Assembly: GCA_965603725.1 (NCBI GenBank)
Contig: CBFDEC010000006.1
Location: 5,997 to 69,996 of the forward strand
Source of the DNA: an uncultured bacterium
Lineage (GTDB): Bacteria > Zixibacteria > MSB-5A5 > UBA10806 > 4484-95
Direction of reading: 5' to 3'
DNA: 64,000 bases
This document shows positions 1 to 64,000 of this stretch, one piece after another (positions within the stretch are counted from its first letter, which is position 1; every line of letters begins with the position of its first letter). The position numbers and the translations under genes were made by a program. Below the pieces are notes generated by a model. That model saw only the letters and a list, made by a program, of their open reading frames with translations. It was not told the origin of the DNA and searched no databases.

Positions 1-1965
1 GCCGGAGTCAGTTGGACACAAATGCGGCCTCCTTATTCAATTAACAATGAATACTGTACATTGGATATCCATCCTGAAAATCCCAGCATGATATTTGCGG
101 GTACTTTAGGAGCAGTATTCGAATCTGAGGATGGGGGTCAATACTGGAGAGCTTTAGAATTACCTATGTCTCATTATAAAGCTATTATATTTGATCCTAT
201 TAATCCGAATATAATGTATGTTGGCACTGAGTCAGCGCGAACTAGCAAGTCAGTACTCAAAAGTGAGGATATGGGTGAATCATGGTGTTGCATCCACAAC
301 GATCTGGATACCAATGGCGTGGTTCAAGATATGGCTATCGATCCGGTTAACACGCAAACCATATATCTCGCCCGCTGGGATTTTTTCGAAGTTACCGGGG
401 AATGTGTCACAAAATCCATAGATGGAGGCAATCACTGGTTTGATATTACGCCGGATAATCTCATCGACCCCCTTGTGTGGGTTGTAACGGTATCGCCAGT
501 TCAAAATAATACTGTTTTCATAGGCACAAGAACAAACGGTATCTTGAGAAGCACTAATGGCGGTGATACCTGGCAGGAAATCAATGAGGGTCTGAATTCT
601 CGCACTATACATTCAATAGAGATAGATCCAGAGACTGGTATTATTTATATAGGAGCCTTTTTCGATGGTATCTACAGATCGTTTGACAATGGAGATAGCT
701 GGGAAAAGATCAGCAATCATATTCTCCAGGCTACCACTACCGATCTGGCAGTCAATTGGAGAAATTCCGATTCGGTTTATGTAACCACCAAATGCGGCTT
801 CTACAAATCTGCAGATGGCGGACTTAGCTGGGATTTGCAGGACTTATGCTCTCCGATATACGAAATCGGAACTTACGAATTGGAAATTGATCCGTATGAT
901 CCCAATTATATATATATTAGCTATTACCCTAATTATGGCATCTACCAAGGAGGCATCTATAGTTCCAGTGATGGCGGTTCTACCTGGCATACATATAATG
1001 ACGGTCTGCCTATGTATGCGGTTTTTTACGGAATTGCAATAGCCGATTATCAAAACGGATCTCGTCGTATTTACTTAAGCTCTGGCAAAGGAGCTTATTA
1101 TTCAGACGACCTTGCGCAAACCTGGACTGCCTGTGAGGGGGGCATCCCTCCAAATCATGCTTTCTACTCGCTTGATGTAAGTCCGGTTAATCCTGATATA
1201 GTGTTCTTGGGAGAGTACGGCTTTGAGAATTTGGACATTTACAAGACTGTTGACGGAGGGGCAAACTGGGAAATAATTAATAATTTGCCCGAGGGTTATT
1301 TTCTGAGGCAAATAGTTTGTGACCCGGTAGACCAGGATATTGTCTATATAAGCATTGATGGAATTGATGAAGCGGGCATATTCAAATCCATGGATGGCGG
1401 TTATACCTGGCTTGATATTAGTAATAACCTTCCACATGAAAATTATATTTCTGTCGGAGGTATTGTCATAAATCCGCTTAATCCGGATAATATTTTTGCT
1501 AATTCACAACACATGGGAATTTATATTTCCAATAATGGCGGTCAATCTTGGGAAGATTTCAACCAGGGATTGCGGACTCATTACGGTAATTGTACAACTG
1601 TTATTGATCCAACCGATACTAGTAAAATATTTTTAGCTAATTATAATTCCGTCTGGTCAATAACCCACACGCCAACGGCTATTGATGACGATATTACATT
1701 ACCGATGACATTTTCCGTCTCCAACTACCCCAATCCGTTCAACGCTTCGACCAATATCAAATTCACCTTGCCAAATTCATCCGATGTCAGAATCGATATC
1801 TACGATATGCTCGGTCGGCGGGTGTCAACTATTGTTAATGAGCATCTATTCGCCGGATATCATTCGGTGATATGGAACCCGGTGCGCCTTAGCTCGGGAT
1901 TATATTTTTATAGAATTAAGGCGGGTGACATAGAATCATCAAAAAAGATGATGTTGTTAAGATAA
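1..1965 (+). CDS. BNR/Asp-box repeat beta-propeller protein with T9SS (Por) C-terminal sorting domain; 5' end truncated by window edge
   Basis: ORF 22..1965 has no in-frame stop back to base 1. M22 is not followed by a signal peptide, yet the protein ends in a T9SS CTD (YPNPFNASTNIKFTL...KKMMLLR), so the true start lies upstream. There are at least 10 S-x-D-x-G-x-x-W Asp-box repeats (SEDGGQYW, SIDGGNHW, STNGGDTW, SADGGLSW, SSDGGSTW, ...). Confidence 0.8.
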   Translation, partial: AGVSWTQMRPPYSINNEYCTLDIHPENPSMIFAGTLGAVFESEDGGQYWRALELPMSHYKAIIFDPINPNIMYVGTESARTSKSVLKSEDMGESWCCIHNDLDTNGVVQDMAIDPVNTQTIYLARWDFFEVTGECVTKSIDGGNHWFDITPDNLIDPLVWVVTVSPVQNNTVFIGTRTNGILRSTNGGDTWQEINEGLNSRTIHSIEIDPETGIIYIGAFFDGIYRSFDNGDSWEKISNHILQATTTDLAVNWRNSDSVYVTTKCGFYKSADGGLSWDLQDLCSPIYEIGTYELEIDPYDPNYIYISYYPNYGIYQGGIYSSSDGGSTWHTYNDGLPMYAVFYGIAIADYQNGSRRIYLSSGKGAYYSDDLAQTWTACEGGIPPNHAFYSLDVSPVNPDIVFLGEYGFENLDIYKTVDGGANWEIINNLPEGYFLRQIVCDPVDQDIVYISIDGIDEAGIFKSMDGGYTWLDISNNLPHENYISVGGIVINPLNPDNIFANSQHMGIYISNNGGQSWEDFNQGLRTHYGNCTTVIDPTDTSKIFLANYNSVWSITHTPTAIDDDITLPMTFSVSNYPNPFNASTNIKFTLPNSSDVRIDIYDMLGRRVSTIVNEHLFAGYHSVIWNPVRLSSGLYFYRIKAGDIESSKKMMLLR

Positions 1966-2050
1966 ATCTTTAATGCTTCTTTCTCCTTTCGATCATATAG
2001 TGCAAGCCGGACATGTTTTGTATTTCAATTTTTAGCCTATCCCTACATAT

Positions 2051-2077
2051 AAAAAAACCCCCGCATGATGCAGGGGC
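2051..2077 (-). terminator. Rho-independent terminator on minus strand (GCCCCTGCATCATGCGGGGG + T7)
   Basis: The reverse complement gives a GC hairpin, CCCC(T)GCAT/ATGCGGGG, immediately followed by TTTTTTT. On the plus strand the same hairpin is preceded, not followed, by the A-run. Confidence 0.5.
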
Positions 2078-2618
2078 TTGAAAGCTGTGAGACCTGTTAG
2101 GCAATGATCCTCTGGAGGGGGGAAGAAGACCAGTTACCCGCCTCACAGCTCCGATTTATTTCGCAATCACAGTTATCTTCTCAATTGCATATTCCAAATC
2201 TAACTAATCCAATCAGCATTGTTTCCCCCTCTATGGCAAACATGTTGGCGGCATGTGTTTTTATCCATTTTTCGTGAAAAAATATAATATATATCATCCA
2301 TTTTGTCAAGAAAATCATTCAGTTTACCGCCATTTTTGATTATAATTTTTTGTTTTTTTCGAATTTCTCTTTTAACCATTTAGCCTCGAAAGCTTTTTTA
2401 AACCGCTTCATTCTTTCTTTGCTGATTCGATTCAATCGCGGCTTATTTGATTGATCATTTGAATTATGATTTCCCTGAGACTGCGACACGTTATCCTCCA
2501 AAATTGTCTGCCCATTGCAAGAGTAACGTCATGTTAAACAAGCTGTTATCGCCGATTTGATAATCAGATCATTTTGAAATTGGCATTATTTTTTAATAAT
2601 ACCAGCTATGCCTTGAAA

Positions 2619-2822
2619 TCAAGGCATAGCCGGCAAATCAACCACTGTCAACATACTTAAAACAAGACCAGGCAATGCCGCTATCAATGCTAGAGATGGT
2701 TTGGCTTCTCCTATTTTAAGGTTATAAATATTAATTCCCCTGTTAAAGCACTCTCTTGATGAAACATCATGTTTCTCAAGATTTCGTTTTGATTTCGCCA
2801 AGTTTATCATCTTAACCTTCAA
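2619..2822 (-). CDS. Small hypothetical ORF (67 aa, TTG start) downstream of outer-membrane protein gene; doubtful
   Basis: ORF track only. It has a hydrophobic C-terminal half and an alternative start codon, with no recognisable motif. A 10-bp perfect hairpin, GCTATGCCTT/AAGGCATAGC, overlaps its 3' end at 2606-2635. Confidence 0.2.
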   Translation of the reverse strand: MKVKMINLAKSKRNLEKHDVSSRECFNRGINIYNLKIGEAKPSLALIAALPGLVLSMLTVVDLPAMP

Positions 2823-2842
2823 TTATTATGATTCAACCTGAC

Positions 2843-4135
2843 TTAAAACCTTAATCCCATCGAGAGTGCGAAAACCGCTCCCTTGGTATTACCCGGCTTA
2901 AATGATCCGTTGTTGGCTATTGCCAGATCAAGACGAGTGGGTCCCATGTAAATGCCGAATCCGGTTGAATAAATTGTCCCTCTATCGCCGCCGAATGAGA
3001 GGCCGACTCTTAAGGGAAAGACATTAATAGGCCGGTATTCCAATCCAGTTGCCAAACGAGGAGTAACCGCCTGAGAAGCTCCGTTTGAGACGCCTTGTTC
3101 CCAGTCGATTGCCCAGGTTAATTTCCTGTAGGATCTGGCTAATCCAAATTTAATGACCGAGGGAAGGGTTGTTGAGAAACCATCGATGGAATAGGTCGTA
3201 TCGCTTGCTTCGATGAGTGAATCGGCTTTATCGCCGTCGGTTAAATCCCAGATAGTAGAGGGGTCCATATTGAAAGTAAACACCATTTCTTCAGTATCTT
3301 TATTCCAGTTGATTTTTGAATAGAAATTTTGCCAGGCCACGGAGAATCTCCAGTTGTCTTCAAAAATAATCGAGGCGCCAATATCAAAAGCCGATCCGGA
3401 ACCGCCAAGCGCTGAGCGGACTTTCATCATGGCTGAACCCTCCAGCACATCCTCAGAGGCAATCACACTTCCTTGAGCATAGGTAATTTTTTCATGAACT
3501 ATTCCATGCAGGTAGTGGAGACTTGCGCCTACTGCAAGTTCACCGCTCTGCCATTTTAATAAAGGATGCCCATATGAAATAGAACCATCGGCAACGGCAA
3601 AAGCCTCGCCGCGAGTGTCATTAAGAACTATATCGGATTTCACGGCGTTGCCATAGAACAACAGTTCGAACGGGTCTTTATCAAGGTTAAATTTCGAAGC
3701 CCCAAAGCCGCGGAAATTAAATGCCAGCCGCCATACCGAGAAATTCAATCCGGCGGCTTCAGTTAAAAAGTTTACTTTTAATCCTTCAGCCGGAATCTTG
3801 GCTAAAATATCTTCTTTATCTTCATCAGTTAAAAACTGTCCCGTGTAGCTATTGTAATCTGACAGCGAGAAGCTGTTGTTTTTGAAGTTGATACCTACGC
3901 TGAACAGGTCAAGGCTGAATGTGTGGTCGGTAGACAACCCGAGGTTGGCGGGGTTATAGGCTGAGGCCTCAACCCCTTCGCTGAGCGCTGTATAAGCGCC
4001 GCCCATGGCCATGGCCCTGGGATTTGATTCTCCCCAGGCAAATAGCGGACCAGCCGATAGAATCATAATGGCTAATGCCAGAATCGATATTGTTAGTTTA
4101 TTCTTGTTCATTTCAATCCCCTCCTTAATTTTCAT
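2843..4135 (-). CDS. FadL/TodX/PorV-family outer-membrane beta-barrel protein
   Basis: N-terminal signal peptide (LTISILALAIMILSAGPLFA). A FadL-like hatch motif follows (AMGGAYTALSEGVEASAYNPANLGL, compare E. coli FadL [24 protein letters not shown]). The protein is Gly/Ser-rich with an amphipathic beta pattern and a C-terminal aromatic residue (..MGLRF). Its start overlaps the stop of the upstream lipoprotein gene. Confidence 0.55.
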   Translation of the reverse strand: MKIKEGIEMNKNKLTISILALAIMILSAGPLFAWGESNPRAMAMGGAYTALSEGVEASAYNPANLGLSTDHTFSLDLFSVGINFKNNSFSLSDYNSYTGQFLTDEDKEDILAKIPAEGLKVNFLTEAAGLNFSVWRLAFNFRGFGASKFNLDKDPFELLFYGNAVKSDIVLNDTRGEAFAVADGSISYGHPLLKWQSGELAVGASLHYLHGIVHEKITYAQGSVIASEDVLEGSAMMKVRSALGGSGSAFDIGASIIFEDNWRFSVAWQNFYSKINWNKDTEEMVFTFNMDPSTIWDLTDGDKADSLIEASDTTYSIDGFSTTLPSVIKFGLARSYRKLTWAIDWEQGVSNGASQAVTPRLATGLEYRPINVFPLRVGLSFGGDRGTIYSTGFGIYMGPTRLDLAIANNGSFKPGNTKGAVFALSMGLRF

Positions 4136-6158
4136 CGTCGTTCCACAAATGCTCGCCGCCGATCACCCGGAACTCGGCGCTGGCGCTTATGTAAATGTAA
4201 TCACTGCCCTGTATCATACTTCCGTTTGGGCCTGTGGGCAAAAGCTCAATCTGAGGTATTATCTGAACATTTTCATTTTCAAATATTGCTATCTCAGAAC
4301 TGGAAAGCGTATCAATAAACGCCGAAACAACCGGCTCAACGGCAATGCCCTCATCATCGGTTATGGCGCTTTCCAGAGTAAAAGGTCCGACAGTCACGAT
4401 ATTTGGATCGCCGGCGGCTATAATCTTTAGCCCGACTCTTGCTCCAACCGGAAGTTGACTTGTAAGTTCAGCGTTGATTATACCGTGGACAAAAGTCTCC
4501 TGAAAATCGGGCATGTCCTCTGAATTTATTTCAACATCGTTGGTGTCAAGTTCAATTTCGGTTGTGTCATTTAATGAAAATGCAAGCGGCGAATAGATCT
4601 CTACTTCACCATAGAAGAAATCGTCTGTAGAAATAGTGACTACGCCGCCGCTGGGATTGAAGACGGCGCTGCCATCGATTGAAATTTGGGTCGGAAGCGG
4701 ATTTAAGAATGAACTCAATGTTGAGGATCCAATACTAATCACGGTCTCTTGAGGAACAGTAGCCCCTAATCCTTTTGCGCCAACAGTGGTATCAATTACC
4801 ACCGGGTCAACGCCGGGCTGGTCTGATGACAGCTGCATATCAACGGCAATATCTGAAGTGCTGTTATTGTATAGATACATAGTAAGTTCTGCCCGTGTTA
4901 ACTGAGCCTGGTCGAAACCTTCCGGCAGTTCGTCTACAGCCTGAGGGTCCAGTCCGATATCGATTGTGGTTGGCGCAATCTGTCCGGTAACCACAGAGAA
5001 AGCAATAGGAGATATCATCGCAGCAATCAGAATTGAATCGGTACTGTTAATATTATATAAACTATCTGGATTTGTTGCGATACTGGCTATGGCATTTACC
5101 TGTATACTTTGCGGGTCGGTTGTAGTATCTGGTTTTAAAACTGTACCTGCCAGTTCGATCACCAGGCTGTCACTTGAATTTTCTACGATGCTTGTATTAC
5201 GCGTTATAGGGACGCCGCTTTCTTCGATATTCGGAACAGAGAGGCTGATATCTATGGGTAGACCGGTGTTATTCTCGATCAGCAGGCTTAGTGACCCCGA
5301 TTCTATTGTGGCTTCATGAATTACGTTTCCGGTCTCAAGATCAAGGTCTATTGTATCTGCCAGAACCATATCAGGAGTGGCAGGAAGCTTAGCCCTGGCG
5401 CTTGATACTGAAAGATCGTTCGGAAATGAACTGTTGATTGTCAAATCTCCGGCTGGCGCAACTATTGCCTGCGAGTCAACAACGCCATAGACCCTTAATG
5501 TAAGTTCGTTCTTTATTAGTGAATCTGCCAGGTCAATTTGCACTACCTTTGTGCTGTCATCATATAATGTATCAAAATCTGCTGCTCCCAGTGGACTTAG
5601 CAAGTTGTCTGAATTAAATAATGTAATTGTAAGAGAATGAATATAAATACCGAGTTCGTTTGTTAGTTCCAATTGCAGTATACCTTGACTTATCTGAGCC
5701 TGTTCGAAATTGTCAAAAGCACTAAGAGCCTCATCTTGAGAAAAGGCTGTATCAAGCGGCACCTGGCCTAATGCAATATAGCCTGGATTGACTAAATCCG
5801 AAAATCCAAAGCTTGATTGTGGTATGATAGGGGCCTCGATATCCCTTTCACCCAGAGTTTGAGTAAATGGCTGTGGATTAATCGAATTAGTAGACGGCAG
5901 GTTGTCATCCACCATGATTGTATCGATCTCCTGGGTGATTGAAAAATACGGGTTGTTCGATTCATCAAAAGCGATCATAGAGCTGTCCAATTGATCCATG
6001 ATGTCATTTATGCTGTATTGTTTTGACGTTAGCGGCAAATCCCAGGTGGTTTCCCAACTCGGGGCTTCCGGTTTCTTTATTGAGCATCCCTGGAAAATCA
6101 GTAACAGCCCTGTGAATAGCAATAATAGAATCATGATTTTTAAATGAAAGGTTTTCAC
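4125..6158 (-). CDS. Large secreted lipoprotein (677 aa), function unknown
   Basis: Signal peptide plus lipobox (LLLLFTGLLLIFQGC|S). Composition is rich in S/T/D/N/I and looks beta-strand-like. Only one Cys and no catalytic signature recognised. It overlaps the downstream OMP gene by 11 nt, so the two are probably co-transcribed. Confidence 0.5.
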   Translation of the reverse strand: MKTFHLKIMILLLLFTGLLLIFQGCSIKKPEAPSWETTWDLPLTSKQYSINDIMDQLDSSMIAFDESNNPYFSITQEIDTIMVDDNLPSTNSINPQPFTQTLGERDIEAPIIPQSSFGFSDLVNPGYIALGQVPLDTAFSQDEALSAFDNFEQAQISQGILQLELTNELGIYIHSLTITLFNSDNLLSPLGAADFDTLYDDSTKVVQIDLADSLIKNELTLRVYGVVDSQAIVAPAGDLTINSSFPNDLSVSSARAKLPATPDMVLADTIDLDLETGNVIHEATIESGSLSLLIENNTGLPIDISLSVPNIEESGVPITRNTSIVENSSDSLVIELAGTVLKPDTTTDPQSIQVNAIASIATNPDSLYNINSTDSILIAAMISPIAFSVVTGQIAPTTIDIGLDPQAVDELPEGFDQAQLTRAELTMYLYNNSTSDIAVDMQLSSDQPGVDPVVIDTTVGAKGLGATVPQETVISIGSSTLSSFLNPLPTQISIDGSAVFNPSGGVVTISTDDFFYGEVEIYSPLAFSLNDTTEIELDTNDVEINSEDMPDFQETFVHGIINAELTSQLPVGARVGLKIIAAGDPNIVTVGPFTLESAITDDEGIAVEPVVSAFIDTLSSSEIAIFENENVQIIPQIELLPTGPNGSMIQGSDYIYISASAEFRVIGGEHLWNDDEN

Positions 6159-6381
6159 TTTACTTCCCCTCCTTCTAAAATTGTTGTTTACACTTCGATT
6201 TCAATTTTCTCAAAAAGACTACGGCAACCGTCATGCCATAACGCTGTAAACGCTTGAATCACTGTTTCATGCTTTTGTAACACATTGGTAATGTTTCAAT
6301 TAGAAAGTCATCAGAAATCAACATTATGAGATGCCTGGTTGAAGATTGAAAATTAATATAGGCTATTTCCCATACAGTTGG

Positions 6382-6421
6382 GGTTATCGCTATTGACATT
6401 AACCGTTATCGGCAATAAATT
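6382..6421 (+). promoter_or_regulatory. Sigma70-like promoter (TTGACA-17-TAAATT) with flanking direct repeats GTTATCG x2; candidate autoregulatory operator of the WYL regulator
   Basis: TTGACA at 6393-6398 and TAAATT at 6416-6421 with a 17-nt spacer. GGTTATCGC (6382-6390) and CGTTATCGG (6404-6412) bracket the -35 element. The regulator ATG is at 6428. Confidence 0.35.
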
Positions 6422-6427
6422 ACCAGT

Positions 6428-7306
6428 ATGAAAAAATCGTCGCGCCTGCTATATGCAATCACTCTGATTTTATGTAATCCCGGTATATCGGTAGCCCGTT
6501 TGGCCGATAAATGCGGCGTAACCGAAAGGACAATTTACCGGGATATTATCGATATCTCTGAAGCTAACATTCCCATTTACTTTGATAATGGCTACCGTAT
6601 CCTCGATACCGGGAAGGTGCCTCCGTTAAACTTCACCAGCGATGAGTTGATTTATCTGTATAACATTCTTCAAAGTAAGTCCCATAGCGAAGTGTTTGGC
6701 GGGGTTGGCAATAGGCTGGCGGATAAACTGAGACGTCACATTCCGGGAATCTTGAATGACAAAAATATCGGGTTTCATACTCATTCGACCGACACCACAG
6801 CCCTGGCAAAGATATTCGCCAGAATTGAAAAGACAATTAGTTCCGGCAAAATTATAAGTTTCAAATACACATCCTTAAACGGCAAGACATCCCGGCGAAA
6901 CGTTCATCCATACGGTCTTGTTTTCAGGGGTCATGGCTGGTACCTGGTCGGTTATTGTGAGGCAAGGGAAGAGGTCAGGATTTTCCGGCTTGTCAGGATA
7001 TCGAATTTACGGGCAATTCAAAAAAGGTTTGATAAACAGGCGGATTTTTCCATTGATGAGTTTATGGATGAAAGCTGGGCCGTTTTCAGGGGAGAGCATT
7101 ACAACTTTGAAATAAAATTTACCGGACCGGCGGCGGTTGCAGCATCTACAACCTGCCATCACAAAGATGAGAAAGTTGTAAAAAAAGGAAAAAACCACGT
7201 TATTTATAGCGTGAAATCCCGCGGCAAAGAGGAATTTATAAATGGGTGCTGTCATTCGGCAGGCATGCAGAATTGCTCGAACCGGTTCATCTTCGGCAGG
7301 AGGTAA
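6428..7306 (+). CDS. HTH + WYL-domain transcriptional regulator (YafY/PafBC-like). The C-terminus appears frameshifted; the full-length frame would end near 7345.
   Basis: N-terminal HTH_11-like segment (RLLYAITLILCNPGISVARLADKCGVTERTIYRDI). WYL domain (SFKYTSLNGKTSRRNVHPYGLVFRGHGWYLVGYCEAREEVRIFRLVRI). In the next frame the expected WCX tail appears from about 7242 (WVLSFGRHAELLEPVHLRQEVKKRLEASL...), after an A-run at 7238-7243. Confidence 0.7.
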   Translation: MKKSSRLLYAITLILCNPGISVARLADKCGVTERTIYRDIIDISEANIPIYFDNGYRILDTGKVPPLNFTSDELIYLYNILQSKSHSEVFGGVGNRLADKLRRHIPGILNDKNIGFHTHSTDTTALAKIFARIEKTISSGKIISFKYTSLNGKTSRRNVHPYGLVFRGHGWYLVGYCEAREEVRIFRLVRISNLRAIQKRFDKQADFSIDEFMDESWAVFRGEHYNFEIKFTGPAAVAASTTCHHKDEKVVKKGKNHVIYSVKSRGKEEFINGCCHSAGMQNCSNRFIFGRR

Positions 7307-7387
7307 AAAAACGACTGGAAGCTTCTTTGAGCAAATATATATAGAAACCATGGTGTTCATTATCTTTTTGATATTGAAAACGCCCAT

Positions 7388-7753
7388 TTGATGTGTTCGA
7401 TATTAAACATGACCAAAAAATATTGTAAAATCTGCGGCGCCGAGTGGGAAGAAAATTTCAATGAGTGCCCCAACTGCGGTATGCCCGCTGATCCCGACGA
7501 GCAGTTGTGGTTTGACAAGGATGCCCGTAAGCGCCTTGAAAGGAAACAAAGGAGAGGCATAAAAAAGCCGATACGCCGCCCTTCGAAATTGAATCGGGGA
7601 ATATTCCTGCCGTTGATCCTTGGTACCGGCGCAGTGTTGCGGATTATTGCCGGAGGTGGGTTTTCAACATCGACTTTGACTTTTGATATAATCGGCATTG
7701 CGATGTTCGTAATCAGCGTGGGGTATATTGTAAAAGCGAAATTAATACGTTAG
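7388..7753 (+). CDS. Zinc-ribbon (CxxC...CxxC) small membrane protein, hypothetical
   Basis: CKICGAEWEENFNECPNCG zinc ribbon, then a basic linker (KRLERKQRRGIKKPIRRPSK), then two predicted TM helices. The true start may be M at 7409 (MTKKYCKIC). Confidence 0.5.
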   Translation: MMCSILNMTKKYCKICGAEWEENFNECPNCGMPADPDEQLWFDKDARKRLERKQRRGIKKPIRRPSKLNRGIFLPLILGTGAVLRIIAGGGFSTSTLTFDIIGIAMFVISVGYIVKAKLIR

Positions 7754-7756
7754 GCC

Positions 7757-7908
7757 GGACAAAACACTGTTTTGTCCCTACAATGATATTTTTAATAAAT
7801 GTAGGGATAGAACACCGTTCTGTCCATAAACTGGACAAAAGACTGTTTTGCCCCTACAATGATATTGTTAATGAATGTAGGGACAGAACACCGTTCTGTC
7901 CATAAACT
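7757..7908. repeat. Two tandem 76-bp units (~92% identical), each carrying three perfect or near-perfect palindromes
   Basis: Unit 1 is 7757-7832 and unit 2 is 7833-7908. Each unit reads GGACAAAACA-C-TGTTTTGTCC, then CCCTACA-N17-TGTAGGG, then GGACAGAAC-ACC-GTTCTGTCC, then ATAAACT. Read directly from the sequence. Confidence 0.8.
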
Positions 7909-8059
7909 ATTTTATCAACGTCATCTGTTTCGTAAAACTAATCTCACCAGTTCTTGTGCTGTCAAGTCTCCGCACTTGACAGCTATACAGCGTCAGGTAC
8001 GGCAACCTGACGCGACATTAAGCCCAGGCGTTAACAAAACATCTTCATCCATCTTCCCC

Positions 8060-8088
8060 TTGACTTTCATTTCGTATGCAGGTAATAT
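8060..8088 (+). promoter_or_regulatory. Sigma70-like promoter TTGACT-17-TAATAT upstream of tRNA-Arg
   Basis: TTGACT at 8060-8065, a 17-nt spacer, and TAATAT at 8083-8088, about 70 nt upstream of the tRNA 5' end. Confidence 0.45.
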
Positions 8089-8122
8089 TACGCTGGCTGT
8101 CAGGCATAAGATCAACTTGTAG

Positions 8123-8153
8123 GTCGGGTTCCGATTGAAAAGAGAAACCCGAC
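8123..8153 (+). repeat. Hairpin GTCGGGTT-N15-AACCCGAC in the tRNA-Arg leader (copy 1 of 2)
   Basis: 8-bp perfect stem. The same stem sequence recurs at 8342-8372. Confidence 0.5.
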
Positions 8154-8160
8154 AAAGGAT

Positions 8161-8232
8161 GCCCCCGTAGCTCAGTGGATAGAGCATCGGCCTCCGGAGC
8201 CGTGTGCGGCCGTTCGAGTCGGCCCGGGGGTA
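8161..8232 (+). tRNA. tRNA-Arg (anticodon CCG)
   Basis: Manual cloverleaf fold. Acceptor GCCCCCG/CGGGGGT with a G1:U72 wobble. D-arm GCTC-AGTGGATA-GAGC. Anticodon arm TCGGC-CTCCGGA-GCCGT with one U:U mismatch at 27:43. 4-nt variable loop. T-arm GGCCG-TTCGAGT-CGGCC. Discriminator A, no encoded CCA. Closely resembles E. coli tRNA-Arg(CCG). Confidence 0.8.
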
Positions 8233-8341
8233 TAATGATCATGACAAAACGCTGACGGCCGGTTTGATTATGCGGTGAAAATGGCAGGAGAATTATCAAT
8301 AAACATTATCCTTTATTTGACGATTTTTCTATTATATACAA

Positions 8342-8372
8342 GTCGGGTTTTAGATCAAGACATAAACCCGAC
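8342..8372 (+). repeat. Hairpin GTCGGGTTT-N13-AAACCCGAC (copy 2) between tRNA-Arg and proS
   Basis: 9-bp perfect stem, 38 nt upstream of the proS ATG. Confidence 0.5.
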
Positions 8373-8409
8373 GTTTACCTTTGATAGATAGACAGGAGCA
8401 GAAATCAAC

Positions 8410-10125
8410 ATGCTTTGGACAAAAACATTTATCCCTACCTTACGTGATGACCCGGCTGATGCTGAAATCGCTTCGCATAAACTTCTGGTACGGGCGGGCT
8501 ACATCAGGAAGCTGACTGCTGGAATATATAACTACTTACCCTTAATGCAGCGAACAATTCATAAAGTCATGAATATAGTCCGTGAGGAAATGGACGCTGC
8601 TGGCGCCATAGAGATCACCATGCCGGTATTGCATCCGGCCGAATTGTGGCAGAAGACCGGTCGCTGGGATACAGTCGGGAAAGAGCAGATGCGTATGAAA
8701 GATCGTCACATGCGCGATATGGTCCTGGGCGGCACTCATGAGGAGGTGGTTACCTGGATCGCCCGCGGCGAAATCAGAAGCTACCGTCAAACGCCGATTA
8801 ATATGTACCAGATTCAGGTAAAGTTCCGTGATGAGATCCGTCCCCGGTTCGGCCTGATAAGGGGACGTGAATTCATTATGAAAGATGCGTACTCATTCGA
8901 TGTAGATGAGGCAGGTCTGAAAGTCGCCTATGAAAAAATGGCGGAAGCGTATTTCAAGGTGTTCAAGCGATGCGGTTGCGAGGTTAAGATAGTCGAATCG
9001 GATGTCGGCGCCATGGGTGGTTTTGGCGCGCACGAGTTCATGGTTCCTGTTGAAACCGGCGGTGGAGAGGAAATAATTCTATCGTGTGATAGATGCAATT
9101 ATGCCGCTAATATAGAAAAAGCCATTTCGTTTCACGATGAAGAACTGGTGACCGAAAAAGAACATAAAAGTAAAGAGATGGTTTTTACCCCCAACATGAA
9201 GACTATTGAGGAAGTCACCGAATACCTTAAATTGCCCCCAGAGAGACTGCTAAAGACTTTGATATATTTAGCTGATGGCAAACCCATAGCGGCGTTAATT
9301 CGCGGTGATCGAAGTATTAATGAAATCAAGCTCTCAAATCATCTTCGCAGCCTCGAACTTGAAATGGCCGACCCTGAAACTATTATGAAACTGACCGGCG
9401 CCCTGGTGGGTTTTTCCGGACCTGTTGGTTTAAGAGGCGTGCACATTATCGCTGATCATGAAATCAGGCAGATGGTTAATTTCGTAGTTGGCGCCAATAA
9501 AGATGACACTCATATTATCAATGTTAACCTTGAAGATTTCCACATTGATGAATATGCTGAGCTCCGCAATGCCGAAGCCGGTGAAAGATGTCCTCGCTGT
9601 GGAACAGGACGTCTCCAGGCGTTTTCCGGCATAGAGGTCGGCAACCTGTTCATGCTGGGTACAAAGTATTCCGAAGCTCTGGATGCGACCTTTGTCGATG
9701 AAAACGGCGACGAGAAACCGTTCGTGATGGGGTCATATGGAATAGGTATAACCCGTACCGCCCAGGCGGCAGTCGAGGCGTACCATGATGACAAAGGGAT
9801 TATCTGGCCAAAAACTATCGCGCCCTACGATTTCCATATCATCCCCTTGAGCATGGACAGCGAAAAGCACAGAGAGATTGCGTTTTCACTTTGCGATGAA
9901 CTTGAGAAGGCTGGTTATTCGGTACTCATCGATGACCGTGACGAGCGTCCCGGCGTCAAGTTCAACGACGCCGACCTGATCGGCATGCCGATACGTATTG
10001 CAATTGGGGACAGGGGGCTTAAAGAAGGCATTATAGAGATAGTCCGACGCAAAGACCTGTCAGTTGAGAAGGTCTCGATTGATATGGCCGCAGAAAAAGC
10101 TATTGAGATTTGGGAGGCGTTGTAA
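8410..10125 (+). CDS. proS: Prolyl-tRNA synthetase (bacterial type, with editing domain)
   Basis: The N-terminus MLWTKTFIPTLRDDPADAEIASHKLLVRAGYIRK is the canonical ProRS start. Class II motifs are present. Length 571 aa. Confidence 0.95.
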   Translation: MLWTKTFIPTLRDDPADAEIASHKLLVRAGYIRKLTAGIYNYLPLMQRTIHKVMNIVREEMDAAGAIEITMPVLHPAELWQKTGRWDTVGKEQMRMKDRHMRDMVLGGTHEEVVTWIARGEIRSYRQTPINMYQIQVKFRDEIRPRFGLIRGREFIMKDAYSFDVDEAGLKVAYEKMAEAYFKVFKRCGCEVKIVESDVGAMGGFGAHEFMVPVETGGGEEIILSCDRCNYAANIEKAISFHDEELVTEKEHKSKEMVFTPNMKTIEEVTEYLKLPPERLLKTLIYLADGKPIAALIRGDRSINEIKLSNHLRSLELEMADPETIMKLTGALVGFSGPVGLRGVHIIADHEIRQMVNFVVGANKDDTHIINVNLEDFHIDEYAELRNAEAGERCPRCGTGRLQAFSGIEVGNLFMLGTKYSEALDATFVDENGDEKPFVMGSYGIGITRTAQAAVEAYHDDKGIIWPKTIAPYDFHIIPLSMDSEKHREIAFSLCDELEKAGYSVLIDDRDERPGVKFNDADLIGMPIRIAIGDRGLKEGIIEIVRRKDLSVEKVSIDMAAEKAIEIWEAL

Positions 10126-10203
10126 AAACAAAATATTTGATATGAGTAACAGTCATAAGTATAATATATTTTTGTTAGAATAAATATTTTAAATGGATTA
10201 AAG

Positions 10204-11202
10204 ATGAAGTATTTCTTTTGCAGGCTAAGTTGGATGGAATTATATCAAGGTTGTTCTTATGATAAGCCAATATATGGCGGGAAATTCCCAGAGGAAGAAG
10301 GATATTGTTTTGAATCATATAATTTTAAACCTTATAGAAATCATCTTTATGGTTTTGTAAAAAGTCGAAATTATAATTCAAATATATCAATTGAAAATTT
10401 AGGAGCACAAAAAAAGGATAATTCCATTAAAGATATTACTGTTGTTTATTTTGCCACAAAACCAAAAACTGGCGGGCAATATATTATTGGATGGTACAAA
10501 AACGCAACCGTATTCAGGCACTTTCAGAAAAATCTACCAAAGAAAACTGGTAGAATATTTCCTAAATGGAACTCTAATGAAGTAATAGGTTATCATATCA
10601 AGGCATCCATAAAAGATGCTATTTTACTTCCTCCTGAGGAGAGGGTTTTTAAAATCTTACATAAATCTGTTGGAGGACCAGGGATTTCCCAGTTGTGGTA
10701 TTGTAATAAAGGTAATAAAGAACAATTAAAGTTTTTAAAGGATGTTGAATATTACATCAAGTATAGAAAGTTGCCGAAATCTATAATATCAAAAAGAAAA
10801 TCTTCAAAAAAAGTACTCCAAGATTATAAAAAGATAAAGGAAACTGAATTAAAAGCAATGAATATTATTAAAGAGTATTATTATTCGTTGGGATATGTTA
10901 TCGATGATGTAAGTAAAGATAATCTTGGCTATGACTTGGAAGCTTATAATGATAACAATTTATTGTATCTTGAAGTAAAAGGATTATCAAGCAATAACCT
11001 TTTTACTGAATTAACTCCAAACCAATTTCAAACAATGAATGATAATAAGGATAATTATAGGATTTGTATTGCAGCAGATATTTCAACAAAAAAACCAATT
11101 ATTTATATATTCAGATATTCTTATGAGAAAGGTTGCTGGATTGACCAGAATAGTAATAAATTGATTATAAAAAGAAAAACTGGTGCTAAGATATGGATTT
11201 AG
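10204..11202 (+). CDS. Hypothetical protein in an AT-rich island; the C-terminal region is PD-(D/E)xK/DUF3883-like (putative nuclease); N-terminal domain unknown
   Basis: The gene and its upstream spacer look about 30% GC against roughly 45-50% in flanking DNA. The C-terminal segment GYDLEAYNDNNLLYLEVKGLSSNNLFTELTPNQFQTMNDNKDNYRICIA fits the D...ExK core and the DUF3883 (NO VEIN C-terminal) pattern G.D...EVK...f.LT.nQ. It is lysine-rich. Confidence 0.5.
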   Translation: MKYFFCRLSWMELYQGCSYDKPIYGGKFPEEEGYCFESYNFKPYRNHLYGFVKSRNYNSNISIENLGAQKKDNSIKDITVVYFATKPKTGGQYIIGWYKNATVFRHFQKNLPKKTGRIFPKWNSNEVIGYHIKASIKDAILLPPEERVFKILHKSVGGPGISQLWYCNKGNKEQLKFLKDVEYYIKYRKLPKSIISKRKSSKKVLQDYKKIKETELKAMNIIKEYYYSLGYVIDDVSKDNLGYDLEAYNDNNLLYLEVKGLSSNNLFTELTPNQFQTMNDNKDNYRICIAADISTKKPIIYIFRYSYEKGCWIDQNSNKLIIKRKTGAKIWI

Positions 11203-11215
11203 AAAATATTTTAAT

Positions 11216-11308
11216 GCGTCAGGATGGAAACCCGCCTAAGGCGGGTGACATATTAACGCTGCGGCGGAGAAACCTTCATGGTGTCGTTCCTTCCATCCTG
11301 AGGGATAT
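11216..11308. repeat. MITE-like structured repeat, copy A (TIR GTCAGGATGGAA ... TTCCATCCTGAG)
   Basis: Shares GCGTCAGGATGGAAA...GCGGCGGAGAAA(C/T)C..TGTCGTTCCTTCCATCCTGAGGGATAT with copy B. The two differ in an internal segment, and this copy has an internal hairpin CCCGCC-TAA-GGCGGG. Confidence 0.7.
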
Positions 11309-11353
11309 GAAATGGGCGTAGGGGTTTGATTAATCAAACCTCTGCAGTTTAGT

Positions 11354-11437
11354 GCGTCAGGATGGAAATGAAATGACATCCTGACGTTGCGGCGGAGAAA
11401 TCCTCAGGATGTCGTTCCTTCCATCCTGAGGGATATA
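11354..11437. repeat. MITE-like structured repeat, copy B
   Basis: Same termini as copy A. It has two internal hairpins with the same arms (GTCAGGATG/CATCCTGAC and CCTCAGGATG/CATCCTGAGG). Confidence 0.7.
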
Positions 11438-11471
11438 AAGACTTTGCAAGTAATAACCGGAAAGGTAAAAG

Positions 11472-12326
11472 ATGAAACTCGGCAATCTTGAATTGATATC
11501 GATACTGGAAAACAGTTTCAAGCTCGATGGCGGGGCAATGTTCGGAATCATCCCCAAAATTATCTGGAGCAGGATGGTTACTGCTGATGAAAACAACCTT
11601 ATTCCTTTAGATATCAATCCGCTTATTATCAAAACCGGCGATGAAATTTTGCTAGTCGATGCCGGTTTCGGCGACATCTTAAACGAAAAGCAAATGAAGA
11701 TATTCGGCATTAGCGGTCCTACTCGCTGGGATCATGAGCTTAGCCAAAATAATATCAAACCAGAGGATATCACCGGTGTAATATTTACTCATCTTCATTC
11801 CGATCACGCTATGGGAGCTTTGAAAAAAGGCGATGACGGCGAACCCGAGCTGCGTTTTCCCAATGCTAAATACTATGTCCATAAGCGTGAATGGCAGGAT
11901 TCTATAAATCCCAATGAGCGCACGGCCGCTACATATTTCAAGAATCATCTGCGGCTGTTTGAACAGTCCGGCAAACTTGAGCTTCTCAATGGCGATACGG
12001 AGCTTTTTCCCAACATTCATATCAAGCATCTTGGTGGTCATACTCCGGGCATGCAGGGAGTCATTATAGATGCAGACGGTCAGCGCGTAATATATCCCGG
12101 TGATTTAATCCCGCTTCAATACAATATCAAAATACCTTATGTCCCGGCTGTTGACCTTGACCCTATCGCCTCGATGAACCAGAAACGCTGGCTTGTTAAA
12201 AAAATGCTGAAAGAGGACTGGATTTTAGCGTTTGACCATGACATCGAGTTTAAATTTGCCAGGTTCAAGATAGATGATAAGGGGAAAGTCATCCCGGTTA
12301 AGATTGATCAAGAATATGTAATGTAA
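11472..12326 (+). CDS. MBL-fold metallo-hydrolase
   Basis: HxHxDH motif (THLHSDHAMGAL) and later His/Asp ligands (HLGGHTPG, DHD). Length 284 aa. Confidence 0.8.
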   Translation: MKLGNLELISILENSFKLDGGAMFGIIPKIIWSRMVTADENNLIPLDINPLIIKTGDEILLVDAGFGDILNEKQMKIFGISGPTRWDHELSQNNIKPEDITGVIFTHLHSDHAMGALKKGDDGEPELRFPNAKYYVHKREWQDSINPNERTAATYFKNHLRLFEQSGKLELLNGDTELFPNIHIKHLGGHTPGMQGVIIDADGQRVIYPGDLIPLQYNIKIPYVPAVDLDPIASMNQKRWLVKKMLKEDWILAFDHDIEFKFARFKIDDKGKVIPVKIDQEYVM

Positions 12327-12382
12327 CATATTAGATGATAAATGTAACATAATGAACGACAAAATAATAACAGGATGATATT

Positions 12383-13933
12383 ATGGATTTAGAAGCAAAA
12401 TTAAAGATGCTGGAGAACATGCGTAAAGCCGCTAAACTTGGCGGCGGCCAGAAAAGAATCGACAGCCAGCATAAAAAGAATAAGCTGACCGCTCGGGAAC
12501 GGATAGATTTTCTCCTTGATGACAATTCATTTGAGGAGTTCGATATGTTCGTCACCCATCGCACAAAAGATTTTGGGCTTGAAAAGGAAAAATATTTCAG
12601 TGATGGCGTTATTACAGGTTATGGTACAATCAATGGACGTCTCGTGTTTGTTTTCAGCCAGGATTTCACCGTTTTCGGCGGCACCTTGTCGGAGGCGTTT
12701 GCCGAAAAAGTCTGCAAGATAATGGATATGGCCGCCAAGGTAGGCGCGCCGGTTATCGGGCTTAACGATTCCGGCGGCGCCCGTATTCAGGAAGGCGTAG
12801 TATCGCTGGGCGGCTATGCTGATATATTTTTAAGAAACACAGTTGTTTCGGGGGTTATACCGCAAATATCGGTAATCCTTGGCCCGTGTGCCGGCGGGGC
12901 TGTTTATTCGCCGGCGATTACAGATTTTACTATAATGGTAAGAGGAACTTCATTCATGTTTGTTACCGGTCCTAACGTAGTCAAGACCGTTACTCATGAG
13001 GATGTAACGCTGGATGAACTTGGCGGAGCAGATATTCATGCCTCAAAATCCGGTGTGGCTCATTTCGCCTGTGAAAATGAGATAGAGGCGCTGCAGATTA
13101 CCCGTAAACTGTACAGTTACATGCCTATGAATAATATGGAAGATCCACCGGTAATTGAATGTACCGATCCTATTGAAAGAACTGATCCTGATTTGAATAT
13201 GATCGTGCCGGAAAATCCCAATAAACCTTATGACATGAAAGATGTGATTACAAAAGTTATCGATGATGGCGACTTTCTGGAGGTCCACACCGATTACGCT
13301 ATGAACATCATTGTCGGTTTCGCCCGCCTGGGTGGCCAACCTGTCGGAATTATTGCCAATCAACCGGCTCATTTGGCAGGTGTGCTTGATATCGACAGTT
13401 CAAATAAAGGTGCCCGGTTTGTTCGGTTCTGCGATTGTTTTAACATACCGCTTGTTACATTTGAGGATGTTCCCGGATTTCTGCCCGGAACCGCCCAGGA
13501 ACACGGCGGCATTATCAAACATGGCGCCAAGCTATTATATGCCTACTGCGAGGCCACAGTGCCGAAGCTCACGGTAATTACACGCAAGGCATACGGCGGC
13601 GCTTATGATGTTATGTCCTCCAAGCATATTCGCGGCGACATAAACTATGCCTGGCCTACCGCTGAGATTGCGGTTATGGGGCCCAAGGGAGCGGCTGAGA
13701 TAATTTTCAAAAAGGAGATATTAAAAGCCGATGATTCGGAGGCATATCTTAAGCAGAAAGAGGAAGAATACCGCGAACTTTTCGCCTCACCGTTTAAAGC
13801 GGCCGAACGCGGTTATATTGATGATATTATTATGCCTGAAAGCACCCGGCCGCGTCTTATAAAAGCCCTGCGTATGCTGGATACCAAAAGGGACACCAAC
13901 CCACCGAAGAAGCACGGGAATATACCGCTGTAG
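12383..13933 (+). CDS. Acyl-CoA carboxylase carboxyltransferase subunit (propionyl-CoA carboxylase beta / methylmalonyl-CoA decarboxylase alpha family)
   Basis: Typical N-terminus ([52 protein letters not shown]). Paired carboxyltransferase N and C domains. Length 516 aa. Confidence 0.9.
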
Positions 13934-13957
13934 GGTCAGTATAGAGCTAAAGATATT

Positions 13958-13985
13958 TGCAGTCAGAAGTAACTTCTGACTGCAC
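13958..13985. repeat. REP palindrome TGCAGTCAGAAGT-A-ACTTCTGACTGCA (orientation TAA)
   Basis: Perfect 13-bp arms. Belongs to the CAGAAGT(A/T)ACTTCTG family seen five or more times in 13958-15215. Confidence 0.75.
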
Positions 13986-14002
13986 AGAAGAATAAATTAT
14001 TT

Positions 14003-14458
14003 ATGGCATTGTTGAGTATGACTAAGGATAGATATTTAAATTTATTGATTGAATACGGATATATTTATGATAATGATTTCTATAATTGGGTGTTAATAGC
14101 AAATTTAGTATTTGTGATATTTTTTGGATTGATGGGTTACTGGGTATTGGAAAATATCATAGGGTTTATCGCAGGGGTTGGCTTAAGTTTTATATTATGG
14201 CGAAGTGTAAATAAAAAAATATGGTGGTTACGTAAAGAATACTATGTGCCATTTTTATATTCCTACAGATTTACCCAATTTGATAATATTGATATTGATT
14301 TACTGGGGAAGTTTATGCGTGGCCTTTATATGAAAGTAGAGAAAGTGAGCGCCCAAGAAGTTAAGAGCATAATTGAGCAAGGAAATAATGATTCTTCTAT
14401 TCCTTATAATTATGTAAAGAATATCGCAAATAAATATGAAACAAAATATGCTTTATAA
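14003..14458 (+). CDS. Hypothetical small membrane protein (151 aa), AT-rich, bounded by REPs
   Basis: Two predicted TM helices and no recognisable domain. It lies between REP 13958-13985 and REP 14488-14509, which are in opposite orientations. Confidence 0.4.
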   Translation: MALLSMTKDRYLNLLIEYGYIYDNDFYNWVLIANLVFVIFFGLMGYWVLENIIGFIAGVGLSFILWRSVNKKIWWLRKEYYVPFLYSYRFTQFDNIDIDLLGKFMRGLYMKVEKVSAQEVKSIIEQGNNDSSIPYNYVKNIANKYETKYAL

Positions 14459-14487
14459 ATTCTCTGTTTTGTGTCCCAACCTTAAGC

Positions 14488-14509
14488 GGCGCCAGAAGTT
14501 ACTTCTGGC
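14488..14509. repeat. REP palindrome GGCGCCAGAAGT-T-ACTTCTGGC (orientation TTA)
   Basis: Same core as the other REPs; the outer arms differ (GCGCC versus TGCAGT). Confidence 0.75.
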
Positions 14510-14534
14510 TGAACAAGCAGAAATAATTTACAGT

Positions 14535-14559
14535 GGTGTCAGAAGTTACTTCTGACACC
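14535..14559. repeat. REP palindrome GGTGTCAGAAGT-T-ACTTCTGACACC
   Basis: Perfect palindrome, 24 nt upstream of the RAYT start codon. Confidence 0.75.
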
Positions 14560-14582
14560 TGCTAATAAAACATATATTGTAA

Positions 14583-15095
14583 ATGGGAAGACGATACCGA
14601 CAAAATGTTAAAGGTGGATGTTATTTCGTTACGACATCTGTAGCGGGTTTTATTAAAGTTTTCGATGATCCACATTGCTCCAAAATTGTCATAGATTCAT
14701 TGCATTACTGCAAGCAAAAATTTAATTTTACGTTGGATGCTTACGTAATCATGCCTGATCATCTTCATTTAATCCTGACTATAGAAGAAAATTCTAAAAT
14801 TTCAAATATTATGAGAGATTTTAAAAAATATACTTCGGTGGCAGTCAAACGATATTTGTTAGAAGGAAATAATGATAAAATATATTTTCAGTTACTTAAA
14901 CAAGTACCCAGCAGACCTGAAAGATCGTTTAAACTATGGCTGGATAGATTTGATGATGTTGCCATATATTCAGAAAAGGTATACTTGACAAAGTTACAGT
15001 ACATTATTAACAACCCAATAAAAGCTGGTCTTGTTGCGAAACCTGAGGATTGGCAATATCTATATTATGAATCGATGAATTGCAGTCAGAAGTAA
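14583..15095 (+). CDS. REP-associated tyrosine transposase (RAYT / TnpA_REP, IS200-like Y1 HuH family)
   Basis: HuH motif VIMPDHLHLILT. C-terminal block KLQYIINNPIKAGLVAKPEDWQY typical of Y1 transposases and RAYTs. 170 aa. Flanked on both sides by REP palindromes, one of which overlaps its stop codon. Confidence 0.8.
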   Translation: MGRRYRQNVKGGCYFVTTSVAGFIKVFDDPHCSKIVIDSLHYCKQKFNFTLDAYVIMPDHLHLILTIEENSKISNIMRDFKKYTSVAVKRYLLEGNNDKIYFQLLKQVPSRPERSFKLWLDRFDDVAIYSEKVYLTKLQYIINNPIKAGLVAKPEDWQYLYYESMNCSQK

Positions 15096-15108
15096 CTTCT
15101 GACCGCAC
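15081..15108. repeat. REP palindrome TGCAGTCAGAAGT-A-ACTTCTGACCGCA overlapping the RAYT stop codon
   Basis: The core TAA of the palindrome is the RAYT stop codon (..CSQK*). Confidence 0.75.
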
Positions 15109-15140
15109 AAGGATTCTGACTGCACCAGAAGGTTTTAGGT

Positions 15141-15164
15141 GGCGCCAGAAGTTACTTCTGGCGC
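15141..15164. repeat. REP palindrome GGCGCCAGAAGT-T-ACTTCTGGCGC, with half-REP remnants at 15111-15126 and 15201-15215
   Basis: Perfect palindrome. The flanking fragments CTGACTGCACCAGAAG and ATGCTTCTGACTGTA look like degraded copies. Confidence 0.7.
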
Positions 15165-15322
15165 TAAAAGGGAATATGCAGCAGGCAGACCAGGAACTCA
15201 ATGCTTCTGACTGTATAGGAACAAGGACTAATTTCCACCGCATTGAAAGATTTTTTTATTGCCTATTAAATATTTTGTTATATATTTATACTGAGAAGCA
15301 AAAAACGTTGTGAGGTGTATAA

Positions 15323-15796
15323 ATGCAGTTAACTGAGTTTGTGGAGAGAGCTAATAAATCTTTGGATAACTTAATGCAAACGATTGAAGATATACCCCCC
15401 GGAGATATGGTCATCCCTGAGTCGATAGGCAAATGGTCGGTGAAGGATGTTCTCAATCATATCATTGTCTGGGAGGAAGAAGCGGCCAAGGCGTTTGAAA
15501 TATGGAAAATCGGTATCGAGCCCGACTGGCTGCATATAACCGATCTTGATGAATTTAATAATTCCACAGTAGAAAAACAAAGGAGGACGCCTCTATCGAA
15601 AATCATAGATCAACTTCAACTTGTGCATAACGGCGTAATCGAAAACATAAAATCGGTGGCTGATAGTGAGTATAACAGTCGGGGAGGTATTCCCGGGTGG
15701 TTGGAGACTTTACTTACCACGCATATTGATGATCACACAGATAGAATAAAAGCTTTTGAACGCTCCTTACAAGAAGTCAAAAAAAGCTCAGCCTGA
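15323..15796 (+). CDS. DinB_2/DfsB/ClbS-like (DUF1706) four-helix-bundle family protein
   Basis: WSVKDVLNHIIVWEEEA followed by HxxDH (HIDDHTDRI) resembles DUF1706/DinB_2 signatures. 157 aa. Called by recollection, not by search. Confidence 0.45.
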   Translation: MQLTEFVERANKSLDNLMQTIEDIPPGDMVIPESIGKWSVKDVLNHIIVWEEEAAKAFEIWKIGIEPDWLHITDLDEFNNSTVEKQRRTPLSKIIDQLQLVHNGVIENIKSVADSEYNSRGGIPGWLETLLTTHIDDHTDRIKAFERSLQEVKKSSA

Positions 15797-16188
15797 ACGA
15801 TGCTTTTACTTGTTTTTTAAAAGCGACAGGAATGAAAGCTGATTGAAACCGGATTTATTGTCAGGATGATACTGAAGCGCTCAACGCCGACCGAGCTGTT
15901 TATTTAGGCAAGCAGGCAGAGATTTGGCTGATTTTGAAAGATACCAGTCAGCAGTACTGAATAAATTACACGATTGTTGCTTCATGGAGTTTTAGTCACT
16001 ATCTGTTATAGAAACCAATTCTGAAATGGTAGTCTGGTTTTAATCATGGCAGAGGATATTTTCTGCCATTCAAATTTGTTGTTTACAATATCCTTACAAA
16101 TGTATAAATTGCTCAAGTGGTTTAACGCTGAGGGGCTTATGGGTAATATGATTGCAGTTTATAAAAAGGGAAATTGAAATAAGGGAAG

Positions 16189-17679
16189 ATGTTTAAAAAG
16201 ATACTCGTTGCCAACAGGGGAGAGATAGCGGTCCGAATAATCAGGGCTTGCCGTGATATCGGAGTAAAGTCTGTGGCTATTTTTTCTGATGCCGACAAAT
16301 TTGCTCAGCATGTGCGTCTGGCTGACGAGGCTTATAATGCAGGACCGCCGCTTTCAGCTCAATCATACCTTGATATTAAAAAGATAATTGATATCGCCTG
16401 TGAATCGAAGGCCGAAGCTATCCATCCTGGTTATGGGTTTTTAGCGGAAAATCCTGTTTTTGCCATTGAAACGGCAAAAGCCAGCCTGGAATTTATTGGA
16501 CCTACACCCAAAGCCATTAAAATGATGGGCGATAAGATGGCGGCGCGTAAAACCATGATAAAATCCGGCGTGCCCATTGTTCCCGGGACTGAATCACCGG
16601 TTGAGAGTGAAAAAGAATCATTAAAAATAGCCCGCGATATCGGTTTCCCGATTCTTGTTAAAGCGGCGGCTGGCGGCGGCGGCAAGGGGATGCGTATCGT
16701 AAACAGCGCCAATGAGCTGAAGTCGGCCTTGCGTGGAGCGGCCAGCGAGGCTAAAACCGCATTTGGCGATGACCGGATTTATATCGAGAAATATCTGGCT
16801 CAACCGCGACATATTGAAATACAGGTAATAGCTGATAAACATGGCAATTATGTCTATCTCGGCGAGCGTGAATGTTCAATCCAACGCCGTCATCAAAAGG
16901 TAATAGAGGAGGCGCCCAGCCCTGTAGTGGATAGCGCTCTCAGGGAAAAGATGGGAAAAGCGGCCATGGCGGCGGCTAAAGCCTGCAATTATACTAATGC
17001 CGGAACAGTAGAATTTTTGGTTGATGCAGACATGAAATTTTATTTTCTGGAAATGAATACCCGACTCCAGGTGGAACATCCGGTAACCGAAATGATTACC
17101 GGCCGCGATTTAGCCGTTGAGCAGATCAGAATCGCCGCCAACGAGAAACTGTCTTTCAATCAGCAGGATATTTCTATAAGCGGCCATTCCATAGAATGCC
17201 GGATTTATGCCGAGGATCCGGTCGATTTTCTTCCGGCTACCGGTATCATACATCATTACAGGGAACCGGCAGGACCGGGGGTACGAGTTGATTCAGGCGT
17301 TTATGAGGGAGCCGAAATATCTGTCTATTACGATCCTCTTATAGCCAAGCTTATCACTCATGGTGAAAACAGAAAACAGGCAATCGCCCGGATGAGACGC
17401 GCCCTTGATGAATATCTTATCACTGGAGTTACTACAAATATCAGTTTTCATAAAAAGATACTCGATCATCCGGCGTTTTTAGAAGGTAAGCTTTCAACTC
17501 ATTTTATTGACGAATACTATGACCGGCTGGATGAATTATCCGACGAGCAGCGCCTGGCAATTGCAGTAGTCGCGGCCCTGGATAACCATCGACGCAATAA
17601 TTTGTCTGTTTCATTTAAAAAAAGCGCTAATAATAACTGGAAACAAAGCGCCCGACCTGGAAATATAAGCAGTCTATGA
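16189..17679 (+). CDS. accC: Biotin carboxylase subunit of acyl-CoA carboxylase
   Basis: MFKKILVANRGEIAVRIIRACRDIGVKSVAIFSDAD...; ATP-grasp glycine loop GGGGKGMR; 496 aa. Confidence 0.92.
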   Translation: MFKKILVANRGEIAVRIIRACRDIGVKSVAIFSDADKFAQHVRLADEAYNAGPPLSAQSYLDIKKIIDIACESKAEAIHPGYGFLAENPVFAIETAKASLEFIGPTPKAIKMMGDKMAARKTMIKSGVPIVPGTESPVESEKESLKIARDIGFPILVKAAAGGGGKGMRIVNSANELKSALRGAASEAKTAFGDDRIYIEKYLAQPRHIEIQVIADKHGNYVYLGERECSIQRRHQKVIEEAPSPVVDSALREKMGKAAMAAAKACNYTNAGTVEFLVDADMKFYFLEMNTRLQVEHPVTEMITGRDLAVEQIRIAANEKLSFNQQDISISGHSIECRIYAEDPVDFLPATGIIHHYREPAGPGVRVDSGVYEGAEISVYYDPLIAKLITHGENRKQAIARMRRALDEYLITGVTTNISFHKKILDHPAFLEGKLSTHFIDEYYDRLDELSDEQRLAIAVVAALDNHRRNNLSVSFKKSANNNWKQSARPGNISSL

Positions 17680-17711
17680 AACAATGAGTTAATGCATGGG
17701 ATAAATAAAAA

Positions 17712-18218
17712 ATGATTTACAATGTAAAAGTTGATGATAGAGATTATAAGCTTGAAATAGTCGATGGGCCCAAGAAGCTTGAAATTAAGATTGATGGTCG
17801 AGTAATAAAAATTGATAATTACAATGTCAACGCTGGCAGGCTTACGACTCTTCTAAAAGATAACTGCCCGTATGAATTTGAGATTTCTAAAGATGAGTCT
17901 GCTTACGATTGCTGGTTTTCCTCGAGGATGTCTCGTTGCGAGGTAATAAGCGAAAAGCAAGCCCGTTATGCAAAACTTATGGGCGGCAGTGTAGGTCTTG
18001 GAAAGGCTCGGGCGCTTAAAGCCCCTATGCCAGGTCTGGTTGTGAAAGTTGAAGTCGAACCAGGTCAGCACGTAAAGAAAGGCGATGGTCTGGTCATTAT
18101 TGAGGCCATGAAAATGGAGAACGAGCTAAAAGCGGCGCATCCCGCAACCATAAAGGAAATAAAAATCAAAGCTGGTCAGACTGTGGAAAAAAACCAGGCG
18201 CTGATTGAGTTTGTTTAG
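17712..18218 (+). CDS. Biotin carboxyl carrier protein / biotinyl-domain subunit
   Basis: C-terminal biotinyl domain with the EAMKMENEL biotin-attachment motif. 168 aa, immediately downstream of accC. Confidence 0.85.
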   Translation: MIYNVKVDDRDYKLEIVDGPKKLEIKIDGRVIKIDNYNVNAGRLTTLLKDNCPYEFEISKDESAYDCWFSSRMSRCEVISEKQARYAKLMGGSVGLGKARALKAPMPGLVVKVEVEPGQHVKKGDGLVIIEAMKMENELKAAHPATIKEIKIKAGQTVEKNQALIEFV

Positions 18219-18247
18219 CTGCCCCAATTATAAAGATACTGAAATCT

Positions 18248-18282
18248 AAAGCCGTTGGATTGTAAATCCAGCGGCTTTTATA
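18248..18282. terminator. Bidirectional terminator hairpin between convergent genes
   Basis: AAAGCCGTTGGAT-TGTAA-ATCCAGCGGCTTT, a 13-bp stem with one G:U pair, then TTTTAT on the plus strand, and flanked by an A-run as read on the minus strand. Confidence 0.55.
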
Positions 18283-18307
18283 ATAGATGATGATTCTTTA
18301 TTTTATT

Positions 18308-20041
18308 TTACTTTAGCAATGTTACATTTATTGAAGATACATATTCTTTGCTACGAACGCTTATGAAATAAACTCCGCTTGGGACAGGTTGACCAAGGTC
18401 ATCCGTACCATTCCAGATAAAGTCATAAGAATTCATGTTGTTGTCACAGATAATATCAGATTTAACCAGGCGACCGAGTATGTTATATATTTTAAGACTA
18501 TACTGATTTGTTGACTCCCCGGTAAAGGATATTTTTACAGAGCTGTTAAAAGGGTTGGGATAAGCTTCGATTGATAGATAATTTTCAGGAAGTTGAGTCT
18601 TTGATTCAATTATTGAAACTGTGGTTGTATCTTCATAAATTGAAATCTGTTGTCCAGGAATGATGCCAGATGTGTCTACTATAAAGAGCGAATTGAAAGT
18701 TATAATAGCTCTTAGTTCTTCAAAGTTTCCTGTACCAAAATGTAAAATAGGTTCATCAAAGGAAAACATTGATGAATGGCTGACCATCTGACGCTTGCCG
18801 ATATAAATAGTATCGGGAGGGTCATTGAGTATGCCATACAAGTCAACAATTGCACCTAAAGCAAGCGTGTTTGGATATAACCCGATAAGTTTTATTCTTA
18901 GAAATGAGTTATTTTGATTTTGATTAATATAAATTTGATTTTGCTGATCATCGCAGTTAGCCATTACAATATCAAGTTGACCATCATTATTCAAATCACC
19001 CGTTGCGCAGCCAAAACCATTTAAGTAGTCAACAACGCCGGCTTCATAACTATAATCTTCAAAAATACCCAGTCCATTATTTAAAAGAATCATGTTATAA
19101 TCAGTTGCCCTGTTTATGAAAAGATCTATATCGCCATCATTGTCATAATCAGCAAAATTAGCTCCCCGAGTAAAGTCTCCATAATCAGTATTTGATTGTG
19201 TACTAATATTAGTAAAATAACCTGTGCCATCGTTTTCCCACATTGAATTCTCAATACTTGAGGTCATATATAGATCAAAATCACCATCATTGTCTATATC
19301 TCCAAAGCAAGCGCCTCCGCCTGATGGGAAACCACCTTCATTTGTATTGAAAGAGATATCAATGAAGGTCGTATCTCCGTTGTTTCGAAATAGTCTTCCT
19401 CCATCAGCGTGCCAATTACCTGCAACGAAAAGGTCATCATCGTTATCACCATCCATATCAAAGAATAACGGACAATGCAGATTTGCAATTGTTTCAAATC
19501 CCGAGCCTTCGGTTATATCAATAAAAGTCTGTCCTACACGGACCATAAGATTTCCTCCGCATAGAACAGCTAATTCAGATTCAGGTGTAAATTGAAAAAA
19601 GATTGAACCCATTTCATCTACCTCGGCAAGGTTGTAGCTTTCAGCTTCATCTGAAAATGGCGGGTGACCCTGATTTATGTAAAGATGTCCATGATTCCCA
19701 TAGTATGGTTCACCTGTTATGTAAATATCAGGTAAATAATCCTTATCTACATCGGTAAGAGCAATGGAATGATGACCATTTGCATACTGAGATAATTCAT
19801 ATTCATATCCCATATCGATATATAATGAATCATACCATATATAAAGACGGTCAGCTCCATTATGGTTAGCAATGATAATTTCATTTACCATGTCATTATT
19901 TAAGTCAATTATACCAACTCCACAACTAAATTGTGCCTCTGTTACATTTAACTCATTAGCCATTTGCAGAAATGTAACCTGGCAGAAAGCTGAACACACT
20001 ATCGTTAGAAGTGCTATTATTATAATAATTATAGCTCTCAT
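18308..20041 (-). CDS. FG-GAP/VCBS-repeat (integrin-alpha-like) secreted protein with T9SS C-terminal sorting domain
   Basis: Signal peptide. Repeated Ca-binding-like D.DNDGD.DL motifs (DIDNDGDFDLY, DYDNDGDIDLF, DLNNDGQLDIV). C-terminus YPNPFNSSVKISF...INVTLLK. Confidence 0.8.
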   Translation of the reverse strand: MRAIIIIIIALLTIVCSAFCQVTFLQMANELNVTEAQFSCGVGIIDLNNDMVNEIIIANHNGADRLYIWYDSLYIDMGYEYELSQYANGHHSIALTDVDKDYLPDIYITGEPYYGNHGHLYINQGHPPFSDEAESYNLAEVDEMGSIFFQFTPESELAVLCGGNLMVRVGQTFIDITEGSGFETIANLHCPLFFDMDGDNDDDLFVAGNWHADGGRLFRNNGDTTFIDISFNTNEGGFPSGGGACFGDIDNDGDFDLYMTSSIENSMWENDGTGYFTNISTQSNTDYGDFTRGANFADYDNDGDIDLFINRATDYNMILLNNGLGIFEDYSYEAGVVDYLNGFGCATGDLNNDGQLDIVMANCDDQQNQIYINQNQNNSFLRIKLIGLYPNTLALGAIVDLYGILNDPPDTIYIGKRQMVSHSSMFSFDEPILHFGTGNFEELRAIITFNSLFIVDTSGIIPGQQISIYEDTTTVSIIESKTQLPENYLSIEAYPNPFNSSVKISFTGESTNQYSLKIYNILGRLVKSDIICDNNMNSYDFIWNGTDDLGQPVPSGVYFISVRSKEYVSSINVTLLK

Positions 20042-20306
20042 GATACACTTCCTAAATTATGGTGAAATATTAATCAATCTATGGTAATATAGATAATTGA
20101 AACACGAAAATGTCAAGTAAAATCGATATTTTTCTCAAACTATCGAAAAATTCTGAAATATTATGTATTTAACTCAAAATCGCTTCCGCCGCTTTTTTTA
20201 ACTCCGGCATCACTTTATTCTTTGTTTTTTCTTATTTTTAATTATATTATATAGAGTATTAATGATCTGGAGTATTGGTCTATAATTTGAGAAGGCGATC
20301 GATAAA

Positions 20307-20714
20307 TTGAAAGTTTTGGGCGTGGATCATATCGGTATTGCTGTCAGCAACATAGCAAAGGCAATGAATTTTTACAGTAACGGCCTCGGTCTTAAACTTG
20401 GCGGGATTGAGGAAATAAAAGACAGGCAATTGCGAGTTGGATTTATCGATATTGGGTCTGCAAAAATCGAACTTATAGAGCCGACCTCTGATGATTCCAC
20501 GGTTGCTGAATTTATCTCCAGAAGGGGGGAAGGAATTCATCATATATGTTTTAGGGTCGACAATCTTGCCAAAGCTTTACAGCATATGAAAAACAAGGGA
20601 TTTGATTTAATCGATAACAAGCCGCGGAATGGCGCCGGTGGGTCCAGAATCGCTTTTGTCCACCCTAAATCGGCCGCGGGCGTTTTAATAGAATTAAAAG
20701 AACTACCAAAATGA
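20307..20714 (+). CDS. Methylmalonyl-CoA epimerase (VOC/glyoxalase family)
   Basis: MKVLGVDHIGIAVSNIAKAMNFY...GEGIHHICFRVDNL matches the epimerase family. 135 aa. Confidence 0.8.
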   Translation: MKVLGVDHIGIAVSNIAKAMNFYSNGLGLKLGGIEEIKDRQLRVGFIDIGSAKIELIEPTSDDSTVAEFISRRGEGIHHICFRVDNLAKALQHMKNKGFDLIDNKPRNGAGGSRIAFVHPKSAAGVLIELKELPK

Positions 20715-20727
20715 AAGGTGAATTAAA

Positions 20728-22236
20728 ATGAGAAACAAAGTATTAATCTCGACTTTAAGCATTATCATTCTGGCATCTGTGTCAGCCTTGGCGCAACAAT
20801 CGTTATTCGAGGGCTGTTCATCGGCCGGAGTACTCGACGATCCGGTTATGTTCAACTGTGATTTTTATAATCCTATCGGATTACCCGGCGTTGAGGTCGA
20901 ATGTCATTACCGGGGACAGTCTGATAATGAATTTACCGATCTTATCATGGAGCTTATGAATGAATATCCGCACTACCTGTTCACCTATGAAGCCCAGGCA
21001 GAGTTCTACGAGAACCCCGATGTGCTCGAATATTATTTCAGCGGCGGAACCGATACATTAAAGGCTACTCAATCGCCAAAAATACTCAGCGATCAATTCC
21101 CGCCTCCGGAATATATGTATGCGCCTTTCGCAGCGGATGCCCTTGGCGACACAACCGAGGGATCAGCGGGCGGATGGCTCGATTTAGCCGGCAGCGGTAT
21201 GACATACTCCGATACAAGAGTGTACGGCTATCTGGAAAACGCTACAAACACATGGCCTTCAAACCAGGGATTGGATATATTTATGTATGCCCTTGGTTTT
21301 ATTTCCTTGAGCAGCCTGGATTCTTCAATATATGCCATGGCTTATGTCGACATCCCTCCTTTTTTTACTCCGGGTCTTTATAAACTAACCATAATCGATT
21401 CCTCATTTGAATATGTCAGGCTGGGTGATATTGATTATGCAATCGAAAACGGACTTTTGCACATGGCCTGTGATCTCGAAACCTTTGAAAACGATCCTGA
21501 CTGGCCGGGCTGGCCGCCGGAGGGATTTATTATTTCAATCGGGGGAAGCGTGACTATAGGATTTGATATACAGACCATTAACGATTTCACATACCCGACA
21601 TTTTACGAGCCTGTTACCCAGTTTACCGATTTTAACAGCAATAATTCCCCGGAAATATTTGATTATGACATCGAAGTTGTGCCAGGCGTTTCCGTAACTG
21701 CCACGATTAATTATTATGATCCGGATAACAACCTTCCGACTGAACGTAGTCTGTTTTTTAATTATGGCTTTTACCCTATGGGCAGTATGGATCATACCTA
21801 CTCCGACACCTCCGAGTTTGAGGTTACTCTGGCATGGCCGGGAGAGGGCTGGAGTTACTATTATTTCAGGTATTCGGACGGTCTTGATATGGTAACTACT
21901 CCGACGGATTCAATATATTTAACACCTATCGGCATTGAGGATGATCAATCATTACCCCGGCAGTTTACCCTCTATCAAAATTATCCTAACCCGTTTAACG
22001 CTTCAACCACAATCAGCTTTGTTCTTGCAGACAAATCAGAAATCGATCTCACCGTTTATGATATAACCGGTCGCTTGGTGAGAAATATCCACAGCGGAAT
22101 CATAAGCCCAGGTGAGCATTCGTTCATCTGGGATGGCAGGAGCAATCAAGGCAAGCAGTTATCATCGGGCGTCTATTTCTATAAATTGCAGACCGGTTCC
22201 AATCAGGATTATAAAAAGATGATTTTGCTAAAATGA
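20728..22236 (+). CDS. Secreted protein of unknown function with T9SS C-terminal sorting domain
   Basis: Signal peptide (LSIIILASVSALA). C-terminus YPNPFNASTTISFVL...GVYFYKLQTG...KKMILLK. Confidence 0.7.
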   Translation: MRNKVLISTLSIIILASVSALAQQSLFEGCSSAGVLDDPVMFNCDFYNPIGLPGVEVECHYRGQSDNEFTDLIMELMNEYPHYLFTYEAQAEFYENPDVLEYYFSGGTDTLKATQSPKILSDQFPPPEYMYAPFAADALGDTTEGSAGGWLDLAGSGMTYSDTRVYGYLENATNTWPSNQGLDIFMYALGFISLSSLDSSIYAMAYVDIPPFFTPGLYKLTIIDSSFEYVRLGDIDYAIENGLLHMACDLETFENDPDWPGWPPEGFIISIGGSVTIGFDIQTINDFTYPTFYEPVTQFTDFNSNNSPEIFDYDIEVVPGVSVTATINYYDPDNNLPTERSLFFNYGFYPMGSMDHTYSDTSEFEVTLAWPGEGWSYYYFRYSDGLDMVTTPTDSIYLTPIGIEDDQSLPRQFTLYQNYPNPFNASTTISFVLADKSEIDLTVYDITGRLVRNIHSGIISPGEHSFIWDGRSNQGKQLSSGVYFYKLQTGSNQDYKKMILLK

Positions 22237-22483
22237 TTTCAGTTGGCGCACGGGGACGTACGCCAACCACAAAAATATATCAACGAATTGATATTTCTAA
22301 AAAGTGGAAATCTCGGAGGCCCGTCTGGCGATGGTTTCTCAAAAAATCGGGGAAACTTCCACACTAACAGGCGGGACTTTCCAGTCCCGCAGGCAGGCTG
22401 GAAAGTCCTGCCCTATTAAGTTAGTTTTTTTTGATTAAATCTGTGGTTTAAAAAATATCTGGTGAACTCCTGCAAATTTCTAC

Positions 22484-22512
22484 TTGACAAACTGGTTTTA
22501 TCACATTAATAA
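22484..22512 (+). promoter_or_regulatory. Sigma70-like promoter TTGACA-17-TAATAA of the pyr operon
   Basis: TTGACA at 22484-22489, a 17-nt spacer, TAATAA at 22507-22512. Confidence 0.45.
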
Positions 22513-22574
22513 AAGACTTTCAGAATGAAGTCGGTTTGCAAAATATCTTTATCCGCCCAGGGCGGATTTTTTTT
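22513..22574 (+). promoter_or_regulatory. PyrR-dependent transcription attenuator: binding-loop-like segment plus intrinsic terminator
   Basis: AGACUUUCAGAAUGAAGUCGGUUUGCAA resembles the PyrR binding-loop consensus (..UCCAGAGAGGCU..GCAA). It is followed by ATCCGCCC-A-GGGCGGAT plus T8 at 22551-22574, directly upstream of the pyrR RBS GGAGAA. Confidence 0.6.
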
Positions 22575-22584
22575 GGAGAAATAA

Positions 22585-23136
22585 ATGTCTGATACCAAGA
22601 TAATGGATGCCAAGGGAATCAGAAGGTCGATAAACCGCATAGCCCATGAGATTATCGAGCATAACGGCGGCGCTGAAAATATGGTTATTGTCGGCATCCG
22701 CACACGCGGCGCTTTTCTGGCTGAACGTCTGGCGAAAGCAATCAAACGTATAGAGAAAGTCGCCCTGCCGGTTGGAGCGGTGGATATCACGATGTACCGT
22801 GATGATGTCACAATCCGACTGGATCAGCCGATTATCCAGAAAACCAACCTGCCCTTTTCTATCGACGACAAGCTGGTTATCCTTGTTGACGATGTTCTCT
22901 ATACCGGTCGGACTGTACGAGCCGCTTTAAACGGGCTTACCGATTACGGGCGCTCCCGCTGTATACAACTGGCGGTACTTATTGACCGCGGCCACCGTGA
23001 ATTGCCAATCAGAGCCGATTATGTCGCTATCGAGCTGCAGACGTTCCGCGATGAAAATGTTATCGTGAGATTGAAAGAATATGATAAAGAGGATTGCGTA
23101 ATTCTTCAGCAAACTAGCGGAGAACTTAAAAGGTGA
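22585..23136 (+). CDS. pyrR: Bifunctional pyr operon regulator / uracil phosphoribosyltransferase PyrR
   Basis: MSDTKIMDAKGIRRSINRIAHEIIEHNGG...VDDVLYTGRTVRAAL (PRTase motif). 183 aa. Confidence 0.92.
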   Translation: MSDTKIMDAKGIRRSINRIAHEIIEHNGGAENMVIVGIRTRGAFLAERLAKAIKRIEKVALPVGAVDITMYRDDVTIRLDQPIIQKTNLPFSIDDKLVILVDDVLYTGRTVRAALNGLTDYGRSRCIQLAVLIDRGHRELPIRADYVAIELQTFRDENVIVRLKEYDKEDCVILQQTSGELKR

Positions 23137-24065
23137 AATTAAAATCGCCTCATCTTCTTGGGCTTGAGGGTGCAGCAGCCGACGAATTGAACTTGATCTT
23201 AGATACTGCCGTAACCTTAAAAGAGATACTTTCCCGTCCCATAAAAAAAGTTCCCACTTTAAGACATATAACGGTCTTAAACCTGTTCTATGAGCCATCC
23301 ACACGCACCAGGATTTCTTTCGAGCTGGCTGAAAAACGGCTGTCGGCGGATGCCATCGGTTTCGCCAAGGATTCCTCATCGGTTGTGAAAGGAGAGACCC
23401 TTCTGGATACCATCTGGAATATCGAGGCTATGAAGATCGATATGGTGGTTATTCGCCATTCTGTATCCGGCGCTCCGCTGTTTTTATCGCAGAACTGCTC
23501 ATCAAAAATTATCAATGCCGGCGATGGCTGTCATGAGCATCCGACCCAGGGGCTGTTGGATATCTTCACGATGAGAGAAAAGTACGGTAAAATCGATGGG
23601 CTTCGGGTTGCCATTGTCGGCGATATCAAACACTCCCGGGTAGCTCGTTCCAATATCTGGGGCCTGAAAACCCTGGGAGCGAGTGTGGCGGTTTGCGCTC
23701 CCACGACTTTATTGCCGGTCGAAATCGAGAAAATGAGCGTTGATGTTTATACCAATATCGAGGAAGCGCTCGAGGGAGCGGATGTGGTAAATATTTTGCG
23801 TTTGCAAAGGGAAAGGCAATCGGCGGGCCTGCTGCCGTCACTGAGAGAATACAGCAACAGGTTTTGCATAACTAAAGAGCGTCTTAAATATCTAAATAAA
23901 GATTTTACAATCATGCATCCCGGCCCGATGAACCGGGGCGTGGAAATTTCATCAGAGGTCGCCGATGGTCCCTATTCTGTGATTTTGCCCCAGGTGACAA
24001 ACGGCGTGGCCGTACGGATGGCAGTTTTATATCTGTTAAGCGGTGGAGTTGGCAGCATTGAGTGA
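23133..24065 (+). CDS. pyrB: Aspartate carbamoyltransferase catalytic subunit
   Basis: STRTR motif (FYEPSTRTRISFELA) and HPTQ (HEHPTQGLLD). 310 aa. Overlaps the pyrR stop by 4 nt. Confidence 0.93.
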   Translation: MKLKSPHLLGLEGAAADELNLILDTAVTLKEILSRPIKKVPTLRHITVLNLFYEPSTRTRISFELAEKRLSADAIGFAKDSSSVVKGETLLDTIWNIEAMKIDMVVIRHSVSGAPLFLSQNCSSKIINAGDGCHEHPTQGLLDIFTMREKYGKIDGLRVAIVGDIKHSRVARSNIWGLKTLGASVAVCAPTTLLPVEIEKMSVDVYTNIEEALEGADVVNILRLQRERQSAGLLPSLREYSNRFCITKERLKYLNKDFTIMHPGPMNRGVEISSEVADGPYSVILPQVTNGVAVRMAVLYLLSGGVGSIE

Positions 24066-25332
24066 TTTTACCATTACAGGCGGCACAATTGTTGATCCGG
24101 TTAATGATTACTTCGGTCCAGGATCGATTGTTATTGAAAAAGGCAAAATTGTTGAAGTAAAAAGGAAAAAAGCCGGTATAAAAGGCGATATCGACGCCGC
24201 CGGATTGTTAGTCTGTCCAGGTCTGGTGGATATGCATGTTCATTTCCGCGAACCCGGTTTTGAATATAAAGAAACTATATATACCGGCTCTCAAGCCGCT
24301 GCTGTTGGCGGATTCACCTCGGTTGCCTGTATGCCGAATACCGATCCGGCTCTCGACAACCAGGAGGCAATTAAATTTGTTATTCATAAAGCAAAAGATG
24401 CCGTCATTAATGTCTATCCTATCGGCGCCTTAACCAAAGGCCGGAAGGGTGAAGAACTGGCGGAAATGGGCGATATGCATCAAGCTGGAGCGGTGGCTTT
24501 TTCCGATGATGGTTCCGGCGTGCAGAATGGAATCATAATGCGCCGGGCGATGGAATACTGTAAGATGCTGGGTGTACGAGCGATTTCCCATTGCGAATAT
24601 GAAGACATTGCCGATAACGGCGTTATAAATGAGGGATTCATGTCGACTAAGCTGGGCCTTGGCGGCATATCCCGAATTGCCGAGGAGCTGATGATCGCCC
24701 GCGAGATTATGCTAGCTGAATATACTGATTCACCTGTTCATATAGCGCATGTTTCAACAGCCGGCGGGGTTGATTTGATTGGCAAAGCTAAAAAAAGGAA
24801 CGTGCCTGTCACCGCTGAGACCTGCCCTCATTATATTACTTTAACCGACGAAATGCTTGAAAGCTTCAATACCAATTTCAAGGTTTATCCGCCTTTGCGT
24901 ACGAAGAAGGACGTTCAGGCTATTAAAAAGGGGATAGTCGCGGGCGTCATCGATGCTATTGCTACCGATCATGCTCCTCATGCCTATGAGGAAAAAGCCC
25001 TCGAGTTTAACTATGCGCCACCGGGAATGATCGGACTTGAAACAGCGGTCGGCCTTGTCTCAACCGAACTTGTAAGAAAGAATGTATTAGACTGGCTGAA
25101 AGCAATCGAAATTATGTCTGTAAACCCTGCCGGTATCCTTAATATCCCGGCTGGAACATTGAATGTTGGAGCGGTCGCCGATATCGCTATAATCGATCCC
25201 GAGCTTGAATGGACAGTTACCGAGGATGATTTTAAATCGCTTTCGAAGAATTCCCCTTATATCGGCAGAAAATTGATCGGCCGGGTTGTACGGACTATTG
25301 CTGCCGGCAAAACAGTGTTCGAACTCAATTAA
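24043..25332 (+). CDS. pyrC: Dihydroorotase
   Basis: Metal-ligand motif DMHVHFREPG; later DHAPH. 429 aa. Overlaps pyrB by 23 nt. Confidence 0.9.
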   Translation: MELAALSDFTITGGTIVDPVNDYFGPGSIVIEKGKIVEVKRKKAGIKGDIDAAGLLVCPGLVDMHVHFREPGFEYKETIYTGSQAAAVGGFTSVACMPNTDPALDNQEAIKFVIHKAKDAVINVYPIGALTKGRKGEELAEMGDMHQAGAVAFSDDGSGVQNGIIMRRAMEYCKMLGVRAISHCEYEDIADNGVINEGFMSTKLGLGGISRIAEELMIAREIMLAEYTDSPVHIAHVSTAGGVDLIGKAKKRNVPVTAETCPHYITLTDEMLESFNTNFKVYPPLRTKKDVQAIKKGIVAGVIDAIATDHAPHAYEEKALEFNYAPPGMIGLETAVGLVSTELVRKNVLDWLKAIEIMSVNPAGILNIPAGTLNVGAVADIAIIDPELEWTVTEDDFKSLSKNSPYIGRKLIGRVVRTIAAGKTVFELN

Positions 25333-25343
25333 GACAAAGCCAA

Positions 25344-26456
25344 ATGACTCGATTCCCAGGTAAGCATAAAGCTTTAATCCTTTTAATCCTGTATATCATT
25401 GCTACCTTGTTTATCATATCATTAAGCAGGTCGCCCGTGCTGGTCGATGAAAGGGTCGGCGTTATCCCGATGACTGAATTTGAGGGACACAAACCGTTCC
25501 AGTACCGGGTTCTGATGCCGGTTCTGATTAGAACTATTGAGTTCATCACTCCCAGATTTATTGTAGACAGAATCAATGGAATCACGGCTGATTTTGTGAA
25601 TACAAGATTACGAACCCGAGCGGACCTACCGGATTATAAGACAGATAAGCTTTCCCAATACGGCTGCCGGGTAATCGTATTCTTAATTTTAAACACGCTA
25701 ACCCTGTTCGGGTTCTTAATTATCTTAAGGCAAATGGCTAAAGCCTTGAACATATTTTCGGAGCGTGTATGTGATCTTTTACCGCTGGGGATGGCCATTG
25801 TCATCCCAATATATTTTAATTTCGGAAATTTCATGTATGATTTTTCGCACCTGCTGTTGTTTGCATCATCACTTTTATTGCTGTATAAAAAACAATGGCG
25901 CTTCTATCTTGTATTGTATTCATTAGCTCTGCTTAATAAGGAAACATCGGTTATGCTGGCGATCGTTTTTATTGTAAATTATTATAAAGAATTGCGCCGG
26001 GCAGAATTTTACAAGTTGTTGGGCATTCAAGCGGGTTTATTTATGATAATTAAACTTTCACTATATCTGACCTTCATTGATAATCCCGGTGGAGTTGTAG
26101 AACATCATTTAGCCTGGAATTTGAACCATCTGTCGCAATTATCAAGTTATTTCAATTTCGAGCCAATCGGCAAAGGGATGATCTTCCCGGCATATTTAAA
26201 TATCCCGCTTCCACGAGGAATTAACCTGCCTATGATTGGCTTTATGGTTTTTATAATAATCTATAAGTGGAAAGATATCCCGTTATTTCTTAGAAGATCG
26301 CTGGTATATGTTCCGGTTCTTTTTGCTTTCGGGTTGTTTATGGGGCACATTAACGAGCTGAGATCATATTATGCGGCTTTGCCTGTAGTATACCTTTCGG
26401 TCATGGCGGGAATTGTAAAATTTATCGAATCATTAAAATTAGAAAGAATCGAGTAG
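25344..26456 (+). CDS. Polytopic membrane protein, function unknown
   Basis: About 9-10 predicted TM helices and no motif recognised. Confidence 0.45.
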   Translation: MTRFPGKHKALILLILYIIATLFIISLSRSPVLVDERVGVIPMTEFEGHKPFQYRVLMPVLIRTIEFITPRFIVDRINGITADFVNTRLRTRADLPDYKTDKLSQYGCRVIVFLILNTLTLFGFLIILRQMAKALNIFSERVCDLLPLGMAIVIPIYFNFGNFMYDFSHLLLFASSLLLLYKKQWRFYLVLYSLALLNKETSVMLAIVFIVNYYKELRRAEFYKLLGIQAGLFMIIKLSLYLTFIDNPGGVVEHHLAWNLNHLSQLSSYFNFEPIGKGMIFPAYLNIPLPRGINLPMIGFMVFIIIYKWKDIPLFLRRSLVYVPVLFAFGLFMGHINELRSYYAALPVVYLSVMAGIVKFIESLKLERIE

Positions 26457-26460
26457 ATGT

Positions 26461-26880
26461 ATGGCTGTAAAAACATATGAATTCAGCATTCAATCGGAAG
26501 GCTTTTGCCACCTGGAGGATATCACCTCGCAGGTAGCTGTTTTTCTTGAACAGTCCGGTTTAACGGATGGTATAGCCTGTGTGGCGGTGGCCGGTTCGAC
26601 TGCGGGTATCAGCACGATTGAGTATGAGCCGGGATTGCTAAAAGATATCCCGGAGTTTTTCGAGAAATTACTGCCATCCGGCAAATCATATCATCACGAT
26701 GAAACCTGGCATGATGGCAACGGTTTCTCACACATGCGGTCGTTTCTGCTAAAGACATCACACTGTGTGCCTTTCTCCAGCGGTCGTTTGATACTGGGTA
26801 TATGGCAGCAGATAGTACTGGCCGATTTCGACAACAAGCCGAGACGCCGGAAAGTTATTGTGCAGCTGGTAGGGGAATAG
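26461..26880 (+). CDS. YjbQ/UPF0047 family protein (secondary thiamine-phosphate synthase-like)
   Basis: FCHLEDITSQV...GIACVAVAGSTAGISTIEYEPG...HHDETWHDGNGFSHMRSFLL matches the YjbQ family. 139 aa. Confidence 0.75.
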   Translation: MAVKTYEFSIQSEGFCHLEDITSQVAVFLEQSGLTDGIACVAVAGSTAGISTIEYEPGLLKDIPEFFEKLLPSGKSYHHDETWHDGNGFSHMRSFLLKTSHCVPFSSGRLILGIWQQIVLADFDNKPRRRKVIVQLVGE

Positions 26881-26994
26881 TTATTATATTGTATGACTTT
26901 CAAGAACGTTATAATGAAAAAGCTGATGGATATAATAGAAAATCATACAATATATTAAACGTTACTTCAGAAACAACAAAAACAGGCAAAAACA

Positions 26995-27975
26995 ATGACA
27001 ATAGAAGAAAAACTGAATTTCAAAACCCTCGAATGGCGTAATGATTATCTAAGATTAATAGATCAGCGGCAACTGCCCGAACAATTGACATATTTCGATT
27101 GTCGAAAAACCGACGATCTTATTTATGCGATAAAAGAACTGGTTGTCAGGGGCGCTCCGGCTATTGGCTGTACTGCCGCATATGGTATGGTTTTAGCTGT
27201 AAAAAACAGCGAGGATTTCAATCAAACTGCTCAGGCTCTAAAAAATTCCCGTCCAACTGCGGTAAACTTAGCCTGGGCAGTCGATAGAATGATGAAGGTG
27301 ATTGAAGATTTCAGCGGTGATATTTATGCTATTGAAAAAGAGGCTGTTGCCATCCATGAAGAGGATGCCGATATGTGCCGTCAGATCGGCAAAAATGGCG
27401 CTAAGCTAATTGATGATGAGTGCAGGATACTTACACACTGCAATGCGGGCGCCCTGGCCACTGGCGGTATCGGCACTGCCCTTGGGATTATTTACACGGC
27501 CAAGTTTAGCGGGAAAAGCATTTCGGTATGGGTTGATGAAACCCGGCCGATACTGCAGGGAGCGCGACTCACCGCCTGGGAGTTAGACAGGGCGGGAGTT
27601 CCGCTTACCCTGATTTGCGACAATATGGCAGCCTCATTAATGGCCGCAGGTTGTGTCGATTGTGTCATTGTGGGGGCCGACAGAATTGCAGTTAACTACG
27701 ATACAGCCAATAAGATAGGCACCTACAACCTGGCTGTTTTGTGCCATCATCACAAATTGCCCTTTTATGTGGCGGCGCCATCGTCCACATTAGATAACCA
27801 ATGCCCGGATGGTCAATCTATAATAATCGAAAATCGATCCCAAAAAGAGATTAAAACAATAAAGGGACATAAAATCGCTCCCAAAAATGTTAACGTATTC
27901 AATCCGGCATTTGATATTACACCGCATGACCTGATTTCGGCAATCATTACCGAAGATGGCATAATCAGGCTATAG
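26995..27975 (+). CDS. mtnA: S-methyl-5-thioribose-1-phosphate isomerase (eIF-2B alpha/beta/delta-like)
   Basis: LEWRNDYLRLIDQRQLP...VRGAPAIGCTAAYG...GADRIAVNYDTANKIGTY. 326 aa. Confidence 0.85.
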   Translation: MTIEEKLNFKTLEWRNDYLRLIDQRQLPEQLTYFDCRKTDDLIYAIKELVVRGAPAIGCTAAYGMVLAVKNSEDFNQTAQALKNSRPTAVNLAWAVDRMMKVIEDFSGDIYAIEKEAVAIHEEDADMCRQIGKNGAKLIDDECRILTHCNAGALATGGIGTALGIIYTAKFSGKSISVWVDETRPILQGARLTAWELDRAGVPLTLICDNMAASLMAAGCVDCVIVGADRIAVNYDTANKIGTYNLAVLCHHHKLPFYVAAPSSTLDNQCPDGQSIIIENRSQKEIKTIKGHKIAPKNVNVFNPAFDITPHDLISAIITEDGIIRL

Positions 27976-28264
27976 CCTTTTTTAAGGTTATCTGAGCAAG
28001 CCCCGACCGTCAAGCCATAATGTGTTGTCGACCCTCTGAGGTCGACACAATGGCCATGATTAGTCTCTTTTCCAAGTTGTCCGAGTAGTAAAATCAGAAA
28101 TTATGTATAATGCTGTATTAAATAAAAACCAATTTATCCGATATTCTAAAAAGTTGATAAAATACTTGACAATTTGGATAAATCTTTTAAATTTATCAAC
28201 TTGTGATAAATGGGCTAGACCCTTTTATTAGTTTGATAATAGTAATTAGAGATAAGGAGAATCG

Positions 28265-28693
28265 ATGAAAACCTTTGTACCGCGGCCTTCTGAACACAAA
28301 CGGAAATGGTATCTTGTGAATGCCAATGGCAAGGTTCTGGGTCGATTGGCAACGGAAATTGCCAGAAGGATCAGAGGTAAGGACAGCCCATTGTTTACGC
28401 CATATTTTGATATGGGCGCCTCGGTTGTGGTGGTAAATGCCGAGAAAGTCCGAATTACCGGGAAGAAATCAAAATTAAAACAATATTACCATCATACCGG
28501 TTATCCCGGCGGACTCAGGTCGGTAAACTTTGATAAGTTGATAGCCACTCACCCGGAACGGATTATTCAGAAAGCAGTGAAAGGTATGCTTCCGAAAAAC
28601 AGGCTGGGCAGACAACTCAACAGAAGACTTTTTGTTTATGCGGGTCCGGATCATCCGCATCATGCCCAACAACCGGAAGCTCTAAATATCTAA
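28265..28693 (+). CDS. rplM: 50S ribosomal protein L13
   Basis: [33 protein letters not shown]... 142 aa. Confidence 0.97.
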
Positions 28694-28708
28694 GTTAGTG
28701 GAGGAATT

Positions 28709-29101
28709 TTGGCAGAAGATTATTTAAGAGGATTAGGAACAAGAAAAAGAGCGGTAGCTCAAGTTCGTCTTAAGGAGGGCTCTGGAAAAGTATCGATTAA
28801 TGGGCGTGAGATACTGGCCTATCTATGCCGTCAAAACCTGGTTACCCATGCCTTAGCGCCTGTTGAGGAGGCTAAGCTTATGGGCAAAATCGACATTATT
28901 GCCAAGGTAGCCGGCGGCGGTCTTTCCGGTCAAGCAGGCGCTTTACGCATGGGCATCGCCCGGGCGCTGGTTCAGCTTGATCCTCAACTGAGGGTCAACT
29001 TGAAAAAGAAAGGCTTTTTAACCCGTGATGCCCGTATGGTCGAACGTAAAAAATATGGGCTGGTTAAAGCCCGTAAACGTTTCCAATTCTCGAAGCGTTA
29101 A
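28709..29101 (+). CDS. rpsI: 30S ribosomal protein S9
   Basis: C-terminus ..KARKRFQFSKR. 130 aa. Confidence 0.97.
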   Translation: MAEDYLRGLGTRKRAVAQVRLKEGSGKVSINGREILAYLCRQNLVTHALAPVEEAKLMGKIDIIAKVAGGGLSGQAGALRMGIARALVQLDPQLRVNLKKKGFLTRDARMVERKKYGLVKARKRFQFSKR

Positions 29102-29214
29102 ATTTAAATTGATAATGCACACCGGCGGACTTATGGCGGGGTCCCCTTATGGGGCCGTCCGGGGATGAGGCCGGTGGAGGAATAAAACCAAACCAACCAG
29201 TAGGAGTAAAATTC

Positions 29215-29940
29215 ATGAGTCAAATCGATATCAAGGACCTTCTCGAGGCAGGTGTACATTTCGGGCACCAAACCAGGCGCTGGAATCCAAAAATGAAAAA
29301 ATTTATTTTTACCGCGCGAAACGGAATCTACATAATTGACCTGAAAAAGACGCTGCTTTCCATTAATCGTGCGTCAGCTATGCTTCAAAAAATTGCCGAA
29401 GATGGCGGGAAGGTACTGTTTGCCGGAACAAAAAAACAGGCCAAATATGTAATTAAAGATGAGGCTAAAAGGTGCGGCCAGTTTTATATCAACGAACGCT
29501 GGCTGGGCGGCACCATGACTAATTTTCAGACTATCAAAGGGAACATTAAGCGATTAAGACAGATTGAAAAGATGAAAGAGGACGGGCTGTTTGACAGTAT
29601 TACTAAAAAGGAAAGCATGAAGCTTGAAAAGGAAAAATCCCGGCTGGAGAAGTTCCTGTCCGGTATAAAAGATATGTACAAACTGCCCGCCGCCTTGATT
29701 GTCGTTGATGCTAAAAAGGAGCGGATTGCCGTAGCCGAGGCAAATAAGTTAAAAATTCCAGTGATCGCCATTATCGACACTAATACCGACCCTGATCCTA
29801 TCGATTATCCTATTGCCGCCAATGATGATGCCATTAAGTCGATAAGCGTTGTTATCCGGGCGTTGGCTGACGCTATAATTGCCGGCCAATCAAACATCGA
29901 GGAGAAAGAGATGGCTGCTCTGGAGGAGGAAAAAGCTTAA
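29215..29940 (+). CDS. rpsB: 30S ribosomal protein S2 (start moved to M at 29215)
   Basis: [27 protein letters not shown] is the canonical S2 N-terminus. RBS AGGAGT lies 6 nt upstream. The ORF-track start at 29149 adds 22 non-homologous residues. Confidence 0.93.
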
Positions 29941-30534
29941 ATGCATATTACCGCATCATTAGTAAAACAGCTGCGAGAAAAAACTGGCGCCGGCATGATG
30001 GATTGTAAAAAGGTTCTTACTGAAACGGACGGTGATCTTGATAAAGCGACGAAAAAATTGCGTGAACAGGGACTGGCAAAGGCCGCTAAAAGAGCGACGA
30101 AAGCGGCAAATGAGGGCTCAATCACCGCCTATATTCATCCAGGCGATAAACTTGGAGTTTTGGTCGAAATAAACTGCGAAACCGATTTTGTTGCCCGTAC
30201 CGATGATTTCAAACAGTTTTGCAAGAATATCGCCATGCAGTGTGCGGCGACTAATCCGCTGGTAATTCAGCGAGAAGAGCTTGACCAGGAATTGATAAAT
30301 AAAGAAAAGGAAATTTATAAAACCCAGGCTTTAAACGAAGGTAAACCGGAGAAAATTATCGATAAGATAATTAACGGCAAAATTGAGAAATACTTCCAGG
30401 AAGTGGTTTTGATCGAGCAATCCTTCATTAAGGATCAGGATAAAACTATTGAAGATATCCTTACTGATTTAATTGCCAGGCTGGGCGAAAATATCCAGAT
30501 AAAAAGGTTTATCAGGTATCGTCTCGGAGAATAA
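29941..30534 (+). CDS. tsf: Elongation factor Ts (short form)
   Basis: [26 protein letters not shown] (UBA-like N-terminus). 197 aa. Confidence 0.92.
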
Positions 30535-30535
30535 T

Positions 30536-31309
30536 ATGCCTGCTAAAAAGCCGGCAAAAACCGTTGCAAAAAAGGCTAAATCCGGCTCATTATCGCGCTC
30601 ACGGATAAAGTATAAAAGGATATTACTGAAGCTTTCCGGTGAGATCTTAATGGGCGACCGTGACGCCGGTCTCGATGACCAGATGATACAGTATGTCTGC
30701 CGTCAGGTGGCTCAGGTTAAAGAGTTGGAAATTGAAATAGCTCTGGTGGTTGGCGGTGGGAATATATTTCGCGGCCTGACTGCCGCCGCCAATGGCATGG
30801 ATCGAGTCAGCGCTGATTATATGGGTATGCTGGCTACCGTTATCAATGCCCTGGCACTTCAGGACAATTTAGAAAAACTGGGACATTTTACCCGGGTTAT
30901 GTCTGCCGTTGAAATGAATGAAGTGTGTGAACCTTATATTCGCAGACGGGCGGTCAGGCATTTGGAGAAAGGGCGGATTGTAATTTTTGCCGGCGGCACC
31001 GGCAATCCCTATTTTACAACTGATACCGCGGCCGCATTGAGGGCGGCGGAAGTTAATGCCGATGTGCTTATTAAAGGCACCAAGGTTGACGGCGTTTACG
31101 ACTGTGATCCGGTAAAAAATCCAGGGGCGGTTATGTTTAAAAAGCTGACTCATTCAGATATTTTAGAAAAAAACCTGAAAGTCATGGATGCCACAGCCGC
31201 TTCGCTCTGCCGGGAGAATGATATCTCGATTATAGTCTATAACTTGTATAAAAAAGATAACTTGGAAAAAATTGTTTTTGGTAATAGAATCGGCACCTTA
31301 GTGAATTGA
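30536..31309 (+). CDS. pyrH: UMP kinase
   Basis: RILLKLSGE and GGGNIFRG. 257 aa including a lysine-rich 25-aa N-terminal extension. Confidence 0.92.
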
Positions 31310-31318
31310 GGTCTGGTT

Positions 31319-31876
31319 ATGCTGGAAGAAATTTATAAAGACACAAGCGAGAGGATGAAAAAAGCTGTGGAGTCCATCAGACGGGAGTTAACCGGGGTCA
31401 GAACTGGAAAAGCCACTCCGAAAATTCTGGAGGACATTAAGGTCGATTATTACGGCACATTAACTCCGTTAAACCAGCTGGCATCTATAAATGCTCCCGA
31501 TCCTAAAATGCTTGTTGTACAGCCCTGGGAGAAGACTATTATTCCGGAGATAATAAAAGCTCTTCATAAAGCCGATATCGGATTAAATCCGATTGCCGAG
31601 GCAAACATTATTAGACTGCCGATTCCCCCATTAAACGAGGACAGGCGCAAAGAAATGGTCCGGCTGGTAAAAAAACTTGGCGAGGATGGCAAAATCGCTG
31701 TAAGGAACATTCGGCGAGATGCAAATGATAAAATGAAAAAAGCACAAAAGAATTCTGAAATCACCGAGGATGAACTGGAAAAGGGCCAGAAGAAAGTCCA
31801 GGAATTTACCGATAATTTCATTGATAATATTTCCGAAATAGTTAAATTTAAAGAGCAAGAGGTAATGGAGGTTTGA
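31319..31876 (+). CDS. frr: Ribosome recycling factor
   Basis: Typical RRF length of 185 aa and sequence pattern (..VRTGKATPKILEDIKVDYYG..). Confidence 0.92.
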   Translation: MLEEIYKDTSERMKKAVESIRRELTGVRTGKATPKILEDIKVDYYGTLTPLNQLASINAPDPKMLVVQPWEKTIIPEIIKALHKADIGLNPIAEANIIRLPIPPLNEDRRKEMVRLVKKLGEDGKIAVRNIRRDANDKMKKAQKNSEITEDELEKGQKKVQEFTDNFIDNISEIVKFKEQEVMEV

Positions 31877-32637
31877 TAATGGCCTCTCTCGAATCTTTAA
31901 AAAGAAAGATCCTGGCAAAAGGGAATATCCCAAAGCATGTTGCCATTATCATGGATGGTAATGGTCGATGGGCCAGGCTGAGAGGTTTGCTCCGGACTGT
32001 CGGTCATGAAAATGGGGTCAAAGCGGTCAAGAAGATTGTCCGAGCCGCCGGCGATATCAATCTGCCATACCTGACACTGTATACATTCTCGACTGAAAAC
32101 TGGAATAGGCCGAAAAGCGAAGTTTCTGCAATAATGAGGCTGTTGTATGAGACTACCCGTCGCGAATTAAATGAACTTTTAGAAAACAATGTGCGCCTTA
32201 TCACAACCGGCGACATCGAGGCTCTGCCGAAAATCCGTCGGGATATTTTAAAAGATGCTATCGCCCGTACGTCGGAAAATACCGGGTTGACATTGAACCT
32301 GGCTTTAAACTATTCCAGTCGCCTGGAAATTCTTCAGGCCGTTAAAAATATTATAAGCGATATTGAATCTAAAAAGCTGGTTAAGAACGATATCGATGAA
32401 AAACGGTTCTCGTCATATCTTCAAACAAACGGAATCCCCGACCCGGACCTTTTAATCAGGACCTCCGGTGAAAGACGGTTGTCCAATTTCCTCTTATGGC
32501 AGATGTCTTACACTGAAATTTATGTAACTAACGTCCTGTGGCCGGATTTTGATGAAAAGGATTTCTATCAGGCGATCATAGATTTCCAGGGGCGCGAGAG
32601 AAGATTTGGCCGCGTTACGCAAATCCAGGACCATTGA
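31873..32637 (+). CDS. uppS: Undecaprenyl-diphosphate synthase (cis-prenyltransferase)
   Basis: HVAIIMDGNGRWA and the RTSGE/RLSNFLLWQ motifs. Confidence 0.93.
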   Translation: MIMASLESLKRKILAKGNIPKHVAIIMDGNGRWARLRGLLRTVGHENGVKAVKKIVRAAGDINLPYLTLYTFSTENWNRPKSEVSAIMRLLYETTRRELNELLENNVRLITTGDIEALPKIRRDILKDAIARTSENTGLTLNLALNYSSRLEILQAVKNIISDIESKKLVKNDIDEKRFSSYLQTNGIPDPDLLIRTSGERRLSNFLLWQMSYTEIYVTNVLWPDFDEKDFYQAIIDFQGRERRFGRVTQIQDH

Positions 32638-33461
32638 AGGTCGCTGTCTTGACTAAAAACCTTGCCCTTCGGTTATCTGTCGCCGCTGCAGGTATTCCTT
32701 TACTGATAGTTATATGTATTTTGCATGAATATTTTATTTTTGTATTCGGCATTCTATTGGCAGGTCTTGGCGGTCTTGAATTAGCGCTAATGTTTCGTCA
32801 AAAAGGTTACTATGCAAACCCTGTATTATCGGTTATCCTGCCGGTTTTATGTATTATCTCTGCATTTTATGATTATCCGCTTAAAAACATATTTCTGTTT
32901 TCATTTTTCCTGGTATCCTTGATAGTTGTCAAACGATATTTCGGCGACAGCTCGGCGGACTTATCAGGATTTTTTAACGATCTGCTTAGCAGCCTATTGC
33001 CGGTATTTTACCTTGGATTAACGATTTCGTTTGTTATCTACCTTAGAAAAGTGCCTGATTATGGCGGCCTGCTTTTAATTTATATATTTCTTACCGTATG
33101 GGGAACTGACACCGCCGCCTATTTTGGCGGTAAGGCTTTCGGCAAACGCAAATTTTCTGTTTTGCTGTCGCCTAATAAAACCTGGGCGGGATTTTACAGC
33201 GGATTTTTTGGAGCGGTCTTGGCCGGAGTTGTCAGTAAGCTTGTCTTTTTAGATTTGAGCTGGCTTCAAATAATATGCATGTCGATTCTGGCCTGCTTTT
33301 TGGGGCAGGCGGGAGACCTGTTAGAATCGGGAATCAAACGTCATTGCCAGGTTAAAGATTCATCATCGATAATACCCGGTCACGGCGGTGTTTTGGACCG
33401 TTTTGATTCGTTCTTTTTTGCTGTACCGGCTGTATATATTTTTGTGATTGCCTGGAAATAA
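32634..33461 (+). CDS. cdsA: Phosphatidate cytidylyltransferase
   Basis: CTP-transferase signature S.NKTW.G (LSPNKTWAGF...) in a polytopic membrane protein. 275 aa. Confidence 0.85.
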   Translation: MKVAVLTKNLALRLSVAAAGIPLLIVICILHEYFIFVFGILLAGLGGLELALMFRQKGYYANPVLSVILPVLCIISAFYDYPLKNIFLFSFFLVSLIVVKRYFGDSSADLSGFFNDLLSSLLPVFYLGLTISFVIYLRKVPDYGGLLLIYIFLTVWGTDTAAYFGGKAFGKRKFSVLLSPNKTWAGFYSGFFGAVLAGVVSKLVFLDLSWLQIICMSILACFLGQAGDLLESGIKRHCQVKDSSSIIPGHGGVLDRFDSFFFAVPAVYIFVIAWK

Positions 33462-33510
33462 ATTGATTAAGCTTGGCTGAAATATTTATGCAGCAGGGGC
33501 ATATTGCGAT

Positions 33511-34440
33511 ATGTCCCTACGCGATTTATTTATGAAAATTATTAAGATACTCGATCACATATTTATCCTTCGCCCGATGCTTCACCTGCCGGTCTGGACA
33601 ATAATGATACTGGGTTATTACCGCGCTCAAAGCGATACGTCAAGCTGGACTATTTTGCCTATTTCTCTTCTGCTTGGTTCCGGACTTTTCGGAGCGGTTT
33701 TTCTAATCAACCAGATTTATGATATCGAATCTGATCGCCTTAACGATAAGCTTCATTTTTTACCGAAAGGCATAGTTAAAATAGGCGCCGCCTGGATAAT
33801 GACGATTCTTTTAAATCTTGTTTCGCTGGCGATCGCCTTTAGTTTATCGTTTACAGTGGGTTTTGCATCGTTAATGGTGATTGGGCTGGGTATTCTTTAT
33901 TCTGTTCCGCCGATTTCTTTAAAAGACAAAGCCTGGCCCGCGGCATTTGCCAACGGTCTTGGGCATGGCGCTCTTGTGTTTATTATCGGTTACTGCGCCG
34001 CCGGCGGTCAATTCTGGGATGGGATAATAAAATCGATTCCGTATTTCATGGCAGTAATGGCAGTATATATCGGTACGACCCTGCCTGACATTGCAGGTGA
34101 TAAAAAATCAGGCAAGCTTACTATCGGGGTGGTCTTTGGCGAGCGGTATTCGAAATATATTATATTACTTTATTATATAACAGCGGTATTCGCCGGCTTT
34201 GTAATCTTCGATATTCCATTTGTGGTCGCCTCTGTCGTTGTTGCCCCGTTTTATTTCTGGTCTGCTTTTTCAGGGTCAATAAAACCTGTTGTTCTGGCTG
34301 TTAAGCTGTCGATAATTTCATTAACGCTGGCGGCGGGATATTTCTATCCGGTATACATTATTTTTTTAGTAGTCTTGATTTATGCAACTCGAAAATATTA
34401 TAAGCGCCGGTTTAATATAGCATATCCCTCGATAAAATAA
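33511..34440 (+). CDS. UbiA-family membrane prenyltransferase
   Basis: NQIYDIESDRLND (NxxxDxxxD) with about 8-9 TM helices. Substrate unknown. Confidence 0.65.
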   Translation: MSLRDLFMKIIKILDHIFILRPMLHLPVWTIMILGYYRAQSDTSSWTILPISLLLGSGLFGAVFLINQIYDIESDRLNDKLHFLPKGIVKIGAAWIMTILLNLVSLAIAFSLSFTVGFASLMVIGLGILYSVPPISLKDKAWPAAFANGLGHGALVFIIGYCAAGGQFWDGIIKSIPYFMAVMAVYIGTTLPDIAGDKKSGKLTIGVVFGERYSKYIILLYYITAVFAGFVIFDIPFVVASVVVAPFYFWSAFSGSIKPVVLAVKLSIISLTLAAGYFYPVYIIFLVVLIYATRKYYKRRFNIAYPSIK

Positions 34441-34455
34441 TTCCCGACCCTGTCG

Positions 34456-34932
34456 ATGTTTATATATATGAACAAATTTCTTTCGATAGCGCTGTTAATT
34501 TTTATTTTTGGCGGCTGCGGCTCCAAACCACGGCAGTATGATCTGAAACAAAGATTCTCCCAATCAGACAGGAACAAACTTGTATATGTTGCCAATGGCT
34601 ATCTTGGCGTAAAATATAAATATGGCGGCATAAATAATACTGGATTCGATTGTTCAGGTCTGATTTACCGGATTTACCTTGACGCTCTGCGGTTGAAGCT
34701 TCCCCGGACAGTAAAAGGTCAGTATCAGGCCAGCTATGGGATTCCGCTATCCCGCGCTCAGGTAGGAGACCTGGCATTTTTCAAAATAAAAAACCAGCGG
34801 CTTGATCATGCCGGAATCATTATCGACCGGGGCAGGTTTATTCATGCCACCAGATCAAAGGGGGTTGTTATTTCCGATCTGAATGATGATTATTATCGGA
34901 AACGGTTTACAGGTATTCGAAGGTTGAGATAA
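34456..34932 (+). CDS. NlpC/P60 (C40) family peptidoglycan hydrolase lipoprotein
   Basis: Lipobox (FIFGGC|GS). Catalytic Cys (FDCSGLIYRIY) and His (HAGIII...FIHA) arrangement. Confidence 0.8.
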   Translation: MFIYMNKFLSIALLIFIFGGCGSKPRQYDLKQRFSQSDRNKLVYVANGYLGVKYKYGGINNTGFDCSGLIYRIYLDALRLKLPRTVKGQYQASYGIPLSRAQVGDLAFFKIKNQRLDHAGIIIDRGRFIHATRSKGVVISDLNDDYYRKRFTGIRRLR

Positions 34933-35227
34933 ATAATCCAATTATCAATTGCAAGGGCAAAGCTTGATCTTGTGTTATGATCTATAAATTAGTTATACAT
35001 TTATCAGTTATTGCAGGCCTCTGACCCCTGAGGCGAGAGGTTTGAAAAAAAACAAAATGGTGATGTATGCCCAACGGTAGGACAGGTTTTCAACCTGTCC
35101 GGACAGACTAAAAGTCTGTCCTACTATACTGTTCTAACAGCAAACAACTAAAGATTAGCAGATAGATTTAATCTATTGTTGCCTTCAAATCCTTTATAAC
35201 CAGGAAAAAGTTTATGAATAATTCAGG

Positions 35228-36007
35228 CTAATCAACCTCGTTAAACTCGACCAGCCAGATATCGCCAAACGGCACATTGCCTTTTCTATACAATTCCCCC
35301 GATCTCAAAAACACAAACCGCCTGGCATCAGGAGAAAAGCGCGGCAAAAAATCATGTCGTTTAGCTTCAATCCGGCTTTTTGGTATTTCATAAAACTGAC
35401 CGGTAATTAAATCCATGACAACCAGCCTTTCGAAATTATCGCCATAATAAAATACAAGATAGCGCTCGTCGGGAGAGATTGTCTCAAGGTAAGATGGCGA
35501 CCGACCGTAAGTGATTTGAACCAGCGAATCATTGGCCGATTTATAGATATTAGTAAAGCCCGGTCCGGCTCTCTTTGATGAGCAAAAGTAAATTGCCCCT
35601 GAAGCCTGAATCGCAAATAATGGATCATCGGTCAGCATGGACAGCGATGAATCAGCGGGAATTTTCTTGGTTGCGGGTCTTTTGGGAATTTCTTTAAGCA
35701 GATATAGTTTGTTAGTCTTGTAATCTAACGAAAAATATTCTTCTGTGATATCAAGTAATGTATCGCTTGTGTCAGCGGAGGGAGAGGTTATAAGCCTGGT
35801 GAAATAAACTCTTTCTCCGGATGGGCTGAAAAACGGGCTCATGTCCTTTTTAAGATCGGTCAGGCGCCTGGTACTGGCTATCATGGAGATATCTTTAAAG
35901 GTCAAGGCCATCCTGTCAGGATGTTTCGATGCTTTATCTGGCTCCTGTTTGGATGAGCATCCGGATAACATAATAAATGCAATGGCTATTGAGATGACCG
36001 CTTTCAT
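35228..36007 (-). CDS. Hypothetical lipoprotein (possible TolB-like beta-propeller fragment)
   Basis: Lipobox (IMLSGC|SS). 259 aa. No confident domain. Confidence 0.45.
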   Translation of the reverse strand: MKAVISIAIAFIMLSGCSSKQEPDKASKHPDRMALTFKDISMIASTRRLTDLKKDMSPFFSPSGERVYFTRLITSPSADTSDTLLDITEEYFSLDYKTNKLYLLKEIPKRPATKKIPADSSLSMLTDDPLFAIQASGAIYFCSSKRAGPGFTNIYKSANDSLVQITYGRSPSYLETISPDERYLVFYYGDNFERLVVMDLITGQFYEIPKSRIEAKRHDFLPRFSPDARRFVFLRSGELYRKGNVPFGDIWLVEFNEVD

Positions 36008-36181
36008 AGCCTTTATTTTATCTTCATGCCGTCAATTAGTCAATTTTAAAATGCATGTAAGTATTAATGCAATTTTACTTGACTATGCTTTTTTATTCGG
36101 GTATTAAACCGCTGTCATGTTTGCAGGCTTTTCAGTATATGAAATCAAGCAACCCGGAATAACTAACCGTGGGAGGTCATC

Positions 36182-37057
36182 TTGAAACGTGTATTTGTTT
36201 TTGGAATAATTTTCATAGTATTGTTTGCCATACTGATTATTTATATAACCGTTTCCCGGCAGGTCGATACTGATAAGCTGGCGCTGTCCGGGATGGTCGA
36301 GGCTGAGGAACTCAATATCTCTTTCAGAATTTCGGGATTAATCACAAACATGTATTTCAACGAGGGCGCAATTGTAGATTCGGGTTCTGTAGTGGCCGAG
36401 CTTGATCAAAGCGAACTAAAGGCCGCTCTTGACCAGGCCGGCAAAAACTATGAAGCTGCCCGGGCCGCTATAACCAATCTTGAGGTGAAAATCGAGACAA
36501 TAGATCGAAACCTTAATAAAATCAAAACGCTGATACCCGGCGGTGCGGCCACCCAATCCCAGTATGATGATCTGTTTGACCAGAAACGTCAGGTAGAAGC
36601 TCAACTGGAGTTTTCAAGGAAAAATCTGGAAGCGGCGAAGGCCGCCGTAGATATGGCGCGGATACGGCTTGAGTATGCGGTTTTGACCTCGTATTCAGAT
36701 GGCGCTGTTTTATCGCGCATGTTTAAACCGGGCGAGGTGGTCATGCCGGGCGCGCCGGTTATTACAATTGCCGATCTGGATGACTTAACCATTAAAGTAT
36801 TCCTGCCGGAAATTCATCTGGGAACAGTCAAACTTGGCCAGAAAGTTGAAATTCAAATCGATTCACATCCCGGCCAGTCTTTTCCGGGGGTGATTAAGCA
36901 TATCTCTGATAAGGCTGAATTTACTCCGAAAAATATTCAAACTAAAGAAGAAAGAGTAAAGCAGGTTTTTGCGGTGGAAATTTTCTCTACAAGTCAGGGC
37001 GGAATACTGAAGCCGGGACTGCCCTGCGATGTTGTAATATCTCTGCGGCAAAAATAA
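36182..37057 (+). CDS. HlyD-family periplasmic adaptor (membrane-fusion) subunit
   Basis: N-terminal TM anchor, coiled-coil segment, beta-barrel domain (..TIKVFLPEIHLGTVKLGQKVEIQIDSHPG..). 291 aa. First gene of a ybhGFSR-like cluster. Confidence 0.8.
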   Translation: MKRVFVFGIIFIVLFAILIIYITVSRQVDTDKLALSGMVEAEELNISFRISGLITNMYFNEGAIVDSGSVVAELDQSELKAALDQAGKNYEAARAAITNLEVKIETIDRNLNKIKTLIPGGAATQSQYDDLFDQKRQVEAQLEFSRKNLEAAKAAVDMARIRLEYAVLTSYSDGAVLSRMFKPGEVVMPGAPVITIADLDDLTIKVFLPEIHLGTVKLGQKVEIQIDSHPGQSFPGVIKHISDKAEFTPKNIQTKEERVKQVFAVEIFSTSQGGILKPGLPCDVVISLRQK

Positions 37058-37089
37058 TCTGCTGCTGAGCCTGCCTAAAATAAATATTT

Positions 37090-38001
37090 ATGATTGCAGT
37101 CAGCGTCAAAAATCTTAACAAGTCATTTGAAAAAGTAGCGGCGCTTCAGGGCGTCGAGTTTGAAGTTAATGAGGGCGAGGTTTTTGGCGTTCTTGGTCCC
37201 GATGGCGCCGGCAAGACTACCCTGTTGAGAATCTTAGCCGGCGTTATGACCGCTTCATCGGGTGAGGTCAATATACTCGGCAATAATGTAACCGCTGATA
37301 TGGAATCCGCCAAACAGTATATAGGATATCTTTCCCAGCGGTTTTCGCTTTATCCTGAATTAACGGTAACTGAAAATATCGATTTTTACAGCCGCCTGTT
37401 CAGGGTTGATAAATTTGAAAGCCGGAAGAGAAAAGAAAGACTGCTGGAGTTTTCCCGTCTTAGACCATATGTCAATAGAAGAGCCAAACATCTTTCCGGA
37501 GGCATGAAACAGAAACTGGCTTTGTCATGCGCCCTGGTTCATACGCCGAAGATTCTTATTCTGGATGAGCCGACGACCGGAGTCGACCCTATCTCGAGGC
37601 GAGAGTTCTGGAAAATATTGTACGACCTCCTGACTGAAGGAGTCACCATAATTTTTGCCACGCCATATATGGATGAAGCCGAAAGAGCAAGCCGTATCGC
37701 CCTGCTGTATGAGGGGAAAGTCCTATCATGCGACAAACCGGATAATTTAAAAGCCCGATACAGTTACAATCTTGTCGAACTTGTTTCAGACGATAACAGG
37801 CTTACCAGGAATGTATTGCAAAAAGTATTCAATGCCGAAAGCATGGTCTTCTTCGGAGATAAGCTTCATATCAAGTTGAAAGATTATGAGCAGGATTTAA
37901 CCATAATTAAGAAAACATTGGCTGAAGCGGGAGCTAACATTGTGTCAATCGATCGGATTGTGCCTGGTATGGAGGATGTTTTTATAGATGCCATTGCCTG
38001 A
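37090..38001 (+). CDS. ABC transporter ATP-binding protein (first NBD)
   Basis: Walker A GPDGAGKTT, signature LSGGMKQK, Walker B ILILDEPT. Confidence 0.9.
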   Translation: MIAVSVKNLNKSFEKVAALQGVEFEVNEGEVFGVLGPDGAGKTTLLRILAGVMTASSGEVNILGNNVTADMESAKQYIGYLSQRFSLYPELTVTENIDFYSRLFRVDKFESRKRKERLLEFSRLRPYVNRRAKHLSGGMKQKLALSCALVHTPKILILDEPTTGVDPISRREFWKILYDLLTEGVTIIFATPYMDEAERASRIALLYEGKVLSCDKPDNLKARYSYNLVELVSDDNRLTRNVLQKVFNAESMVFFGDKLHIKLKDYEQDLTIIKKTLAEAGANIVSIDRIVPGMEDVFIDAIA

Positions 38002-38917
38002 AAAGTCAGTTGAGGTTAAAAACCTTACCCGAACATTTGGCGATTTTACCGCTGTCGATGATATATCGTTTGAGGTATACAAAGGAGAGGTGTTCGGATT
38101 CCTTGGTCCCAACGGCGCCGGCAAGTCTACAACTATAAGAATGCTATGCGGCATCATTCCTCCCACTGCTGGAACAGGAACAGTGGGAGGCATTCCCTTG
38201 GAGGAAGGTAACAACAGAATTAAAACTATTGTCGGATACATGTCCCAGAGATTTTCTTTATATGAGGACTTGACCGCCTATGAAAACCTTGATTTCTATT
38301 CGGGAGTTTACCCGATACCCCGCAGTGATCGTAATAACAGGATTACCGAAGCTTTAGAAATTTCCGGGTTGACCGATCGGAAGGACCATCTCACAGGAAC
38401 GCTTGCGGGAGGCTTGAAACAAAGGCTGGCGTTGGCCTGTTCGCTACTTCACCGGCCGGAAATACTATTTCTCGATGAGCCGACTGCCGGCGTCGATCCG
38501 CTTTCACGCCGTAATTTCTGGGAGCTTATCTATCAGCTGTCAGAATCCGGAGTGACCGTATTTGTAACGACTCACTATATGGATGAAGCAGAACACTGCG
38601 ACCGGATAGCCTTTATCGCCAGCGGCAGGCTGATTAAAACCGAATCGCCTCAGGTCCTTAAACAATTGAGCGCAAAATTGTTAGAAATCGAATGCGGTGA
38701 TTGGGCAAAGGCTATGGATATCTTAACGGTTAATGAGGCAAAGGTCGGAGAATCTGCTTTGTTTGGGACAAAGATTCATCTATCGCCAAAACCCGGCGCT
38801 GAAAACATAGTAAAAGATATAATTGAATCATCGGGATGCGGACTTATTGCCATTAAGGAGGTGTCGCCCTCGCTTGAAGATATATTCGTATCGCTTTTGA
38901 GTCCGGAACAGGCATGA
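37988..38917 (+). CDS. ABC transporter ATP-binding protein (second NBD)
   Basis: Walker A GPNGAGKST, signature LAGGLKQR, Walker B ILFLDEPT. Confidence 0.9.
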   Translation: MPLPEKSVEVKNLTRTFGDFTAVDDISFEVYKGEVFGFLGPNGAGKSTTIRMLCGIIPPTAGTGTVGGIPLEEGNNRIKTIVGYMSQRFSLYEDLTAYENLDFYSGVYPIPRSDRNNRITEALEISGLTDRKDHLTGTLAGGLKQRLALACSLLHRPEILFLDEPTAGVDPLSRRNFWELIYQLSESGVTVFVTTHYMDEAEHCDRIAFIASGRLIKTESPQVLKQLSAKLLEIECGDWAKAMDILTVNEAKVGESALFGTKIHLSPKPGAENIVKDIIESSGCGLIAIKEVSPSLEDIFVSLLSPEQA

Positions 38918-40041
38918 GATTTAAGGCTGTCTTCATAAAAGAATCGATTCTGATAAGCCGTGACAAACGGGCTTTATTTTTGATAATATTTTTCCCGGTC
39001 TTTATGCTGGTCTTATATAGCTATGGAGTCACTTTCGATATTAAACATGTTCCGACCGCAGTCCTTGATTACAGCCGGAGTCCTGAATCACGGGACTTTG
39101 TTCAGAAGCTGGGTTCGTCTGAATATCTGGATGTTAAGTATATGGTCAACAATTATGACCAAATTCATAAGCTGTTTTTAAAAAGCAAATCTATTCTGGC
39201 GCTTATTATTCCTTCCGATTTTGATAAAAAGATTAACCTTGGAGAAAAAGCAAAAATACAGGTACTGGCCAATGGTTCTGACGCTAACACCGCCAGTGTC
39301 GCTCTGGGTTACCAGGCGGCTGTGATATCCTCATACAGTGTGGAATTAGTTCGTAAAAATATCTCCAGTCGGGGTCTGGCCTCTATGGTTGGTCCGGGTG
39401 TGTCTGAGAGAACGAGGATCTGGTATAATCCTGAGCTGAAATCAACTTACTTTATAGTTCCAGGAATTATTGCCGTGGTCATGATGCTTCTGGGTTCGCT
39501 TCTCACCTCGACCTCGATTGTCCGGGAAAAGGATACCGGCACAATCGAAATGCTGGTTTCAACTCCGATTAAGTCTTTAGAGCTGGTCATGGGTAAAATC
39601 CTGCCATATGTGATAATTTCATTTATCGATATAATTATTGTTATCGTATTGGGGCATTTTTTCCTCGGCGTGCCAATTAAAGGCAGCCTGTTATTATTGA
39701 CGCTCGGGGCTTTGCTATTTCTTGTCTGTGCTCTCGGTTTTGGGCTTTTGGCCTCGGCTGTTGCCAGTACTGTCAGTTCCTCTCAATTAATAGCGCTCTT
39801 TATCGGCTTGTTGCCGTCGGTTCTGCTTTCGGGATTTATTTTCCCTATCGAAAGCATGCCCAAAATTGTTCAGGCGATAACCTACATAGTGCCCGCTAAA
39901 TATTTCATTATTATTCTCAGGGGTATTTTTCTCAAGGGCGTCGGCATCGATGTATTATGGCCGCAAATATTATTCTTGTTTGTCTTCGGTACCGTTCTTT
40001 TAACGTTTTCCGCCTCGAAATTTGAAAAGAAGATTGGCTGA
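38914..40041 (+). CDS. ABC-2 family transporter permease
   Basis: N-terminal TM helix, large periplasmic loop, then 5 C-terminal TM helices (YbhS/YbhR-like architecture). 375 aa. Confidence 0.8.
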   Translation: MRFKAVFIKESILISRDKRALFLIIFFPVFMLVLYSYGVTFDIKHVPTAVLDYSRSPESRDFVQKLGSSEYLDVKYMVNNYDQIHKLFLKSKSILALIIPSDFDKKINLGEKAKIQVLANGSDANTASVALGYQAAVISSYSVELVRKNISSRGLASMVGPGVSERTRIWYNPELKSTYFIVPGIIAVVMMLLGSLLTSTSIVREKDTGTIEMLVSTPIKSLELVMGKILPYVIISFIDIIIVIVLGHFFLGVPIKGSLLLLTLGALLFLVCALGFGLLASAVASTVSSSQLIALFIGLLPSVLLSGFIFPIESMPKIVQAITYIVPAKYFIIILRGIFLKGVGIDVLWPQILFLFVFGTVLLTFSASKFEKKIG

Positions 40042-41165
40042 TGTGGTATAGGATTTTTCATATCACAAAAAAGGAATTTATCCAAACGCTTCGCGACAAG
40101 CGGGCTTTTGCGATAATAATGATAGCTCCCATTGTCCAGTTGTTAGTTTTCGGCTATGTCGCCACTACCGATATAAAAATGTCATCGGCGGTTGTCTGCG
40201 ATTACGATGGCACATCCAAAAGCCGCGAATTTATCAGGAAATTTTCAGCCTCGGGGTATTTTAATGATAAATATTATACGACCTCAACCAAGGAATTCGA
40301 TCGCTATATCGATTCCGGTAAAGCGGTAATAGGAATAACTATTCCAGCCGGTTTTCAAAAGATGCTGTTAAGGGGCAAACAGGCAACGGTCGGTTTTATT
40401 CTTGACGGCACGAACTCTAACCTGGCCACTATCTTAAGCGGCTACCTGCAGTTCATAACGGCAGATTATTCCCAGCAAATTAGCGGTGAATTTTCATCCC
40501 GGAAAGGTATAGTATTCGAGAAACCTGTAGAGGTTGAGCCGAGGATTTGGTTTAACCCTGATTTAAAATCGGTAAACTTCATGGTGCCGGGGGTGATGGG
40601 TATGCTGACCTTGATTGTTCTGTTAAATTTGACTTCCCTTTCAATTGTCAGGGAAAGGGAACTGGGGACAGCGGAGCAGCTTGTAGTTACCCCGATAAGA
40701 CCTCTCGAGCTGGTATTAGGCAAAACAATCCCGGCCGGTTTTGCCGGTTTTTTAGTCACAACATTGGTTTTAGTAGTTGGCCTGGTTTGGTTTAGGATAA
40801 ACTTCGAGGGTTCGGTATTTTTGCTGTATATTTTTGCCGGATTTTTCATGTTTTGTGCCATATCAATGGGGTTATTAATATCCACATATTCGCAAACTGG
40901 CGATCAGGCGATGTGGGCTAACCAGTTTTTCATAATGCCGAATATTCTGTTGTCGGGCTTTATTTTTCCGATAGATAATATGCCTGAGATTATCCAGTAT
41001 ATTACTTATGCTTTGCCGATGCGCTATTTTTTAAGGATTATCAGAGGGATATTTCTTCAGGGCGCTGGTTTTGTCGAACTGTGGCCTCAGGCGGCGGCTT
41101 TGTTAGGCTGGGGAGTGATTGTTGTAGTCCTGGCCGCCTTCAGATTAAGAAAACATATGGTATAA
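40041..41165 (+). CDS. ABC-2 family transporter permease (paralogue)
   Basis: Same architecture as the previous gene. 374 aa. Confidence 0.8.
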   Translation: MWYRIFHITKKEFIQTLRDKRAFAIIMIAPIVQLLVFGYVATTDIKMSSAVVCDYDGTSKSREFIRKFSASGYFNDKYYTTSTKEFDRYIDSGKAVIGITIPAGFQKMLLRGKQATVGFILDGTNSNLATILSGYLQFITADYSQQISGEFSSRKGIVFEKPVEVEPRIWFNPDLKSVNFMVPGVMGMLTLIVLLNLTSLSIVRERELGTAEQLVVTPIRPLELVLGKTIPAGFAGFLVTTLVLVVGLVWFRINFEGSVFLLYIFAGFFMFCAISMGLLISTYSQTGDQAMWANQFFIMPNILLSGFIFPIDNMPEIIQYITYALPMRYFLRIIRGIFLQGAGFVELWPQAAALLGWGVIVVVLAAFRLRKHMV

Positions 41166-41203
41166 TTTGGGGAATAAATCATCAGTTTAAAGCGTATAAT
41201 ATT

Positions 41204-41452
41204 ATGAAAAAAATAGGTGATACTGAAACACGAACAGGCCGAACTATTTACAGATGGCTGTCATACCTCGTGGCTGTAACATTTATACTGATGGGGATTG
41301 GAATCCTGACTAAAATACTATTGTCCGAACCGTTCTTGATACACTCGTCTCAGAGGCTCATACTGGGAGGCGTGATTTTGGTTTACGGAACAGCCCGGCT
41401 AATAACCTTATATTTGAAAGGAAGAAAAGACAGATTTGATAAAAATAATTAG
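41204..41452 (+). CDS. Small membrane protein (82 aa), hypothetical
   Basis: MKKIGDTETRTGRTIYRWLSYLVAVTFILMGIGIL... with two TM helices. The ORF-track start 41081 overlaps the upstream permease, so the start was moved to the ATG at 41204. Confidence 0.4.
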   Translation: MKKIGDTETRTGRTIYRWLSYLVAVTFILMGIGILTKILLSEPFLIHSSQRLILGGVILVYGTARLITLYLKGRKDRFDKNN

Positions 41453-41561
41453 CAGGAAAAACTTTCAACCCAAAAAAAGACTTGACTATACGGCATTATT
41501 TCGTATGTTTATGATTTGATTTTTTTGAGGAGGGTGAAAGCTTAATTTTATCGGCAACTTT

Positions 41562-43262
41562 ATGGTCGCTGAGTGGAGGATGGCAGTGTTCAGGAAAGCA
41601 ATTATATTTATCACGGTCATTTTGACTGCTGGTTTGGTTTTTGCGGCCTCAACAAGTAAGATAATTAAAGAAGCGGAAAAACTGATTGAAACGGGAGATT
41701 TAATTTCTGCTGAAAGCCTGCTGGATTCTGCATTGATCGACTCTCCTGAGGATTACAAGCTATTACGCACTATGGGCAAAATCCTCCATCAAAAAGAGGA
41801 ATATTCTCAAGCGCTTGAATATTTCGAAAAAGCCATACAGCATAAATCAAAAGATCATGAATCATTATTTGGCGCCGGAATGGTATCATTGCAATTGGGC
41901 GAGAGCCAAAAAGCTCTGGATTATTTTGAAAAAGGGCTAAAAACCAAAAAGAACAAAGACGGTTTTCTTTACGGTAAGGCTTTAGCCCTGATGAAGATAG
42001 GGGATTTAGCCGAGGCTGATGCCGCAATTAGAAAAGCTATCAGTAAAGATAAGAAAAATGCTTTATATCACAAGGTACTGGGACATGTAAATTTTAATAA
42101 GCAGGTTTGGTCTATTGCTATCATGGAATATGAAGAGGCTCTGGAACTTGATTCAACTAATACGGATTTGTACTATAAACTTGCCCGGGCACAATTCTTC
42201 TCAATAAATTTTAATGAAGCCGTTAATTATTACCGAAAATACCTTAAAATGGCCCCGGCGGATATAACTGCCTGGCAGGAACTGGGGATTATTTATGAAA
42301 AGTCCAACAATCCCTCAGAGGCAATATTCTGCTATAATAAACTTACCGAACTTATCCCTGATGATGGCGACAACTGGTTCGCACTTGGCGATCTTCAATA
42401 TAAACTGCGAGCTCATGAGGATGCCGGCGTTTCATTAGAGAAAGCGGTTGAACTCGGTTCGCATGTGGCAGAGGCTTATAAAATGCTGGCCAAAATCTAT
42501 CAACTTCGGAAAGAATATTTTAAAGCCGACAGCGCCTATACACGGTTTGAGCAGGAACTCGGCGCGCCGGATGATCCGGAATACTGGTTTGATAAGGGCA
42601 AGGTCATGTTAAAGATCGGTCAAAAAGACGCCTCGTTTTTTCAAAAGGCGGTTCAAGCATTCGATAAAGCAATCGAGCTGGATACCGCAAGCGCTACTTA
42701 CTGGGAGCATGGCGGGCTGGCATTGTATTCTAAAAAGGATTATGCCGGCGCTATACCATTCTTTATAAAGAGAATTGAACTGGGCGGCGAAAATGTCAAC
42801 TCACTCCGCAACTTGGCTTTTTGCTTTCTTAAAACTGAAAAATATGAGCAAGCAGCTGCATATCTGGAGAAAGCAATAGCTTTGAAGCCTGAAGATGCGG
42901 TTATGCGTCAGATGATCGGCAAAATATATGTCTTCCTGGCTAAAGAAGCCGATGCCATCAAGCACTATAATGTGGCATTGAAAGACACCACCGGCGCTCT
43001 TTCGGCTGCAGACAAATGCAAAATTCGCGGCGATATCGGCTATTGTTATGTGGTAATGCGCGAGCCTCAAAAAGCTATCCCGCAATTGGAAAAGGCAATC
43101 AAATGCGATGCGAAGAATGTCGATTATTTATATAACCTGGCCAGTTCATACCATCTCGATAATAAACTGGAACTGGCAAATGAATATTATAATAGCGTAC
43201 TGGATATAAATCCAAGTCATAAGGGGGCAAAAGAAGGAGCTTTAAGAACTACTACTCGATAG
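41562..43262 (+). CDS. Tetratricopeptide-repeat (TPR) protein, membrane-anchored or secreted
   Basis: N-terminal hydrophobic segment, then many 34-aa TPR-like repeats (..AxxxYxxALxxxP..). 566 aa. Confidence 0.75.
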   Translation: MVAEWRMAVFRKAIIFITVILTAGLVFAASTSKIIKEAEKLIETGDLISAESLLDSALIDSPEDYKLLRTMGKILHQKEEYSQALEYFEKAIQHKSKDHESLFGAGMVSLQLGESQKALDYFEKGLKTKKNKDGFLYGKALALMKIGDLAEADAAIRKAISKDKKNALYHKVLGHVNFNKQVWSIAIMEYEEALELDSTNTDLYYKLARAQFFSINFNEAVNYYRKYLKMAPADITAWQELGIIYEKSNNPSEAIFCYNKLTELIPDDGDNWFALGDLQYKLRAHEDAGVSLEKAVELGSHVAEAYKMLAKIYQLRKEYFKADSAYTRFEQELGAPDDPEYWFDKGKVMLKIGQKDASFFQKAVQAFDKAIELDTASATYWEHGGLALYSKKDYAGAIPFFIKRIELGGENVNSLRNLAFCFLKTEKYEQAAAYLEKAIALKPEDAVMRQMIGKIYVFLAKEADAIKHYNVALKDTTGALSAADKCKIRGDIGYCYVVMREPQKAIPQLEKAIKCDAKNVDYLYNLASSYHLDNKLELANEYYNSVLDINPSHKGAKEGALRTTTR

Positions 43263-43270
43263 GAGCATAA

Positions 43271-43969
43271 ATGGCTAAACAGGAAAAAATAAACCCGGAG
43301 GAACTGCGCTATAACTACATTGGCTTCGATGTTGCACCCGGCAAAATAAAAGAATTCTGGGCTTCGGAGGAGGAAAAGAAAAGCTATATAGAAAAAATCC
43401 GAGCCAGGTTCGGCAAGCAGCACACAATTGAACGTGATTTCTCGATGGTAAACGCCAAGCAGATAAGTAAAGCCGACCGGATTGTCATATCTTTTGCCTC
43501 TGCTTTGATGATTATCTCTTTAATACTGCCATATTACAGCTTTGAGGCTTTCGGCAGCGCCGTTATGGGAAGTCCCATTAGCTATATACTTAATCTGGGT
43601 TATATCAGTAACTTTGTCGCCTGGGGAAGCTTTGTTATGATGTTAATTCTTGCTCTTTCAGTAATCATGATATTGCTCAGCCCGATAATTGGCGTAATCA
43701 ATCTTGTAGCTTTGAATACGAGTTTGGAGAGTAAAAATTATTTTGCCCGGCTAAAGAGAGTCGGTAAGCTAAATTTATTGGCTTTAATTTTATATTTATT
43801 GCTTTTTGCTTTAATAGCCACAGGGCAGGCAAATCCTTTTGGTTCTCTGGGCATTGAGGCTTTGAGTGAAAATCTCTCATTATTGAGCCTCTTAGGTTTA
43901 TCCAGTTTCAGTTTATGGCTGAACATTGGGGCTCATTTTCTGGGAATGATTCCGGCAATGGAACTTTAA
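43271..43969 (+). CDS. Hypothetical integral membrane protein
   Basis: Soluble N-terminus followed by about 5 TM helices. 232 aa. Confidence 0.45.
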   Translation: MAKQEKINPEELRYNYIGFDVAPGKIKEFWASEEEKKSYIEKIRARFGKQHTIERDFSMVNAKQISKADRIVISFASALMIISLILPYYSFEAFGSAVMGSPISYILNLGYISNFVAWGSFVMMLILALSVIMILLSPIIGVINLVALNTSLESKNYFARLKRVGKLNLLALILYLLLFALIATGQANPFGSLGIEALSENLSLLSLLGLSSFSLWLNIGAHFLGMIPAMEL

Positions 43970-44001
43970 TAATTAATCATAACACTCATAGGAGGATTTA
44001 A

Positions 44002-44733
44002 GTGAAACAGTCAGTATTTTTCTTCATCCTGCTGATAATATCAGTCGGCACCGGATATGTCATCTGGGCATTTATGCTTCCGGTTTATCTTCGTGAGGGC
44101 GGTCCGCTGGTTGCCGGTTTGATTGCCATGCTGGTCATGCTCATGGGCTTTATTATAGAACGGAGCTTAACTCTGAGAATTGCCCGTGGTACATCATCGG
44201 TTCAGGCTTTCTTCAAGAAAGTGGTGACAATGCTTAATTCCGATGATTACGAAGGAGCAATTGCAGCCTGTGACAAACAGCGGGGAAGCGTTGCCAATAT
44301 CATCAGGGCAGGTATTGAAAGGTATAATGCTGTAAAAGATGATTCGGAACTTGACGGCGAGAAAAAGATTGAGGAAACTCAGCGCGCCATCGATGAGGCT
44401 AATGCGCTTGAAGTGCCGCTTTTGGAGCGTAACCTGATTGCTTTATCGACAATCGCTTCAATTGCTACTATGTGGGGTCTGCTGGGGACTACCATCGGTA
44501 TGATCCGGGCGTTTTCTGCAACCGGCCATCGTAAAGGCGGCGTCATTGACGCTCAGCAGTTGGCAGTCGGTATTTCCGAGGCGCTGGTTAATACTGCCGG
44601 CGGTCTGGCTAACGCAATTGTCGGGATCATTGCTTACAACGTTTTCGTCAATAAAGTCGATACTTTCAACTATACAATAGATGAAGCCTCTTATGAGGTC
44701 ATTCAGTTGTTAAAAGAGAAAGAAGGCGCTTGA
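44002..44733 (+). CDS. exbB: MotA/TolQ/ExbB proton-channel family protein
   Basis: Three TM helices with the conserved C-terminal TM2/TM3 region (..LGLLGTTIGMIRAF..). 243 aa. Confidence 0.85.
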   Translation: MKQSVFFFILLIISVGTGYVIWAFMLPVYLREGGPLVAGLIAMLVMLMGFIIERSLTLRIARGTSSVQAFFKKVVTMLNSDDYEGAIAACDKQRGSVANIIRAGIERYNAVKDDSELDGEKKIEETQRAIDEANALEVPLLERNLIALSTIASIATMWGLLGTTIGMIRAFSATGHRKGGVIDAQQLAVGISEALVNTAGGLANAIVGIIAYNVFVNKVDTFNYTIDEASYEVIQLLKEKEGA

Positions 44734-45206
44734 TGGCAGGTAGACCAAAAAGGAGAGTCGGTATCTTAATCGACATGACTCCCATGGTCGATATTGCTTT
44801 CCTGCTGTTAATTTTCTATATGGCGACTACCCAGTTTAAACCGCCGGAAAAAGAGAGTGTGTCTTTGCCTTTGTCTCACTCAGAGATCAAGGTGCCGGAT
44901 AAGGGCATCATTAATATTACTGTTAATGAGTATGATGCTATTTTCGTAGAATATATCACCAAGCATCCTGAATCCGGCGAGATTATCCGAGAATCTCCTG
45001 AAGTTACTTTCCGCACTTTAAATTATGAATTAACGATGGCCAGAGTCAAACTGGGCAACCCGGAGATTATTGTCAAAGCCGATCGAGAATGCAGCTATGG
45101 GGCTATACGAAGTCTCATGGCTACGCTTCAAGATGTAGATATCGACCATTTTTCGTTGATGACGGATATGAAAATCGATTATATAGTGGAAGAACCGTCA
45201 TCATGA
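44730..45206 (+). CDS. exbD: ExbD/TolR biopolymer transport protein
   Basis: INMTPMVDIAFLLLIFYM is the signature TM segment. 158 aa. Confidence 0.85.
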   Translation: MMAGRPKRRVGILIDMTPMVDIAFLLLIFYMATTQFKPPEKESVSLPLSHSEIKVPDKGIINITVNEYDAIFVEYITKHPESGEIIRESPEVTFRTLNYELTMARVKLGNPEIIVKADRECSYGAIRSLMATLQDVDIDHFSLMTDMKIDYIVEEPSS

Positions 45207-45221
45207 AGGAGGTGAAGTCAA

Positions 45222-45824
45222 ATGGGTGTTGTTGATGTAGCAGCAAGAGAACCCAAAGCAAAAAAAGGCGGTAAACTAAAACGCCCGAAAAGGCGTACCG
45301 GCATCCGTATCGATATGACTCCCATGGTGGATATTGCTTTCCTGTTGCTGATATTTTATATGGTCACTACGGTGTTTTCGATGCCCCAATCGATGGAGAT
45401 CAATTTGCCTCCTAAACCGAAAGAGGGTGAAGCGCCGCCGATTCCTATTGCTAAATCAAGGCTCATGGAAATACTTGTTGATTCCCAGGGTAATATTTTT
45501 TGGATGCATACTCCTAAAGGGCAGGACGATATGAAAATGCCTGAATATATCGAACTAAACAGGTTGCGGAATTTCCTCATCAAGAAAAATCAGGATGTTG
45601 CCAAGCTTGTTACCGTGTTGCGTATTGACCCGGAATGTCGATATGAATCAATGGTGAGTATCATTGATGAGATCCAGGTAGTTGAGAGGTTGTTCAAACA
45701 GGCAGATCCTGCGTGGTCTTACAGGTTCAGTCTTCAGGATATGACCCAGTGGGAATTTCAGCTGATGGAACAAGCAAAAGAGGCAATGGGCATGGTTGCT
45801 CCTGCAGAGGAGGAAACGTTATGA
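45222..45824 (+). CDS. exbD: ExbD/TolR biopolymer transport protein (second copy)
   Basis: IDMTPMVDIAFLLLIFYMVTT. 200 aa. Confidence 0.85.
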   Translation: MGVVDVAAREPKAKKGGKLKRPKRRTGIRIDMTPMVDIAFLLLIFYMVTTVFSMPQSMEINLPPKPKEGEAPPIPIAKSRLMEILVDSQGNIFWMHTPKGQDDMKMPEYIELNRLRNFLIKKNQDVAKLVTVLRIDPECRYESMVSIIDEIQVVERLFKQADPAWSYRFSLQDMTQWEFQLMEQAKEAMGMVAPAEEETL

Positions 45825-46561
45825 ACAAAGCATTATCCCTATTGGCAGGTTATGGGGCTTTTGAGCTTAAGCGAGCCTATCGTAAGAACATGTTTATAGG
45901 CATGGTTGCAGCCAGCGCCTTGCATCTTGTGATAATTGGCAGTATCGTTTTAATCAACTATCTTTCGTCAAAACCGCCGGAGGCGGTTGGAACGATTGTT
46001 TTGAAGACAACTGCCGACTTGGGCGCTCCGCCGACATTATCGGCCAAGGATATTCCGATCAGAGTGGCCGCTCCAGAACGAGCGCAGCCATCCGTTGGTG
46101 TGCCAACGCCTGTACCAGATGAGGAGGCGCCTGAAGAGGTCGAGATGGCAACTATGGATGACCTCGCCGCCATGGCAGCGCCGCCGCCTATTATGGACCT
46201 GGATGATGCTGGCGATAAGGATATCATTATTGAGGACTTAGGGGATTTATTGCCGTCTCCTGATGAATTTATTGCCTATGAGGAAGAGCCCACACAGATT
46301 GTAGCAGTTCGGCCCGATTATCCCGAAATGGCTCGACGGGCTCAGATTGAAGGCAGCGTCTGGGTTAAGGCGCTGATTGATAAAAAGGGCAAGGTTCGGG
46401 ATGTGATTATTCTTAAGGATTCCGGCGCCAATGCGGGCTTTGAGGAAGCCGCTATTAATGCGGCAATGAAAACCGAATGGAAACCGGCTATCTCAAATGG
46501 CCAGCCTGTGGCTGTTTGGGTCTCTTATAAAATTGTTTTCGTTTTGACTTCAGGCAAATAA
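45821..46561 (+). CDS. tonB: TonB-family energy transducer
   Basis: ATGA overlap with the exbD stop. TM anchor, Pro/Ala-rich spacer, and a C-terminal TonB domain (YPEMARRAQIEGSVWVKALIDKKGKVRDVIILKDSG...). The ORF-track start 45713 was rejected. Confidence 0.8.
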   Translation: MNKALSLLAGYGAFELKRAYRKNMFIGMVAASALHLVIIGSIVLINYLSSKPPEAVGTIVLKTTADLGAPPTLSAKDIPIRVAAPERAQPSVGVPTPVPDEEAPEEVEMATMDDLAAMAAPPPIMDLDDAGDKDIIIEDLGDLLPSPDEFIAYEEEPTQIVAVRPDYPEMARRAQIEGSVWVKALIDKKGKVRDVIILKDSGANAGFEEAAINAAMKTEWKPAISNGQPVAVWVSYKIVFVLTSGK

Positions 46562-46580
46562 AAATCAAGCTCTTGCTTAG

Positions 46581-46611
46581 CCCGGCTGAGAAAATCAGCC
46601 GGGTTTTTTTA
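46581..46611 (+). terminator. Rho-independent terminator after tonB
   Basis: CCCGGCTGA-GAAAA-TCAGCCGGG followed by T8. Confidence 0.8.
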
Positions 46612-46728
46612 TGGCTTAGGGGAATAAACCTGCATCTGCAATCGTAATCTCTACAGAACTGATTAACTTTTCATTTTGTTGATAGCCCGCATTATTCGCA
46701 AATCTTAACATGTGCTTCTTCTGCCAGA

Positions 46729-46755
46729 GTTGTCGGAAGTAACTTCCGACAGCAC
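46729..46755. repeat. REP-like palindrome variant GTTGTCGGAAGT-A-ACTTCCGACAGCA
   Basis: Same architecture as the 13958-15215 REPs, with CGGAAG replacing CAGAAG in both arms, which is a compensatory change. Confidence 0.6.
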
Positions 46756-46990
46756 AAAATATTTAAAGGTGATTGAAAAACCCCAATATGGCTATAAGAA
46801 CAATCGATTCTTTTAGCTAAAAATCGGCATAATTCTGTTGCATCAGTTGATATATTATAATAAAATTAGTGCGATGTTATGGTTATTTAACTTGTTATAA
46901 TAATATTTTTGAATATTTTATTATTGAAAGTGTATACAATTTTAAAAGTTGATGTTTTGAAACAATTTTAATGAATTTGCGTTACACTAA

Positions 46991-47758
46991 ATGTCAATGA
47001 AGAAAGGATGTTTTATGGAAGACCAGGTACAAAATCAGGTTATTGAAACAGAACAGGGCCCAGAGCTCGGTTTCTGGAGCAAGTTCGGAAATATCATTGC
47101 CAACCCGCGCATAGCGTTTGAATCATTAGACAAACGGCCAACCTGGTTGATGCCGATGGTGATATTAGTTGCTATTACTGTTGCTACAACTTATTACATG
47201 TTTCCGGTTATTATTGAAAAGCAATTGGAAACGTTTAGAAGCAATCCCGACATATCTGCCGAGCAGCTGCAGCTTATAGAAAATCAGTTGTCTGAAAACA
47301 TAGACACACAGATGTATCTTGCATTGGCGGCACAGATAATCATGACGCCATTAGTGTTTTATATCCTATTGTCATTTATATTTTATTTTGTGGGCTCGGT
47401 TATTCTTGGGGGTGATGCAACTTTCAAGAAAGTTCTCGCAATATTTTCATGGTCAACATGTATCTTGATTATTTCAACTTTCATAAGTTTCCCACTGGCG
47501 ATTGCGAAAGGAACTATTGGCGTTTCTTTATCTCCAGCCCTCTTATTGTCCAATGAGTTGATAGGGACAACGGTTCATACTTTACTGTCGAAATTTGACT
47601 TTTTCATGATCTGGTTTTTGGCAGTTTTCGCCTTCGGTTTTTCTGTCATCTACAGGTTTAGTATAGCCAAATCTTATATAGCTATAGGCATACTCTGGGG
47701 GATATGGATAGCGATATCTACAGTATTTGCCAATGTTTTTAGTCGATTTGGGATGTAA
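46991..47758 (+). CDS. Yip1-domain family membrane protein
   Basis: Soluble N-terminus then 5 TM helices in a Yip1-like pattern. The start may be M at 47015. Confidence 0.45.
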   Translation: MSMKKGCFMEDQVQNQVIETEQGPELGFWSKFGNIIANPRIAFESLDKRPTWLMPMVILVAITVATTYYMFPVIIEKQLETFRSNPDISAEQLQLIENQLSENIDTQMYLALAAQIIMTPLVFYILLSFIFYFVGSVILGGDATFKKVLAIFSWSTCILIISTFISFPLAIAKGTIGVSLSPALLLSNELIGTTVHTLLSKFDFFMIWFLAVFAFGFSVIYRFSIAKSYIAIGILWGIWIAISTVFANVFSRFGM

Positions 47759-47777
47759 TTTAAAAAAGGAGAGATTT

Positions 47778-49085
47778 ATGCGCCGAATACTCCGGCTGGG
47801 GATTACAGCTATTATAGTATCAGGACTGATAACAAGCGCTCAGGCTGAAAAATATACTCTTGAAAAATGCATCGAAACTGCCCTGCAAAACAACTATGGA
47901 GTCATTGCGGCAAAGAACAGCTATGATGCGACTAAATGGAGTTTATACTCTGCCTACAGCCAGCTGTTGCCATCGCTTTCTATAGGCGCTACACGCTCTG
48001 AAAGCTGGTCGCCCGCATATCTTTATATAGAAGGGGTCAGAACGCCAAACCCAAGACCCGGTACAAATGTCAATTATTCCGGTTCGCTTGGATTTGGTCA
48101 ATCGTATTCCGGCTTAGGATTGGGCGCTTATGCAAATATTAAGCAGAAACAGGCTCAAAGGTATTCAAATTATTATAGCTATGTAGGCGCTCAAAAAGAA
48201 TTAATTCTTTCCATTAAGGATGCTTATTTTAACATCATAAAAGCAAAAATGCTTGTAGATGTTTCCATGGATGCGGTAAAACGCGGTGAAGAGCAGTTAA
48301 AAACCGCTCAGAGCAGATATGACCTTGGATCAGCCTCACTCTCCGATGTTCTTAAGGCTAAAGTACTTCGCAGTAATGCCAAGCTTGATATGATTACTGC
48401 GGAAAACAACTATAATCTGGCAAAAGCCGATTTAAACTATAGAATGGGGATTGATGTAGCGGAAAAAATCGAGATAACAGAGGATCTGCTGGAAAGAGTT
48501 TTCGATATAAGTTATGAACAAGCTCTAAATGAAGCGATTTACAGTAATCCATCTTACCGCAAGGCAAATTATGACCTGAGTAAAGCTAAATCTGACTTGT
48601 TAGCAGCTAAAGCTCAGTTTTTGCCCAATATATCTTTTGGTGTAACTCATGGAACCAGAGTGCTTGATCGGGCTGACCTGTTTGAATTCCAGGAAGAATT
48701 TGCAAGCAGATCATTCTCTGTGCAATTAAGTTACAGTATATTTGCAAATTTCTTCGATTTCTCTAATGTTGTGGCCAGTAAAAAGTATGTTAACACCCAG
48801 AAAGAAAACCTTGTTAATACAAAGAACACTGTTTCACTTGAGGTCAAGCAAGCATTCCTCGACATCCAGCAAAACAAAGAAAAATTACAACTCACCGAGG
48901 AATCAGTTGCTGCAGCCCAGGAGGATTTAAATATTGTAAAGGAAAAATATAATCTTGGCGCCGCTATTATTATCGAGGTGCTGGATGCCGAGGTCTCGTT
49001 CAAACAGGCGCAAATCAGCCAGGTTCAGGCACTTTTCGACTATAACCTCGCCGTTTCCCGCCTGGAAAAAGTCATGGGTAGATAA
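47778..49085 (+). CDS. tolC: TolC-family outer-membrane efflux protein
   Basis: Signal peptide. Two repeats of the coiled-coil/beta pattern (..LSDVLKAKVLRSNAKLDMITAENNYNLAKADLN.. and ..IIEVLDAEVSFKQAQISQVQALFDYNLAVSRLEKVMG). Start moved to the ATG at 47778. Confidence 0.8.
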   Translation: MRRILRLGITAIIVSGLITSAQAEKYTLEKCIETALQNNYGVIAAKNSYDATKWSLYSAYSQLLPSLSIGATRSESWSPAYLYIEGVRTPNPRPGTNVNYSGSLGFGQSYSGLGLGAYANIKQKQAQRYSNYYSYVGAQKELILSIKDAYFNIIKAKMLVDVSMDAVKRGEEQLKTAQSRYDLGSASLSDVLKAKVLRSNAKLDMITAENNYNLAKADLNYRMGIDVAEKIEITEDLLERVFDISYEQALNEAIYSNPSYRKANYDLSKAKSDLLAAKAQFLPNISFGVTHGTRVLDRADLFEFQEEFASRSFSVQLSYSIFANFFDFSNVVASKKYVNTQKENLVNTKNTVSLEVKQAFLDIQQNKEKLQLTEESVAAAQEDLNIVKEKYNLGAAIIIEVLDAEVSFKQAQISQVQALFDYNLAVSRLEKVMGR

Positions 49086-49104
49086 GTAGATAAAAGGAGT
49101 TGTT

Positions 49105-50364
49105 ATGAAAAAAAAGAAGAAGTTGTTCTTGATAATTGCCGGAGCGGCGGTACTGGTGATATTTATCATCCTGGCCGTTGTCAAAAACCAGGAAAAACTC
49201 ATTCCGGTTACATTTGAATCTGTCGACAGGGGAGAGATTATATCAATTGTTACGGCCAACGGCAAAGTTGAGGCTAAAACCAGGGTGAACATTTCGGCGG
49301 ATGTTATGGGGAAGATTGTCAACCTGCCTGTTGTTGAGGGTCAAAACGTTGAAAAGAATCAGCTTCTGGTTGAGATTGACAAAACCCAAAAACTGACCGA
49401 TGTTGCCCAGATGAGAGCGTTGCTGGCTCAGGCGAATGTCGGCGGGGAAGAAGCCCGAATTAATTTCGGACGGCAGGAAAAATTATTCAACCGCCAACTA
49501 ATTTCACAGGCGGAATTTGATCTTGCCCGAACCAGCCGTGACCGATCTATTGCCCTGGTGAATCAGGCTAAGGCTTCTCTCGACCGGGCTCTTGACCAGC
49601 TTGAAAAATGCACAATCAGGTCCCCGATGGTCGGCACTATAACTGCCTTAAACTCCGAGGTGGGAGAAAATGCCATAATCGGAACTATGAACAATCCGGG
49701 CACTGTCATTATGGTTATTTCCGATCTTTCCGAGATTGAGGTTAAGGCTGATGTCGATGAAACCGATATTTCCCGCCTGACTTTAAAGCAGGATGTAGAG
49801 ATTGCGCTTGATGCGTTTACCGACACGACATTCATAGGAAAAGTTACAGAAATCGGCAACGCAGCTAAGAGAACCGGATCTTTTCAGGATGAAGTCACAA
49901 ATTTTGAGGTTACAATTTTAATAACTGACACGGTTCTGGGAATTAAGCCGGGCATGAACGCAACTGTGGATATTACAACTGATGTTCGTGAAGATGTTGT
50001 CAAAATCCCGATTCAGTCGGTTGTAATGCGCAAGCCGCCAGAGGAAGAAACTGAGAACCCCGATAATAATTCCGGTGCGGTTGCCGCTGAAAACAGTAGT
50101 GATAAATCTTCTAAAAAGGATAACGGTAAAAAAGATAAAGAAGAAGAAATCGATGGCGTGTTTGTGGTTGACGATAAAGAAGTCGACTTTGTGCCGATAA
50201 GGACGGGCGTTTCCGACCAGCAATATATCGAGGTCATTTCTGGCCTCGAGGAGGAGCAAAAAATTGTAACCGGTTCTTATAAGACGTTGCGGTCTTTAAA
50301 AAATGGAGATAAAGTCAAGGCCACTGAGAAACAATTCGATGATTATTCATCGTCCACAGAGTAG
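49105..50364 (+). CDS. Efflux periplasmic adaptor subunit (MacA/HlyD family)
   Basis: N-terminal TM, coiled-coil hairpin, lipoyl and beta-barrel segments, and an acidic low-complexity insert (EEETENPDNNSG...KKDKEEEIDG). Confidence 0.8.
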   Translation: MKKKKKLFLIIAGAAVLVIFIILAVVKNQEKLIPVTFESVDRGEIISIVTANGKVEAKTRVNISADVMGKIVNLPVVEGQNVEKNQLLVEIDKTQKLTDVAQMRALLAQANVGGEEARINFGRQEKLFNRQLISQAEFDLARTSRDRSIALVNQAKASLDRALDQLEKCTIRSPMVGTITALNSEVGENAIIGTMNNPGTVIMVISDLSEIEVKADVDETDISRLTLKQDVEIALDAFTDTTFIGKVTEIGNAAKRTGSFQDEVTNFEVTILITDTVLGIKPGMNATVDITTDVREDVVKIPIQSVVMRKPPEEETENPDNNSGAVAAENSSDKSSKKDNGKKDKEEEIDGVFVVDDKEVDFVPIRTGVSDQQYIEVISGLEEEQKIVTGSYKTLRSLKNGDKVKATEKQFDDYSSSTE

Positions 50365-50391
50365 TTAACTGCCCGGTTCGCAAGGAGAAAC

Positions 50392-51084
50392 ATGCTGATA
50401 CAAACGAAAGATATCTGGAAAACCTACGTAATGGGGACTGAAAAAATCAATGCTCTTCGCGGCGTAAGCGTTGAAATAAACATGGGAGAGTATGTGGCCA
50501 TTATGGGACCATCCGGCTCCGGTAAGTCGACCTTGATGAACCTGATTGGCTGTCTCGATACTCCCTCAAAAGGTGAATATTCTTTAAATGGACGCAAAGT
50601 ATCATTAATGAACGATGATGAACTGGCTCGCATTCGGAATAGGGAAATTGGCTTTATATTTCAAACTTTCAATCTCCTGCCGCGGGCAAGTGCGCTCAGG
50701 AATGTGGAATTGCCCTTAATCTATAATGGCACTAAATCCGATTTGCGGCTTAAAAAAGCCCGTGAAGCTTTGGAACGGGTTGGCCTTGGAGATAGAATGA
50801 CACATAAGCCGAATGAACTTTCCGGCGGTCAGCGTCAGAGAGTGGCAGTTGCCCGTGCCCTGGTCAATAATCCGTCTATTATCCTTGCCGATGAGCCAAC
50901 CGGCAACCTTGATACCAAAACCGGCAATGAGATTATGCAGCTTATATCCGATCTTCATAGGATGGGCAACACTATTATAGTTGTCACTCACGAACACGAT
51001 ATTGCGCTCCGTGCTGACCGGGTTATTTATATCCGTGACGGTCTCGTTGAGAAAGAAGAAGTCCTGATCAATAATAAAGATTAA
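50392..51084 (+). CDS. MacB/LolD-type ABC transporter ATP-binding protein
   Basis: Walker [10 protein letters not shown], signature [15 protein letters not shown], Walker [12 protein letters not shown]. 230 aa. Confidence 0.9.
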
Positions 51085-51108
51085 TTTTATCAAATGGTTT
51101 AAATCGTC

Positions 51109-52326
51109 ATGCAACTTCAGGAAGGAATATTGGTAGCTGCCCGGGCAATCAGGGCAAATAAACTCAGGGCGGTTTTAACTTTAATAGGCATAGTTATCGG
51201 AGTAGCTACGGTCATCACTGTGGTCTCAGTTATCAATGGCATGAACAATTATGTTGCCAGCAAGATCAATTCGATGGGGTCTTCCACATTTATTGTTGAT
51301 CGCTATGGTCTGGTAACCTCCGAAGAACAATGGCATAAAGTGAGGAAAAGGAAAAAGCTTACTATCGAAGACATGTATGCAATCAGACGTTATTGCGATT
51401 TATGCAGGGAAGTTGGCGCTTCAGTTCATTCTATGAGAACCGTGAAGTTCAAATCAGATTACTTAGAAGATATCGCCATAGTTGGAGCAACTCATAATTA
51501 TGTCGATGTCTCCGATATCGATATCGATTACGGGCGTTCATTTGTAGAGGCTGATGATCAACGGCGGGCCGCCGTTTGCCTGCTCGGTCCTGATATCGTA
51601 GAAAATATTTTTAACGGTCAGGACCCGATTGATAAAATGATTAAAGTCAGCAGTTTTTATTTCAGGGTCGTGGGAGTCGGCAATAAACGCGGTTCATTTT
51701 TAGGGCAAAACCAGGACAACTGGGTGGCCATGCCAATAAGAACGTTTGAAAAATATTTTGGCAGACATCGCGGAGTTGATATCCTTGCGATGGCCAGGTC
51801 GGTTTCAGTAATGGAAGAAGCCCAGGACCAGGTGCGGGTTATCATGCGTAATCGCCGGGGTGATAAGTACAAAGATCCTGACAGCTTCGGTATTTTCACC
51901 GCCGCATCTTTAATGAAGCTGTATGAAGATTTCACCAGCACAGCCTGGATAGTGCTGATCGGTGTGGCCAGTATTTCCCTTGTGGTTGGCGGGATAGTAA
52001 TAATGAATATTATGCTGGTATCGGTTACCGAGAGAACTCGCGAAATCGGAATCAGAAAAGCGCTGGGCGCCAAAAAACGTGACATAATGTGGCAATTTTT
52101 AATCGAGTCTGTCACTCTGTCGCTTGTTGGCGGGTCCGTTGGCGTTGGGTTTGGCTGTGGTTTGGCGTTACTGGTAGGGGTGTATTCTCCATTGCCGGCG
52201 TCAATCGAAACCTGGGCGATTGTGTCGGGGTTGGCAATTGCCTCATCTGTGGGATTGGTCTTCGGGGTGTTCCCTGCGATAAATGCCGCCAATCTTGATC
52301 CGATCGAGTGTTTGCGTCATGAATAA
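51109..52326 (+). CDS. ABC transporter permease, MacB/FtsX family
   Basis: N-terminal TM, periplasmic MacB_PCD-like domain, C-terminal FtsX 3-TM bundle (..MLVSVTERTREIGIRKALGAKKRDI..). Confidence 0.85.
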   Translation: MQLQEGILVAARAIRANKLRAVLTLIGIVIGVATVITVVSVINGMNNYVASKINSMGSSTFIVDRYGLVTSEEQWHKVRKRKKLTIEDMYAIRRYCDLCREVGASVHSMRTVKFKSDYLEDIAIVGATHNYVDVSDIDIDYGRSFVEADDQRRAAVCLLGPDIVENIFNGQDPIDKMIKVSSFYFRVVGVGNKRGSFLGQNQDNWVAMPIRTFEKYFGRHRGVDILAMARSVSVMEEAQDQVRVIMRNRRGDKYKDPDSFGIFTAASLMKLYEDFTSTAWIVLIGVASISLVVGGIVIMNIMLVSVTERTREIGIRKALGAKKRDIMWQFLIESVTLSLVGGSVGVGFGCGLALLVGVYSPLPASIETWAIVSGLAIASSVGLVFGVFPAINAANLDPIECLRHE

Positions 52327-52346
52327 TACCGAAATTAAATTGTAAA

Positions 52347-53588
52347 ATGAATATTCTGGAATTTAAAGAAAGCCTGTTCATGGCGTTGGGTACATTTCGC
52401 GCTCATAAGATGCGCTCTTTTTTGACTATATTGGGTGTGCTTGTAGGCGTAACTGCAATTATCGGAATGGTTTCCCTGATTGAGGGTTTGAACAATTCTA
52501 TGACTAAACAGATTGAGAATCTGGGCTCCAATGTCTTATATGTATCCAAGTATAAACCCGGAATCCAGATGGGACATCGCAGCTCAGCCGAACGCAACCG
52601 GCCTGATATTACCTTTGATGATGCACAGGCAATATTAGAGTATTGTCCGGATGTTATGGCTGTTTCGCCTCAGAATTATTATAGAAAACAAGGTGGAAAT
52701 GTCGCCAAATACAAAGATAATCAGGCCAAGAACTTCTCTTTTTTCGGCACTTTGCCGGAGTATGAAATTGTCAATAACTCGTTTGTCGAACATGGTCGAT
52801 TTATTACAGGTACCGATGATAAGTTTCATTCATTTGTCTGTGTTATCGGTAAGGATGTGGCCGAGGCGTTATTTCCGAATATCGATCCTATCCAGAAGCA
52901 GATATTAGTAAATGGCGATAAGTTTCTTGTTATTGGTGTAATGGAAGAACGTGAAACTGTCATGGGTGGTGGAGAAAATAACTTTGTTCTTCTTCCTTAT
53001 GGCGCTTATCATAAAATCCATCCGGAAGAAACAGCTTTATGGTTAAGCTGTAAGGCCCGGAGTCCCGAGGTTATGCAGCAGGCTATCGACCAGGTTACCG
53101 ATCTTATGCGTCGCCGGCATGGATTAAGATACAAGGATGAAAATGACTTTGCCGTCTTCACCCAGGAAAGTCTTTTGGAAATCTGGGAGCAGTTGACTCA
53201 GGCTGTCTGGCTGGTGATGATAATAATCTCATCGATTGGTCTTTTGGTTGGCGGAGTAGGAGTCATGAATATCATGCTGGTATCGGTGACCGAACGAACG
53301 AGGGAAATCGGTATTCGCAAGGCGGTTGGCGCCAAACGTTCTAGCATTTTGTGGCAGTTTTTAATTGAAGCGTCCGTGTTGTCGGGTGTCGGCGGTGTTA
53401 TGGGGATTATCATCGGGATATTGCTATCACAATTTATCGCCGCAGTTTCTCCCTTGCCGGCGGTCGTTTCGGTACCATGGGTAATCATCGGCTTTTCGTT
53501 TTCGGTTGCGGTTGCCTTGGTTTTCGGCATGTATCCGGCGGCTCGGGCGTCACGTCTTGATCCCATTGAATGCCTCCATTATGAATAA
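52347..53588 (+). CDS. ABC transporter permease, MacB/FtsX family (paralogue)
   Basis: MLVSVTERTREIGIRKAVGAKRSSI and the same architecture. Confidence 0.85.
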   Translation: MNILEFKESLFMALGTFRAHKMRSFLTILGVLVGVTAIIGMVSLIEGLNNSMTKQIENLGSNVLYVSKYKPGIQMGHRSSAERNRPDITFDDAQAILEYCPDVMAVSPQNYYRKQGGNVAKYKDNQAKNFSFFGTLPEYEIVNNSFVEHGRFITGTDDKFHSFVCVIGKDVAEALFPNIDPIQKQILVNGDKFLVIGVMEERETVMGGGENNFVLLPYGAYHKIHPEETALWLSCKARSPEVMQQAIDQVTDLMRRRHGLRYKDENDFAVFTQESLLEIWEQLTQAVWLVMIIISSIGLLVGGVGVMNIMLVSVTERTREIGIRKAVGAKRSSILWQFLIEASVLSGVGGVMGIIIGILLSQFIAAVSPLPAVVSVPWVIIGFSFSVAVALVFGMYPAARASRLDPIECLHYE

Positions 53589-53669
53589 AGAAATAATTGA
53601 ATTATTTCGGATATTGTTTTATAATTGGAAGTGAATATTAAAGCTAATATCGTCTGGAGGTGAAATCTT

Positions 53670-54965
53670 ATGAAAATATCATCGCTCGTTGTCATTATTT
53701 TTATGATGGCTGTTTCTTCATCTGCACAGGTAGAATTTCGGCCAGCCGCATTTTATGTTGATTATGCTTCTTTTGCTTCCGATAGCTCCGACTACAACCT
53801 TTTTGAAATATACTATCAGATTTACACCTCAAAGTTATCGTTTATCCTTAAAGAAGGTAAATATTTTGCCAGCTATAGTATTAATGCAGTTGTTAATAAA
53901 GGTAAAAAACAGATTAATGCCGTTGAGACCTATGGTTATTTTTATGCGGACACATATGCAGAGACTGAAGATAAAAGTAGTTCTATTATCAATAACTTTA
54001 AATTTTACCTCAAACCAGGCAAGTATAAACTTCAAGTTACTTTAAATGACTTAAACGGTTCTTCATCTCTGCCTATAAGTACCGATGTAGAAGTGCGCAG
54101 ATTTGATGACGGTAAGCCTGCTTTCTCGGATATCCAATTTGCCAGGGAAGTGATATTAATTGACGAACCCTCCACTTTTAATAAAAATAATTTGAGAATC
54201 ATACCCGCCTGTTCGCGCAGGTATGGAGACGGTCTTAGTCAACTAAAGTTTTATTATGAACTCTATAATGTTCATGAAACTTTCGATGCACCCCGATTTG
54301 TTTATGAGGTTATTAGCAGAAAAAATGATATAGTTGTCTCTGACACTGTTTTTAAATCGGCGCAATTGCAAAACTGTTTCGTCGGCTCGATTAACCTCGA
54401 AAACTTTGCGCCCGGTCCGTATAATCTTATAATTAGCGTACTAACGGAAAAAAAGGGCAAAAAAATTCAGGTTAACGGGAAGTTTAATATATTCTGGTCT
54501 GCTCTTGAAATGGTTAAAAATGATTTCAAAACTGCCATTGATCAATTGTATTATATTGCAGCTTCAAGTGAAATGGAAAAGCTGCGCGATGCCCCCGAAG
54601 ACCAGCGTATCAAGGAATGGAATAAATTCTGGAAATCTAAAGACCAAAGTTCCGGTACAGATGAAAATGAGATAAAGGACGAATACTATAAAAGGCTTGC
54701 CTATGCTAATCGTAAATTTGGCATTCCTATTAAGGAAGGTTGGAAAACCGATATGGGGATGATTCATATCATTCACGGCGAGTCCGATGATATAGAACGT
54801 CATCCATTCGATATTGATAGCAAACCTTATGAAATATGGTATTTTTATAACCCAAGGCGGAGGTTTTTATTTATCGATACTAAGGGATATGGCGAGTATG
54901 AGCTTCAATATCCCTATGATGGCGATGTAAATAAAAGAATCAATATTTATGGAGGTGGACCATGA
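53670..54965 (+). CDS. GWxTD-domain protein (secreted), function unknown
   Basis: Signal peptide. C-terminal GWKTDMGMIHIIHG followed by PYEIWYF, which fits the GWxTD domain pattern. Confidence 0.6.
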   Translation: MKISSLVVIIFMMAVSSSAQVEFRPAAFYVDYASFASDSSDYNLFEIYYQIYTSKLSFILKEGKYFASYSINAVVNKGKKQINAVETYGYFYADTYAETEDKSSSIINNFKFYLKPGKYKLQVTLNDLNGSSSLPISTDVEVRRFDDGKPAFSDIQFAREVILIDEPSTFNKNNLRIIPACSRRYGDGLSQLKFYYELYNVHETFDAPRFVYEVISRKNDIVVSDTVFKSAQLQNCFVGSINLENFAPGPYNLIISVLTEKKGKKIQVNGKFNIFWSALEMVKNDFKTAIDQLYYIAASSEMEKLRDAPEDQRIKEWNKFWKSKDQSSGTDENEIKDEYYKRLAYANRKFGIPIKEGWKTDMGMIHIIHGESDDIERHPFDIDSKPYEIWYFYNPRRRFLFIDTKGYGEYELQYPYDGDVNKRINIYGGGP

Positions 54966-56407
54966 GAATAATCAATATCTGTTTTATAATATTGTTCGGT
55001 GTAGTTTTATTATGGGCCGATGCACCGGATATTCTGAAAAAAACAAGCGACAAAAACAAAGAGCTCTCCATTACCACTGATTATGCCTGCTACAAATATA
55101 GTGATAACACGGAAGTTGTGTTTACGGAATTATATTATAGTTTCTTCCGCAACCAGCTTTTCTTTAGACCGGATTCCTCAGGTTATGAAGCGCTCATTAA
55201 TGTTGTTATTGAGATTAAATCTGAAGCTGGTGAACTGATTGATTCAAGCAGTTGGCGAATGGCCAGCAGGGTTGACGCTTTAGCCGAAGCAAAGATACCT
55301 AATTATTTAATTAACGATATAATAACCGCCCAACTTGTACCGGGCAACTATACCTGCATCATTATGGCGTCGGATGATTATTCGGATATTTCCGGACAAA
55401 AGGTAATTGAGATAGCTGTGCCGTCGTTTTCAGATGAAAAGCTGGAACTGTCGCCGCTTGAGTTGTTATTCAGTGTGCTGGAGGCGGATGGCGGCAACTT
55501 CGACAAAGCGGGCAAAAAACTCATTCCGAATACAAGGGGCGTATATTCCCACGATAATAGTATTGTGTATTTTTATGCCGAGGCATACAACCTTAACCCT
55601 GACTGGAATACTTATACTGTTGATATTCGTATATATGACGGCAACGGGAATATTTACAAAGACATTCCTCCTGTAACAGAGCCTGTTTCAGCGAATTCTG
55701 CGGTAATTTTAAATGGCTTCAATATCGCCTCCTTTAAGGCTGGAATGTATAGATTGGAAATCGGCGTTCATTCGGGCGGCAATAGCGTAACGGCAAAAAA
55801 ATACTTTGAAGTAACGCCTGGAAAAGCTGAATGGGAAATGGCAATAGAAAGACAAGAGCTGGCAGATTTCCCCGAGGCTGAAGCGATTGTTAATGAACAG
55901 GAAGCGAAAAATTTCAGAAACCAGATATTGTATCTTGCAACCCGTGAAGAACTCAAACAATATGATGATTTACCAATTGAGGGGAAAAACAACTTTGCCA
56001 GAGCGTTCTGGGCAAAACGTGACCCGACTCCCGGAACGGCTATAAATGAATACAAACTGGAACATTACAGCCGGGTAAGGTATGCCAACCAGGCTTTTTC
56101 AACATTCAAATCAGCCGGAACACCGGCAAATGGCTGGCGGACCGACAGGGGCAGAGTATACATCGTTTATGGCGTTCCTTCAGATGAGGAAAATTATCCG
56201 TCTTCGCTCGAAGCAAAACCCTGGATAAAGTGGAATTATGACAGTGTTGAAGGCGGCGTGTATTTCATCTTCATCGATGAAACCGGCTTTGGAGATTATC
56301 GTCTGGTACATTCTTCCGCTCAAGGAGAACCAAAAGATTATAACTGGGAAGAGCGTCTGCTGCCGGCGACAATTATCAGAAGTTATGACGGCAGTTTTAA
56401 TGAATAA
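54962..56407 (+). CDS. GWxTD-domain protein (second, tandem)
   Basis: Signal/anchor. GWRTDRGRVYIVYG followed by PWIKWNY. Overlaps the upstream gene by 4 nt. Confidence 0.6.
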   Translation: MRIINICFIILFGVVLLWADAPDILKKTSDKNKELSITTDYACYKYSDNTEVVFTELYYSFFRNQLFFRPDSSGYEALINVVIEIKSEAGELIDSSSWRMASRVDALAEAKIPNYLINDIITAQLVPGNYTCIIMASDDYSDISGQKVIEIAVPSFSDEKLELSPLELLFSVLEADGGNFDKAGKKLIPNTRGVYSHDNSIVYFYAEAYNLNPDWNTYTVDIRIYDGNGNIYKDIPPVTEPVSANSAVILNGFNIASFKAGMYRLEIGVHSGGNSVTAKKYFEVTPGKAEWEMAIERQELADFPEAEAIVNEQEAKNFRNQILYLATREELKQYDDLPIEGKNNFARAFWAKRDPTPGTAINEYKLEHYSRVRYANQAFSTFKSAGTPANGWRTDRGRVYIVYGVPSDEENYPSSLEAKPWIKWNYDSVEGGVYFIFIDETGFGDYRLVHSSAQGEPKDYNWEERLLPATIIRSYDGSFNE

Positions 56408-56821
56408 TGATTGACAGCTTATTCGAATTTGTCTTGAAATAATCAGTCAGAGTTGCGGCCTGCGGAATATGTAAATAATAACTTACAGCCGCTTTTTCCT
56501 GGAAGCAGGGTAGTCTTCAGAAAAAATCTTGACTTTATCATAGCAGTTCGCTCTATTATTGTTTCAACAGGAATTATAAAATGCTCGATTGTTTATGAGG
56601 CGAACTTGTGAATAAATCGCTTTATCGGAAGAAATCATTTTACGGCAAGGAGGATGACAACACTCCACTTAAAGCGCTCTGGAGGCCATTGGACTATTTC
56701 AAGAACGGACAGGCGCCTTTATACCCGAAAGGTTTGTTGAATATGATTCAATATCGTTAAAACCGAAAAATGATCTTATCTTTTTTATTTATGTTAGACT
56801 ATAAAAATTTGGAGAACTATC

Positions 56822-57313
56822 TTGCAGGTATTTCACTATAAACCAATTGGTATAATTCATTCTCCATTTACAAACAAAGAAAAGATGCCGATTCAACCAT
56901 CAGGAGCTGTCGGAATAAAAGGGACGGTTGAAGTTGAACCTGAATATAAAGAGGGTTTACAAGATTTGGAGAAATTTTCGCATATAATTCTTCTATATCA
57001 TTTTCATTTATCAAAGGGCTTCTCGTTGAAAGTAAAGCCATTTTTAGATAACAAACTGCACGGAATTTTCTGCACCAGGGCTCCCAGGCGGCCTAACCAA
57101 ATCGGGCTGTCGATAGTGAAACTTATGAGAGTTGAAAACAACATCCTTCATATTGAAAATGTCGATATCATTGACGGTACGCCGCTATTGGATATCAAAC
57201 CATATGTACCGGCTTTCGACATTCATGAGGTAGAAAGGATAGGCTGGCTCACTGATGCGATGGACAAATCAACCAGATTCAGGTCGAATGGCAGATTTAA
57301 AAATGAGATCTGA
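56822..57313 (+). CDS. trmO: tRNA (adenine37-N6)-methyltransferase TrmO/TsaA (YaeB family)
   Basis: KPIGIIHSPF...HIILLYHFH...GIFCTRAPRRPNQIGLS...IDGTPLLDIKPY matches the family signature. Confidence 0.8.
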   Translation: MQVFHYKPIGIIHSPFTNKEKMPIQPSGAVGIKGTVEVEPEYKEGLQDLEKFSHIILLYHFHLSKGFSLKVKPFLDNKLHGIFCTRAPRRPNQIGLSIVKLMRVENNILHIENVDIIDGTPLLDIKPYVPAFDIHEVERIGWLTDAMDKSTRFRSNGRFKNEI

Positions 57314-57391
57314 TTAATATTGTTTAAAATAAGATTATTGGTAAATAGGAGTTCAAAACATCGCTATTGTGAAAATAATCTCAAAAAAAAC

Positions 57392-57420
57392 TTGACTGTA
57401 AATGTATAATTATCTATTAA
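57392..57420 (+). promoter_or_regulatory. Sigma70-like promoter TTGACT-17-TATTAA of the atp operon
   Basis: TTGACT at 57392-57397, a 17-nt spacer, TATTAA at 57415-57420, about 25 nt upstream of atpZ. Confidence 0.4.
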
Positions 57421-57443
57421 ACCCAAGTTTGTTTGGCGGGTGA

Positions 57444-57674
57444 ATGGATAAAGATAAATACTCAGGCTACCGCCAATTGGCAATTGCAACCACGATTCCT
57501 GTAATCCTTGTTGTGGCTCCACTGATCGGTTACTATGTTGGCAATTGGGTTGATGGGAAACTGGGGACCGATAAGATATTTATGATTATCGGACTCGGGT
57601 TGGGTTTTGCGGCTGCCGGAAAAGAAGTTTACAACCTGATAAAGAAAAGTAGCGAAAACAAAAATGAATCTTGA
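57444..57674 (+). CDS. AtpZ/AtpR-like small membrane protein preceding the ATP synthase genes
   Basis: 76 aa with two TM helices, positioned first in the atp operon. Confidence 0.55.
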   Translation: MDKDKYSGYRQLAIATTIPVILVVAPLIGYYVGNWVDGKLGTDKIFMIIGLGLGFAAAGKEVYNLIKKSSENKNES

Positions 57675-58053
57675 TTTTATTAACAGGATTGTAAAAACCT
57701 CGCTGATTCTGGCGGCAATTGCTTTCCCGTTTCTGGCAATTTATCTCAGGATTTCTTTTGCCGTTGCCTATATATTGGGTTGTATCTGGGCCTGTTTGAA
57801 TCTCCTCGCTATCAGATTTTTAATCGCTCAGATTGTTACACCCGATCCTAAGAACAAGGTCCTTATTATTCTTTTTATATTTGTGAAATTTCCCCTTATT
57901 TACTTTCTCGGTTATTTATTGATAGTCTGGAGCTATCCTCCTATTTACGGACTGTTATGGGGGTTTTCTTCAATATTAATTGTAACTATATTAAAAGTAG
58001 TAAGCCGCGCTATTCTTCAGAAGGACTCTAAACCGCAGGTGAAGGCATTATGA
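57664..58053 (+). CDS. atpI: ATP synthase protein I (AtpI)-like membrane protein
   Basis: 129 aa with 4 TM helices, immediately upstream of atpB. Confidence 0.55.
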   Translation: MNLDFINRIVKTSLILAAIAFPFLAIYLRISFAVAYILGCIWACLNLLAIRFLIAQIVTPDPKNKVLIILFIFVKFPLIYFLGYLLIVWSYPPIYGLLWGFSSILIVTILKVVSRAILQKDSKPQVKAL

Positions 58054-58967
58054 TTGGAAAGCTTGCCGTGTTTGTAAATAATATTGCTGCAAGAACCTCT
58101 GAGCAAGCTAACAAAGTCACCGAATATGCCGCCGATACGCTTCACACTGCTGCCGGTCATGCCGCGGATACCGCACATGGCGCGGCCCATGGTGGAGAAC
58201 ATGCGCCGGAACTTCCCAACTGGCTCGAATTTGCCGAACTTCTTTTTCCCGGACCGGTAACCAAGTTTCTCTGGGACTGGCATGTGGTGATTTTTTCCGT
58301 GCTGGTCTGGATGATTCTATCAGTTTTCTGCATGATTGCTTACAGGAAAAGGGCTTTGGTTCCTGGCAAGCTGCAGAATTTAATCGAGTTTGTAGTCGAA
58401 TCGTTGTCCAACATGGTAGTCGGCATTATTGGTGAAGGCGGCAGAAGGTATGTTCCATTTTTAGGTACGTTGTTCGTTTATATTTTTGTGATGAATATCT
58501 TTGGTCTGATACCCGGCATGTTTTCCTCAACATCGAAATTGAACACGACTCTGGCGCTGGCGATATGCGTTTTCCTGTTTGTTCAGTTTGAGGGAATCCG
58601 GGTTCAGGGGTTATTAGGATATGTTTATCATTTCGCCGGTTCGCCCAAATCTGTTGTGGAATGGTGTCTTGTTCCGCTCAATTTTCCATTACATATAATA
58701 GGCGAGCTGGCAAAACCGTTATCGCTGTCGTTGCGTTTGTTTGGCAACATTTCAGGCGAAGACATGCTTCTGGCAATCTTTGTCGGGCTGGGTATTTCGA
58801 TAATGGCGATATTGCATCCACCGGCATGGCTGCCGGGAATACCGCTGCACGTGCCGTTTATATTCCTAGCGCTGCTGACAAGCTTCGTGCAGGCGCTTGT
58901 TTTTACTTTGCTGTCGACAATTTACTTTTCACTCATGACGCATCATGAGGAAGAAGAACATCATTAG
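58050..58967 (+). CDS. atpB: F0F1 ATP synthase subunit a
   Basis: Conserved Arg in the LSLSLRLFGNISGEDM helix. 5-6 TM helices. His/Ala-rich N-terminal extension. Confidence 0.9.
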   Translation: MIGKLAVFVNNIAARTSEQANKVTEYAADTLHTAAGHAADTAHGAAHGGEHAPELPNWLEFAELLFPGPVTKFLWDWHVVIFSVLVWMILSVFCMIAYRKRALVPGKLQNLIEFVVESLSNMVVGIIGEGGRRYVPFLGTLFVYIFVMNIFGLIPGMFSSTSKLNTTLALAICVFLFVQFEGIRVQGLLGYVYHFAGSPKSVVEWCLVPLNFPLHIIGELAKPLSLSLRLFGNISGEDMLLAIFVGLGISIMAILHPPAWLPGIPLHVPFIFLALLTSFVQALVFTLLSTIYFSLMTHHEEEEHH

Positions 58968-58994
58968 TTTTAATAGCTAATAAAAGGAGGAATC

Positions 58995-59216
58995 GTGGAC
59001 GCTGAAACCGCAAGAGGATTTTTATTGCCATTGACAGTTGCCATAGCTGCAATTGGTTCGGGTTTAGGGCTTGGCAAAGCTGTCGGTTCAGCCATGGACG
59101 CCATGGGCCGTCAACCGGAGGCAGCAGGCAAGATTCAGACCGGTATGATTATTGGCGCTGCATTTATCGAGGCTCTGACAATTTACGCTCTGGTAGCGGT
59201 CATCCTTCTTAAATAA
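58995..59216 (+). CDS. atpE: F0F1 ATP synthase subunit c
   Basis: Glycine-rich helix 1 and the proton-binding Glu in [10 protein letters not shown]. 73 aa. Confidence 0.92.
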
Positions 59217-59261
59217 TTTCGATTTTTCCGGGGACCCGAGAAATATCCCGGAGGAGGATAC

Positions 59262-59768
59262 ATGGAAGAGATCGCTAAATCGCTCGGTATAAAACTGCCT
59301 GAATTGCTGACCCAGATTGCGGGTTTTATAATTGCTGTTTGGATTTTAAAAAAGTTTGCCTGGAAACCTATGTTGGGAATGCTTGAACAACGCCGGGCCA
59401 AGATTAGATCAGATCTGGATTCAGCTGAGAAGACCAGGCTCGATGCCGCCAAAGTATTGGCAGGTTACGAAAAAAAATTAAAAGAAATCGATACTGAAGC
59501 CAGGGTAAAAATTCAGGAGGCAATTGCGGAAGGCAACAAGGTCGCGATAGATATCAGAGAACAGGCTCGGTTTGAGGCTAAAGAGATAATCAGCAAAGCG
59601 CGTGAGGAACTGGTGCGGGATATCGCCAAGGCCAAAACCGAGCTCCGCGATGACATGGTCAAAATGGCTATTGCGGCGACTGAAAAAATAATTACTGAAA
59701 AGCTCGATGATGAAAAGCATCGGGCAATGCTCAATAATTTTCTTGATGAAGTGGATAACATTAAATGA
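59262..59768 (+). CDS. atpF: F0F1 ATP synthase subunit b
   Basis: Single N-terminal TM followed by a long charged helix. 168 aa. Confidence 0.88.
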   Translation: MEEIAKSLGIKLPELLTQIAGFIIAVWILKKFAWKPMLGMLEQRRAKIRSDLDSAEKTRLDAAKVLAGYEKKLKEIDTEARVKIQEAIAEGNKVAIDIREQARFEAKEIISKAREELVRDIAKAKTELRDDMVKMAIAATEKIITEKLDDEKHRAMLNNFLDEVDNIK

Positions 59769-60313
59769 AAGATACTCGAGTATCACGAAGATATGCTCTT
59801 GCTTTGTTTAAGGTTGCCATAAAAAGTGACAACCTGGAAATTATTGCTATCGACATTCAGCAAATCCGCTCTTTTACAACCAAGGATAAAAACTTCATGA
59901 ATTTTCTTGAAGCGCCGCAGATACCTGCTGAGCAAAAAATGAAAATATTAAAAGATACTTTCACAACAAGGTTGGCGCCGCGTCTTTTACTGTTTCTTGA
60001 ACTTCTTTTAAAAAAACATCGGATAAACCTCCTGCCGCACATTGCCGATGAATTCGAGAGGCTGGTTGAAGAGCACAGGGGAGTAATCAAAACAAAGGTG
60101 CTTACGGCTGTTCATATTGGCGATGATATAAAAAACAGCCTTAAAGAAAAATTAGAAGCATATTCAGGCAAGAAGATTGAGATTATTCACAAAATAGACA
60201 CGTCGATTATTGGCGGAATTATAATATTTCTTCACAATCGTGTCATTGACAGATCAATAAGACATCAAATTGATGCGTTAAGGCAAAACCTTTTAAAAGT
60301 TAAGGTACATTAA
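59765..60313 (+). CDS. atpH: F0F1 ATP synthase subunit delta
   Basis: OSCP-like, 182 aa, in the position between b and alpha. Confidence 0.85.
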   Translation: MKDTRVSRRYALALFKVAIKSDNLEIIAIDIQQIRSFTTKDKNFMNFLEAPQIPAEQKMKILKDTFTTRLAPRLLLFLELLLKKHRINLLPHIADEFERLVEEHRGVIKTKVLTAVHIGDDIKNSLKEKLEAYSGKKIEIIHKIDTSIIGGIIIFLHNRVIDRSIRHQIDALRQNLLKVKVH

Positions 60314-60328
60314 TAATAGAGGTGCGTT

Positions 60329-61843
60329 ATGGCTTTCCGCCCTGAAGAAGTTAGCTCGATATTACAGAAAGAGATTGAAAAATACCAGACAAAACTCGAA
60401 ATGGAATCGGTCGGTACTATCCTTCAGGTTGGGGATGGGATTGCCCGTATCTGGGGTCTCGATGATTGTATGATGTCCGAACTGCTGCAGTTTCCGGGCG
60501 ACATTATCGGTATAGTATTAAATCTCGAAGAGGATTCGGTGTCGGCCGCTATCTTTGGTCCCGATACCGGCATCAAGGAGGGTGACACAGTTCGTCGTAC
60601 CGGAGCGGTTTCACGCGTGCCGGTAGGCGACGCTCTTATCGGCAGAGTTGTTAATCCATTAGGTCAACCAATAGATGGCAAGGGTCCTGTAGTATCGGAG
60701 GAATATCGGCCGATCGAGGCAATTGCTCCAAATGTTGTCTCCCGTCAACCTGTTAAAGAGCCTGTCCAGACTGGTTTGAAGTCAATCGATTCGATGATAC
60801 CTCTTGGCCGCGGTCAGCGTGAGCTTATTATCGGCGACCGTCAAACAGGAAAAACAGCTCTGGCGATAGATACAATTATCAACCAGCGTGATTCGGATAT
60901 CTACTGTTTCTATGTAGCTATCGGTCAGAAATCGTCAACTGTGGCTAAAGTTGTAAAGGTTCTCGAAGATTACGGAGCCATGGAATATACTACCGTGATT
61001 TCAGCATCGGCTACCGATCCGGCTCCGATGCAGTATATTGCGCCGTTTGCCGGGTGCGCCATGGGCGAGCATCTATTGTTTAACGGCAAACATGCTCTGT
61101 GCATCTATGATGACTTATCCAAACATGCGCAGGCATATCGTCAGTTGTCGCTGCTGGTCCGTCGTCCTCCGGGACGCGAGGCATATCCTGGTGATGTGTT
61201 CTACCTGCATTCGCGCCTTCTGGAAAGAGCTGCCAAGCTCAATGATGAAAATGGCGGCGGCTCATTAACTGCATTGCCTGTTATTGAAACGCAGGCCGGC
61301 GATGTAGCAGCTTATATTCCTACCAACGTGATTTCGATTACAGATGGCCAGATATTCTTGGAATCCGACCTGTTCTATGCCGGTTTCCGGCCAGCTATTA
61401 ATGTCGGCATTTCGGTTTCCCGTGTTGGCGGTAATGCTCAAACAAAAGCCTACAGAAAGGTAGCCGGATCATTGCGGTTAGACCTCGCTCAGTATAGGGA
61501 ACTGGCGGCTTTTGCTCAATTCGGGTCCGATCTCGATGAGGCAACTGTTAGACAGCTTACCCGCGGCAAGGTATCTGAGGAGATACTTAAGCAGGGCCAG
61601 TATGTCCCGGTACCAATGGAAAAACAGGTAATGATTTTATGGATGGTGGCCAAAGGTTATATCGATGATATCCCTATTGCCAAGGTTAAGCAATTCGAGG
61701 AAAAATATCATGCTTTCATGGAAAAAGAATTTCCTGATGTGGGGCATGAAATAAAATCGAAGAAAGATATTGATGACAGCACAACCGAAAAGCTTAAACG
61801 GGCGGCAGAAAAGTTCAGGTCTGAATTTAAAGCGAAACTTTAA
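60329..61843 (+). CDS. atpA: F0F1 ATP synthase subunit alpha
   Basis: Walker [10 protein letters not shown]. 504 aa. Confidence 0.97.
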
Positions 61844-61897
61844 GGTATTGAAATAACTTATTGAATAGTATTATGTTAAGTAGAGGACTAACAAGCT

Positions 61898-62755
61898 TTG
61901 GCATCGCTTCGGGATATAAAAAGACGTATAAAATCTGTTGAGTCATCAAAACAGATTACTAAGGCGATGGAAATGGTTGCGGCGGCCAGGCTTCGTCGCG
62001 CTCAAAGCAGGGTGGAATCGGCCAGACCTTACGGACTTAAAATGCAGCAGATGCTTGAATCATTAGCCGGAACTGCTTCCAGTTTGCGGCATCCGCTTTT
62101 TGAAGAGCGCAAAGTGTCATCATCGCTTTTAGTCGTAGTCGCCGCTGATCGCGGTTTATGCGGTTCATATAACTCGAATGTTATACGAGCGGCACTGCAA
62201 TACCTCAGGGAATCGCCTGGTGATTCGGTTAAACTCGGTCTGGTTGGCAAAAAGAGTGTGGATTTCTTTAAAAAACGACCCTTCCCGATAGCATTTCGGA
62301 TACCTCAGACAGGCGGAAGAGCTGATATGCAGATCGTCCGTAATCTGGCAAACGATATTACCGGCAGGTATGAAAAAGGCGAGTTTGACGAGGTGCGCTT
62401 ACTCTATACTCGATTTGTTTCGATGACAAGGTATAAATTGACCCTGGAGAAGTTTTTGCCGATTGAAAAGCCCGGCGATACTGATGGCGGCGCGCCCCTG
62501 GAATATATTTTTGAACCCTCTGCCGATGAGATTTTTGCAAATCTGGTTCCGCGATATTGTTTAACAAAGATTTTGACGGCTTTGCTTGAGTCGTTCGCAT
62601 CTGAATTTGGGTCTCGAATGATTGCTATGAGCAACGCTACCAAGAATGCCGGGGAAATGATTGATCACTTAACACTTGTTCGCAATAAAGCCCGTCAGGC
62701 CGCAATTACTTCCGAACTGCTCGATATCGTCGGCGGCGCTGAGGCTTTAAAATAA
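61898..62755 (+). CDS. atpG: F0F1 ATP synthase subunit gamma
   Basis: MASLRDIKRRIKSVESSKQITKAMEMVAAARLRRAQ and the C-terminus ..ELLDIVGGAEAL. Confidence 0.93.
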   Translation: MASLRDIKRRIKSVESSKQITKAMEMVAAARLRRAQSRVESARPYGLKMQQMLESLAGTASSLRHPLFEERKVSSSLLVVVAADRGLCGSYNSNVIRAALQYLRESPGDSVKLGLVGKKSVDFFKKRPFPIAFRIPQTGGRADMQIVRNLANDITGRYEKGEFDEVRLLYTRFVSMTRYKLTLEKFLPIEKPGDTDGGAPLEYIFEPSADEIFANLVPRYCLTKILTALLESFASEFGSRMIAMSNATKNAGEMIDHLTLVRNKARQAAITSELLDIVGGAEALK

Positions 62756-62759
62756 TTAA

Positions 62760-64000
<1,241 letters not shown>

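What the first reader, a model, noticed from the sequence alone, without database searches (positions are those of the whole stretch)
2843..7753. Divergent unit: WYL regulator (+ Zn-ribbon membrane protein) facing a lipoprotein / FadL-PorV-like outer-membrane barrel pair
On the minus strand a 677-aa lipobox-bearing, S/T/N/D-rich protein overlaps a 430-aa barrel whose N-terminal hatch (AMGGAYTALSEGVEASAYNPANLGL) is FadL/PorV-like. About 270 bp away and divergent lies a WYL-domain regulator whose promoter carries GTTATCG direct repeats, followed by a zinc-ribbon two-TM protein. Given the three T9SS-CTD cargo proteins in the window, the barrel could be a PorV-like shuttle with a novel lipoprotein partner. 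Alternatively the pair may be an uncharacterised surface-exposed lipoprotein with its translocon, under WYL control. Both the association and the function are speculative.
Basis: inference. Interest (0 to 1): 0.5.

Follow-up and report, generated by a model that had tools for sequence, protein, structure and literature searches.

The report
Regulated outer-membrane lipoprotein and barrel pair
An uncultured Zixibacteria genome carries a widely conserved but unstudied gene pair for a surface lipoprotein and a PorV-like membrane barrel, which in most relatives sits in one operon with a secreted protease and shares conserved control elements next to a WYL regulator gene.

Summary
The genes are real. 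The association is conserved well beyond this window.

- **Barrel:** it belongs to Pfam DUF5723 and has a FadL fold. By sequence it is closest to PorV/PorQ, but it scores below their family thresholds.
- **Lipoprotein:** a tandem jelly-roll protein with no Pfam family. A profile search found about 1,960 related clusters.
- **Linkage:** in 59 related loci the lipoprotein gene lies directly upstream of the barrel gene. These come from Zixibacteria, KSB1, Latescibacterota, Neomarinimicrobiota and others.
- **Third gene:** in 43 loci a third gene follows; in 38 it is an intact M6 metalloprotease, and representatives carry a type-IX secretion tail. The window has lost it.
- **Regulator:** a WYL regulator gene lies divergently next to the pair in 23 loci. 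In the window it is frameshifted.
- **Control elements:** the GTTATCG repeats are not conserved. What is conserved is an 18-bp palindrome (TATRGG-N6-CCYATA) and a sigma-54-type promoter in front of the lipoprotein gene.

My best reading (confidence 0.45) is an inducible, cargo-dedicated PorV-like docking module with a lipoprotein partner. The main rival (0.25) is a BamG/BamH-type accessory of the barrel-assembly machinery, and I could not exclude it.

The parts
4125..6158 (-). Lipoprotein gene (677 aa). It has a signal peptide with a lipobox Cys25, followed by an all-beta array of tandem jelly-roll domains. This is the first gene of the operon.
2843..4111 (-). DUF5723 outer-membrane barrel gene (422 aa from Met9; the longest ORF reaches 4135). 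It has a FadL fold and a PorV/PorQ-like N-terminal plug motif. This is the second gene of the operon.
6223..6238 (-). Sigma-54-type -24/-12 promoter element, TGGCATGACGGTTGCC, about 65-80 nt upstream of the lipoprotein start codon. A strong Shine-Dalgarno sequence (GGAGG) follows.
   Evidence: This is the only GGCAY-N5-WTGC match in the 64-kb window. The same element lies on the sense strand, mostly 55-80 nt upstream of the lipoprotein gene, in 36 of 57 loci: 37 hits per 18 kb against 57 per 2.6 Mb elsewhere. It aligns in close relatives. Three loci with a ~300-nt gap between barrel and M6 genes have an extra copy before the M6 gene.
6357..6374 (.). Conserved 18-bp palindrome TATAGGCTATTTCCCATA (consensus TATRGG-N6-CCYATA). 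It is a candidate operator or upstream activating site shared by the divergent promoters. Its centre is ~129 nt upstream of the -24 GG, and its end is 54 nt before the WYL ATG.
   Evidence: 35 matches (<=1 mismatch) in 26 kb of lipoprotein-upstream sequence against 10 in 1.3 Mb elsewhere. It is present in 31 of 55 loci, including loci without an adjacent WYL gene. It is the only match in the window. In many loci it abuts a TTGnnn-17-TATATT promoter that faces the WYL gene.
6428..7344 (+). HTH-WYL(-WCX) transcription regulator gene, divergent from the operon. It is frameshifted near 7243; the ORF as read ends at 7306.
   Evidence: HTH_11 at 34.9 bits and WYL at 75.3 bits. It is 65% identical to the intact 305-aa L001 orthologue over residues 1-272 only. 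The conserved C-terminus (WVLSFGRHAELLEPV...SKYI*) is in another frame. The L001 orthologue carries the WCX domain PF25583. A WYL gene is divergently adjacent in 23 loci.
6393..6421 (+). Sigma-70-like promoter (TTGACA-17-TAAATT) directly before the WYL gene.
   Evidence: Consensus scan, 10 of 12 matches. The CTATTGAC box is conserved in L001, L003, L004 and L008. This is a consensus match only.
6383..6411 (+). They flank the -35 box.
   Evidence: Present but not conserved at the aligned positions in relatives. The 7-mer is generally over-represented in the window. Probably not a functional element.
7409..7753 (+). Zinc-ribbon protein with two transmembrane segments (114 aa from Met8), downstream of the WYL gene. 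It is a neighbour, and whether it belongs to the unit is doubtful.
   Evidence: 73-81% identical to orthologues in L001 and L003. Found only in the window, L001 and L003-L006. In L003-L006 it takes the place of the WYL gene, the same distance from the palindrome.
2340..2501 (-). Small conserved basic ORF (53 aa, ...ISKERMKRFKKAFEAKWLKEK...) downstream of the barrel gene on the operon strand. The M6 protease gene that separates barrel and small ORF in L003 is absent here.
   Evidence: 53% identical to a 47-aa ORF that follows the M6 gene in L003. Flanking non-coding blocks are 78-80% identical to L003-L006. No M6 catalytic-domain remnant anywhere in the window.

Best explanation
The lipoprotein and the DUF5723 barrel form a two-subunit outer-membrane complex. 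I read it as a cargo-dedicated relative of the PorV/PorQ docking barrels of the type-IX secretion system.

Proposed mechanism, all inferred:
- The barrel sits in the outer membrane as a FadL-fold platform.
- The lipoprotein is tethered to it through its lipidated, highly conserved N-terminal ~20 residues. Its jelly-roll domains extend from the barrel.
- In the ancestral three-gene operon, the co-transcribed M6 (InhA-like) metalloprotease is exported by the type-IX system. It is held or handled at the cell surface by binding of its C-terminal domain to this barrel. Known parallels are PorU on PorV, PorZ on PorQ, and SprB with SprF.

Expression is not constitutive:
- The operon is read from a sigma-54-type promoter.
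- A conserved palindrome lies ~130 nt upstream of that promoter.
- The palindrome also lies at the promoter of the divergent HTH-WYL regulator, so it is probably that regulator's operator.
- The activator ATPase that a sigma-54 promoter needs is encoded elsewhere.

In this window the module is reduced. The protease gene is deleted and the WYL gene is frameshifted, leaving the lipoprotein/barrel pair with its promoter elements.

Shown: gene linkage, folds, family scores, conservation of the motifs.
Inferred: physical complex, binding of the C-terminal domain, surface location, which protein binds the palindrome.
For: - **Pair linkage:** the lipoprotein gene is directly upstream of the barrel gene, on the same strand, in 59 loci from several candidate phyla.
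- **Third gene:** a third gene follows the barrel in 43 loci. In 38 it has an intact HExxHxxGxxD motif, and the gap to the barrel gene is mostly 4-33 nt. The L001 representative is M6 domain (TIGR03296, 233.7 bits) plus FlgD_ig plus a type-A type-IX tail.
- **Co-regulation:** where the barrel-M6 gap is ~300 nt, the M6 gene has its own sigma-54-like element.
- **Extra paralogue:** a separate bona fide PorV/PorQ-family gene exists in a related Zixibacteria locus, so DUF5723 is an additional paralogue.
- **Lipoprotein tether:** the N-terminal 20 residues after the signal peptide are the most conserved block of the family. They have low pLDDT in isolation, as expected for a partner-bound tether.
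- **Cis-elements:** the sigma-54 element is enriched about 95-fold and the palindrome about 170-fold upstream of the lipoprotein gene, both at conserved positions.
- **WYL gene:** divergently adjacent in 23 loci whose outer flanks differ.
- **Published paradigm:** cognate PorV-like barrels are encoded next to their cargo (review PMC10202324).
Against: - No physical interaction was tested. Both structure-prediction jobs went on the monomers, so no complex was modelled.
- The barrel fails the PorV/PorQ family threshold.
- In Latescibacterota, Neomarinimicrobiota and the KSB1-like clade the pair occurs without M6, WYL, the palindrome or the sigma-54 element. There it lies next to genes that look like metK and ahcY by inspection of their sequences. 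The ancestral role may therefore be a housekeeping one.
- The window itself, and L004/L005, have lost the protease but keep the pair. The pair's function does not depend on that cargo.
- The palindrome persists in loci without an adjacent WYL gene, so its binding protein is not established.
- No sigma-54 activator is encoded in the window.
Confidence: 0.45

Rival explanations
1. The pair is the BamG/BamH-type accessory of the barrel-assembly machinery in these phyla, or a BamG2/H2-like paralogue. In that model a FadL-fold barrel binds BamA and serves as a platform for a surface lipoprotein that forms a canopy over the site where outer-membrane proteins are inserted.
For: - BamG is a FadL-fold barrel. 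BamH is a surface lipoprotein whose highly conserved lipidated N-terminus is wedged into BamG (PMC12578637; PMC12611786). The same pattern of N-terminal conservation is seen here.
- bamG and bamH have consecutive locus tags in many FCB species: IALB_1455/1454, GAU_1453/1452, Cabys_4206/4207, FSU_1156/1157, BT_1785/1786 (Supplementary Table 1).
- The pair is widespread in FCB-related phyla. In several it lies next to likely housekeeping genes, with no protease and no WYL gene.
Against: - NCBIfam BamG scores 19.2 bits against a cut-off of 250, and only over the shared N-terminal plug motif.
- All ten distant family members tested score higher for PorV/PorQ than for BamG.
- Barrel profiles find PorV and TbuX in the PDB, but no BamG chain at E<=10.
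- Sigma-54/WYL-type conditional control and co-transcription with a secreted protease are unexpected for an essential assembly subunit.
- Tandem duplicates occur (L067, L068).
Confidence: 0.25
2. The pair is a nutrient-uptake device. A FadL-type channel imports hydrophobic compounds by lateral diffusion. The jelly-roll lipoprotein is the surface substrate-binding partner, and the M6 protease releases substrates outside the cell.
For: - The N-terminal plug motif with NPA is shared with FadL-type transporters; TbuX aligns over this motif.
- A few family members also hit Pfam Toluene_X.
- The lipoprotein domains resemble carbohydrate-binding and PNGase F-type jelly rolls, and a Bacteroides surface glycan-binding protein.
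- Inducible sigma-54 control is typical of catabolic systems.
Against: - The window barrel has no Toluene_X hit at E<=0.1.
- Sequence similarity favours PorV/PorQ, which are not transporters.
- No catabolic or inner-membrane transport genes are conserved in the neighbourhood.
- FadL channels are not known to need a lipoprotein.
Confidence: 0.12
3. The barrel is a dedicated translocon that flips its own lipoprotein to the cell surface.
For: - Strict one-to-one adjacency of lipoprotein and barrel genes.
- A conserved N-terminal segment of the lipoprotein could act as an export or recognition signal.
Against: - A plugged ~420-aa FadL-fold barrel is too narrow to pass a 70-kDa multi-domain protein.
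- In the known cases with this fold (BamG/BamH, PorV/cargo), the barrel is a docking platform and not a conduit.
- I ran no dedicated comparison with Slam/DUF560 proteins, so nothing supports a relation to them.
Confidence: 0.05

Closest known systems
PorV-PorU and PorQ-PorZ (attachment complex of the type-IX secretion system)
   Same: - FadL-fold barrel with the same N-terminal plug motif.
- Best sequence relation of the DUF5723 barrel is to this family.
- In most relatives the barrel gene is followed by a peptidase gene whose representatives carry a type-A C-terminal domain. From my own recollection, not checked here, porV lies next to porU in the same way.
   Different: - Scores below the PorV/PorQ family cut-off (40 against 90 bits).
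- It is an additional paralogue beside a bona fide PorV/PorQ gene.
- The partner peptidase is an M6 metalloprotease. From my own recollection, not checked here, PorU is instead a cysteine-type sortase.
- An obligatory upstream lipoprotein has no counterpart in the PorV or PorQ complexes.
PorP/SprF-like barrels with their adjacent type-B cargo (for example SprF-SprB)
   Same: The principle of a cargo-specific PorV-like barrel encoded next to its substrate (PMC10202324).
   Different: - The cargo here carries a type-A tail, not type-B (TIGR04183/PF18962 hits).
- The barrel is DUF5723 and no PorP/SprF-family model appeared among its hits.
- A lipoprotein is part of the unit.
BamG-BamH of the Bacteroidota barrel-assembly machinery (PDB 9N2D, 9HJ3, 9HJM)
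   Same: - FadL-fold barrel plus a lipoprotein whose conserved lipidated N-terminus is the likely docking element.
- Genes with consecutive locus tags in many FCB genomes.
   Different: - No detectable sequence relation for either partner.
- No specific fold match for the lipoprotein.
- Conditional sigma-54/WYL-type control, and a protease in the same operon.
FadL/TodX/TbuX hydrophobic-compound channels
   Different: - No Toluene_X Pfam hit for the window protein.
- A lipoprotein partner and type-IX cargo in the operon.
HTH-WYL-WCX regulators (PafBC, BrxR, CapW type)
   Same: - Domain architecture.
- Divergent gene arrangement, with a palindromic site at the regulator's own promoter.
   Different: - The target is an outer-membrane lipoprotein/barrel/protease operon with a sigma-54-type promoter, not a defence or DNA-damage locus.
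- The ligand is unknown.
- The window copy is frameshifted.

Membership tests
Pfam DUF5723 (PF18990) | Score above the gathering threshold of the family model | tested here: met
   64.6 bits against 26.8, E 1.7e-17. Nearly all homologues carry PF18990. NCBI names relatives 'DUF5723 family protein'.
PorV/PorQ family (NCBIfam NF033709; PorV NF033710; PorQ NF033711; PorV2 NF052325) | Score above the curated cut-off of the family or equivalog model | tested here: not met
   PorV_fam 40.3 against 90; PorQ 15.2 against 220; PorV2 12.3 against 325. Nine of the ten distant barrels tested also stay below cut-off. The tenth, L085, is a true PorQ-like outgroup. A true member in L007 scores 210 bits.
PorV/PorQ family | FadL-type barrel fold with an N-terminal plug | tested here: met
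PorV/PorQ family | Binds the C-terminal domain of type-IX cargo | not testable with these tools
   Genetic evidence only. An M6 protease gene whose representatives carry a type-A tail follows the barrel gene in 38 loci. It is absent from the window.
BamG (NCBIfam NF053685) | Score above the equivalog cut-off | tested here: not met
   19.2 bits against 250, residues 39-90 only. No BamG chain found by the barrel profile in the PDB at E<=10.
BamG | FadL-fold barrel with an adjacent lipoprotein whose conserved N-terminus docks on it | tested here: inconclusive
BamG | N-terminal extension of ~10-12 residues relative to FadL that threads the lateral opening; association with BamA | not tested
   No BamG sequence or model coordinates were available for a residue-level comparison. 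Association with BamA needs experiment.
BamH | Sequence or fold relation to solved BamH chains | tested here: not met
FadL/Toluene_X transporters (PF03349) | Pfam family match | tested here: not met
HTH-WYL-WCX transcription regulators | N-terminal HTH, central WYL domain, C-terminal WCX domain | tested here: met
   HTH_11 at 34.9 bits and WYL at 75.3 bits are above threshold. WCX (PF25583) is present in the L001 orthologue. In the window its end is displaced by a frameshift.
Sigma-54-dependent promoter | GG-N10-GC (-24/-12) element on the sense strand, at a conserved position upstream of the gene | tested here: met
   TGGCATGACGGTTGCC at 6238..6223. Present in 36 of 57 loci, about 95-fold enriched.
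Sigma-54-dependent promoter | Dependence on RpoN and on an enhancer-binding ATPase | not testable with these tools
   No GAFTGA-motif protein in the window. The palindrome lies at a typical activator-site distance, ~129 nt from the -24 element.
Bacterial lipoprotein | Signal peptide with an invariant lipobox cysteine | tested here: met
   ...LLIFQGC25S.... Cys25 is invariant in 13 close and 35 diverse sequences. Surface or periplasmic orientation is not testable.

The most novel reading that the evidence does not exclude
DUF5723 barrels with their Pfam-less jelly-roll lipoproteins are a third, previously undescribed class of FadL-fold outer-membrane platform, distinct from both PorV/PorQ and BamG/BamH. 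The lipoprotein family alone has about 2,000 clusters, all found so far in uncultured FCB-related phyla. On this reading the complex is an inducible station that captures one specific type-IX cargo, an M6 protease. It is switched on through a sigma-54 promoter whose upstream palindrome is read by a ligand-sensing WYL regulator.
Probability: 0.3. Interest if true: 0.65.

Novelty: new variant of a known kind. Interest (0 to 1): 0.5.

Why it matters
FadL-fold barrels that act as docking platforms, rather than channels, are a recent theme. PorV and PorQ do this in type-IX secretion, and BamG does it in the Bacteroidota barrel-assembly machinery. This locus shows a further branch that is large and unannotated.

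- **What is new:** a DUF5723 barrel that is almost always paired with a lipoprotein family that has no Pfam model, across several uncultured phyla.
- **Testable partners:** if the module is cargo-dedicated, the partners are defined. They are barrel, lipoprotein N-terminus and M6 C-terminal domain.
- **Testable control region:** palindrome, sigma-54 promoter and WYL regulator. Any confirmed target would be the first outer-membrane target I know of for a WYL regulator.
- **If it is BamG/BamH instead:** that would show how far these subunits have diverged outside the Bacteroidota. It would also show that in one clade they are under conditional control.

In both cases the annotation of about 2,000 'hypothetical protein' clusters would improve.

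Tried and rejected
- **GTTATCG repeats as operator.** They are present only near the WYL gene and are not conserved in aligned relatives. Rejected in favour of the palindrome.
- **'Terminator-like' hairpin at 6242..6218.** Reinterpreted as the sigma-54 -24/-12 element after alignment.
- **Remnant of the M6 gene in the window.** tblastn finds only the three unrelated C-terminal domains. The 877-nt gap holds conserved downstream sequence but no protease remnant.
- **Linking the family to the published non-Bacteroidota BamG/BamH genes.** A literature search by locus tag found nothing. The paper gives no method for its homologue search. The last homologue search, seeded with loci labelled 'Calditrichaceae', returned only uncultured sequences; the only organism names given were candidate division KSB1. 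This question stays open.
- **afdb50 fold library.** Unavailable.
- **Sigma-54 activator near the locus.** No GAFTGA protein in the window.
- **Zinc-ribbon protein as a member of the unit.** It is conserved only in close relatives.
- **MXAN_6640 protease/Omp85 pair as part of the regulon.** It carries neither motif.
- **Defence-system reading of the WYL gene.** PADLOC gives only generic WYL hits, and no defence genes are adjacent.

Full report
**What is in the window**

The four ORFs exist as described.
- The barrel (2843..4135, minus strand) matches Pfam DUF5723 above threshold. It scores only sub-threshold against NCBIfam models: PorV/PorQ 40 bits against a 90-bit cut-off, BamG 19 against 250, PorQ 15 against 220.
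- The 677-aa lipoprotein (4125..6158, minus strand) has no Pfam or NCBIfam match.
- The divergent gene (6428..) encodes an HTH_11 plus WYL regulator.
- The next gene encodes a small zinc-ribbon protein with two hydrophobic segments.
- tRNA-Arg (8160-8233) and prolyl-tRNA synthetase follow.

Named homologues place the organism in the candidate phylum Zixibacteria.

Three details need correcting.
- The barrel probably starts at Met9 (4111), so it does not overlap the lipoprotein gene, because homologues are 421-424 aa.
- The zinc-ribbon protein probably starts at Met8.
- The WYL gene is frameshifted near 7243. Its conserved C-terminus continues in another frame to 7344.

**Is the association real?**

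A scan of one genome per species with a barrel alignment returned 80 loci. I called ORFs in these loci and searched them with profiles of the barrel and the lipoprotein.
- The lipoprotein family is far larger than the first word-based search suggested. That search gave 13 hits. A full profile search gives 1,963 cluster representatives.
- The lipoprotein gene lies directly upstream of the barrel gene, on the same strand, in 59 loci. This count includes three redundant locus pairs.
- The loci are labelled Zixibacteria, Latescibacterota, Neomarinimicrobiota, WOR-3 and others. One clade labelled 'Calditrichaceae' has candidate division KSB1 as the only named relatives.
- No member of the lipoprotein family has a Pfam domain.

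**A third gene, lost in the window**

In 43 loci the barrel gene is followed by a gene of one cluster. In 38 of them it encodes a ~575-aa protein with an intact HExxHxxGxxD motif, and the gap is mostly 4-33 nt. The L001 representative is an M6 metalloprotease domain, a FlgD-like Ig domain and a type-A type-IX C-terminal domain.

The window lacks this gene. tblastn finds only the three unrelated C-terminal domains. The 877-nt gap below the barrel gene holds sequence that lies downstream of the M6 gene in L003-L006, including a conserved 47-53-aa basic ORF. L004 and L005 retain only a 189-aa remnant of the protease.

**The regulator and the real cis-elements**

A WYL gene lies divergently next to the lipoprotein gene in 23 loci. 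Barrel identity to the window falls to about 37% across these loci, and the genes beyond the WYL gene differ from locus to locus. This argues for functional linkage rather than inherited synteny.

The GTTATCG repeats are not conserved. Two other elements are.

1. An 18-bp palindrome, TATRGG-N6-CCYATA, at window positions 6357-6374.
   - With at most one mismatch it occurs 35 times in 26 kb of lipoprotein-upstream sequence and 10 times in the remaining 1.3 Mb.
   - It is present in 31 of 55 loci.
   - In many loci it abuts a TTGnnn-17-TATATT promoter facing the WYL gene.
   - It also persists in loci with no adjacent WYL gene. In L003-L006 the zinc-ribbon gene takes the WYL gene's place at the same distance.

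2. A sigma-54-type -24/-12 element, GGCAY-N5-WTGC, at window positions 6238..6223 (TGGCATGACGGTTGCC).
   - It lies on the sense strand, mostly 55-80 nt upstream of the lipoprotein gene, in 36 of 57 loci.
   - It occurs 37 times per 18 kb there, against 57 per 2.6 Mb elsewhere.

Each element occurs exactly once in the 64-kb window. That alone is not significant; the case rests on conservation of position across loci.

The palindrome centre lies ~129 nt upstream of the -24 GG, which is a typical activator-site distance. No enhancer-binding ATPase is encoded in the window. In the three loci where the barrel-M6 gap is ~300 nt, the M6 gene has its own sigma-54-like element. The neighbouring MXAN_6640-protease and Omp85 genes have neither motif.

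**Structures**

- The most conserved stretch of the lipoprotein family is the lipidated cysteine and the next 18 residues. This stretch has low confidence in the monomer model, which suggests a tether bound by a partner.

**Comparison with known systems**

Two 2025 papers describe BamG, a FadL-like barrel, and BamH, a surface lipoprotein whose conserved lipidated N-terminus is wedged into BamG. Both are subunits of the Bacteroidota barrel-assembly machinery. Their genes have consecutive locus tags in many FCB species (PMC12611786 and PMC12578637). This is the main rival.

Against it:
- There is no sequence relation to BamG or BamH.
- Every family member tested is closer to PorV/PorQ than to BamG.
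- The operon includes type-IX cargo and has conditional control elements.

For it:
- In distant phyla the pair lies next to genes that look like metK and ahcY, with no protease, WYL gene or either motif.
- I could not check whether the published non-Bacteroidota BamG/BamH genes belong to these families.

The type-IX literature supports the idea of cognate PorV-like barrels encoded beside their cargo (PMC10202324). A related Zixibacteria locus carries a separate true PorV/PorQ-family gene. The DUF5723 barrel is therefore an extra paralogue and not the general shuttle.

**Verdict**

The association is real and much broader than one window. The most likely reading (confidence 0.45) is an inducible, cargo-dedicated PorV-like docking barrel with an obligatory lipoprotein partner, present here in a reduced form without its protease and with a damaged regulator. 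A BamG/BamH-type role (0.25) and a FadL-type uptake role (0.12) remain open. I rate it a new variant of a known kind, with interest 0.5.

Noticed in passing
window 7225-7344: The WYL regulator gene has a one-base frameshift near 7243 (AAT(T)GG). The conserved C-terminal ~33 residues (WVLSFGRHAELLEPV...SKYI*) are in another frame that ends at 7344. This could be a real inactivation or an assembly error.
   Followed up: yes
window 1966-2842: An 877-nt stretch without a long ORF sits where relatives carry the M6 protease gene. It keeps two blocks 78-80% identical to sequence downstream of the M6 gene in L003-L006. One block contains a strong hairpin followed by a T-run on the minus strand (2079..2055).
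   Followed up: partly
window 2340-2501 (-); L003 13173-13316: A conserved small basic ORF of 47-53 aa (...ISKER..RFKKAFEAKWLKEK...) lies on the operon strand, after the M6 gene in L003 and after the barrel gene in the window. Function unknown.
   Followed up: partly
window 10204-11202: A 332-aa protein with a NOV_C (restriction-endonuclease-like) C-terminal domain sits in a low-GC stretch (GC 0.36 for 10001-12000). It gives weak PADLOC hits to the C-termini of TmtA and HmaA. It may be a mobile or defence-related insertion next to the prolyl-tRNA synthetase gene.
   Followed up: no
window, whole: The 7-mer GTTATCG occurs 18 times against 7.3 expected (0 of 100 shuffles reach 18), mostly on the + strand. 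Unexplained. It is not linked to the locus studied.
   Followed up: no
L013-L049, about 2-7 kb downstream of the barrel gene (e.g. L013 13555-17058): A convergent gene pair recurs in 20-25 loci: an MXAN_6640-family HExxH metalloprotease with a dockerin domain, plus a 550-aa Omp85-family protein. It carries neither the palindrome nor the sigma-54 element. It may be a second outer-membrane protease system.
   Followed up: partly
L081 9890-12874: A bona fide PorV/PorQ-family barrel (171 bits) is followed after 70 nt by a 650-aa protein with a type-A type-IX tail. This is another example of a barrel gene beside its possible cargo.
   Followed up: no
L067 2888-8255; L068 4691-11400: Neomarinimicrobiota loci carry tandem duplicates: a 556-aa protein, a barrel and a 754-aa lipoprotein, with a second barrel following in L068 (the L067 contig ends first). 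Genes that look like metK and ahcY lie upstream.
   Followed up: no
L014, L018, L021, L023, L025-L028, L036, L043-L046, L062: Organism labels such as 'Ignavibacteriales' or 'Calditrichaceae' on several MAG records do not fit their gene order. That order matches Zixibacteria loci or a clade whose only named relatives are KSB1. The labels should not be used for phyletic conclusions.
   Followed up: partly
literature: PMC12937337, Table 1: In Porphyromonas gingivalis a DUF5723 protein (Q7MT24) is listed directly beside a type-IX C-terminal-domain protein (Q7MT25). Consecutive accessions hint at adjacent genes, so the barrel-cargo link may extend to Bacteroidota. Not verified.
   Followed up: no
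L004 11380-11949; L005 10971-11540: A 189-aa remnant of the M6 protease (N-terminal part fused to the end of the C-terminal domain) shows an independent decay of the third gene in a close relative of the window.
   Followed up: partly

What the first reader, a model, noticed from the sequence alone, without database searches (positions are those of the whole stretch)
7757..7908. Tandem 76-bp units, each built from three perfect palindromes, upstream of tRNA-Arg
Two head-to-tail units of about 92% identity. Each contains GGACAAAACA/TGTTTTGTCC, CCCTACA-N17-TGTAGGG, and GGACAGAAC-ACC-GTTCTGTCC. The first and third palindromes share the half-site GGACA(A/G)AAC. That looks like dimeric protein-binding sites repeated four times over about 150 bp, or a highly structured RNA. 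It is not a CRISPR array (no spacers, only two units) and not an obvious terminator (no T-runs). Its position after a zinc-ribbon membrane-protein gene, downstream of a WYL regulator, and about 150 bp upstream of the tRNA-Arg promoter fits an operator array, a miniature mobile-element remnant, or an integration-site relic.
Basis: seen in the sequence. Interest (0 to 1): 0.55.

Follow-up and report, generated by a model that had tools for sequence, protein, structure and literature searches.

The report
Tandem cluster of GTAG-tagged REP palindromes
The 152-bp repeat is a small cluster of four REP elements, the selfish palindromic DNA repeats that bacteria carry between genes and that a dedicated tyrosine transposase is thought to copy, so it is an ordinary, already known kind of feature and not a regulator's binding site.

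Summary
Positions 7757-7908 are two 76-bp head-to-tail units, identical at 71 of 76 positions. Only two of the four small palindromes are perfect.

The array reads as four copies of GTAG-GG(A/G)YARAAC-N3-GTTYTRYCC in alternating orientation. That is the anatomy of GTAG-tagged REP elements: two inverted dimers, each folding into a long hairpin, repeated in tandem like a BIME.

- **Distribution:** the same hairpin plus GTAG foot occurs in at least 120 genome stretches from many phyla. It is 86% extragenic, lies preferentially after gene 3' ends, and shows strict pairing covariation.
- **Transposase link:** it also sits in frame inside RAYT-like transposase genes, a published hallmark of TnpA-REP subclass 2.4 (RAYT group 4).
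- **Alleles:** close relatives of this organism carry one REP, one dimer, or a different GTAGGG REP at the same site.
- **WYL link:** no WYL or zinc-ribbon gene accompanies the motif elsewhere.

The operator-array reading is not supported. The "miniature mobile element" reading is. I classify it as a new member of a known kind, of low interest.

Still unproven: other copies of this exact type and a cognate RAYT in this genome. The RAYT gene in the window (14583-15095) is flanked by a different REP type.

The parts
7757..7781 (-). REP unit 1. Hairpin GGACAAAAC-ACT-GTTTTGTCC (7757-7777, perfect 9 bp) plus foot CTAC (7778-7781), which reads GTAG on the minus strand.
   Evidence: The same unit is present at the orthologous site in relatives L124, L125, L126 and L127.
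7782..7800 (.). AT-rich spacer AATGATATTTTTAATAAAT between the two facing GTAG feet of dimer 1. Its outer A and T extend the foot pairing to CCCTACA/TGTAGGG.
7801..7825 (+). REP unit 2. GTAG foot (7801-7804) plus hairpin GGATAGAAC-ACC-GTTCTGTCC, with one T.G mismatch.
7826..7832 (.). Linker ATAAACT between the two dimers (body-to-body junction). It is the end of the 76-bp tandem unit.
7833..7857 (-). REP unit 3. Degenerate hairpin GGACAAAAG-ACT-GTTTTGCCC (2 mismatches) plus CTAC foot.
7858..7876 (.). Spacer of dimer 2, AATGATATTGTTAATGAAT. It is identical to the spacer of the single dimer in relative L126.
7877..7901 (+). REP unit 4. GTAG foot plus perfect hairpin GGACAGAAC-ACC-GTTCTGTCC, the commonest stem variant of the family in other genomes.
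7902..7908 (.). Second copy of the linker ATAAACT, marking the end of the tandem array.
7391..7753 (+). Gene for a 120-aa CxxC...CxxC (zinc-ribbon-like) membrane protein. Its stop codon lies 3 nt before REP unit 1, so the array is the start of its 3' untranslated region if transcription reads through.
7907..7951 (-). A 45-nt remnant homologous to the 3' end of a convergent LVIVD / T9SS-tail gene that is intact in relatives L124 and L125. It marks a synteny breakpoint directly next to the REP array.
8160..8233 (+). tRNA-Arg(CCG), with its promoter-like site at 8060-8088. It is a neighbour and no functional link to the array was found.
35077..35124 (.). A second locus of related GTAG-tagged hairpins: GTA-GGACAGGTT-TTC-AACCTGTCC directly abutting GGACAGACT-AAA-AGTCTGTCC-TAC. 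The feet point outward and the pair lies between convergent ORFs.
11318..11343 (+). A single GTAGGG-headed hairpin (GTAGGGGTTTGAT-TA-ATCAAACCTC) in the intergenic space after the NOV_C gene.
14583..15095 (+). REP-associated tyrosine transposase (RAYT) gene in the same window. It is flanked by a different palindrome family (CAGAAGTWACTTCTG at 13964, 14493, 14540, 15087 and 15146, with GTGG/GTGC/GCGG heads). This shows the genome hosts a REP/RAYT system. It is not shown to act on the 7757-7908 array.

Best explanation
The feature is a cluster of four GTAG-tagged repetitive extragenic palindromes (REPs). Each REP is a 9-bp stem with a 3-nt loop and a GTAG tetranucleotide at its foot. They are arranged as two inverted dimers whose GTAG feet face each other across a 19-nt AT-rich spacer. 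Each dimer can fold into one long hairpin (REPIN-like), and the dimer plus a 7-nt linker is repeated in tandem (BIME-like).

Inferred mechanism: in single-stranded DNA, the hairpin plus GTAG foot is the recognition element of a REP-associated tyrosine (Y1/HUH) transposase. The likely type carries this very palindrome in frame in its own gene (TnpA-REP subclass 2.4, RAYT group 4).

The array grew at this site from a single resident REP. First an inverted partner was added. Then the 76-bp unit was duplicated, either by RAYT-catalysed cleavage and strand transfer or by slippage or unequal recombination.

Its effect on the host is probably incidental. If transcribed, it forms a very stable hairpin 3 nt after the zinc-ribbon gene's stop codon. 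That could protect the mRNA 3' end or hinder terminating ribosomes.

Shown here: the anatomy, the membership of the motif in a widespread extragenic repeat family, its presence inside RAYT-like genes, and copy-number polymorphism at the site. Inferred: which enzyme acts, how the duplication arose, and any RNA-level effect.
For: 1. Anatomy. There are four copies of GTAGGG-RYARAAC-N3-GTTYTRYCC in orientation -,+,-,+. Each 76-nt unit folds as one long hairpin on either strand, at -30.1 and -25.7 kcal/mol on the plus strand and -29.7 and -29.4 kcal/mol on the minus strand (z -5.2 to -7.4).

2. Family. The hits come from Zixibacteria, Omnitrophota, CPR groups, Ignavibacteria, Chloroflexia, Terriglobales, Latescibacterota, cyanobacteria and others. 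Several MAGs are multi-copy, for example at least 11 copies on Zixibacteria chromosome OY970208.1.

3. Features the pattern did not impose. 55 of 130 hairpins carry a second foot, CTAC. The free base opposite C9 is G in 127 of 134. Stem position 3 covaries as A-T 110, G-C 23, G-T 1, A-C 0.

4. Extragenic bias. 86% of copies lie outside long ORFs against 23% of random positions, and 80 versus 32 lie nearer an ORF 3' end than a 5' end.

5. Transposase link. The palindrome lies in frame (VGTEQCSVPT) between the HUH and Tyr motifs of RAYT-like ORFs in L016, L026, L062, L073 and L112. Their best NCBIfam match is REP_Tyr_transpos, E 1e-13 to 2e-17, and three have Pfam Y1_Tnp matches. MAGs with such genes also carry dispersed copies: MNVP01 (L010, L084, L112) and CAZHGF01 (L048, L063, L073). 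This matches the published description of subclass 2.4: 'double foot' REPs and REPs inserted in frame in the tnpA-REP gene (PMC6006769).

6. Alleles. At the orthologous site, relatives at 86-92% nucleotide identity have one REP (L124, L125) or one dimer (L126). L127's contig ends right after the first REP (CTACAAT), so its copy number is unknown. L128 has a different GTAGGG REP. Four independent assemblies of the window's strain have the two-dimer array. L126 shows a compensatory C-G to T-A change in the right-hand REP. Variable numbers of tandem BIMEs at one locus among strains are known in E. coli (PMC3333891).

7. Host genome. The window holds 5 GTAG-headed perfect hairpins against 0.25-0.5 in shuffles. 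A further GTAGGG hairpin pair lies about 6 kb upstream of the window (L141 17299-17360). A bona fide RAYT gene is present (NF047646, 126 bits against a cut-off of 80; PDB 4ER8 E 1e-8) with its own flanking REPs.

8. Published definitions fit. These include the GTAG tag, stems of 6-13 bp, loops of 2-3 nt, dimers with 20-100 bp spacers, clusters of dimers repeated in tandem, and location after coding regions (PMC3733652).
Against: In the 64-kb window plus about 8 kb of extra flank, this exact REP type occurs only at this locus.

The dimer with its particular spacer was not found anywhere else. There were 0 hits in the metagenome collection. No like dimer was detected by a scan that recognised only the type-A core hairpin among the 120 genome stretches. 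By eye one hetero-dimer of the same architecture is present in L029. Mobility of the dimer as a unit is therefore not shown.

No cognate (subclass 2.4-like) RAYT was found for this organism, whose full genome I could not reach. The RAYT in the window is only 23-31% identical to the RAYTs that carry the palindrome, and it is flanked by another REP type.

The RAYT-like ORFs with the internal palindrome score below NCBIfam's curated cut-off (49-63 bits against 80).

The last step, 1 to 2 dimers, can be explained by plain tandem duplication without any transposase.
Confidence: 0.82

Rival explanations
1. The array is an operator: four dimeric binding sites for the adjacent WYL-domain regulator or another transcription factor, controlling the zinc-ribbon gene or the tRNA-Arg promoter.
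For: The palindromic half-sites GGACA(A/G)AAC are repeated four times within 150 bp. A WYL/HTH gene lies about 450 bp upstream.
Against: The array lies downstream of both genes of the WYL/zinc-ribbon pair and 150 bp upstream of the tRNA promoter, not in a promoter. The same motif is present in at least 120 unrelated loci from many phyla, and tblastn finds no WYL or zinc-ribbon homologue in any of 131 other motif-bearing loci. Relatives that keep the WYL and zinc-ribbon genes at about 90% identity have 1, 2 or 4 half-palindromes, or a different palindrome altogether.
Confidence: 0.03
2. The array works mainly as RNA. It would be a 3'-UTR structure of the zinc-ribbon mRNA that blocks 3' exonucleases or stalls terminating ribosomes, or a separate small RNA. 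This is compatible with a REP origin (exaptation).
For: The structure is very stable on the sense strand, at -30.1 and -25.7 kcal/mol per unit. It starts 3 nt after the stop codon. In E. coli, REPs within 15 nt of a stop codon are reported to stall ribosomes and lower translation, and REPs stabilise upstream mRNA (Liang et al. 2015 as summarised in PMC12306157). The mismatch in unit 2 is a U.G wobble on the sense strand. Family members lie preferentially after ORF 3' ends.
Against: No Rfam family reaches threshold; only spurious microRNA-precursor hits that reflect a long hairpin. Both strands fold equally well. Copy number is not conserved among close relatives. No T-run and no terminator call. 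No transcription data exist.
Confidence: 0.25
3. It is a relic of another kind of mobile element or recombination site: ends of an IS200/IS605 or TnpB element, a MITE with terminal inverted repeats, an integron attC site, or a phage attachment site near the tRNA gene.
For: The sequence consists of hairpin-forming ends. It lies about 250 bp from a tRNA gene and directly at a synteny breakpoint.
Against: No transposase, TnpB or integrase ORF lies between or next to the units. The unit count varies in steps of whole REPs. Blast finds no match in the phage or plasmid collections, and only 1 hit appears in 2.9 million viral contigs. In other genomes the motif occurs mostly as isolated 25-29-nt palindromes, not as pairs bounding a cargo.
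Confidence: 0.04
4. It is a chance local tandem duplication of a palindromic intergenic sequence, with no relation to any repeat family.
For: There are only two units, and this exact type occurs at only this locus in the window.
Against: The core 25-mer with its GTAG foot recurs far above expectation across genomes, with covarying stems. Relatives show different states, including replacement by another GTAGGG-headed palindrome.
Confidence: 0.02

Closest known systems
GTAG-tagged REP families and their dimers and clusters (Di Nocera, De Gregorio & Rocco 2013, PMC3733652; Nunvar et al. 2010, PMC2817692)
   Same: Short palindrome (9-bp stem, 3-nt loop) with an unpaired GTAG at one end. Extragenic position after a coding region. 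Units paired in opposite orientation with a spacer close to the published 20-100 bp range (here 19 nt). Hetero-dimers with different stems. Clusters made of dimers repeated in tandem.
   Different: The stem sequence GGACAGAAC/GGACAAAAC was not found in that paper's text, and its figures are not held. The host is an uncultured bacterium outside the Proteobacteria. Copy number in this genome is unknown and apparently low.
'Double foot' and canonical long REPs associated with TnpA-REP subclass 2.4 (RAYT group 4) (Quentin et al. 2018, PMC6006769; Bertels et al. 2017, PMC5581495)
   Same: GT[AG]G foot followed by G-C pairs at the stem base. Many family members carry GTAG...CTAC on both sides. The same palindrome is inserted in frame between the HUH and Tyr motifs of RAYT-like genes. 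Distribution across many phyla is patchy. Repeat abundance is only moderate.
   Different: In the window the REPs are single-footed and arranged as facing dimers. A subclass 2.4 RAYT has not been found in this organism.
E. coli BIMEs (REP y/z pairs) and the TnpA-REP REPtron (Ton-Hoang et al. 2012, PMC3333891; Messing et al. 2012, PMC3479197)
   Same: REPs alternate in orientation, separated by short linkers. Two stem variants alternate. The number of tandem units at one locus varies among strains. A RAYT gene flanked by REPs is present in the same genome region (14583-15095).
   Different: E. coli REPs have bulged, longer, GC-rich stems. Here the stems are perfect or near-perfect and AT-rich. 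Binding of IHF, gyrase or Pol I cannot be assessed.
REPINs of Pseudomonas fluorescens SBW25 (Bertels & Rainey 2011, PMC3116915)
   Same: Two inverted REPs separated by a short spacer fold into one long hairpin. Tandem REPIN clusters exist. Singlets are seen at orthologous sites.
   Different: REPINs are defined as the replicating unit, present in tens to hundreds of copies with a conserved spacer and tied to a single-copy group 2/3 RAYT. Here the dimer with this spacer was found at one locus only, and the related RAYTs are group 4.

Membership tests
REP (GTAG-tagged repetitive extragenic palindrome) | Short (20-40 bp) palindrome able to form a stem-loop | tested here: met
   Four 21-nt hairpins with 9-bp stems and 3-nt loops. 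Two are perfect and two have 1-2 mismatches.
REP (GTAG-tagged repetitive extragenic palindrome) | Conserved GT[AG]G tetranucleotide at one foot of the hairpin | tested here: met
   GTAG/CTAC directly abuts all four hairpins. It is conserved in all family members retrieved, and 55 of 130 carry it on both sides.
REP (GTAG-tagged repetitive extragenic palindrome) | Extragenic location, preferentially downstream of genes | tested here: met
   In the window the array lies 3 nt after a stop codon. Across the family, 86% lie outside long ORFs against 23% of random positions, and 80:32 lie nearer a 3' end.
REP (GTAG-tagged repetitive extragenic palindrome) | Many dispersed copies within one genome | tested here: inconclusive
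   The family is multi-copy in other MAGs, for example at least 11 copies on OY970208.1, although the scan was truncated. In this organism only about 72 kb could be read. That holds this locus plus four other loci of GTAG(G)-headed hairpins with different stems.
REP (GTAG-tagged repetitive extragenic palindrome) | Association with a RAYT / TnpA-REP gene (REPtron) | tested here: inconclusive
   Met for the family: the palindrome lies inside RAYT-like ORFs in five loci, and one of them (L112) also has a flanking variant. For this genome, a true RAYT is present 6.7 kb away but is flanked by another REP type.
REP (GTAG-tagged repetitive extragenic palindrome) | Cleavage and strand transfer of the single-stranded REP by the cognate RAYT | not testable with these tools
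   Needs a biochemical assay of the kind described in PMC3333891 and PMC8266576.
REPIN | Two REPs in inverted orientation, with a short spacer, folding into one long hairpin | tested here: met
   The minimum-free-energy fold of each 76-nt unit is a single long hairpin; unit 1 forms 23 base pairs.
REPIN | The doublet, with conserved spacing and spacer, is the unit that is replicated across the genome | tested here: not met
   The spacer-specific pattern gave 0 hits in metagenome contigs. No like type-A dimer was detected in 120 genome stretches; one hetero-dimer of the same architecture is visible in L029. The source genome itself could not be searched, so the failure is provisional.
REPIN | Single-copy, vertically inherited cognate RAYT of group 2 or 3 | not tested
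   The RAYT-like genes that carry this palindrome resemble subclass 2.4 / group 4 in their features. No phylogeny was made.
BIME-like REP cluster | REPs in alternating orientation separated by short linkers, with two REP variants alternating | tested here: met
   Orientation is -,+,-,+. A-variant stems (GGACAAAAC/G) alternate with G-variant stems (GGAYAGAAC). Spacers are 19, 7 and 19 nt.
BIME-like REP cluster | Number of tandem units at a given locus varies among strains | tested here: met
   1 REP in L124/L125, 2 in L126, and 4 in the window and in L001-L003 and L141.
Operator of a WYL-domain regulator | Site lies in the promoter of a regulated gene and co-occurs with the regulator gene | tested here: not met
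   The array lies after two genes and 150 bp before the next promoter-like site. No WYL homologue occurs in 131 other motif-bearing loci.
Intrinsic terminator | GC-rich hairpin followed by a T-run | tested here: not met
   No terminator-like call in 7700-7950, and the hairpins are followed by ATAAACT.
Any curated RNA family (Rfam 15) | Score at or above the family's gathering threshold | tested here: not met
   Only the tRNA passes. The best hits on the array are microRNA-precursor models at 15-25 bits against thresholds of 59-107.
CRISPR array | Direct repeats separated by unique spacers of similar length | tested here: not met
   The repeats alternate in orientation, and the 'spacers' are themselves repeated.

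The most novel reading that the evidence does not exclude
The most novel reading not excluded rests on one contrast. The 25-29-nt palindrome GTAGGGACAGAAC-N3-GTTCTGTCC(CTAC) is almost invariant from CPR bacteria to cyanobacteria, while the RAYT-like proteins that carry it in frame are only 45-57% identical to each other.

This could mean the RAYT gene carries a protected master copy of its own substrate, so that enzyme and REP travel and persist as one unit across phyla. On that reading, the array in this window is a live offshoot of such an inter-phylum system. It would have been caught in the act of growing from 1 to 2 to 4 units, and possibly co-opted to tune translation termination of the zinc-ribbon gene.
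Probability: 0.12. Interest if true: 0.5.

Novelty: new member of a known kind. Interest (0 to 1): 0.2.

Why it matters
It removes a candidate regulatory element from the list. The palindromes are REP elements, so no WYL operator or new RNA should be inferred from them.

There is modest positive value in three places:

- **Amplification series:** a set of natural alleles (one REP, one dimer, two tandem dimers, or a different REP) at one site in closely related uncultured bacteria. This is the kind of series from which REP/BIME amplification models can be tested.
- **Range extension:** documentation that one GTAG-tagged REP sequence type extends over many poorly studied phyla (Zixibacteria, Omnitrophota, CPR and others).
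- **Annotation:** a reminder that such hairpins mark assembly breaks and synteny breakpoints in metagenome-assembled genomes.

Tried and rejected
- **Rfam.** Gathering thresholds on the whole window and a permissive scan of 7300-8450 gave only the tRNA plus sub-threshold microRNA-precursor hits, which merely reflect a long hairpin.
- **Terminator scan.** Nothing at the array.
- **Exact-protein look-ups.** The 114-aa and 121-aa versions of the zinc-ribbon protein and P0003 gave nothing. The 120-aa version and cluster members worked.
- **Spacer-specific metagenome scan.** The pattern CCCTACAATGATNNNNNTAATNAATGTAGGG gave 0 hits, even though L126 from a JGI sample contains it. That collection evidently lacks those contigs, so the negative result is weak.
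- **A-variant metagenome scan.** It returned 11 unrelated contigs with isolated copies and none from the window's organism.
- **Blast of the window against all fetched loci.** No overlap, so the source genome was not among the genome-scan rows returned.
- **Phage and plasmid collections.** No match. Viral contigs gave 1 hit.
- **WYL or zinc-ribbon co-occurrence.** None.
- **Flank walking.** Two look-ups added only about 8 kb.
- **Readings considered and dropped.** These were CRISPR, attC, IS200/IS605 ends, a MITE and a tRNA-linked att site; reasons are under the rivals and membership tests.
- **Not attempted.** Taxonomic placement of the source organism. T9SS sorting domains (Por_Secre_tail) hint at the FCB group, but this was not tested.
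Full report
**Observation.** Positions 7757-7908 are two head-to-tail copies of a 76-bp unit (Tandem Repeats Finder: period 76, 2.0 copies, 93% matches, score 269). I count 5 differences in 76.

Each unit holds a 21-nt palindrome, then CCCTACA-N17-TGTAGGG, then a second 21-nt palindrome and the linker ATAAACT. Only two of the four 21-nt palindromes are perfect (7757-7777 and 7881-7901). The one at 7805-7825 has one T.G mismatch, and 7833-7853 has two mismatches.

The array starts 3 nt after the stop codon of a 120-aa CxxC...CxxC membrane protein gene, which follows a WYL/HTH gene. It ends 152 bp before a TTGACT-17-TAATAT site in front of tRNA-Arg(CCG).

**Anatomy.** The feature is better read as four copies of one element, GTAG-GG(A/G)YARAAC-N3-GTTYTRYCC, in orientation -,+,-,+ (4 hits against 0.37 expected).

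- Each element is a 9-bp stem with a 3-nt loop and a GTAG tetranucleotide at its foot.
- In each 76-bp unit the two GTAG feet face each other across a 19-nt AT-rich spacer.
- The whole unit is therefore a long imperfect hairpin: -30.1 and -25.7 kcal/mol, z -7.35 and -5.2, and the same on the other strand.
- The left members have A-variant stems (GGACAAAAC/G) and the right members G-variant stems (GGAYAGAAC). A compensatory A-T/G-C difference separates the two variants.

This is the architecture of GTAG-tagged REPs, their inverted dimers, and clusters of dimers repeated in tandem, as defined in PMC3733652. It also matches BIMEs (PMC3333891) and REPINs (PMC3116915).

By my own estimate, about 9 hits would be expected by chance in 596 Gb (37 bits of information, both strands).

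The hits come from Zixibacteria, Omnitrophota, several CPR lineages, Ignavibacteria, Chloroflexia, Terriglobales, Latescibacterota, Sumerlaeota, cyanobacteria and others. Several MAGs contribute many loci.

Features that the pattern did not impose are nevertheless conserved:

- 55 of 130 hairpins carry a second foot, CTAC, making a 29-nt "double foot" palindrome.
- The unconstrained base opposite C9 is G in 127 of 134 cases.
- Stem position 3 covaries perfectly: A-T 110, G-C 23, G-T 1, A-C 0. The loop varies.
- 86% of copies lie outside long ORFs, against 23% of random positions in the same loci. They lie nearer an ORF 3' end than a 5' end by 80 to 32.

Blast finds no match in the phage or plasmid collections, and only one match appeared in 2.9 million viral contigs.

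**Link to a transposase.** In L016, L026 (a pseudogene), L062, L073 and L112 the palindrome lies inside an ORF. It sits directly after an HUH motif (PNH[VI]H) and before a ...YI..NP tyrosine motif, and it translates as VGTEQCSVPT.

These ORFs match Pfam Y1_Tnp (three of them, E about 1e-8). Their best NCBIfam match is "REP-associated tyrosine transposase" (E 6e-13 to 2e-17), although they fall below the curated cut-off. MAGs with such a gene also hold dispersed extragenic copies: MNVP01 (L010, L084, L112) and CAZHGF01 (L048, L063, L073).

This is a published property. Quentin et al. 2018 describe TnpA-REP subclass 2.4 (Bertels' RAYT group 4) as scattered over many phyla. They associate it with canonical long and "double foot" REPs. 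[quoted passage not shown] Group 4 is linked to only moderately frequent flanking 16-mers (PMC5581495). In-frame copies in unrelated genes also occur (L075 glycosyltransferase-like ORF), as reported for REPs in general (PMC3733652).

**The orthologous site in relatives.** Cluster members of the zinc-ribbon protein led to contigs of close relatives at 86-92% nucleotide identity.

| Locus | State after the stop codon |
|---|---|
| L124, L125 | One REP only (GGACAAAACACTATTTTGTCC-CTAC), directly joined to TTTATCAA..., the 3' end of a convergent LVIVD/T9SS gene |
| L126 | One dimer (REP, spacer AATGATATTGTTAATGAAT, REP), then CTAT-TTTATCAA... and the tRNA-Arg promoter region |
| L127 | Contig ends at ...CTACAAT, inside the repeat |
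| L128 | A different GTAGGG-headed palindrome (GTAGGGGCGTATTGCAATACGCCCC) |
| Window, L001-L003, L141 | Two dimers, identical in four further independent assemblies |

The window and L126 retain a 45-nt remnant of the LVIVD gene's end (7907-7951). The L124-type arrangement with a single REP is therefore probably the older one, and the array probably grew from 1 to 2 to 4 units. This polarity is my inference.

The segment that L126 has in addition to L124 is bounded by CTAC...CTAT. E. coli TnpA-REP cuts at C|T, including a site overlapping CTAC (PMC3333891). That is compatible with enzyme-mediated addition but is weak evidence. L126's right-hand REP differs from the window's by a compensatory C-G to T-A change.

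**The host genome.** The window holds 5 GTAG-headed perfect hairpins against 0.25-0.5 in shuffles.

- A back-to-back pair lies at 35077-35124 between convergent ORFs.
- A single one lies at 11318-11343.
- A further inverted pair lies about 6 kb upstream of the window (L141 17299-17360).
- ORF 14583-15095 is a bona fide RAYT (NF047646, 126 bits against a cut-off of 80; E. coli TnpA-REP structure 4ER8, E 1e-8).
- That RAYT is flanked by five copies of another palindrome, CAGAAGTWACTTCTG, with GTGG/GTGC/GCGG heads.

The organism therefore hosts REP/RAYT systems. However, this RAYT is only 23-31% identical to the palindrome-bearing ones and has its own REP type. I do not assign the 7757-7908 array to it.

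**Rivals.**

- *WYL operator.* Contradicted by position, by the lack of any WYL or zinc-ribbon homologue in 131 other motif loci, and by the allelic variation.
- *Dedicated RNA.* No Rfam family fits, there is no T-run, and both strands fold alike. A secondary RNA-level effect remains possible, either mRNA 3'-end protection or interference with termination. In E. coli, REPs within 15 nt of a stop codon stall ribosomes (summarised in PMC12306157).
- *Other mobile-element ends, attC or att sites.* These lack any supporting gene or cargo.
- *Pure chance duplication.* Contradicted by the family data.

**What is not shown.**

- I could not read the rest of this genome.
- The dimer with its specific spacer was found nowhere else (the metagenome negative is weak because that collection lacks even L126).
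- No cognate RAYT is identified for this organism.
- The last duplication step needs no transposase.

I therefore file the feature as a GTAG-tagged REP cluster with BIME-like organisation. It is REPIN-like in fold but not demonstrated to be a REPIN in the strict sense.

**Verdict.** This is a known kind of element in a new host: low interest and low novelty. Two points have some value. One is the natural allelic series at a single site. The other is the near-invariance of this REP across phyla while the RAYT-like proteins that embed it have diverged to about 50% identity.

Noticed in passing
window 13964-15160: A complete REPtron. It consists of a REP-associated tyrosine transposase gene (14583-15095; NF047646 126 bits, HUH = HLH, Tyr motif QYIINNP) flanked by five copies of a second palindrome family, CAGAAGTWACTTCTG, with GTGG/GTGC/GCGG heads. 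One lies at 13964, two more upstream of the gene and two downstream, one of which overlaps the stop codon.
   Followed up: partly
window 35077-35124: Two abutting GTAG-tagged hairpins with outward-facing feet (GTA-GGACAGGTT-TTC-AACCTGTCC | GGACAGACT-AAA-AGTCTGTCC-TAC) between convergent ORFs. They share the GGACAG...CTGTCC stem base with the finding's REPs.
   Followed up: partly
window 11318-11343 and about 33494-33520 (minus strand); L141 17299-17360: Further GTAGGG-headed hairpins with other stems: GTAGGGGTTTGAT..., GTAGGGACATATCGCAATATGCCCC, and the inverted pair GTAGGGCAGGTCTC.../GTAGGGCAGAAGTC.... They suggest a heterogeneous GTAGGG-hairpin population in this genome.
   Followed up: no
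window 8123-8153 and 8342-8372: Two direct copies of a hairpin, GTCGGGTT-N15-AACCCGAC, bracket the tRNA-Arg gene. One ends 6 nt before it and the other starts about 110 nt after it. There are no other copies in the window (2 against 0 expected). The role is unknown; a processing signal, terminator-like element or att-like repeat are possibilities.
   Followed up: partly
window 7756-7784, 7832-7860 (plus strand); 7826-7798, 7902-7874 (minus strand): Each REP plus its foot matches a sigma-70-like promoter, (T/C)GGACA-17-TACAAT or TACATT, at 9-10 of 12 positions, and does so on both strands. This is probably a by-product of the sequence, but REP arrays could supply outward promoters.
   Followed up: no
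window 7907-7951 versus L124 4868-7075 and L125 3277-4797: A synteny breakpoint lies exactly at the REP. Relatives have a convergent 735-aa LVIVD / Por_Secre_tail gene here, whereas the window and L126 keep only its last 45 nt and continue into the tRNA-Arg / proS region.
   Followed up: partly
L126 1630-1665 versus window 8015-8045: Relative L126 carries a partial REP-dimer fragment (CATGATATTTTGTAGGCTGGACAAAACATC) just upstream of the tRNA-Arg promoter. The window has a degenerate version (AGGCGTTAACAAAACATC).
   Followed up: partly
L075 1036-5398: The same palindrome is inserted in frame (VGTEQCSVPT / VGTEHCSVPT) at the same point of both halves of a duplicated glycosyltransferase-like ORF. 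The adjacent paralogue has a different, longer insertion at that point.
   Followed up: no
L016, L026, L062, L073, L112 (RAYT-like ORFs): The embedded 29-nt palindrome is nearly identical at the DNA level in RAYT-like genes whose proteins are only 45-57% identical and whose hosts are labelled as different phyla. L062 carries two different embedded palindromes, and L026 is frameshifted.
   Followed up: partly
L111 2839-2970, L117, L100, L034 (Spirochaetaceae and Thermotogales MAGs): Here the GGGCAGAAC variant of the REP is part of a longer composite repeat of about 106 bp (...TTATGCCCCTAC...AGTAGT-GTAGGGGCAGAAC...CCCTGAT...) that occurs in tandem.
   Followed up: no
L110 (Zixibacteria OY970208.1), two copies 1267 nt apart: REP copies sit directly after what looks like a tRNA 3' end (GGTTCAAATCCAACCC), with identical flanks at both copies. 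This suggests a duplicated tRNA-plus-REP segment.
   Followed up: no
L127 1002-1030: The contig of a close relative ends inside the REP dimer (…GTCCCTACAAT). This fits the repeat causing an assembly break.
   Followed up: no

What the first reader, a model, noticed from the sequence alone, without database searches (positions are those of the whole stretch)
10126..11215. AT-rich single-gene island after proS encoding a PD-(D/E)xK/DUF3883-like protein
The 332-aa ORF and its upstream spacer are visibly AT-rich against housekeeping neighbours of roughly 45-50% GC, and codon usage is Lys/Asn/Ile-heavy, which suggests horizontal acquisition. The C-terminal ~110 aa carry a D..(13)..LEVK core and a pattern (GYDLEAYND..LYLEVKG...LTPNQF...YRICI) that fits a restriction-endonuclease-like DUF3883 fold. 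The ~220-aa N-terminal region is not recognisable to me and could be a sensing or binding module. A standalone nuclease-like gene in a compositional island near a tRNA and aaRS locus, followed by MITE-like elements, is a typical context for small defence or toxin modules. The function is inference only.
Basis: partly seen in the sequence, partly recalled or inferred. Interest (0 to 1): 0.65.

Follow-up and report, generated by a model that had tools for sequence, protein, structure and literature searches.

The report
Predicted modified-DNA-sensing restriction nuclease island
A horizontally acquired single gene after proS encodes a two-domain protein, a reader-like domain of the kind that recognises chemically modified bases joined to a DNA-cutting domain, so it is most likely a stand-alone anti-phage restriction enzyme of a known general type with an uncharacterised sensor domain.

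The parts
10126..10203 (+). AT-rich spacer between the proS stop codon and the ORF start (GC 0.167). It carries a near-consensus sigma-70-type promoter, TTGATA-17-TATAAT, at 10137-10165.
   Evidence: GC; promoter scan, 11 of 12 matches. This is a consensus match only; the total number of promoter-like sites in the region (8) is not above the shuffled expectation (6.7).
10204..11202 (+). Complete ORF of 332 aa: a predicted single-chain modification-dependent (type IV) restriction endonuclease.
   Evidence: The ATG at 10204 is supported by conservation of residues 5-16 in homologs and by a confident beta-strand at residues 2-8. The JGI gene call P0001 starts at M11.
10204..10779 (+). N-terminal domain (aa 1-192): a PUA-like (EVE/YTH/ASCH-type) beta-barrel and putative modified-base sensor with the signature G96-W-Y-K-N-A-T-V-F-R. 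Family-wide conserved residues are W10, M11, Y14, G16, E37, N40, F41, G50, G96, W97, Y98, A101, R147, G160, W165 and Y166.
10780..10845 (+). Inter-domain linker (aa 193-214). Residues 199-206 are disordered (pLDDT below 50) and lead into the long helix 203-228 that carries E215.
   Evidence: pLDDT per block and secondary structure.
10846..11106 (+). NOV_C/DUF3883 PD-(D/E)xK nuclease core (aa 215-301 by Pfam; the structural domain spans about aa 203-313). Catalytic candidates: E215 (10846-10848), D244 (10933-10935), E257 (10972-10974), K259 (10978-10980). The window copy has the atypical Q274-F275 (11023-11028) where the family has E-Y.
   Evidence: Codon positions were read.
11203..11445 (+). 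Two tandem palindromic repeat elements (about 11203-11315 and 11340-11445) that bound the AT-rich gene on its 3' side. Their role is unknown (repeat element, terminator or MITE-like); they are not shown to belong to the gene.

Best explanation
The gene encodes a stand-alone, single-polypeptide type IV (modification-dependent) restriction endonuclease that this FCB-group bacterium (closest ProS matches include Zixibacteria and Ignavibacteriales MAGs) acquired horizontally.

Proposed mechanism:
[quoted passage not shown] Candidate residues are Y14, E37, N40, F41, W97, Y98, R147, W165 and Y166.
- A helical and flexible linker joins it to the C-terminal NOV_C PD-(D/E)xK domain (E215, D244, E257, K259).
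- That domain, probably as a dimer or oligomer formed through the nuclease domains, makes a metal-dependent cut in nearby DNA.
- Host DNA lacks the recognised modification, so no methyltransferase partner is needed. Phage or plasmid DNA that carries the modification is destroyed.

Shown: the two-domain architecture, the nuclease family and its intact catalytic core, the PUA-like fold, the partner-swapping of the N-domain, the mobile and defence contexts, and the compositional island.

Inferred: base flipping, the identity of the modification, DNA rather than RNA as the target, the oligomeric state, and an anti-phage role.
For: Nuclease domain:
- Pfam NOV_C E=3.7e-13.
- E215, D244, E257 and K259 are conserved in 90-97% of 153 family members and all are present here.
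- Foldseek matches Hjc and SPARDA nuclease folds.
- DUF3883 is classified as PD-(D/E)XK (PMC3424549). It is the catalytic domain of YenY4I, which cuts 5mC/5hmC DNA and partly restricts T4gt (PMC6765204).

Sensor domain:
- Confident AF2 model.

Guilt by association:
- The N-domain profile finds 2,736 clusters.
- In the top 144 it is fused to NOV_C (88), HNH (9), HNH_2 (6), AAA_5 (2), EVE (1), HSDR_N (1) and DpnI_C (1).
- P0168 has the N-domain in the N-terminal target-recognition position of a McrB GTPase (AAA_5, McrB_lid, NxxD motif). P0115 has it in tandem with a canonical EVE domain plus a McrB-type ATPase.

Context:
- No methyltransferase is adjacent in the window, and one is adjacent in only 1 of 12 independent contexts.
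- Homologs lie on plasmids or conjugative elements next to ArdA/ArdC, toxin-antitoxin pairs and integrases, or in defence islands next to GmrSD_N, Hachiman and AAA_15/21 genes.
- The class 'EVE-PD(D/E)XK type IV enzymes' was predicted by Bell et al. 2020 (PMC7641849). The base-flipping mechanism is established for VcaM4I (PMC7897488).
Against: - No experiment exists on any family member, and the modification recognised is unknown.
- The window copy uniquely has Q274 (E in 92% of the family) and F275 (Y in 78%), plus Y82 (W in 90%) and C35 (G in 90%). It could therefore be attenuated or altered.
- YTH and some EVE/ASCH domains read RNA.
- One homolog is next to an MmeI-like methyltransferase, and the Hymenobacter homologs follow a UvrD helicase gene. 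Some members may therefore work with partners.
- PADLOC does not recognise the protein as a known defence system.
Confidence: 0.62

Rival explanations
1. An RNA-directed toxin or abortive-infection effector. The PUA-like domain reads a modified RNA base (as YTH domains read m6A, or as EVE/ASCH domains bind tRNA and rRNA modifications), and the PD-(D/E)xK-fold domain cleaves RNA or acts on both RNA and DNA.
Against: The fusion partners of the N-domain are DNA enzymes: HNH, HSDR_N, McrB-type GTPase and the DpnI_C DNA-binding domain. DUF3883 in YenY4I cuts DNA. No HEPN or other RNase partner appears among the top 144. [quoted passage not shown]
Confidence: 0.1
2. A modification-independent nuclease. 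The N-domain recognises a DNA structure, damage or an unmodified sequence, so the protein is a repair or recombination nuclease or a selfish homing-type endonuclease rather than a sensor of foreign modification.
For: Fold similarity is moderate and no pocket could be verified. The best C-domain matches are Holliday-junction resolvases and a homing endonuclease, I-Ssp6803I. The gene occurs as a solitary insert between housekeeping genes here and in L003, L006 and L174, as selfish nucleases do.
Against: A stand-alone non-specific or sequence-specific nuclease without a protecting methyltransferase or immunity gene would be toxic, and none is adjacent. The occupancy of the McrB N-terminal position and the tandem arrangement with a canonical EVE domain point to modified-base reading. 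The patchy, mobile, defence-island distribution does not fit a repair gene.
Confidence: 0.12
3. A decaying or orphaned copy. The gene once worked, possibly with a partner such as the UvrD-type helicase seen in Hymenobacter, but in this genome it is a catalytically impaired remnant drifting under AT pressure.
For: The unique E274Q and Y275F changes at a near-invariant dyad, and the W82Y and G35C changes. No partner gene is nearby. The best homolog is only 43% identical.
Against: The ORF is full length with no frameshift or premature stop. The four canonical catalytic residues and all the most conserved N-domain residues are retained. AF2 confidence is high throughout both domains. A near-consensus promoter lies upstream. 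Most family members are solitary genes. A Q in the helix after the ExK strand is functional in some PD-(D/E)xK families, for example the QxxxY motif of RecB/Cas4-type nucleases (my own knowledge, not tested here).
Confidence: 0.1
4. An ordinary core gene of this lineage whose low GC is incidental.
For: It is co-oriented with proS and the downstream genes.
Against: It is the lowest-GC segment in 64 kb with GC3 of 0.23. It is absent next to proS in 160 related loci and in the nearest relative. Homologs are scattered across Bacteroidota, Alpha- and Gammaproteobacteria and plasmids.
Confidence: 0.02

Closest known systems
YenY4I (Lutz et al. 2019, PMC6765204): a PUA-superfamily + DUF3427 + DUF3883 modification-dependent endonuclease
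   Same: N-terminal PUA-superfamily sensor, C-terminal DUF3883/NOV_C PD-(D/E)xK catalytic domain, no helicase or ATPase, stand-alone gene on a mobile element.
   Different: YenY4I is 595-601 aa with an extra DUF3427 (SauUSI-like) domain between sensor and nuclease, and its PUA domain clusters with TspA15I/VcaM4I-type EVE domains. The window protein is 332 aa, lacks DUF3427, and its sensor has no detectable sequence similarity to EVE.
VcaM4I / TspA15I family EVE-HNH type IV endonucleases (PDB 6yex; PMC7897488)
   Different: The nuclease is PD-(D/E)xK rather than HNH. The sensor is about 45 aa longer, with extra elements and no sequence similarity. The specificity of VcaM4I (5mC/5hmC) is proven, while here it is unknown.
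EVE-PD(D/E)XK and EVE-McrB predicted type IV systems (Bell, Wolf, Koonin 2020, PMC7641849), including an EVE-like domain from a Microbacterium 'DUF3883 domain-containing protein' (TDL45116.1)
   Same: The same predicted class, a PUA-like reader fused to a PD-(D/E)xK nuclease or McrB.
   Different: The window's N-domain is not detectably related to that Microbacterium domain (hhalign E=0.096; only the IVGW hairpin aligns) or to canonical and defence-type EVE profiles (E about 0.4). It forms its own large family.
Thermococcus gammatolerans McrB N-terminal YTH-like domain (PDB 6p0g) and McrBC systems
   Different: The window protein has no GTPase and no McrC partner. Cleavage would be NTP-independent and carried out by the fused nuclease.
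MspJI family (SRA-like N-domain + PD-(D/E)xK C-domain type IV enzymes); comparison from my own knowledge
   Same: A single-chain, NTP-independent, N-terminal base-flipping reader plus a C-terminal PD-(D/E)xK nuclease.

Membership tests
Pfam NOV_C / DUF3883 (PF13020), PD-(D/E)xK superfamily | Match to the family HMM above the curated gathering score | tested here: met
   49.8 bits against a cut-off of 22.1, E=3.7e-13, aa 215-301 covering 2-90 of 91 profile positions.
Pfam NOV_C / DUF3883 (PF13020), PD-(D/E)xK superfamily | Catalytic signature: E in helix alpha-1, then D, then (D/E)-x-K on consecutive strands | tested here: met
   E215, D244, E257 and K259 are present. They are conserved in 90%, 96%, 97% and 93% of 153 full-length relatives.
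Pfam NOV_C / DUF3883 (PF13020), PD-(D/E)xK superfamily | Restriction-endonuclease-like fold | tested here: met
   Foldseek of the AF2 model against the PDB: Hjc resolvases (prob 1.00, TM relative to target 0.60), SPARDA nuclease subunits, tRNA-splicing endonucleases, RecU and EcoRV. E-values are modest, 0.016 and above.
Pfam NOV_C / DUF3883 (PF13020), PD-(D/E)xK superfamily | Subfamily-conserved N-E-Y motif in the helix after the ExK strand | tested here: not met
   The window has N273-Q274-F275. E is found in 92% and Y in 78% of 153 relatives, and Q occurs only in this protein. The functional meaning is unknown.
EVE domain family (PF01878) and other Pfam PUA-clan families (YTH, ASCH, SRA) | Sequence or profile similarity to the family | tested here: not met
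   No Pfam hit for the window protein or any of 38 N-domain sequences at E of 1 or lower. PDB profile search is empty. hhalign against single EVE sequences and against EVE profiles built from the Bell 2020 supplement gives E 0.1-0.5.
PUA-like fold superfamily (EVE/YTH/ASCH readers) | Shared three-dimensional fold | tested here: met
PUA-like fold superfamily (EVE/YTH/ASCH readers) | Conserved aromatic pocket that accepts a flipped modified base | not testable with these tools
   Near-invariant aromatic and polar residues exist (Y14, E37, N40, F41, W97, Y98, R147, W165, Y166). Model coordinates cannot be superposed on 6yex, 5j3e or 6p0g here.
Type IV (modification-dependent) restriction endonucleases, functional class | Sensor domain fused or coupled to a nuclease | tested here: met
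   Two-domain architecture. Across the family the same sensor is coupled to NOV_C, HNH, HNH_2, HSDR_N and McrB-type GTPases.
Type IV (modification-dependent) restriction endonucleases, functional class | No cognate DNA methyltransferase ('orphan' nuclease) | tested here: met
   The annotated window neighbours are a WYL regulator, tRNA, ProS, an MBL hydrolase, a carboxyltransferase and an IS200-like transposase. In 12 independent contexts only L173 has a methyltransferase nearby.
Type IV (modification-dependent) restriction endonucleases, functional class | Cleavage requires a modified base; restriction of modified phage or plasmid DNA | not testable with these tools
   This needs biochemistry and phage assays. 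No family member has been characterised in the literature searched.
McrBC | McrB AAA+ GTPase with NxxD motif plus a McrC partner | tested here: not met
   No AAA_5 domain in the window protein and no McrC-like neighbour. These features occur only in distant relatives P0168 and P0115.
Known PADLOC defence systems (Tiamat TmtA, Hma HmaA) | Match over the length of the system's protein model | tested here: not met
   Only the C-terminal ~100 aa align, to the extreme C-terminal tails of 1,063-1,782-position models (E 4e-8 to 1e-2). This reflects the shared NOV_C domain.

The most novel reading that the evidence does not exclude
The ~190-aa 'GWYKNATVFR' domain is a formally undescribed, widespread family of nucleic-acid modification sensors (at least 2,736 clusters at 50% identity). 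It is interchangeable among NOV_C, HNH, HSDR_N and McrB effectors. Its specificity may differ from the known 5mC/5hmC/6mA readers, for example a hypermodified phage base. That would make this gene family a new source of type IV enzymes and of reagents for detecting modified DNA.
Probability: 0.35. Interest if true: 0.6.

Novelty: new variant of a known kind. Interest (0 to 1): 0.4.

Why it matters
If the prediction holds, this gene is one example of a large, unannotated family of modification sensors. Databases currently label these proteins only as 'DUF3883 domain-containing' or 'hypothetical'. Adding the family would extend the catalogue of type IV restriction enzymes, improve defence-system annotation (PADLOC and NCBIfam miss it), and could yield enzymes with new modification specificities for epigenomic mapping. 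For this genome it marks a recent horizontal acquisition of an anti-phage gene in a poorly sampled FCB-group lineage. The conceptual advance is modest, because the modular design of a PUA-like reader plus a nuclease is already well established.

Tried and rejected
- Sequence-only identification of the N-domain found nothing: Pfam, NCBIfam, PHROGs, PDB phmmer and profile searches.
- PADLOC matched only the NOV_C tail of TmtA and HmaA.
- hhalign of the N-domain profile against the EVE domain of P0115, the Microbacterium EVE-like/DUF3883 domain, and canonical, defence-type and pooled EVE profiles built from the Bell 2020 supplement was non-significant in every case.
- Foldseek against viral structures (BFVD) gave nothing significant. 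The AlphaFold-DB library was unavailable.
- Synteny: 80 genome and 80 metagenome proS loci gave no empty-site comparison, because the closest full-length relatives are only 59-63% identical in ProS (71% and 78% over two truncated matches) and the proS-MBL adjacency is not conserved.
- The source contig could not be retrieved from P0001.
- No direct repeats or target-site duplications flank the island, and no integrase is nearby, so tRNA-targeted integration is rejected as unsupported.
- Rfam found nothing in the repeats. The only sub-threshold hit (CRISPR-DR10, E=0.42) lies inside the MBL gene and was dismissed.
- The repeat element was not found in any of the 166 loci held when the scan was run.
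- The core-gene hypothesis was rejected on composition and distribution.

Full report
**1. Observation**

The ORF is at 10204-11202 on the + strand and encodes 332 aa. No other ORF of 50 aa or more overlaps it on either strand.

The compositional anomaly is real and extreme. Region 10126-11215 has GC 0.273 against 0.427 for the window. When every 1,090-bp window in the 64 kb is scored, the minimum starts at 10121, which is this region. GC3 of the ORF is 0.231, against 0.516 for proS, 0.474 for the MBL-fold gene and 0.484 for the carboxyltransferase (profile). Lys, Asn, Ile and Tyr are enriched.

The 78-nt spacer (GC 0.167) contains TTGATA-17-TATAAT at 10137-10165. This suggests, but does not prove, that the gene carries its own promoter.

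Immediately after the stop codon lie two tandem palindromic ~100-nt elements (11203-11445). They have identical 16-nt and 26-nt ends and are predicted to fold stably. They are the only copies in the window and Rfam does not recognise them.

**2. What the protein is**

*C-terminal domain.* Residues 215-301 match Pfam NOV_C (formerly DUF3883) at E=3.7e-13. Steczkiewicz et al. assigned this family to the PD-(D/E)XK superfamily (PMC3424549). In an alignment of 153 full-length relatives, E215, D244, E257 and K259 are conserved in 90-97% of sequences, and all four are present here. An AlphaFold2 model built from 69 homologs is confident (pLDDT 90.5). It shows two domains joined by a disordered stretch at 199-206. 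Foldseek against the PDB matches the C-domain to Hjc resolvases, SPARDA nuclease subunits, tRNA-splicing endonucleases, RecU and EcoRV.

- EVE proteins: PH1033, and THYN1 bound to 5mC DNA
- YTH domains (Mmi1, YTHDC1, YTHDC2, YTHDF1, MRB1, CPSF30), three of them solved with RNA or m6A RNA
- the restriction enzyme VcaM4I (deposited as an HNH endonuclease; described as EVE-HNH in PMC7897488)
- the T. gammatolerans McrB N-domain bound to m5C DNA, and the S. marinus McrB N-domain
- the 5hmC-specific enzyme PD-T4-3, ASCH proteins, and DrmA

At the sequence level the domain is not an EVE domain. hhalign against single EVE sequences and against EVE profiles built from Bell et al.'s supplement gives E of about 0.1-0.5. 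Only the topologically equivalent 'VVW...IVGW' hairpin aligns.

**3. The family and its partners**

A word-indexed search found 81 relatives, most about 325 aa long with the same architecture and 29-43% identical. An exhaustive profile search with the N-domain alone found 2,736 clusters at 50% identity with E of 0.001 or lower, and 1,169 with E of 1e-30 or lower.

Pfam scans of the top 144 representatives show the N-domain joined to the following:

| Partner domain | Members |
|---|---|
| NOV_C | 88 |
| HNH | 9 |
| HNH_2 | 6 |
| AAA_5 | 2 |
| canonical EVE | 1 |
| HSDR_N | 1 |
| DpnI_C | 1 |
| TPR_2 | 2 |
| nSTAND3 | 1 |

Specific architectures:
- P0168 is a McrB-type GTPase (AAA_5 plus McrB_lid; GPPGTGKT, DEINRGN and MNTAD motifs) whose N-terminal target-recognition position is filled by this domain.
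- P0115 carries this domain, then a canonical EVE domain, then a McrB-type ATPase.
- P0099 has an HSDR_N PD-(D/E)xK domain at the N-terminus and this domain at the C-terminus.

This partner spectrum matches the one described for sensors of type IV restriction systems (PMC7641849; PMC12191111).

**4. Genomic context and mobility**

The window neighbours are housekeeping or unrelated genes: a WYL-HTH regulator, tRNA-Arg, ProS, an MBL-fold hydrolase, a carboxyltransferase, and then a second AT-rich patch with an IS200-like transposase. No methyltransferase is adjacent.

The host is a poorly sampled FCB-group bacterium. The best full-length ProS matches are 59-63% identical, from three named Zixiibacteriota MAGs, one Ignavibacteriales MAG and unnamed bacteria. 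A type IX secretion sorting domain is encoded at 18308-20041.

None of 160 proS loci has a homolog of this gene or of the MBL gene within 6 kb. The nearest relative found (L115, ProS 78% identical over residues 251-571) has unrelated DNA after proS. The gene is therefore not syntenic core, although no close relative was available for a true empty-site comparison.

Contexts of homologs elsewhere:
- a conjugative element with relaxase, coupling protein, RadC and SSB
- Hymenobacter plasmid and chromosome copies directly after a UvrD helicase gene and near ArdC, an integrase and a transposase
- a plasmid-like contig with ArdA, MqsRA, ParA, an integrase and Fic (HNH variant)
- a Rhodovastum plasmid between IS elements, next to Hachiman
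- an Agrobacterium plasmid near an integrase and VapBC
- a defence island directly after a GmrSD_N-family gene, near AAA_15/21 and NERD-kinase genes
- after an SNF2 helicase and an MmeI-like methyltransferase, the only methyltransferase in 12 contexts
- solitary inserts among housekeeping genes

Of 18 plasmid records with a match, 10 are predicted conjugative.

**5. Mechanism proposed**

By analogy with VcaM4I, the PUA-like domain would flip a modified base into a conserved pocket. In VcaM4I the EVE domain flips 5mC or 5hmC into a hydrophobic pocket between Y130 and W82 with E15 reading N4, and the dimer forms through the nuclease domains (PMC7897488). Here the candidate pocket residues are Y14, E37, N40, F41, W97, Y98, R147, W165 and Y166.

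The NOV_C domain would then cut nearby DNA in a metal-dependent, NTP-independent reaction. This is supported by YenY4I, in which DUF3883 is the catalytic domain of a 5mC/5hmC-dependent enzyme (PMC6765204).

The architecture, fold, motif conservation, partner spectrum and contexts are shown. Base flipping, the target modification, DNA rather than RNA as substrate, the oligomeric state and phage defence are inferred. I put this reading at about 0.62.

**6. Caveats and rivals**

- The fold match is moderate, and the pocket could not be checked.
- The window copy uniquely has Q274-F275 where 92% of relatives have E and 78% have Y. It also has Y82 for W and C35 for G. It may therefore be attenuated, although a Gln in the equivalent helix is functional in some other PD-(D/E)xK families (my own knowledge).
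- Rivals: an RNA-directed toxin (about 0.10), a modification-independent repair or selfish nuclease (about 0.12), a decaying orphan (about 0.10), and a core gene (about 0.02).

**7. Comparison with the known, and novelty**

The class is known. Bell et al. 2020 predicted EVE-PD(D/E)XK, EVE-HNH and EVE-McrB type IV systems, and their data set includes an EVE-like domain from a 'DUF3883 domain-containing protein'. Lutz et al. 2019 characterised YenY4I, noting it as the one PUA-PD-(D/E)XK case they then knew.

What differs here is the sensor. It is a distinct, larger (~190 aa) and widespread family with no sequence link to EVE, YTH, ASCH or SRA and no entry in Pfam, NCBIfam, PADLOC or the PDB. The papers I could search do not describe it.

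I therefore rate it a new variant of a known kind, of moderate interest (0.4). It is a useful annotation and a reasonable experimental target, but not a conceptual surprise.

Noticed in passing
window 14003-15095: A second AT-rich patch (GC 0.29-0.32, GC3 about 0.28). It holds a 151-aa ORF with no Pfam hit and a 170-aa IS200-like Y1 transposase (PF01797, E=9e-10), so it looks like another recent insertion about 3 kb downstream.
   Followed up: partly
window 11203-11445: Two tandem ~100-nt palindromic elements with identical 16-nt (TGCGTCAGGATGGAAA) and 26-nt (GTCGTTCCTTCCATCCTGAGGGATAT) ends, predicted to fold stably (z -5.2 and -5.7). They are the only copies in the 64 kb, have no Rfam match, and are absent from the 166 loci held when the scan was run. 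Their nature (REP/MITE-like element, terminator or other) is unresolved.
   Followed up: partly
window 11023-11028 (codons 274-275): The window protein alone among 153 family members has Q274 where 92% have E, and F275 where 78% have Y (motif N-E-Y becomes N-Q-F). It also has Y82 for W (90%) and C35 for G (90%). This may mean altered or reduced nuclease activity.
   Followed up: partly
window 10204-10236: The public (JGI) gene call for the identical protein, P0001, starts at Met11 (322 aa). Homolog conservation of residues 5-16 and a confident beta-strand at residues 2-8 support the upstream ATG at 10204.
   Followed up: yes
window 6428-7306: An HTH_11 + WYL-domain regulator is encoded upstream of tRNA-Arg(CCG) and proS. 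From my own knowledge, WYL regulators often control defence or DNA-damage genes. GC here is normal and no link to the nuclease gene was found.
   Followed up: no
L002 4293-6990; L168 4287-6984: In Hymenobacter (a chromosome-size contig and a plasmid) the homolog starts 17 nt after a UvrD-helicase gene. This suggests a helicase-nuclease operon in that lineage, which the window lacks.
   Followed up: no
phage records PV036433.1 26058-26507 and PV036441.1 15478-15927; L171 6001-7056: The N-domain alone (about 51-57% of the query) matches 'hypothetical proteins' in two Ruminococcus phages and on Agrobacterium, Rhizobium and Shinella plasmids. The one gene inspected (L171, Agrobacterium, 351 aa) extends well beyond the matched N-domain. 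Phage-borne copies could be decoys, anti-defence genes or phage-encoded nucleases.
   Followed up: no
P0058, P0060, P0086, P0097, P0105, P0112, P0125, P0140, P0178, P0210 (420-483 aa): A subfamily carries an extra ~100-170-aa N-terminal domain in front of the sensor + NOV_C core. That extension has no Pfam match and might be a second sensor.
   Followed up: partly
L173 1808-5749: One homolog (P0074, apparently N-terminally short) lies directly after an SNF2 helicase and a 1,313-aa MmeI/Eco57I-like methyltransferase. This is the only methyltransferase neighbour seen in 12 contexts.
   Followed up: no
window 19751-20250 and 2251-2750: Further local GC dips (0.29 and 0.34) elsewhere in the window. 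They were not examined.
   Followed up: no
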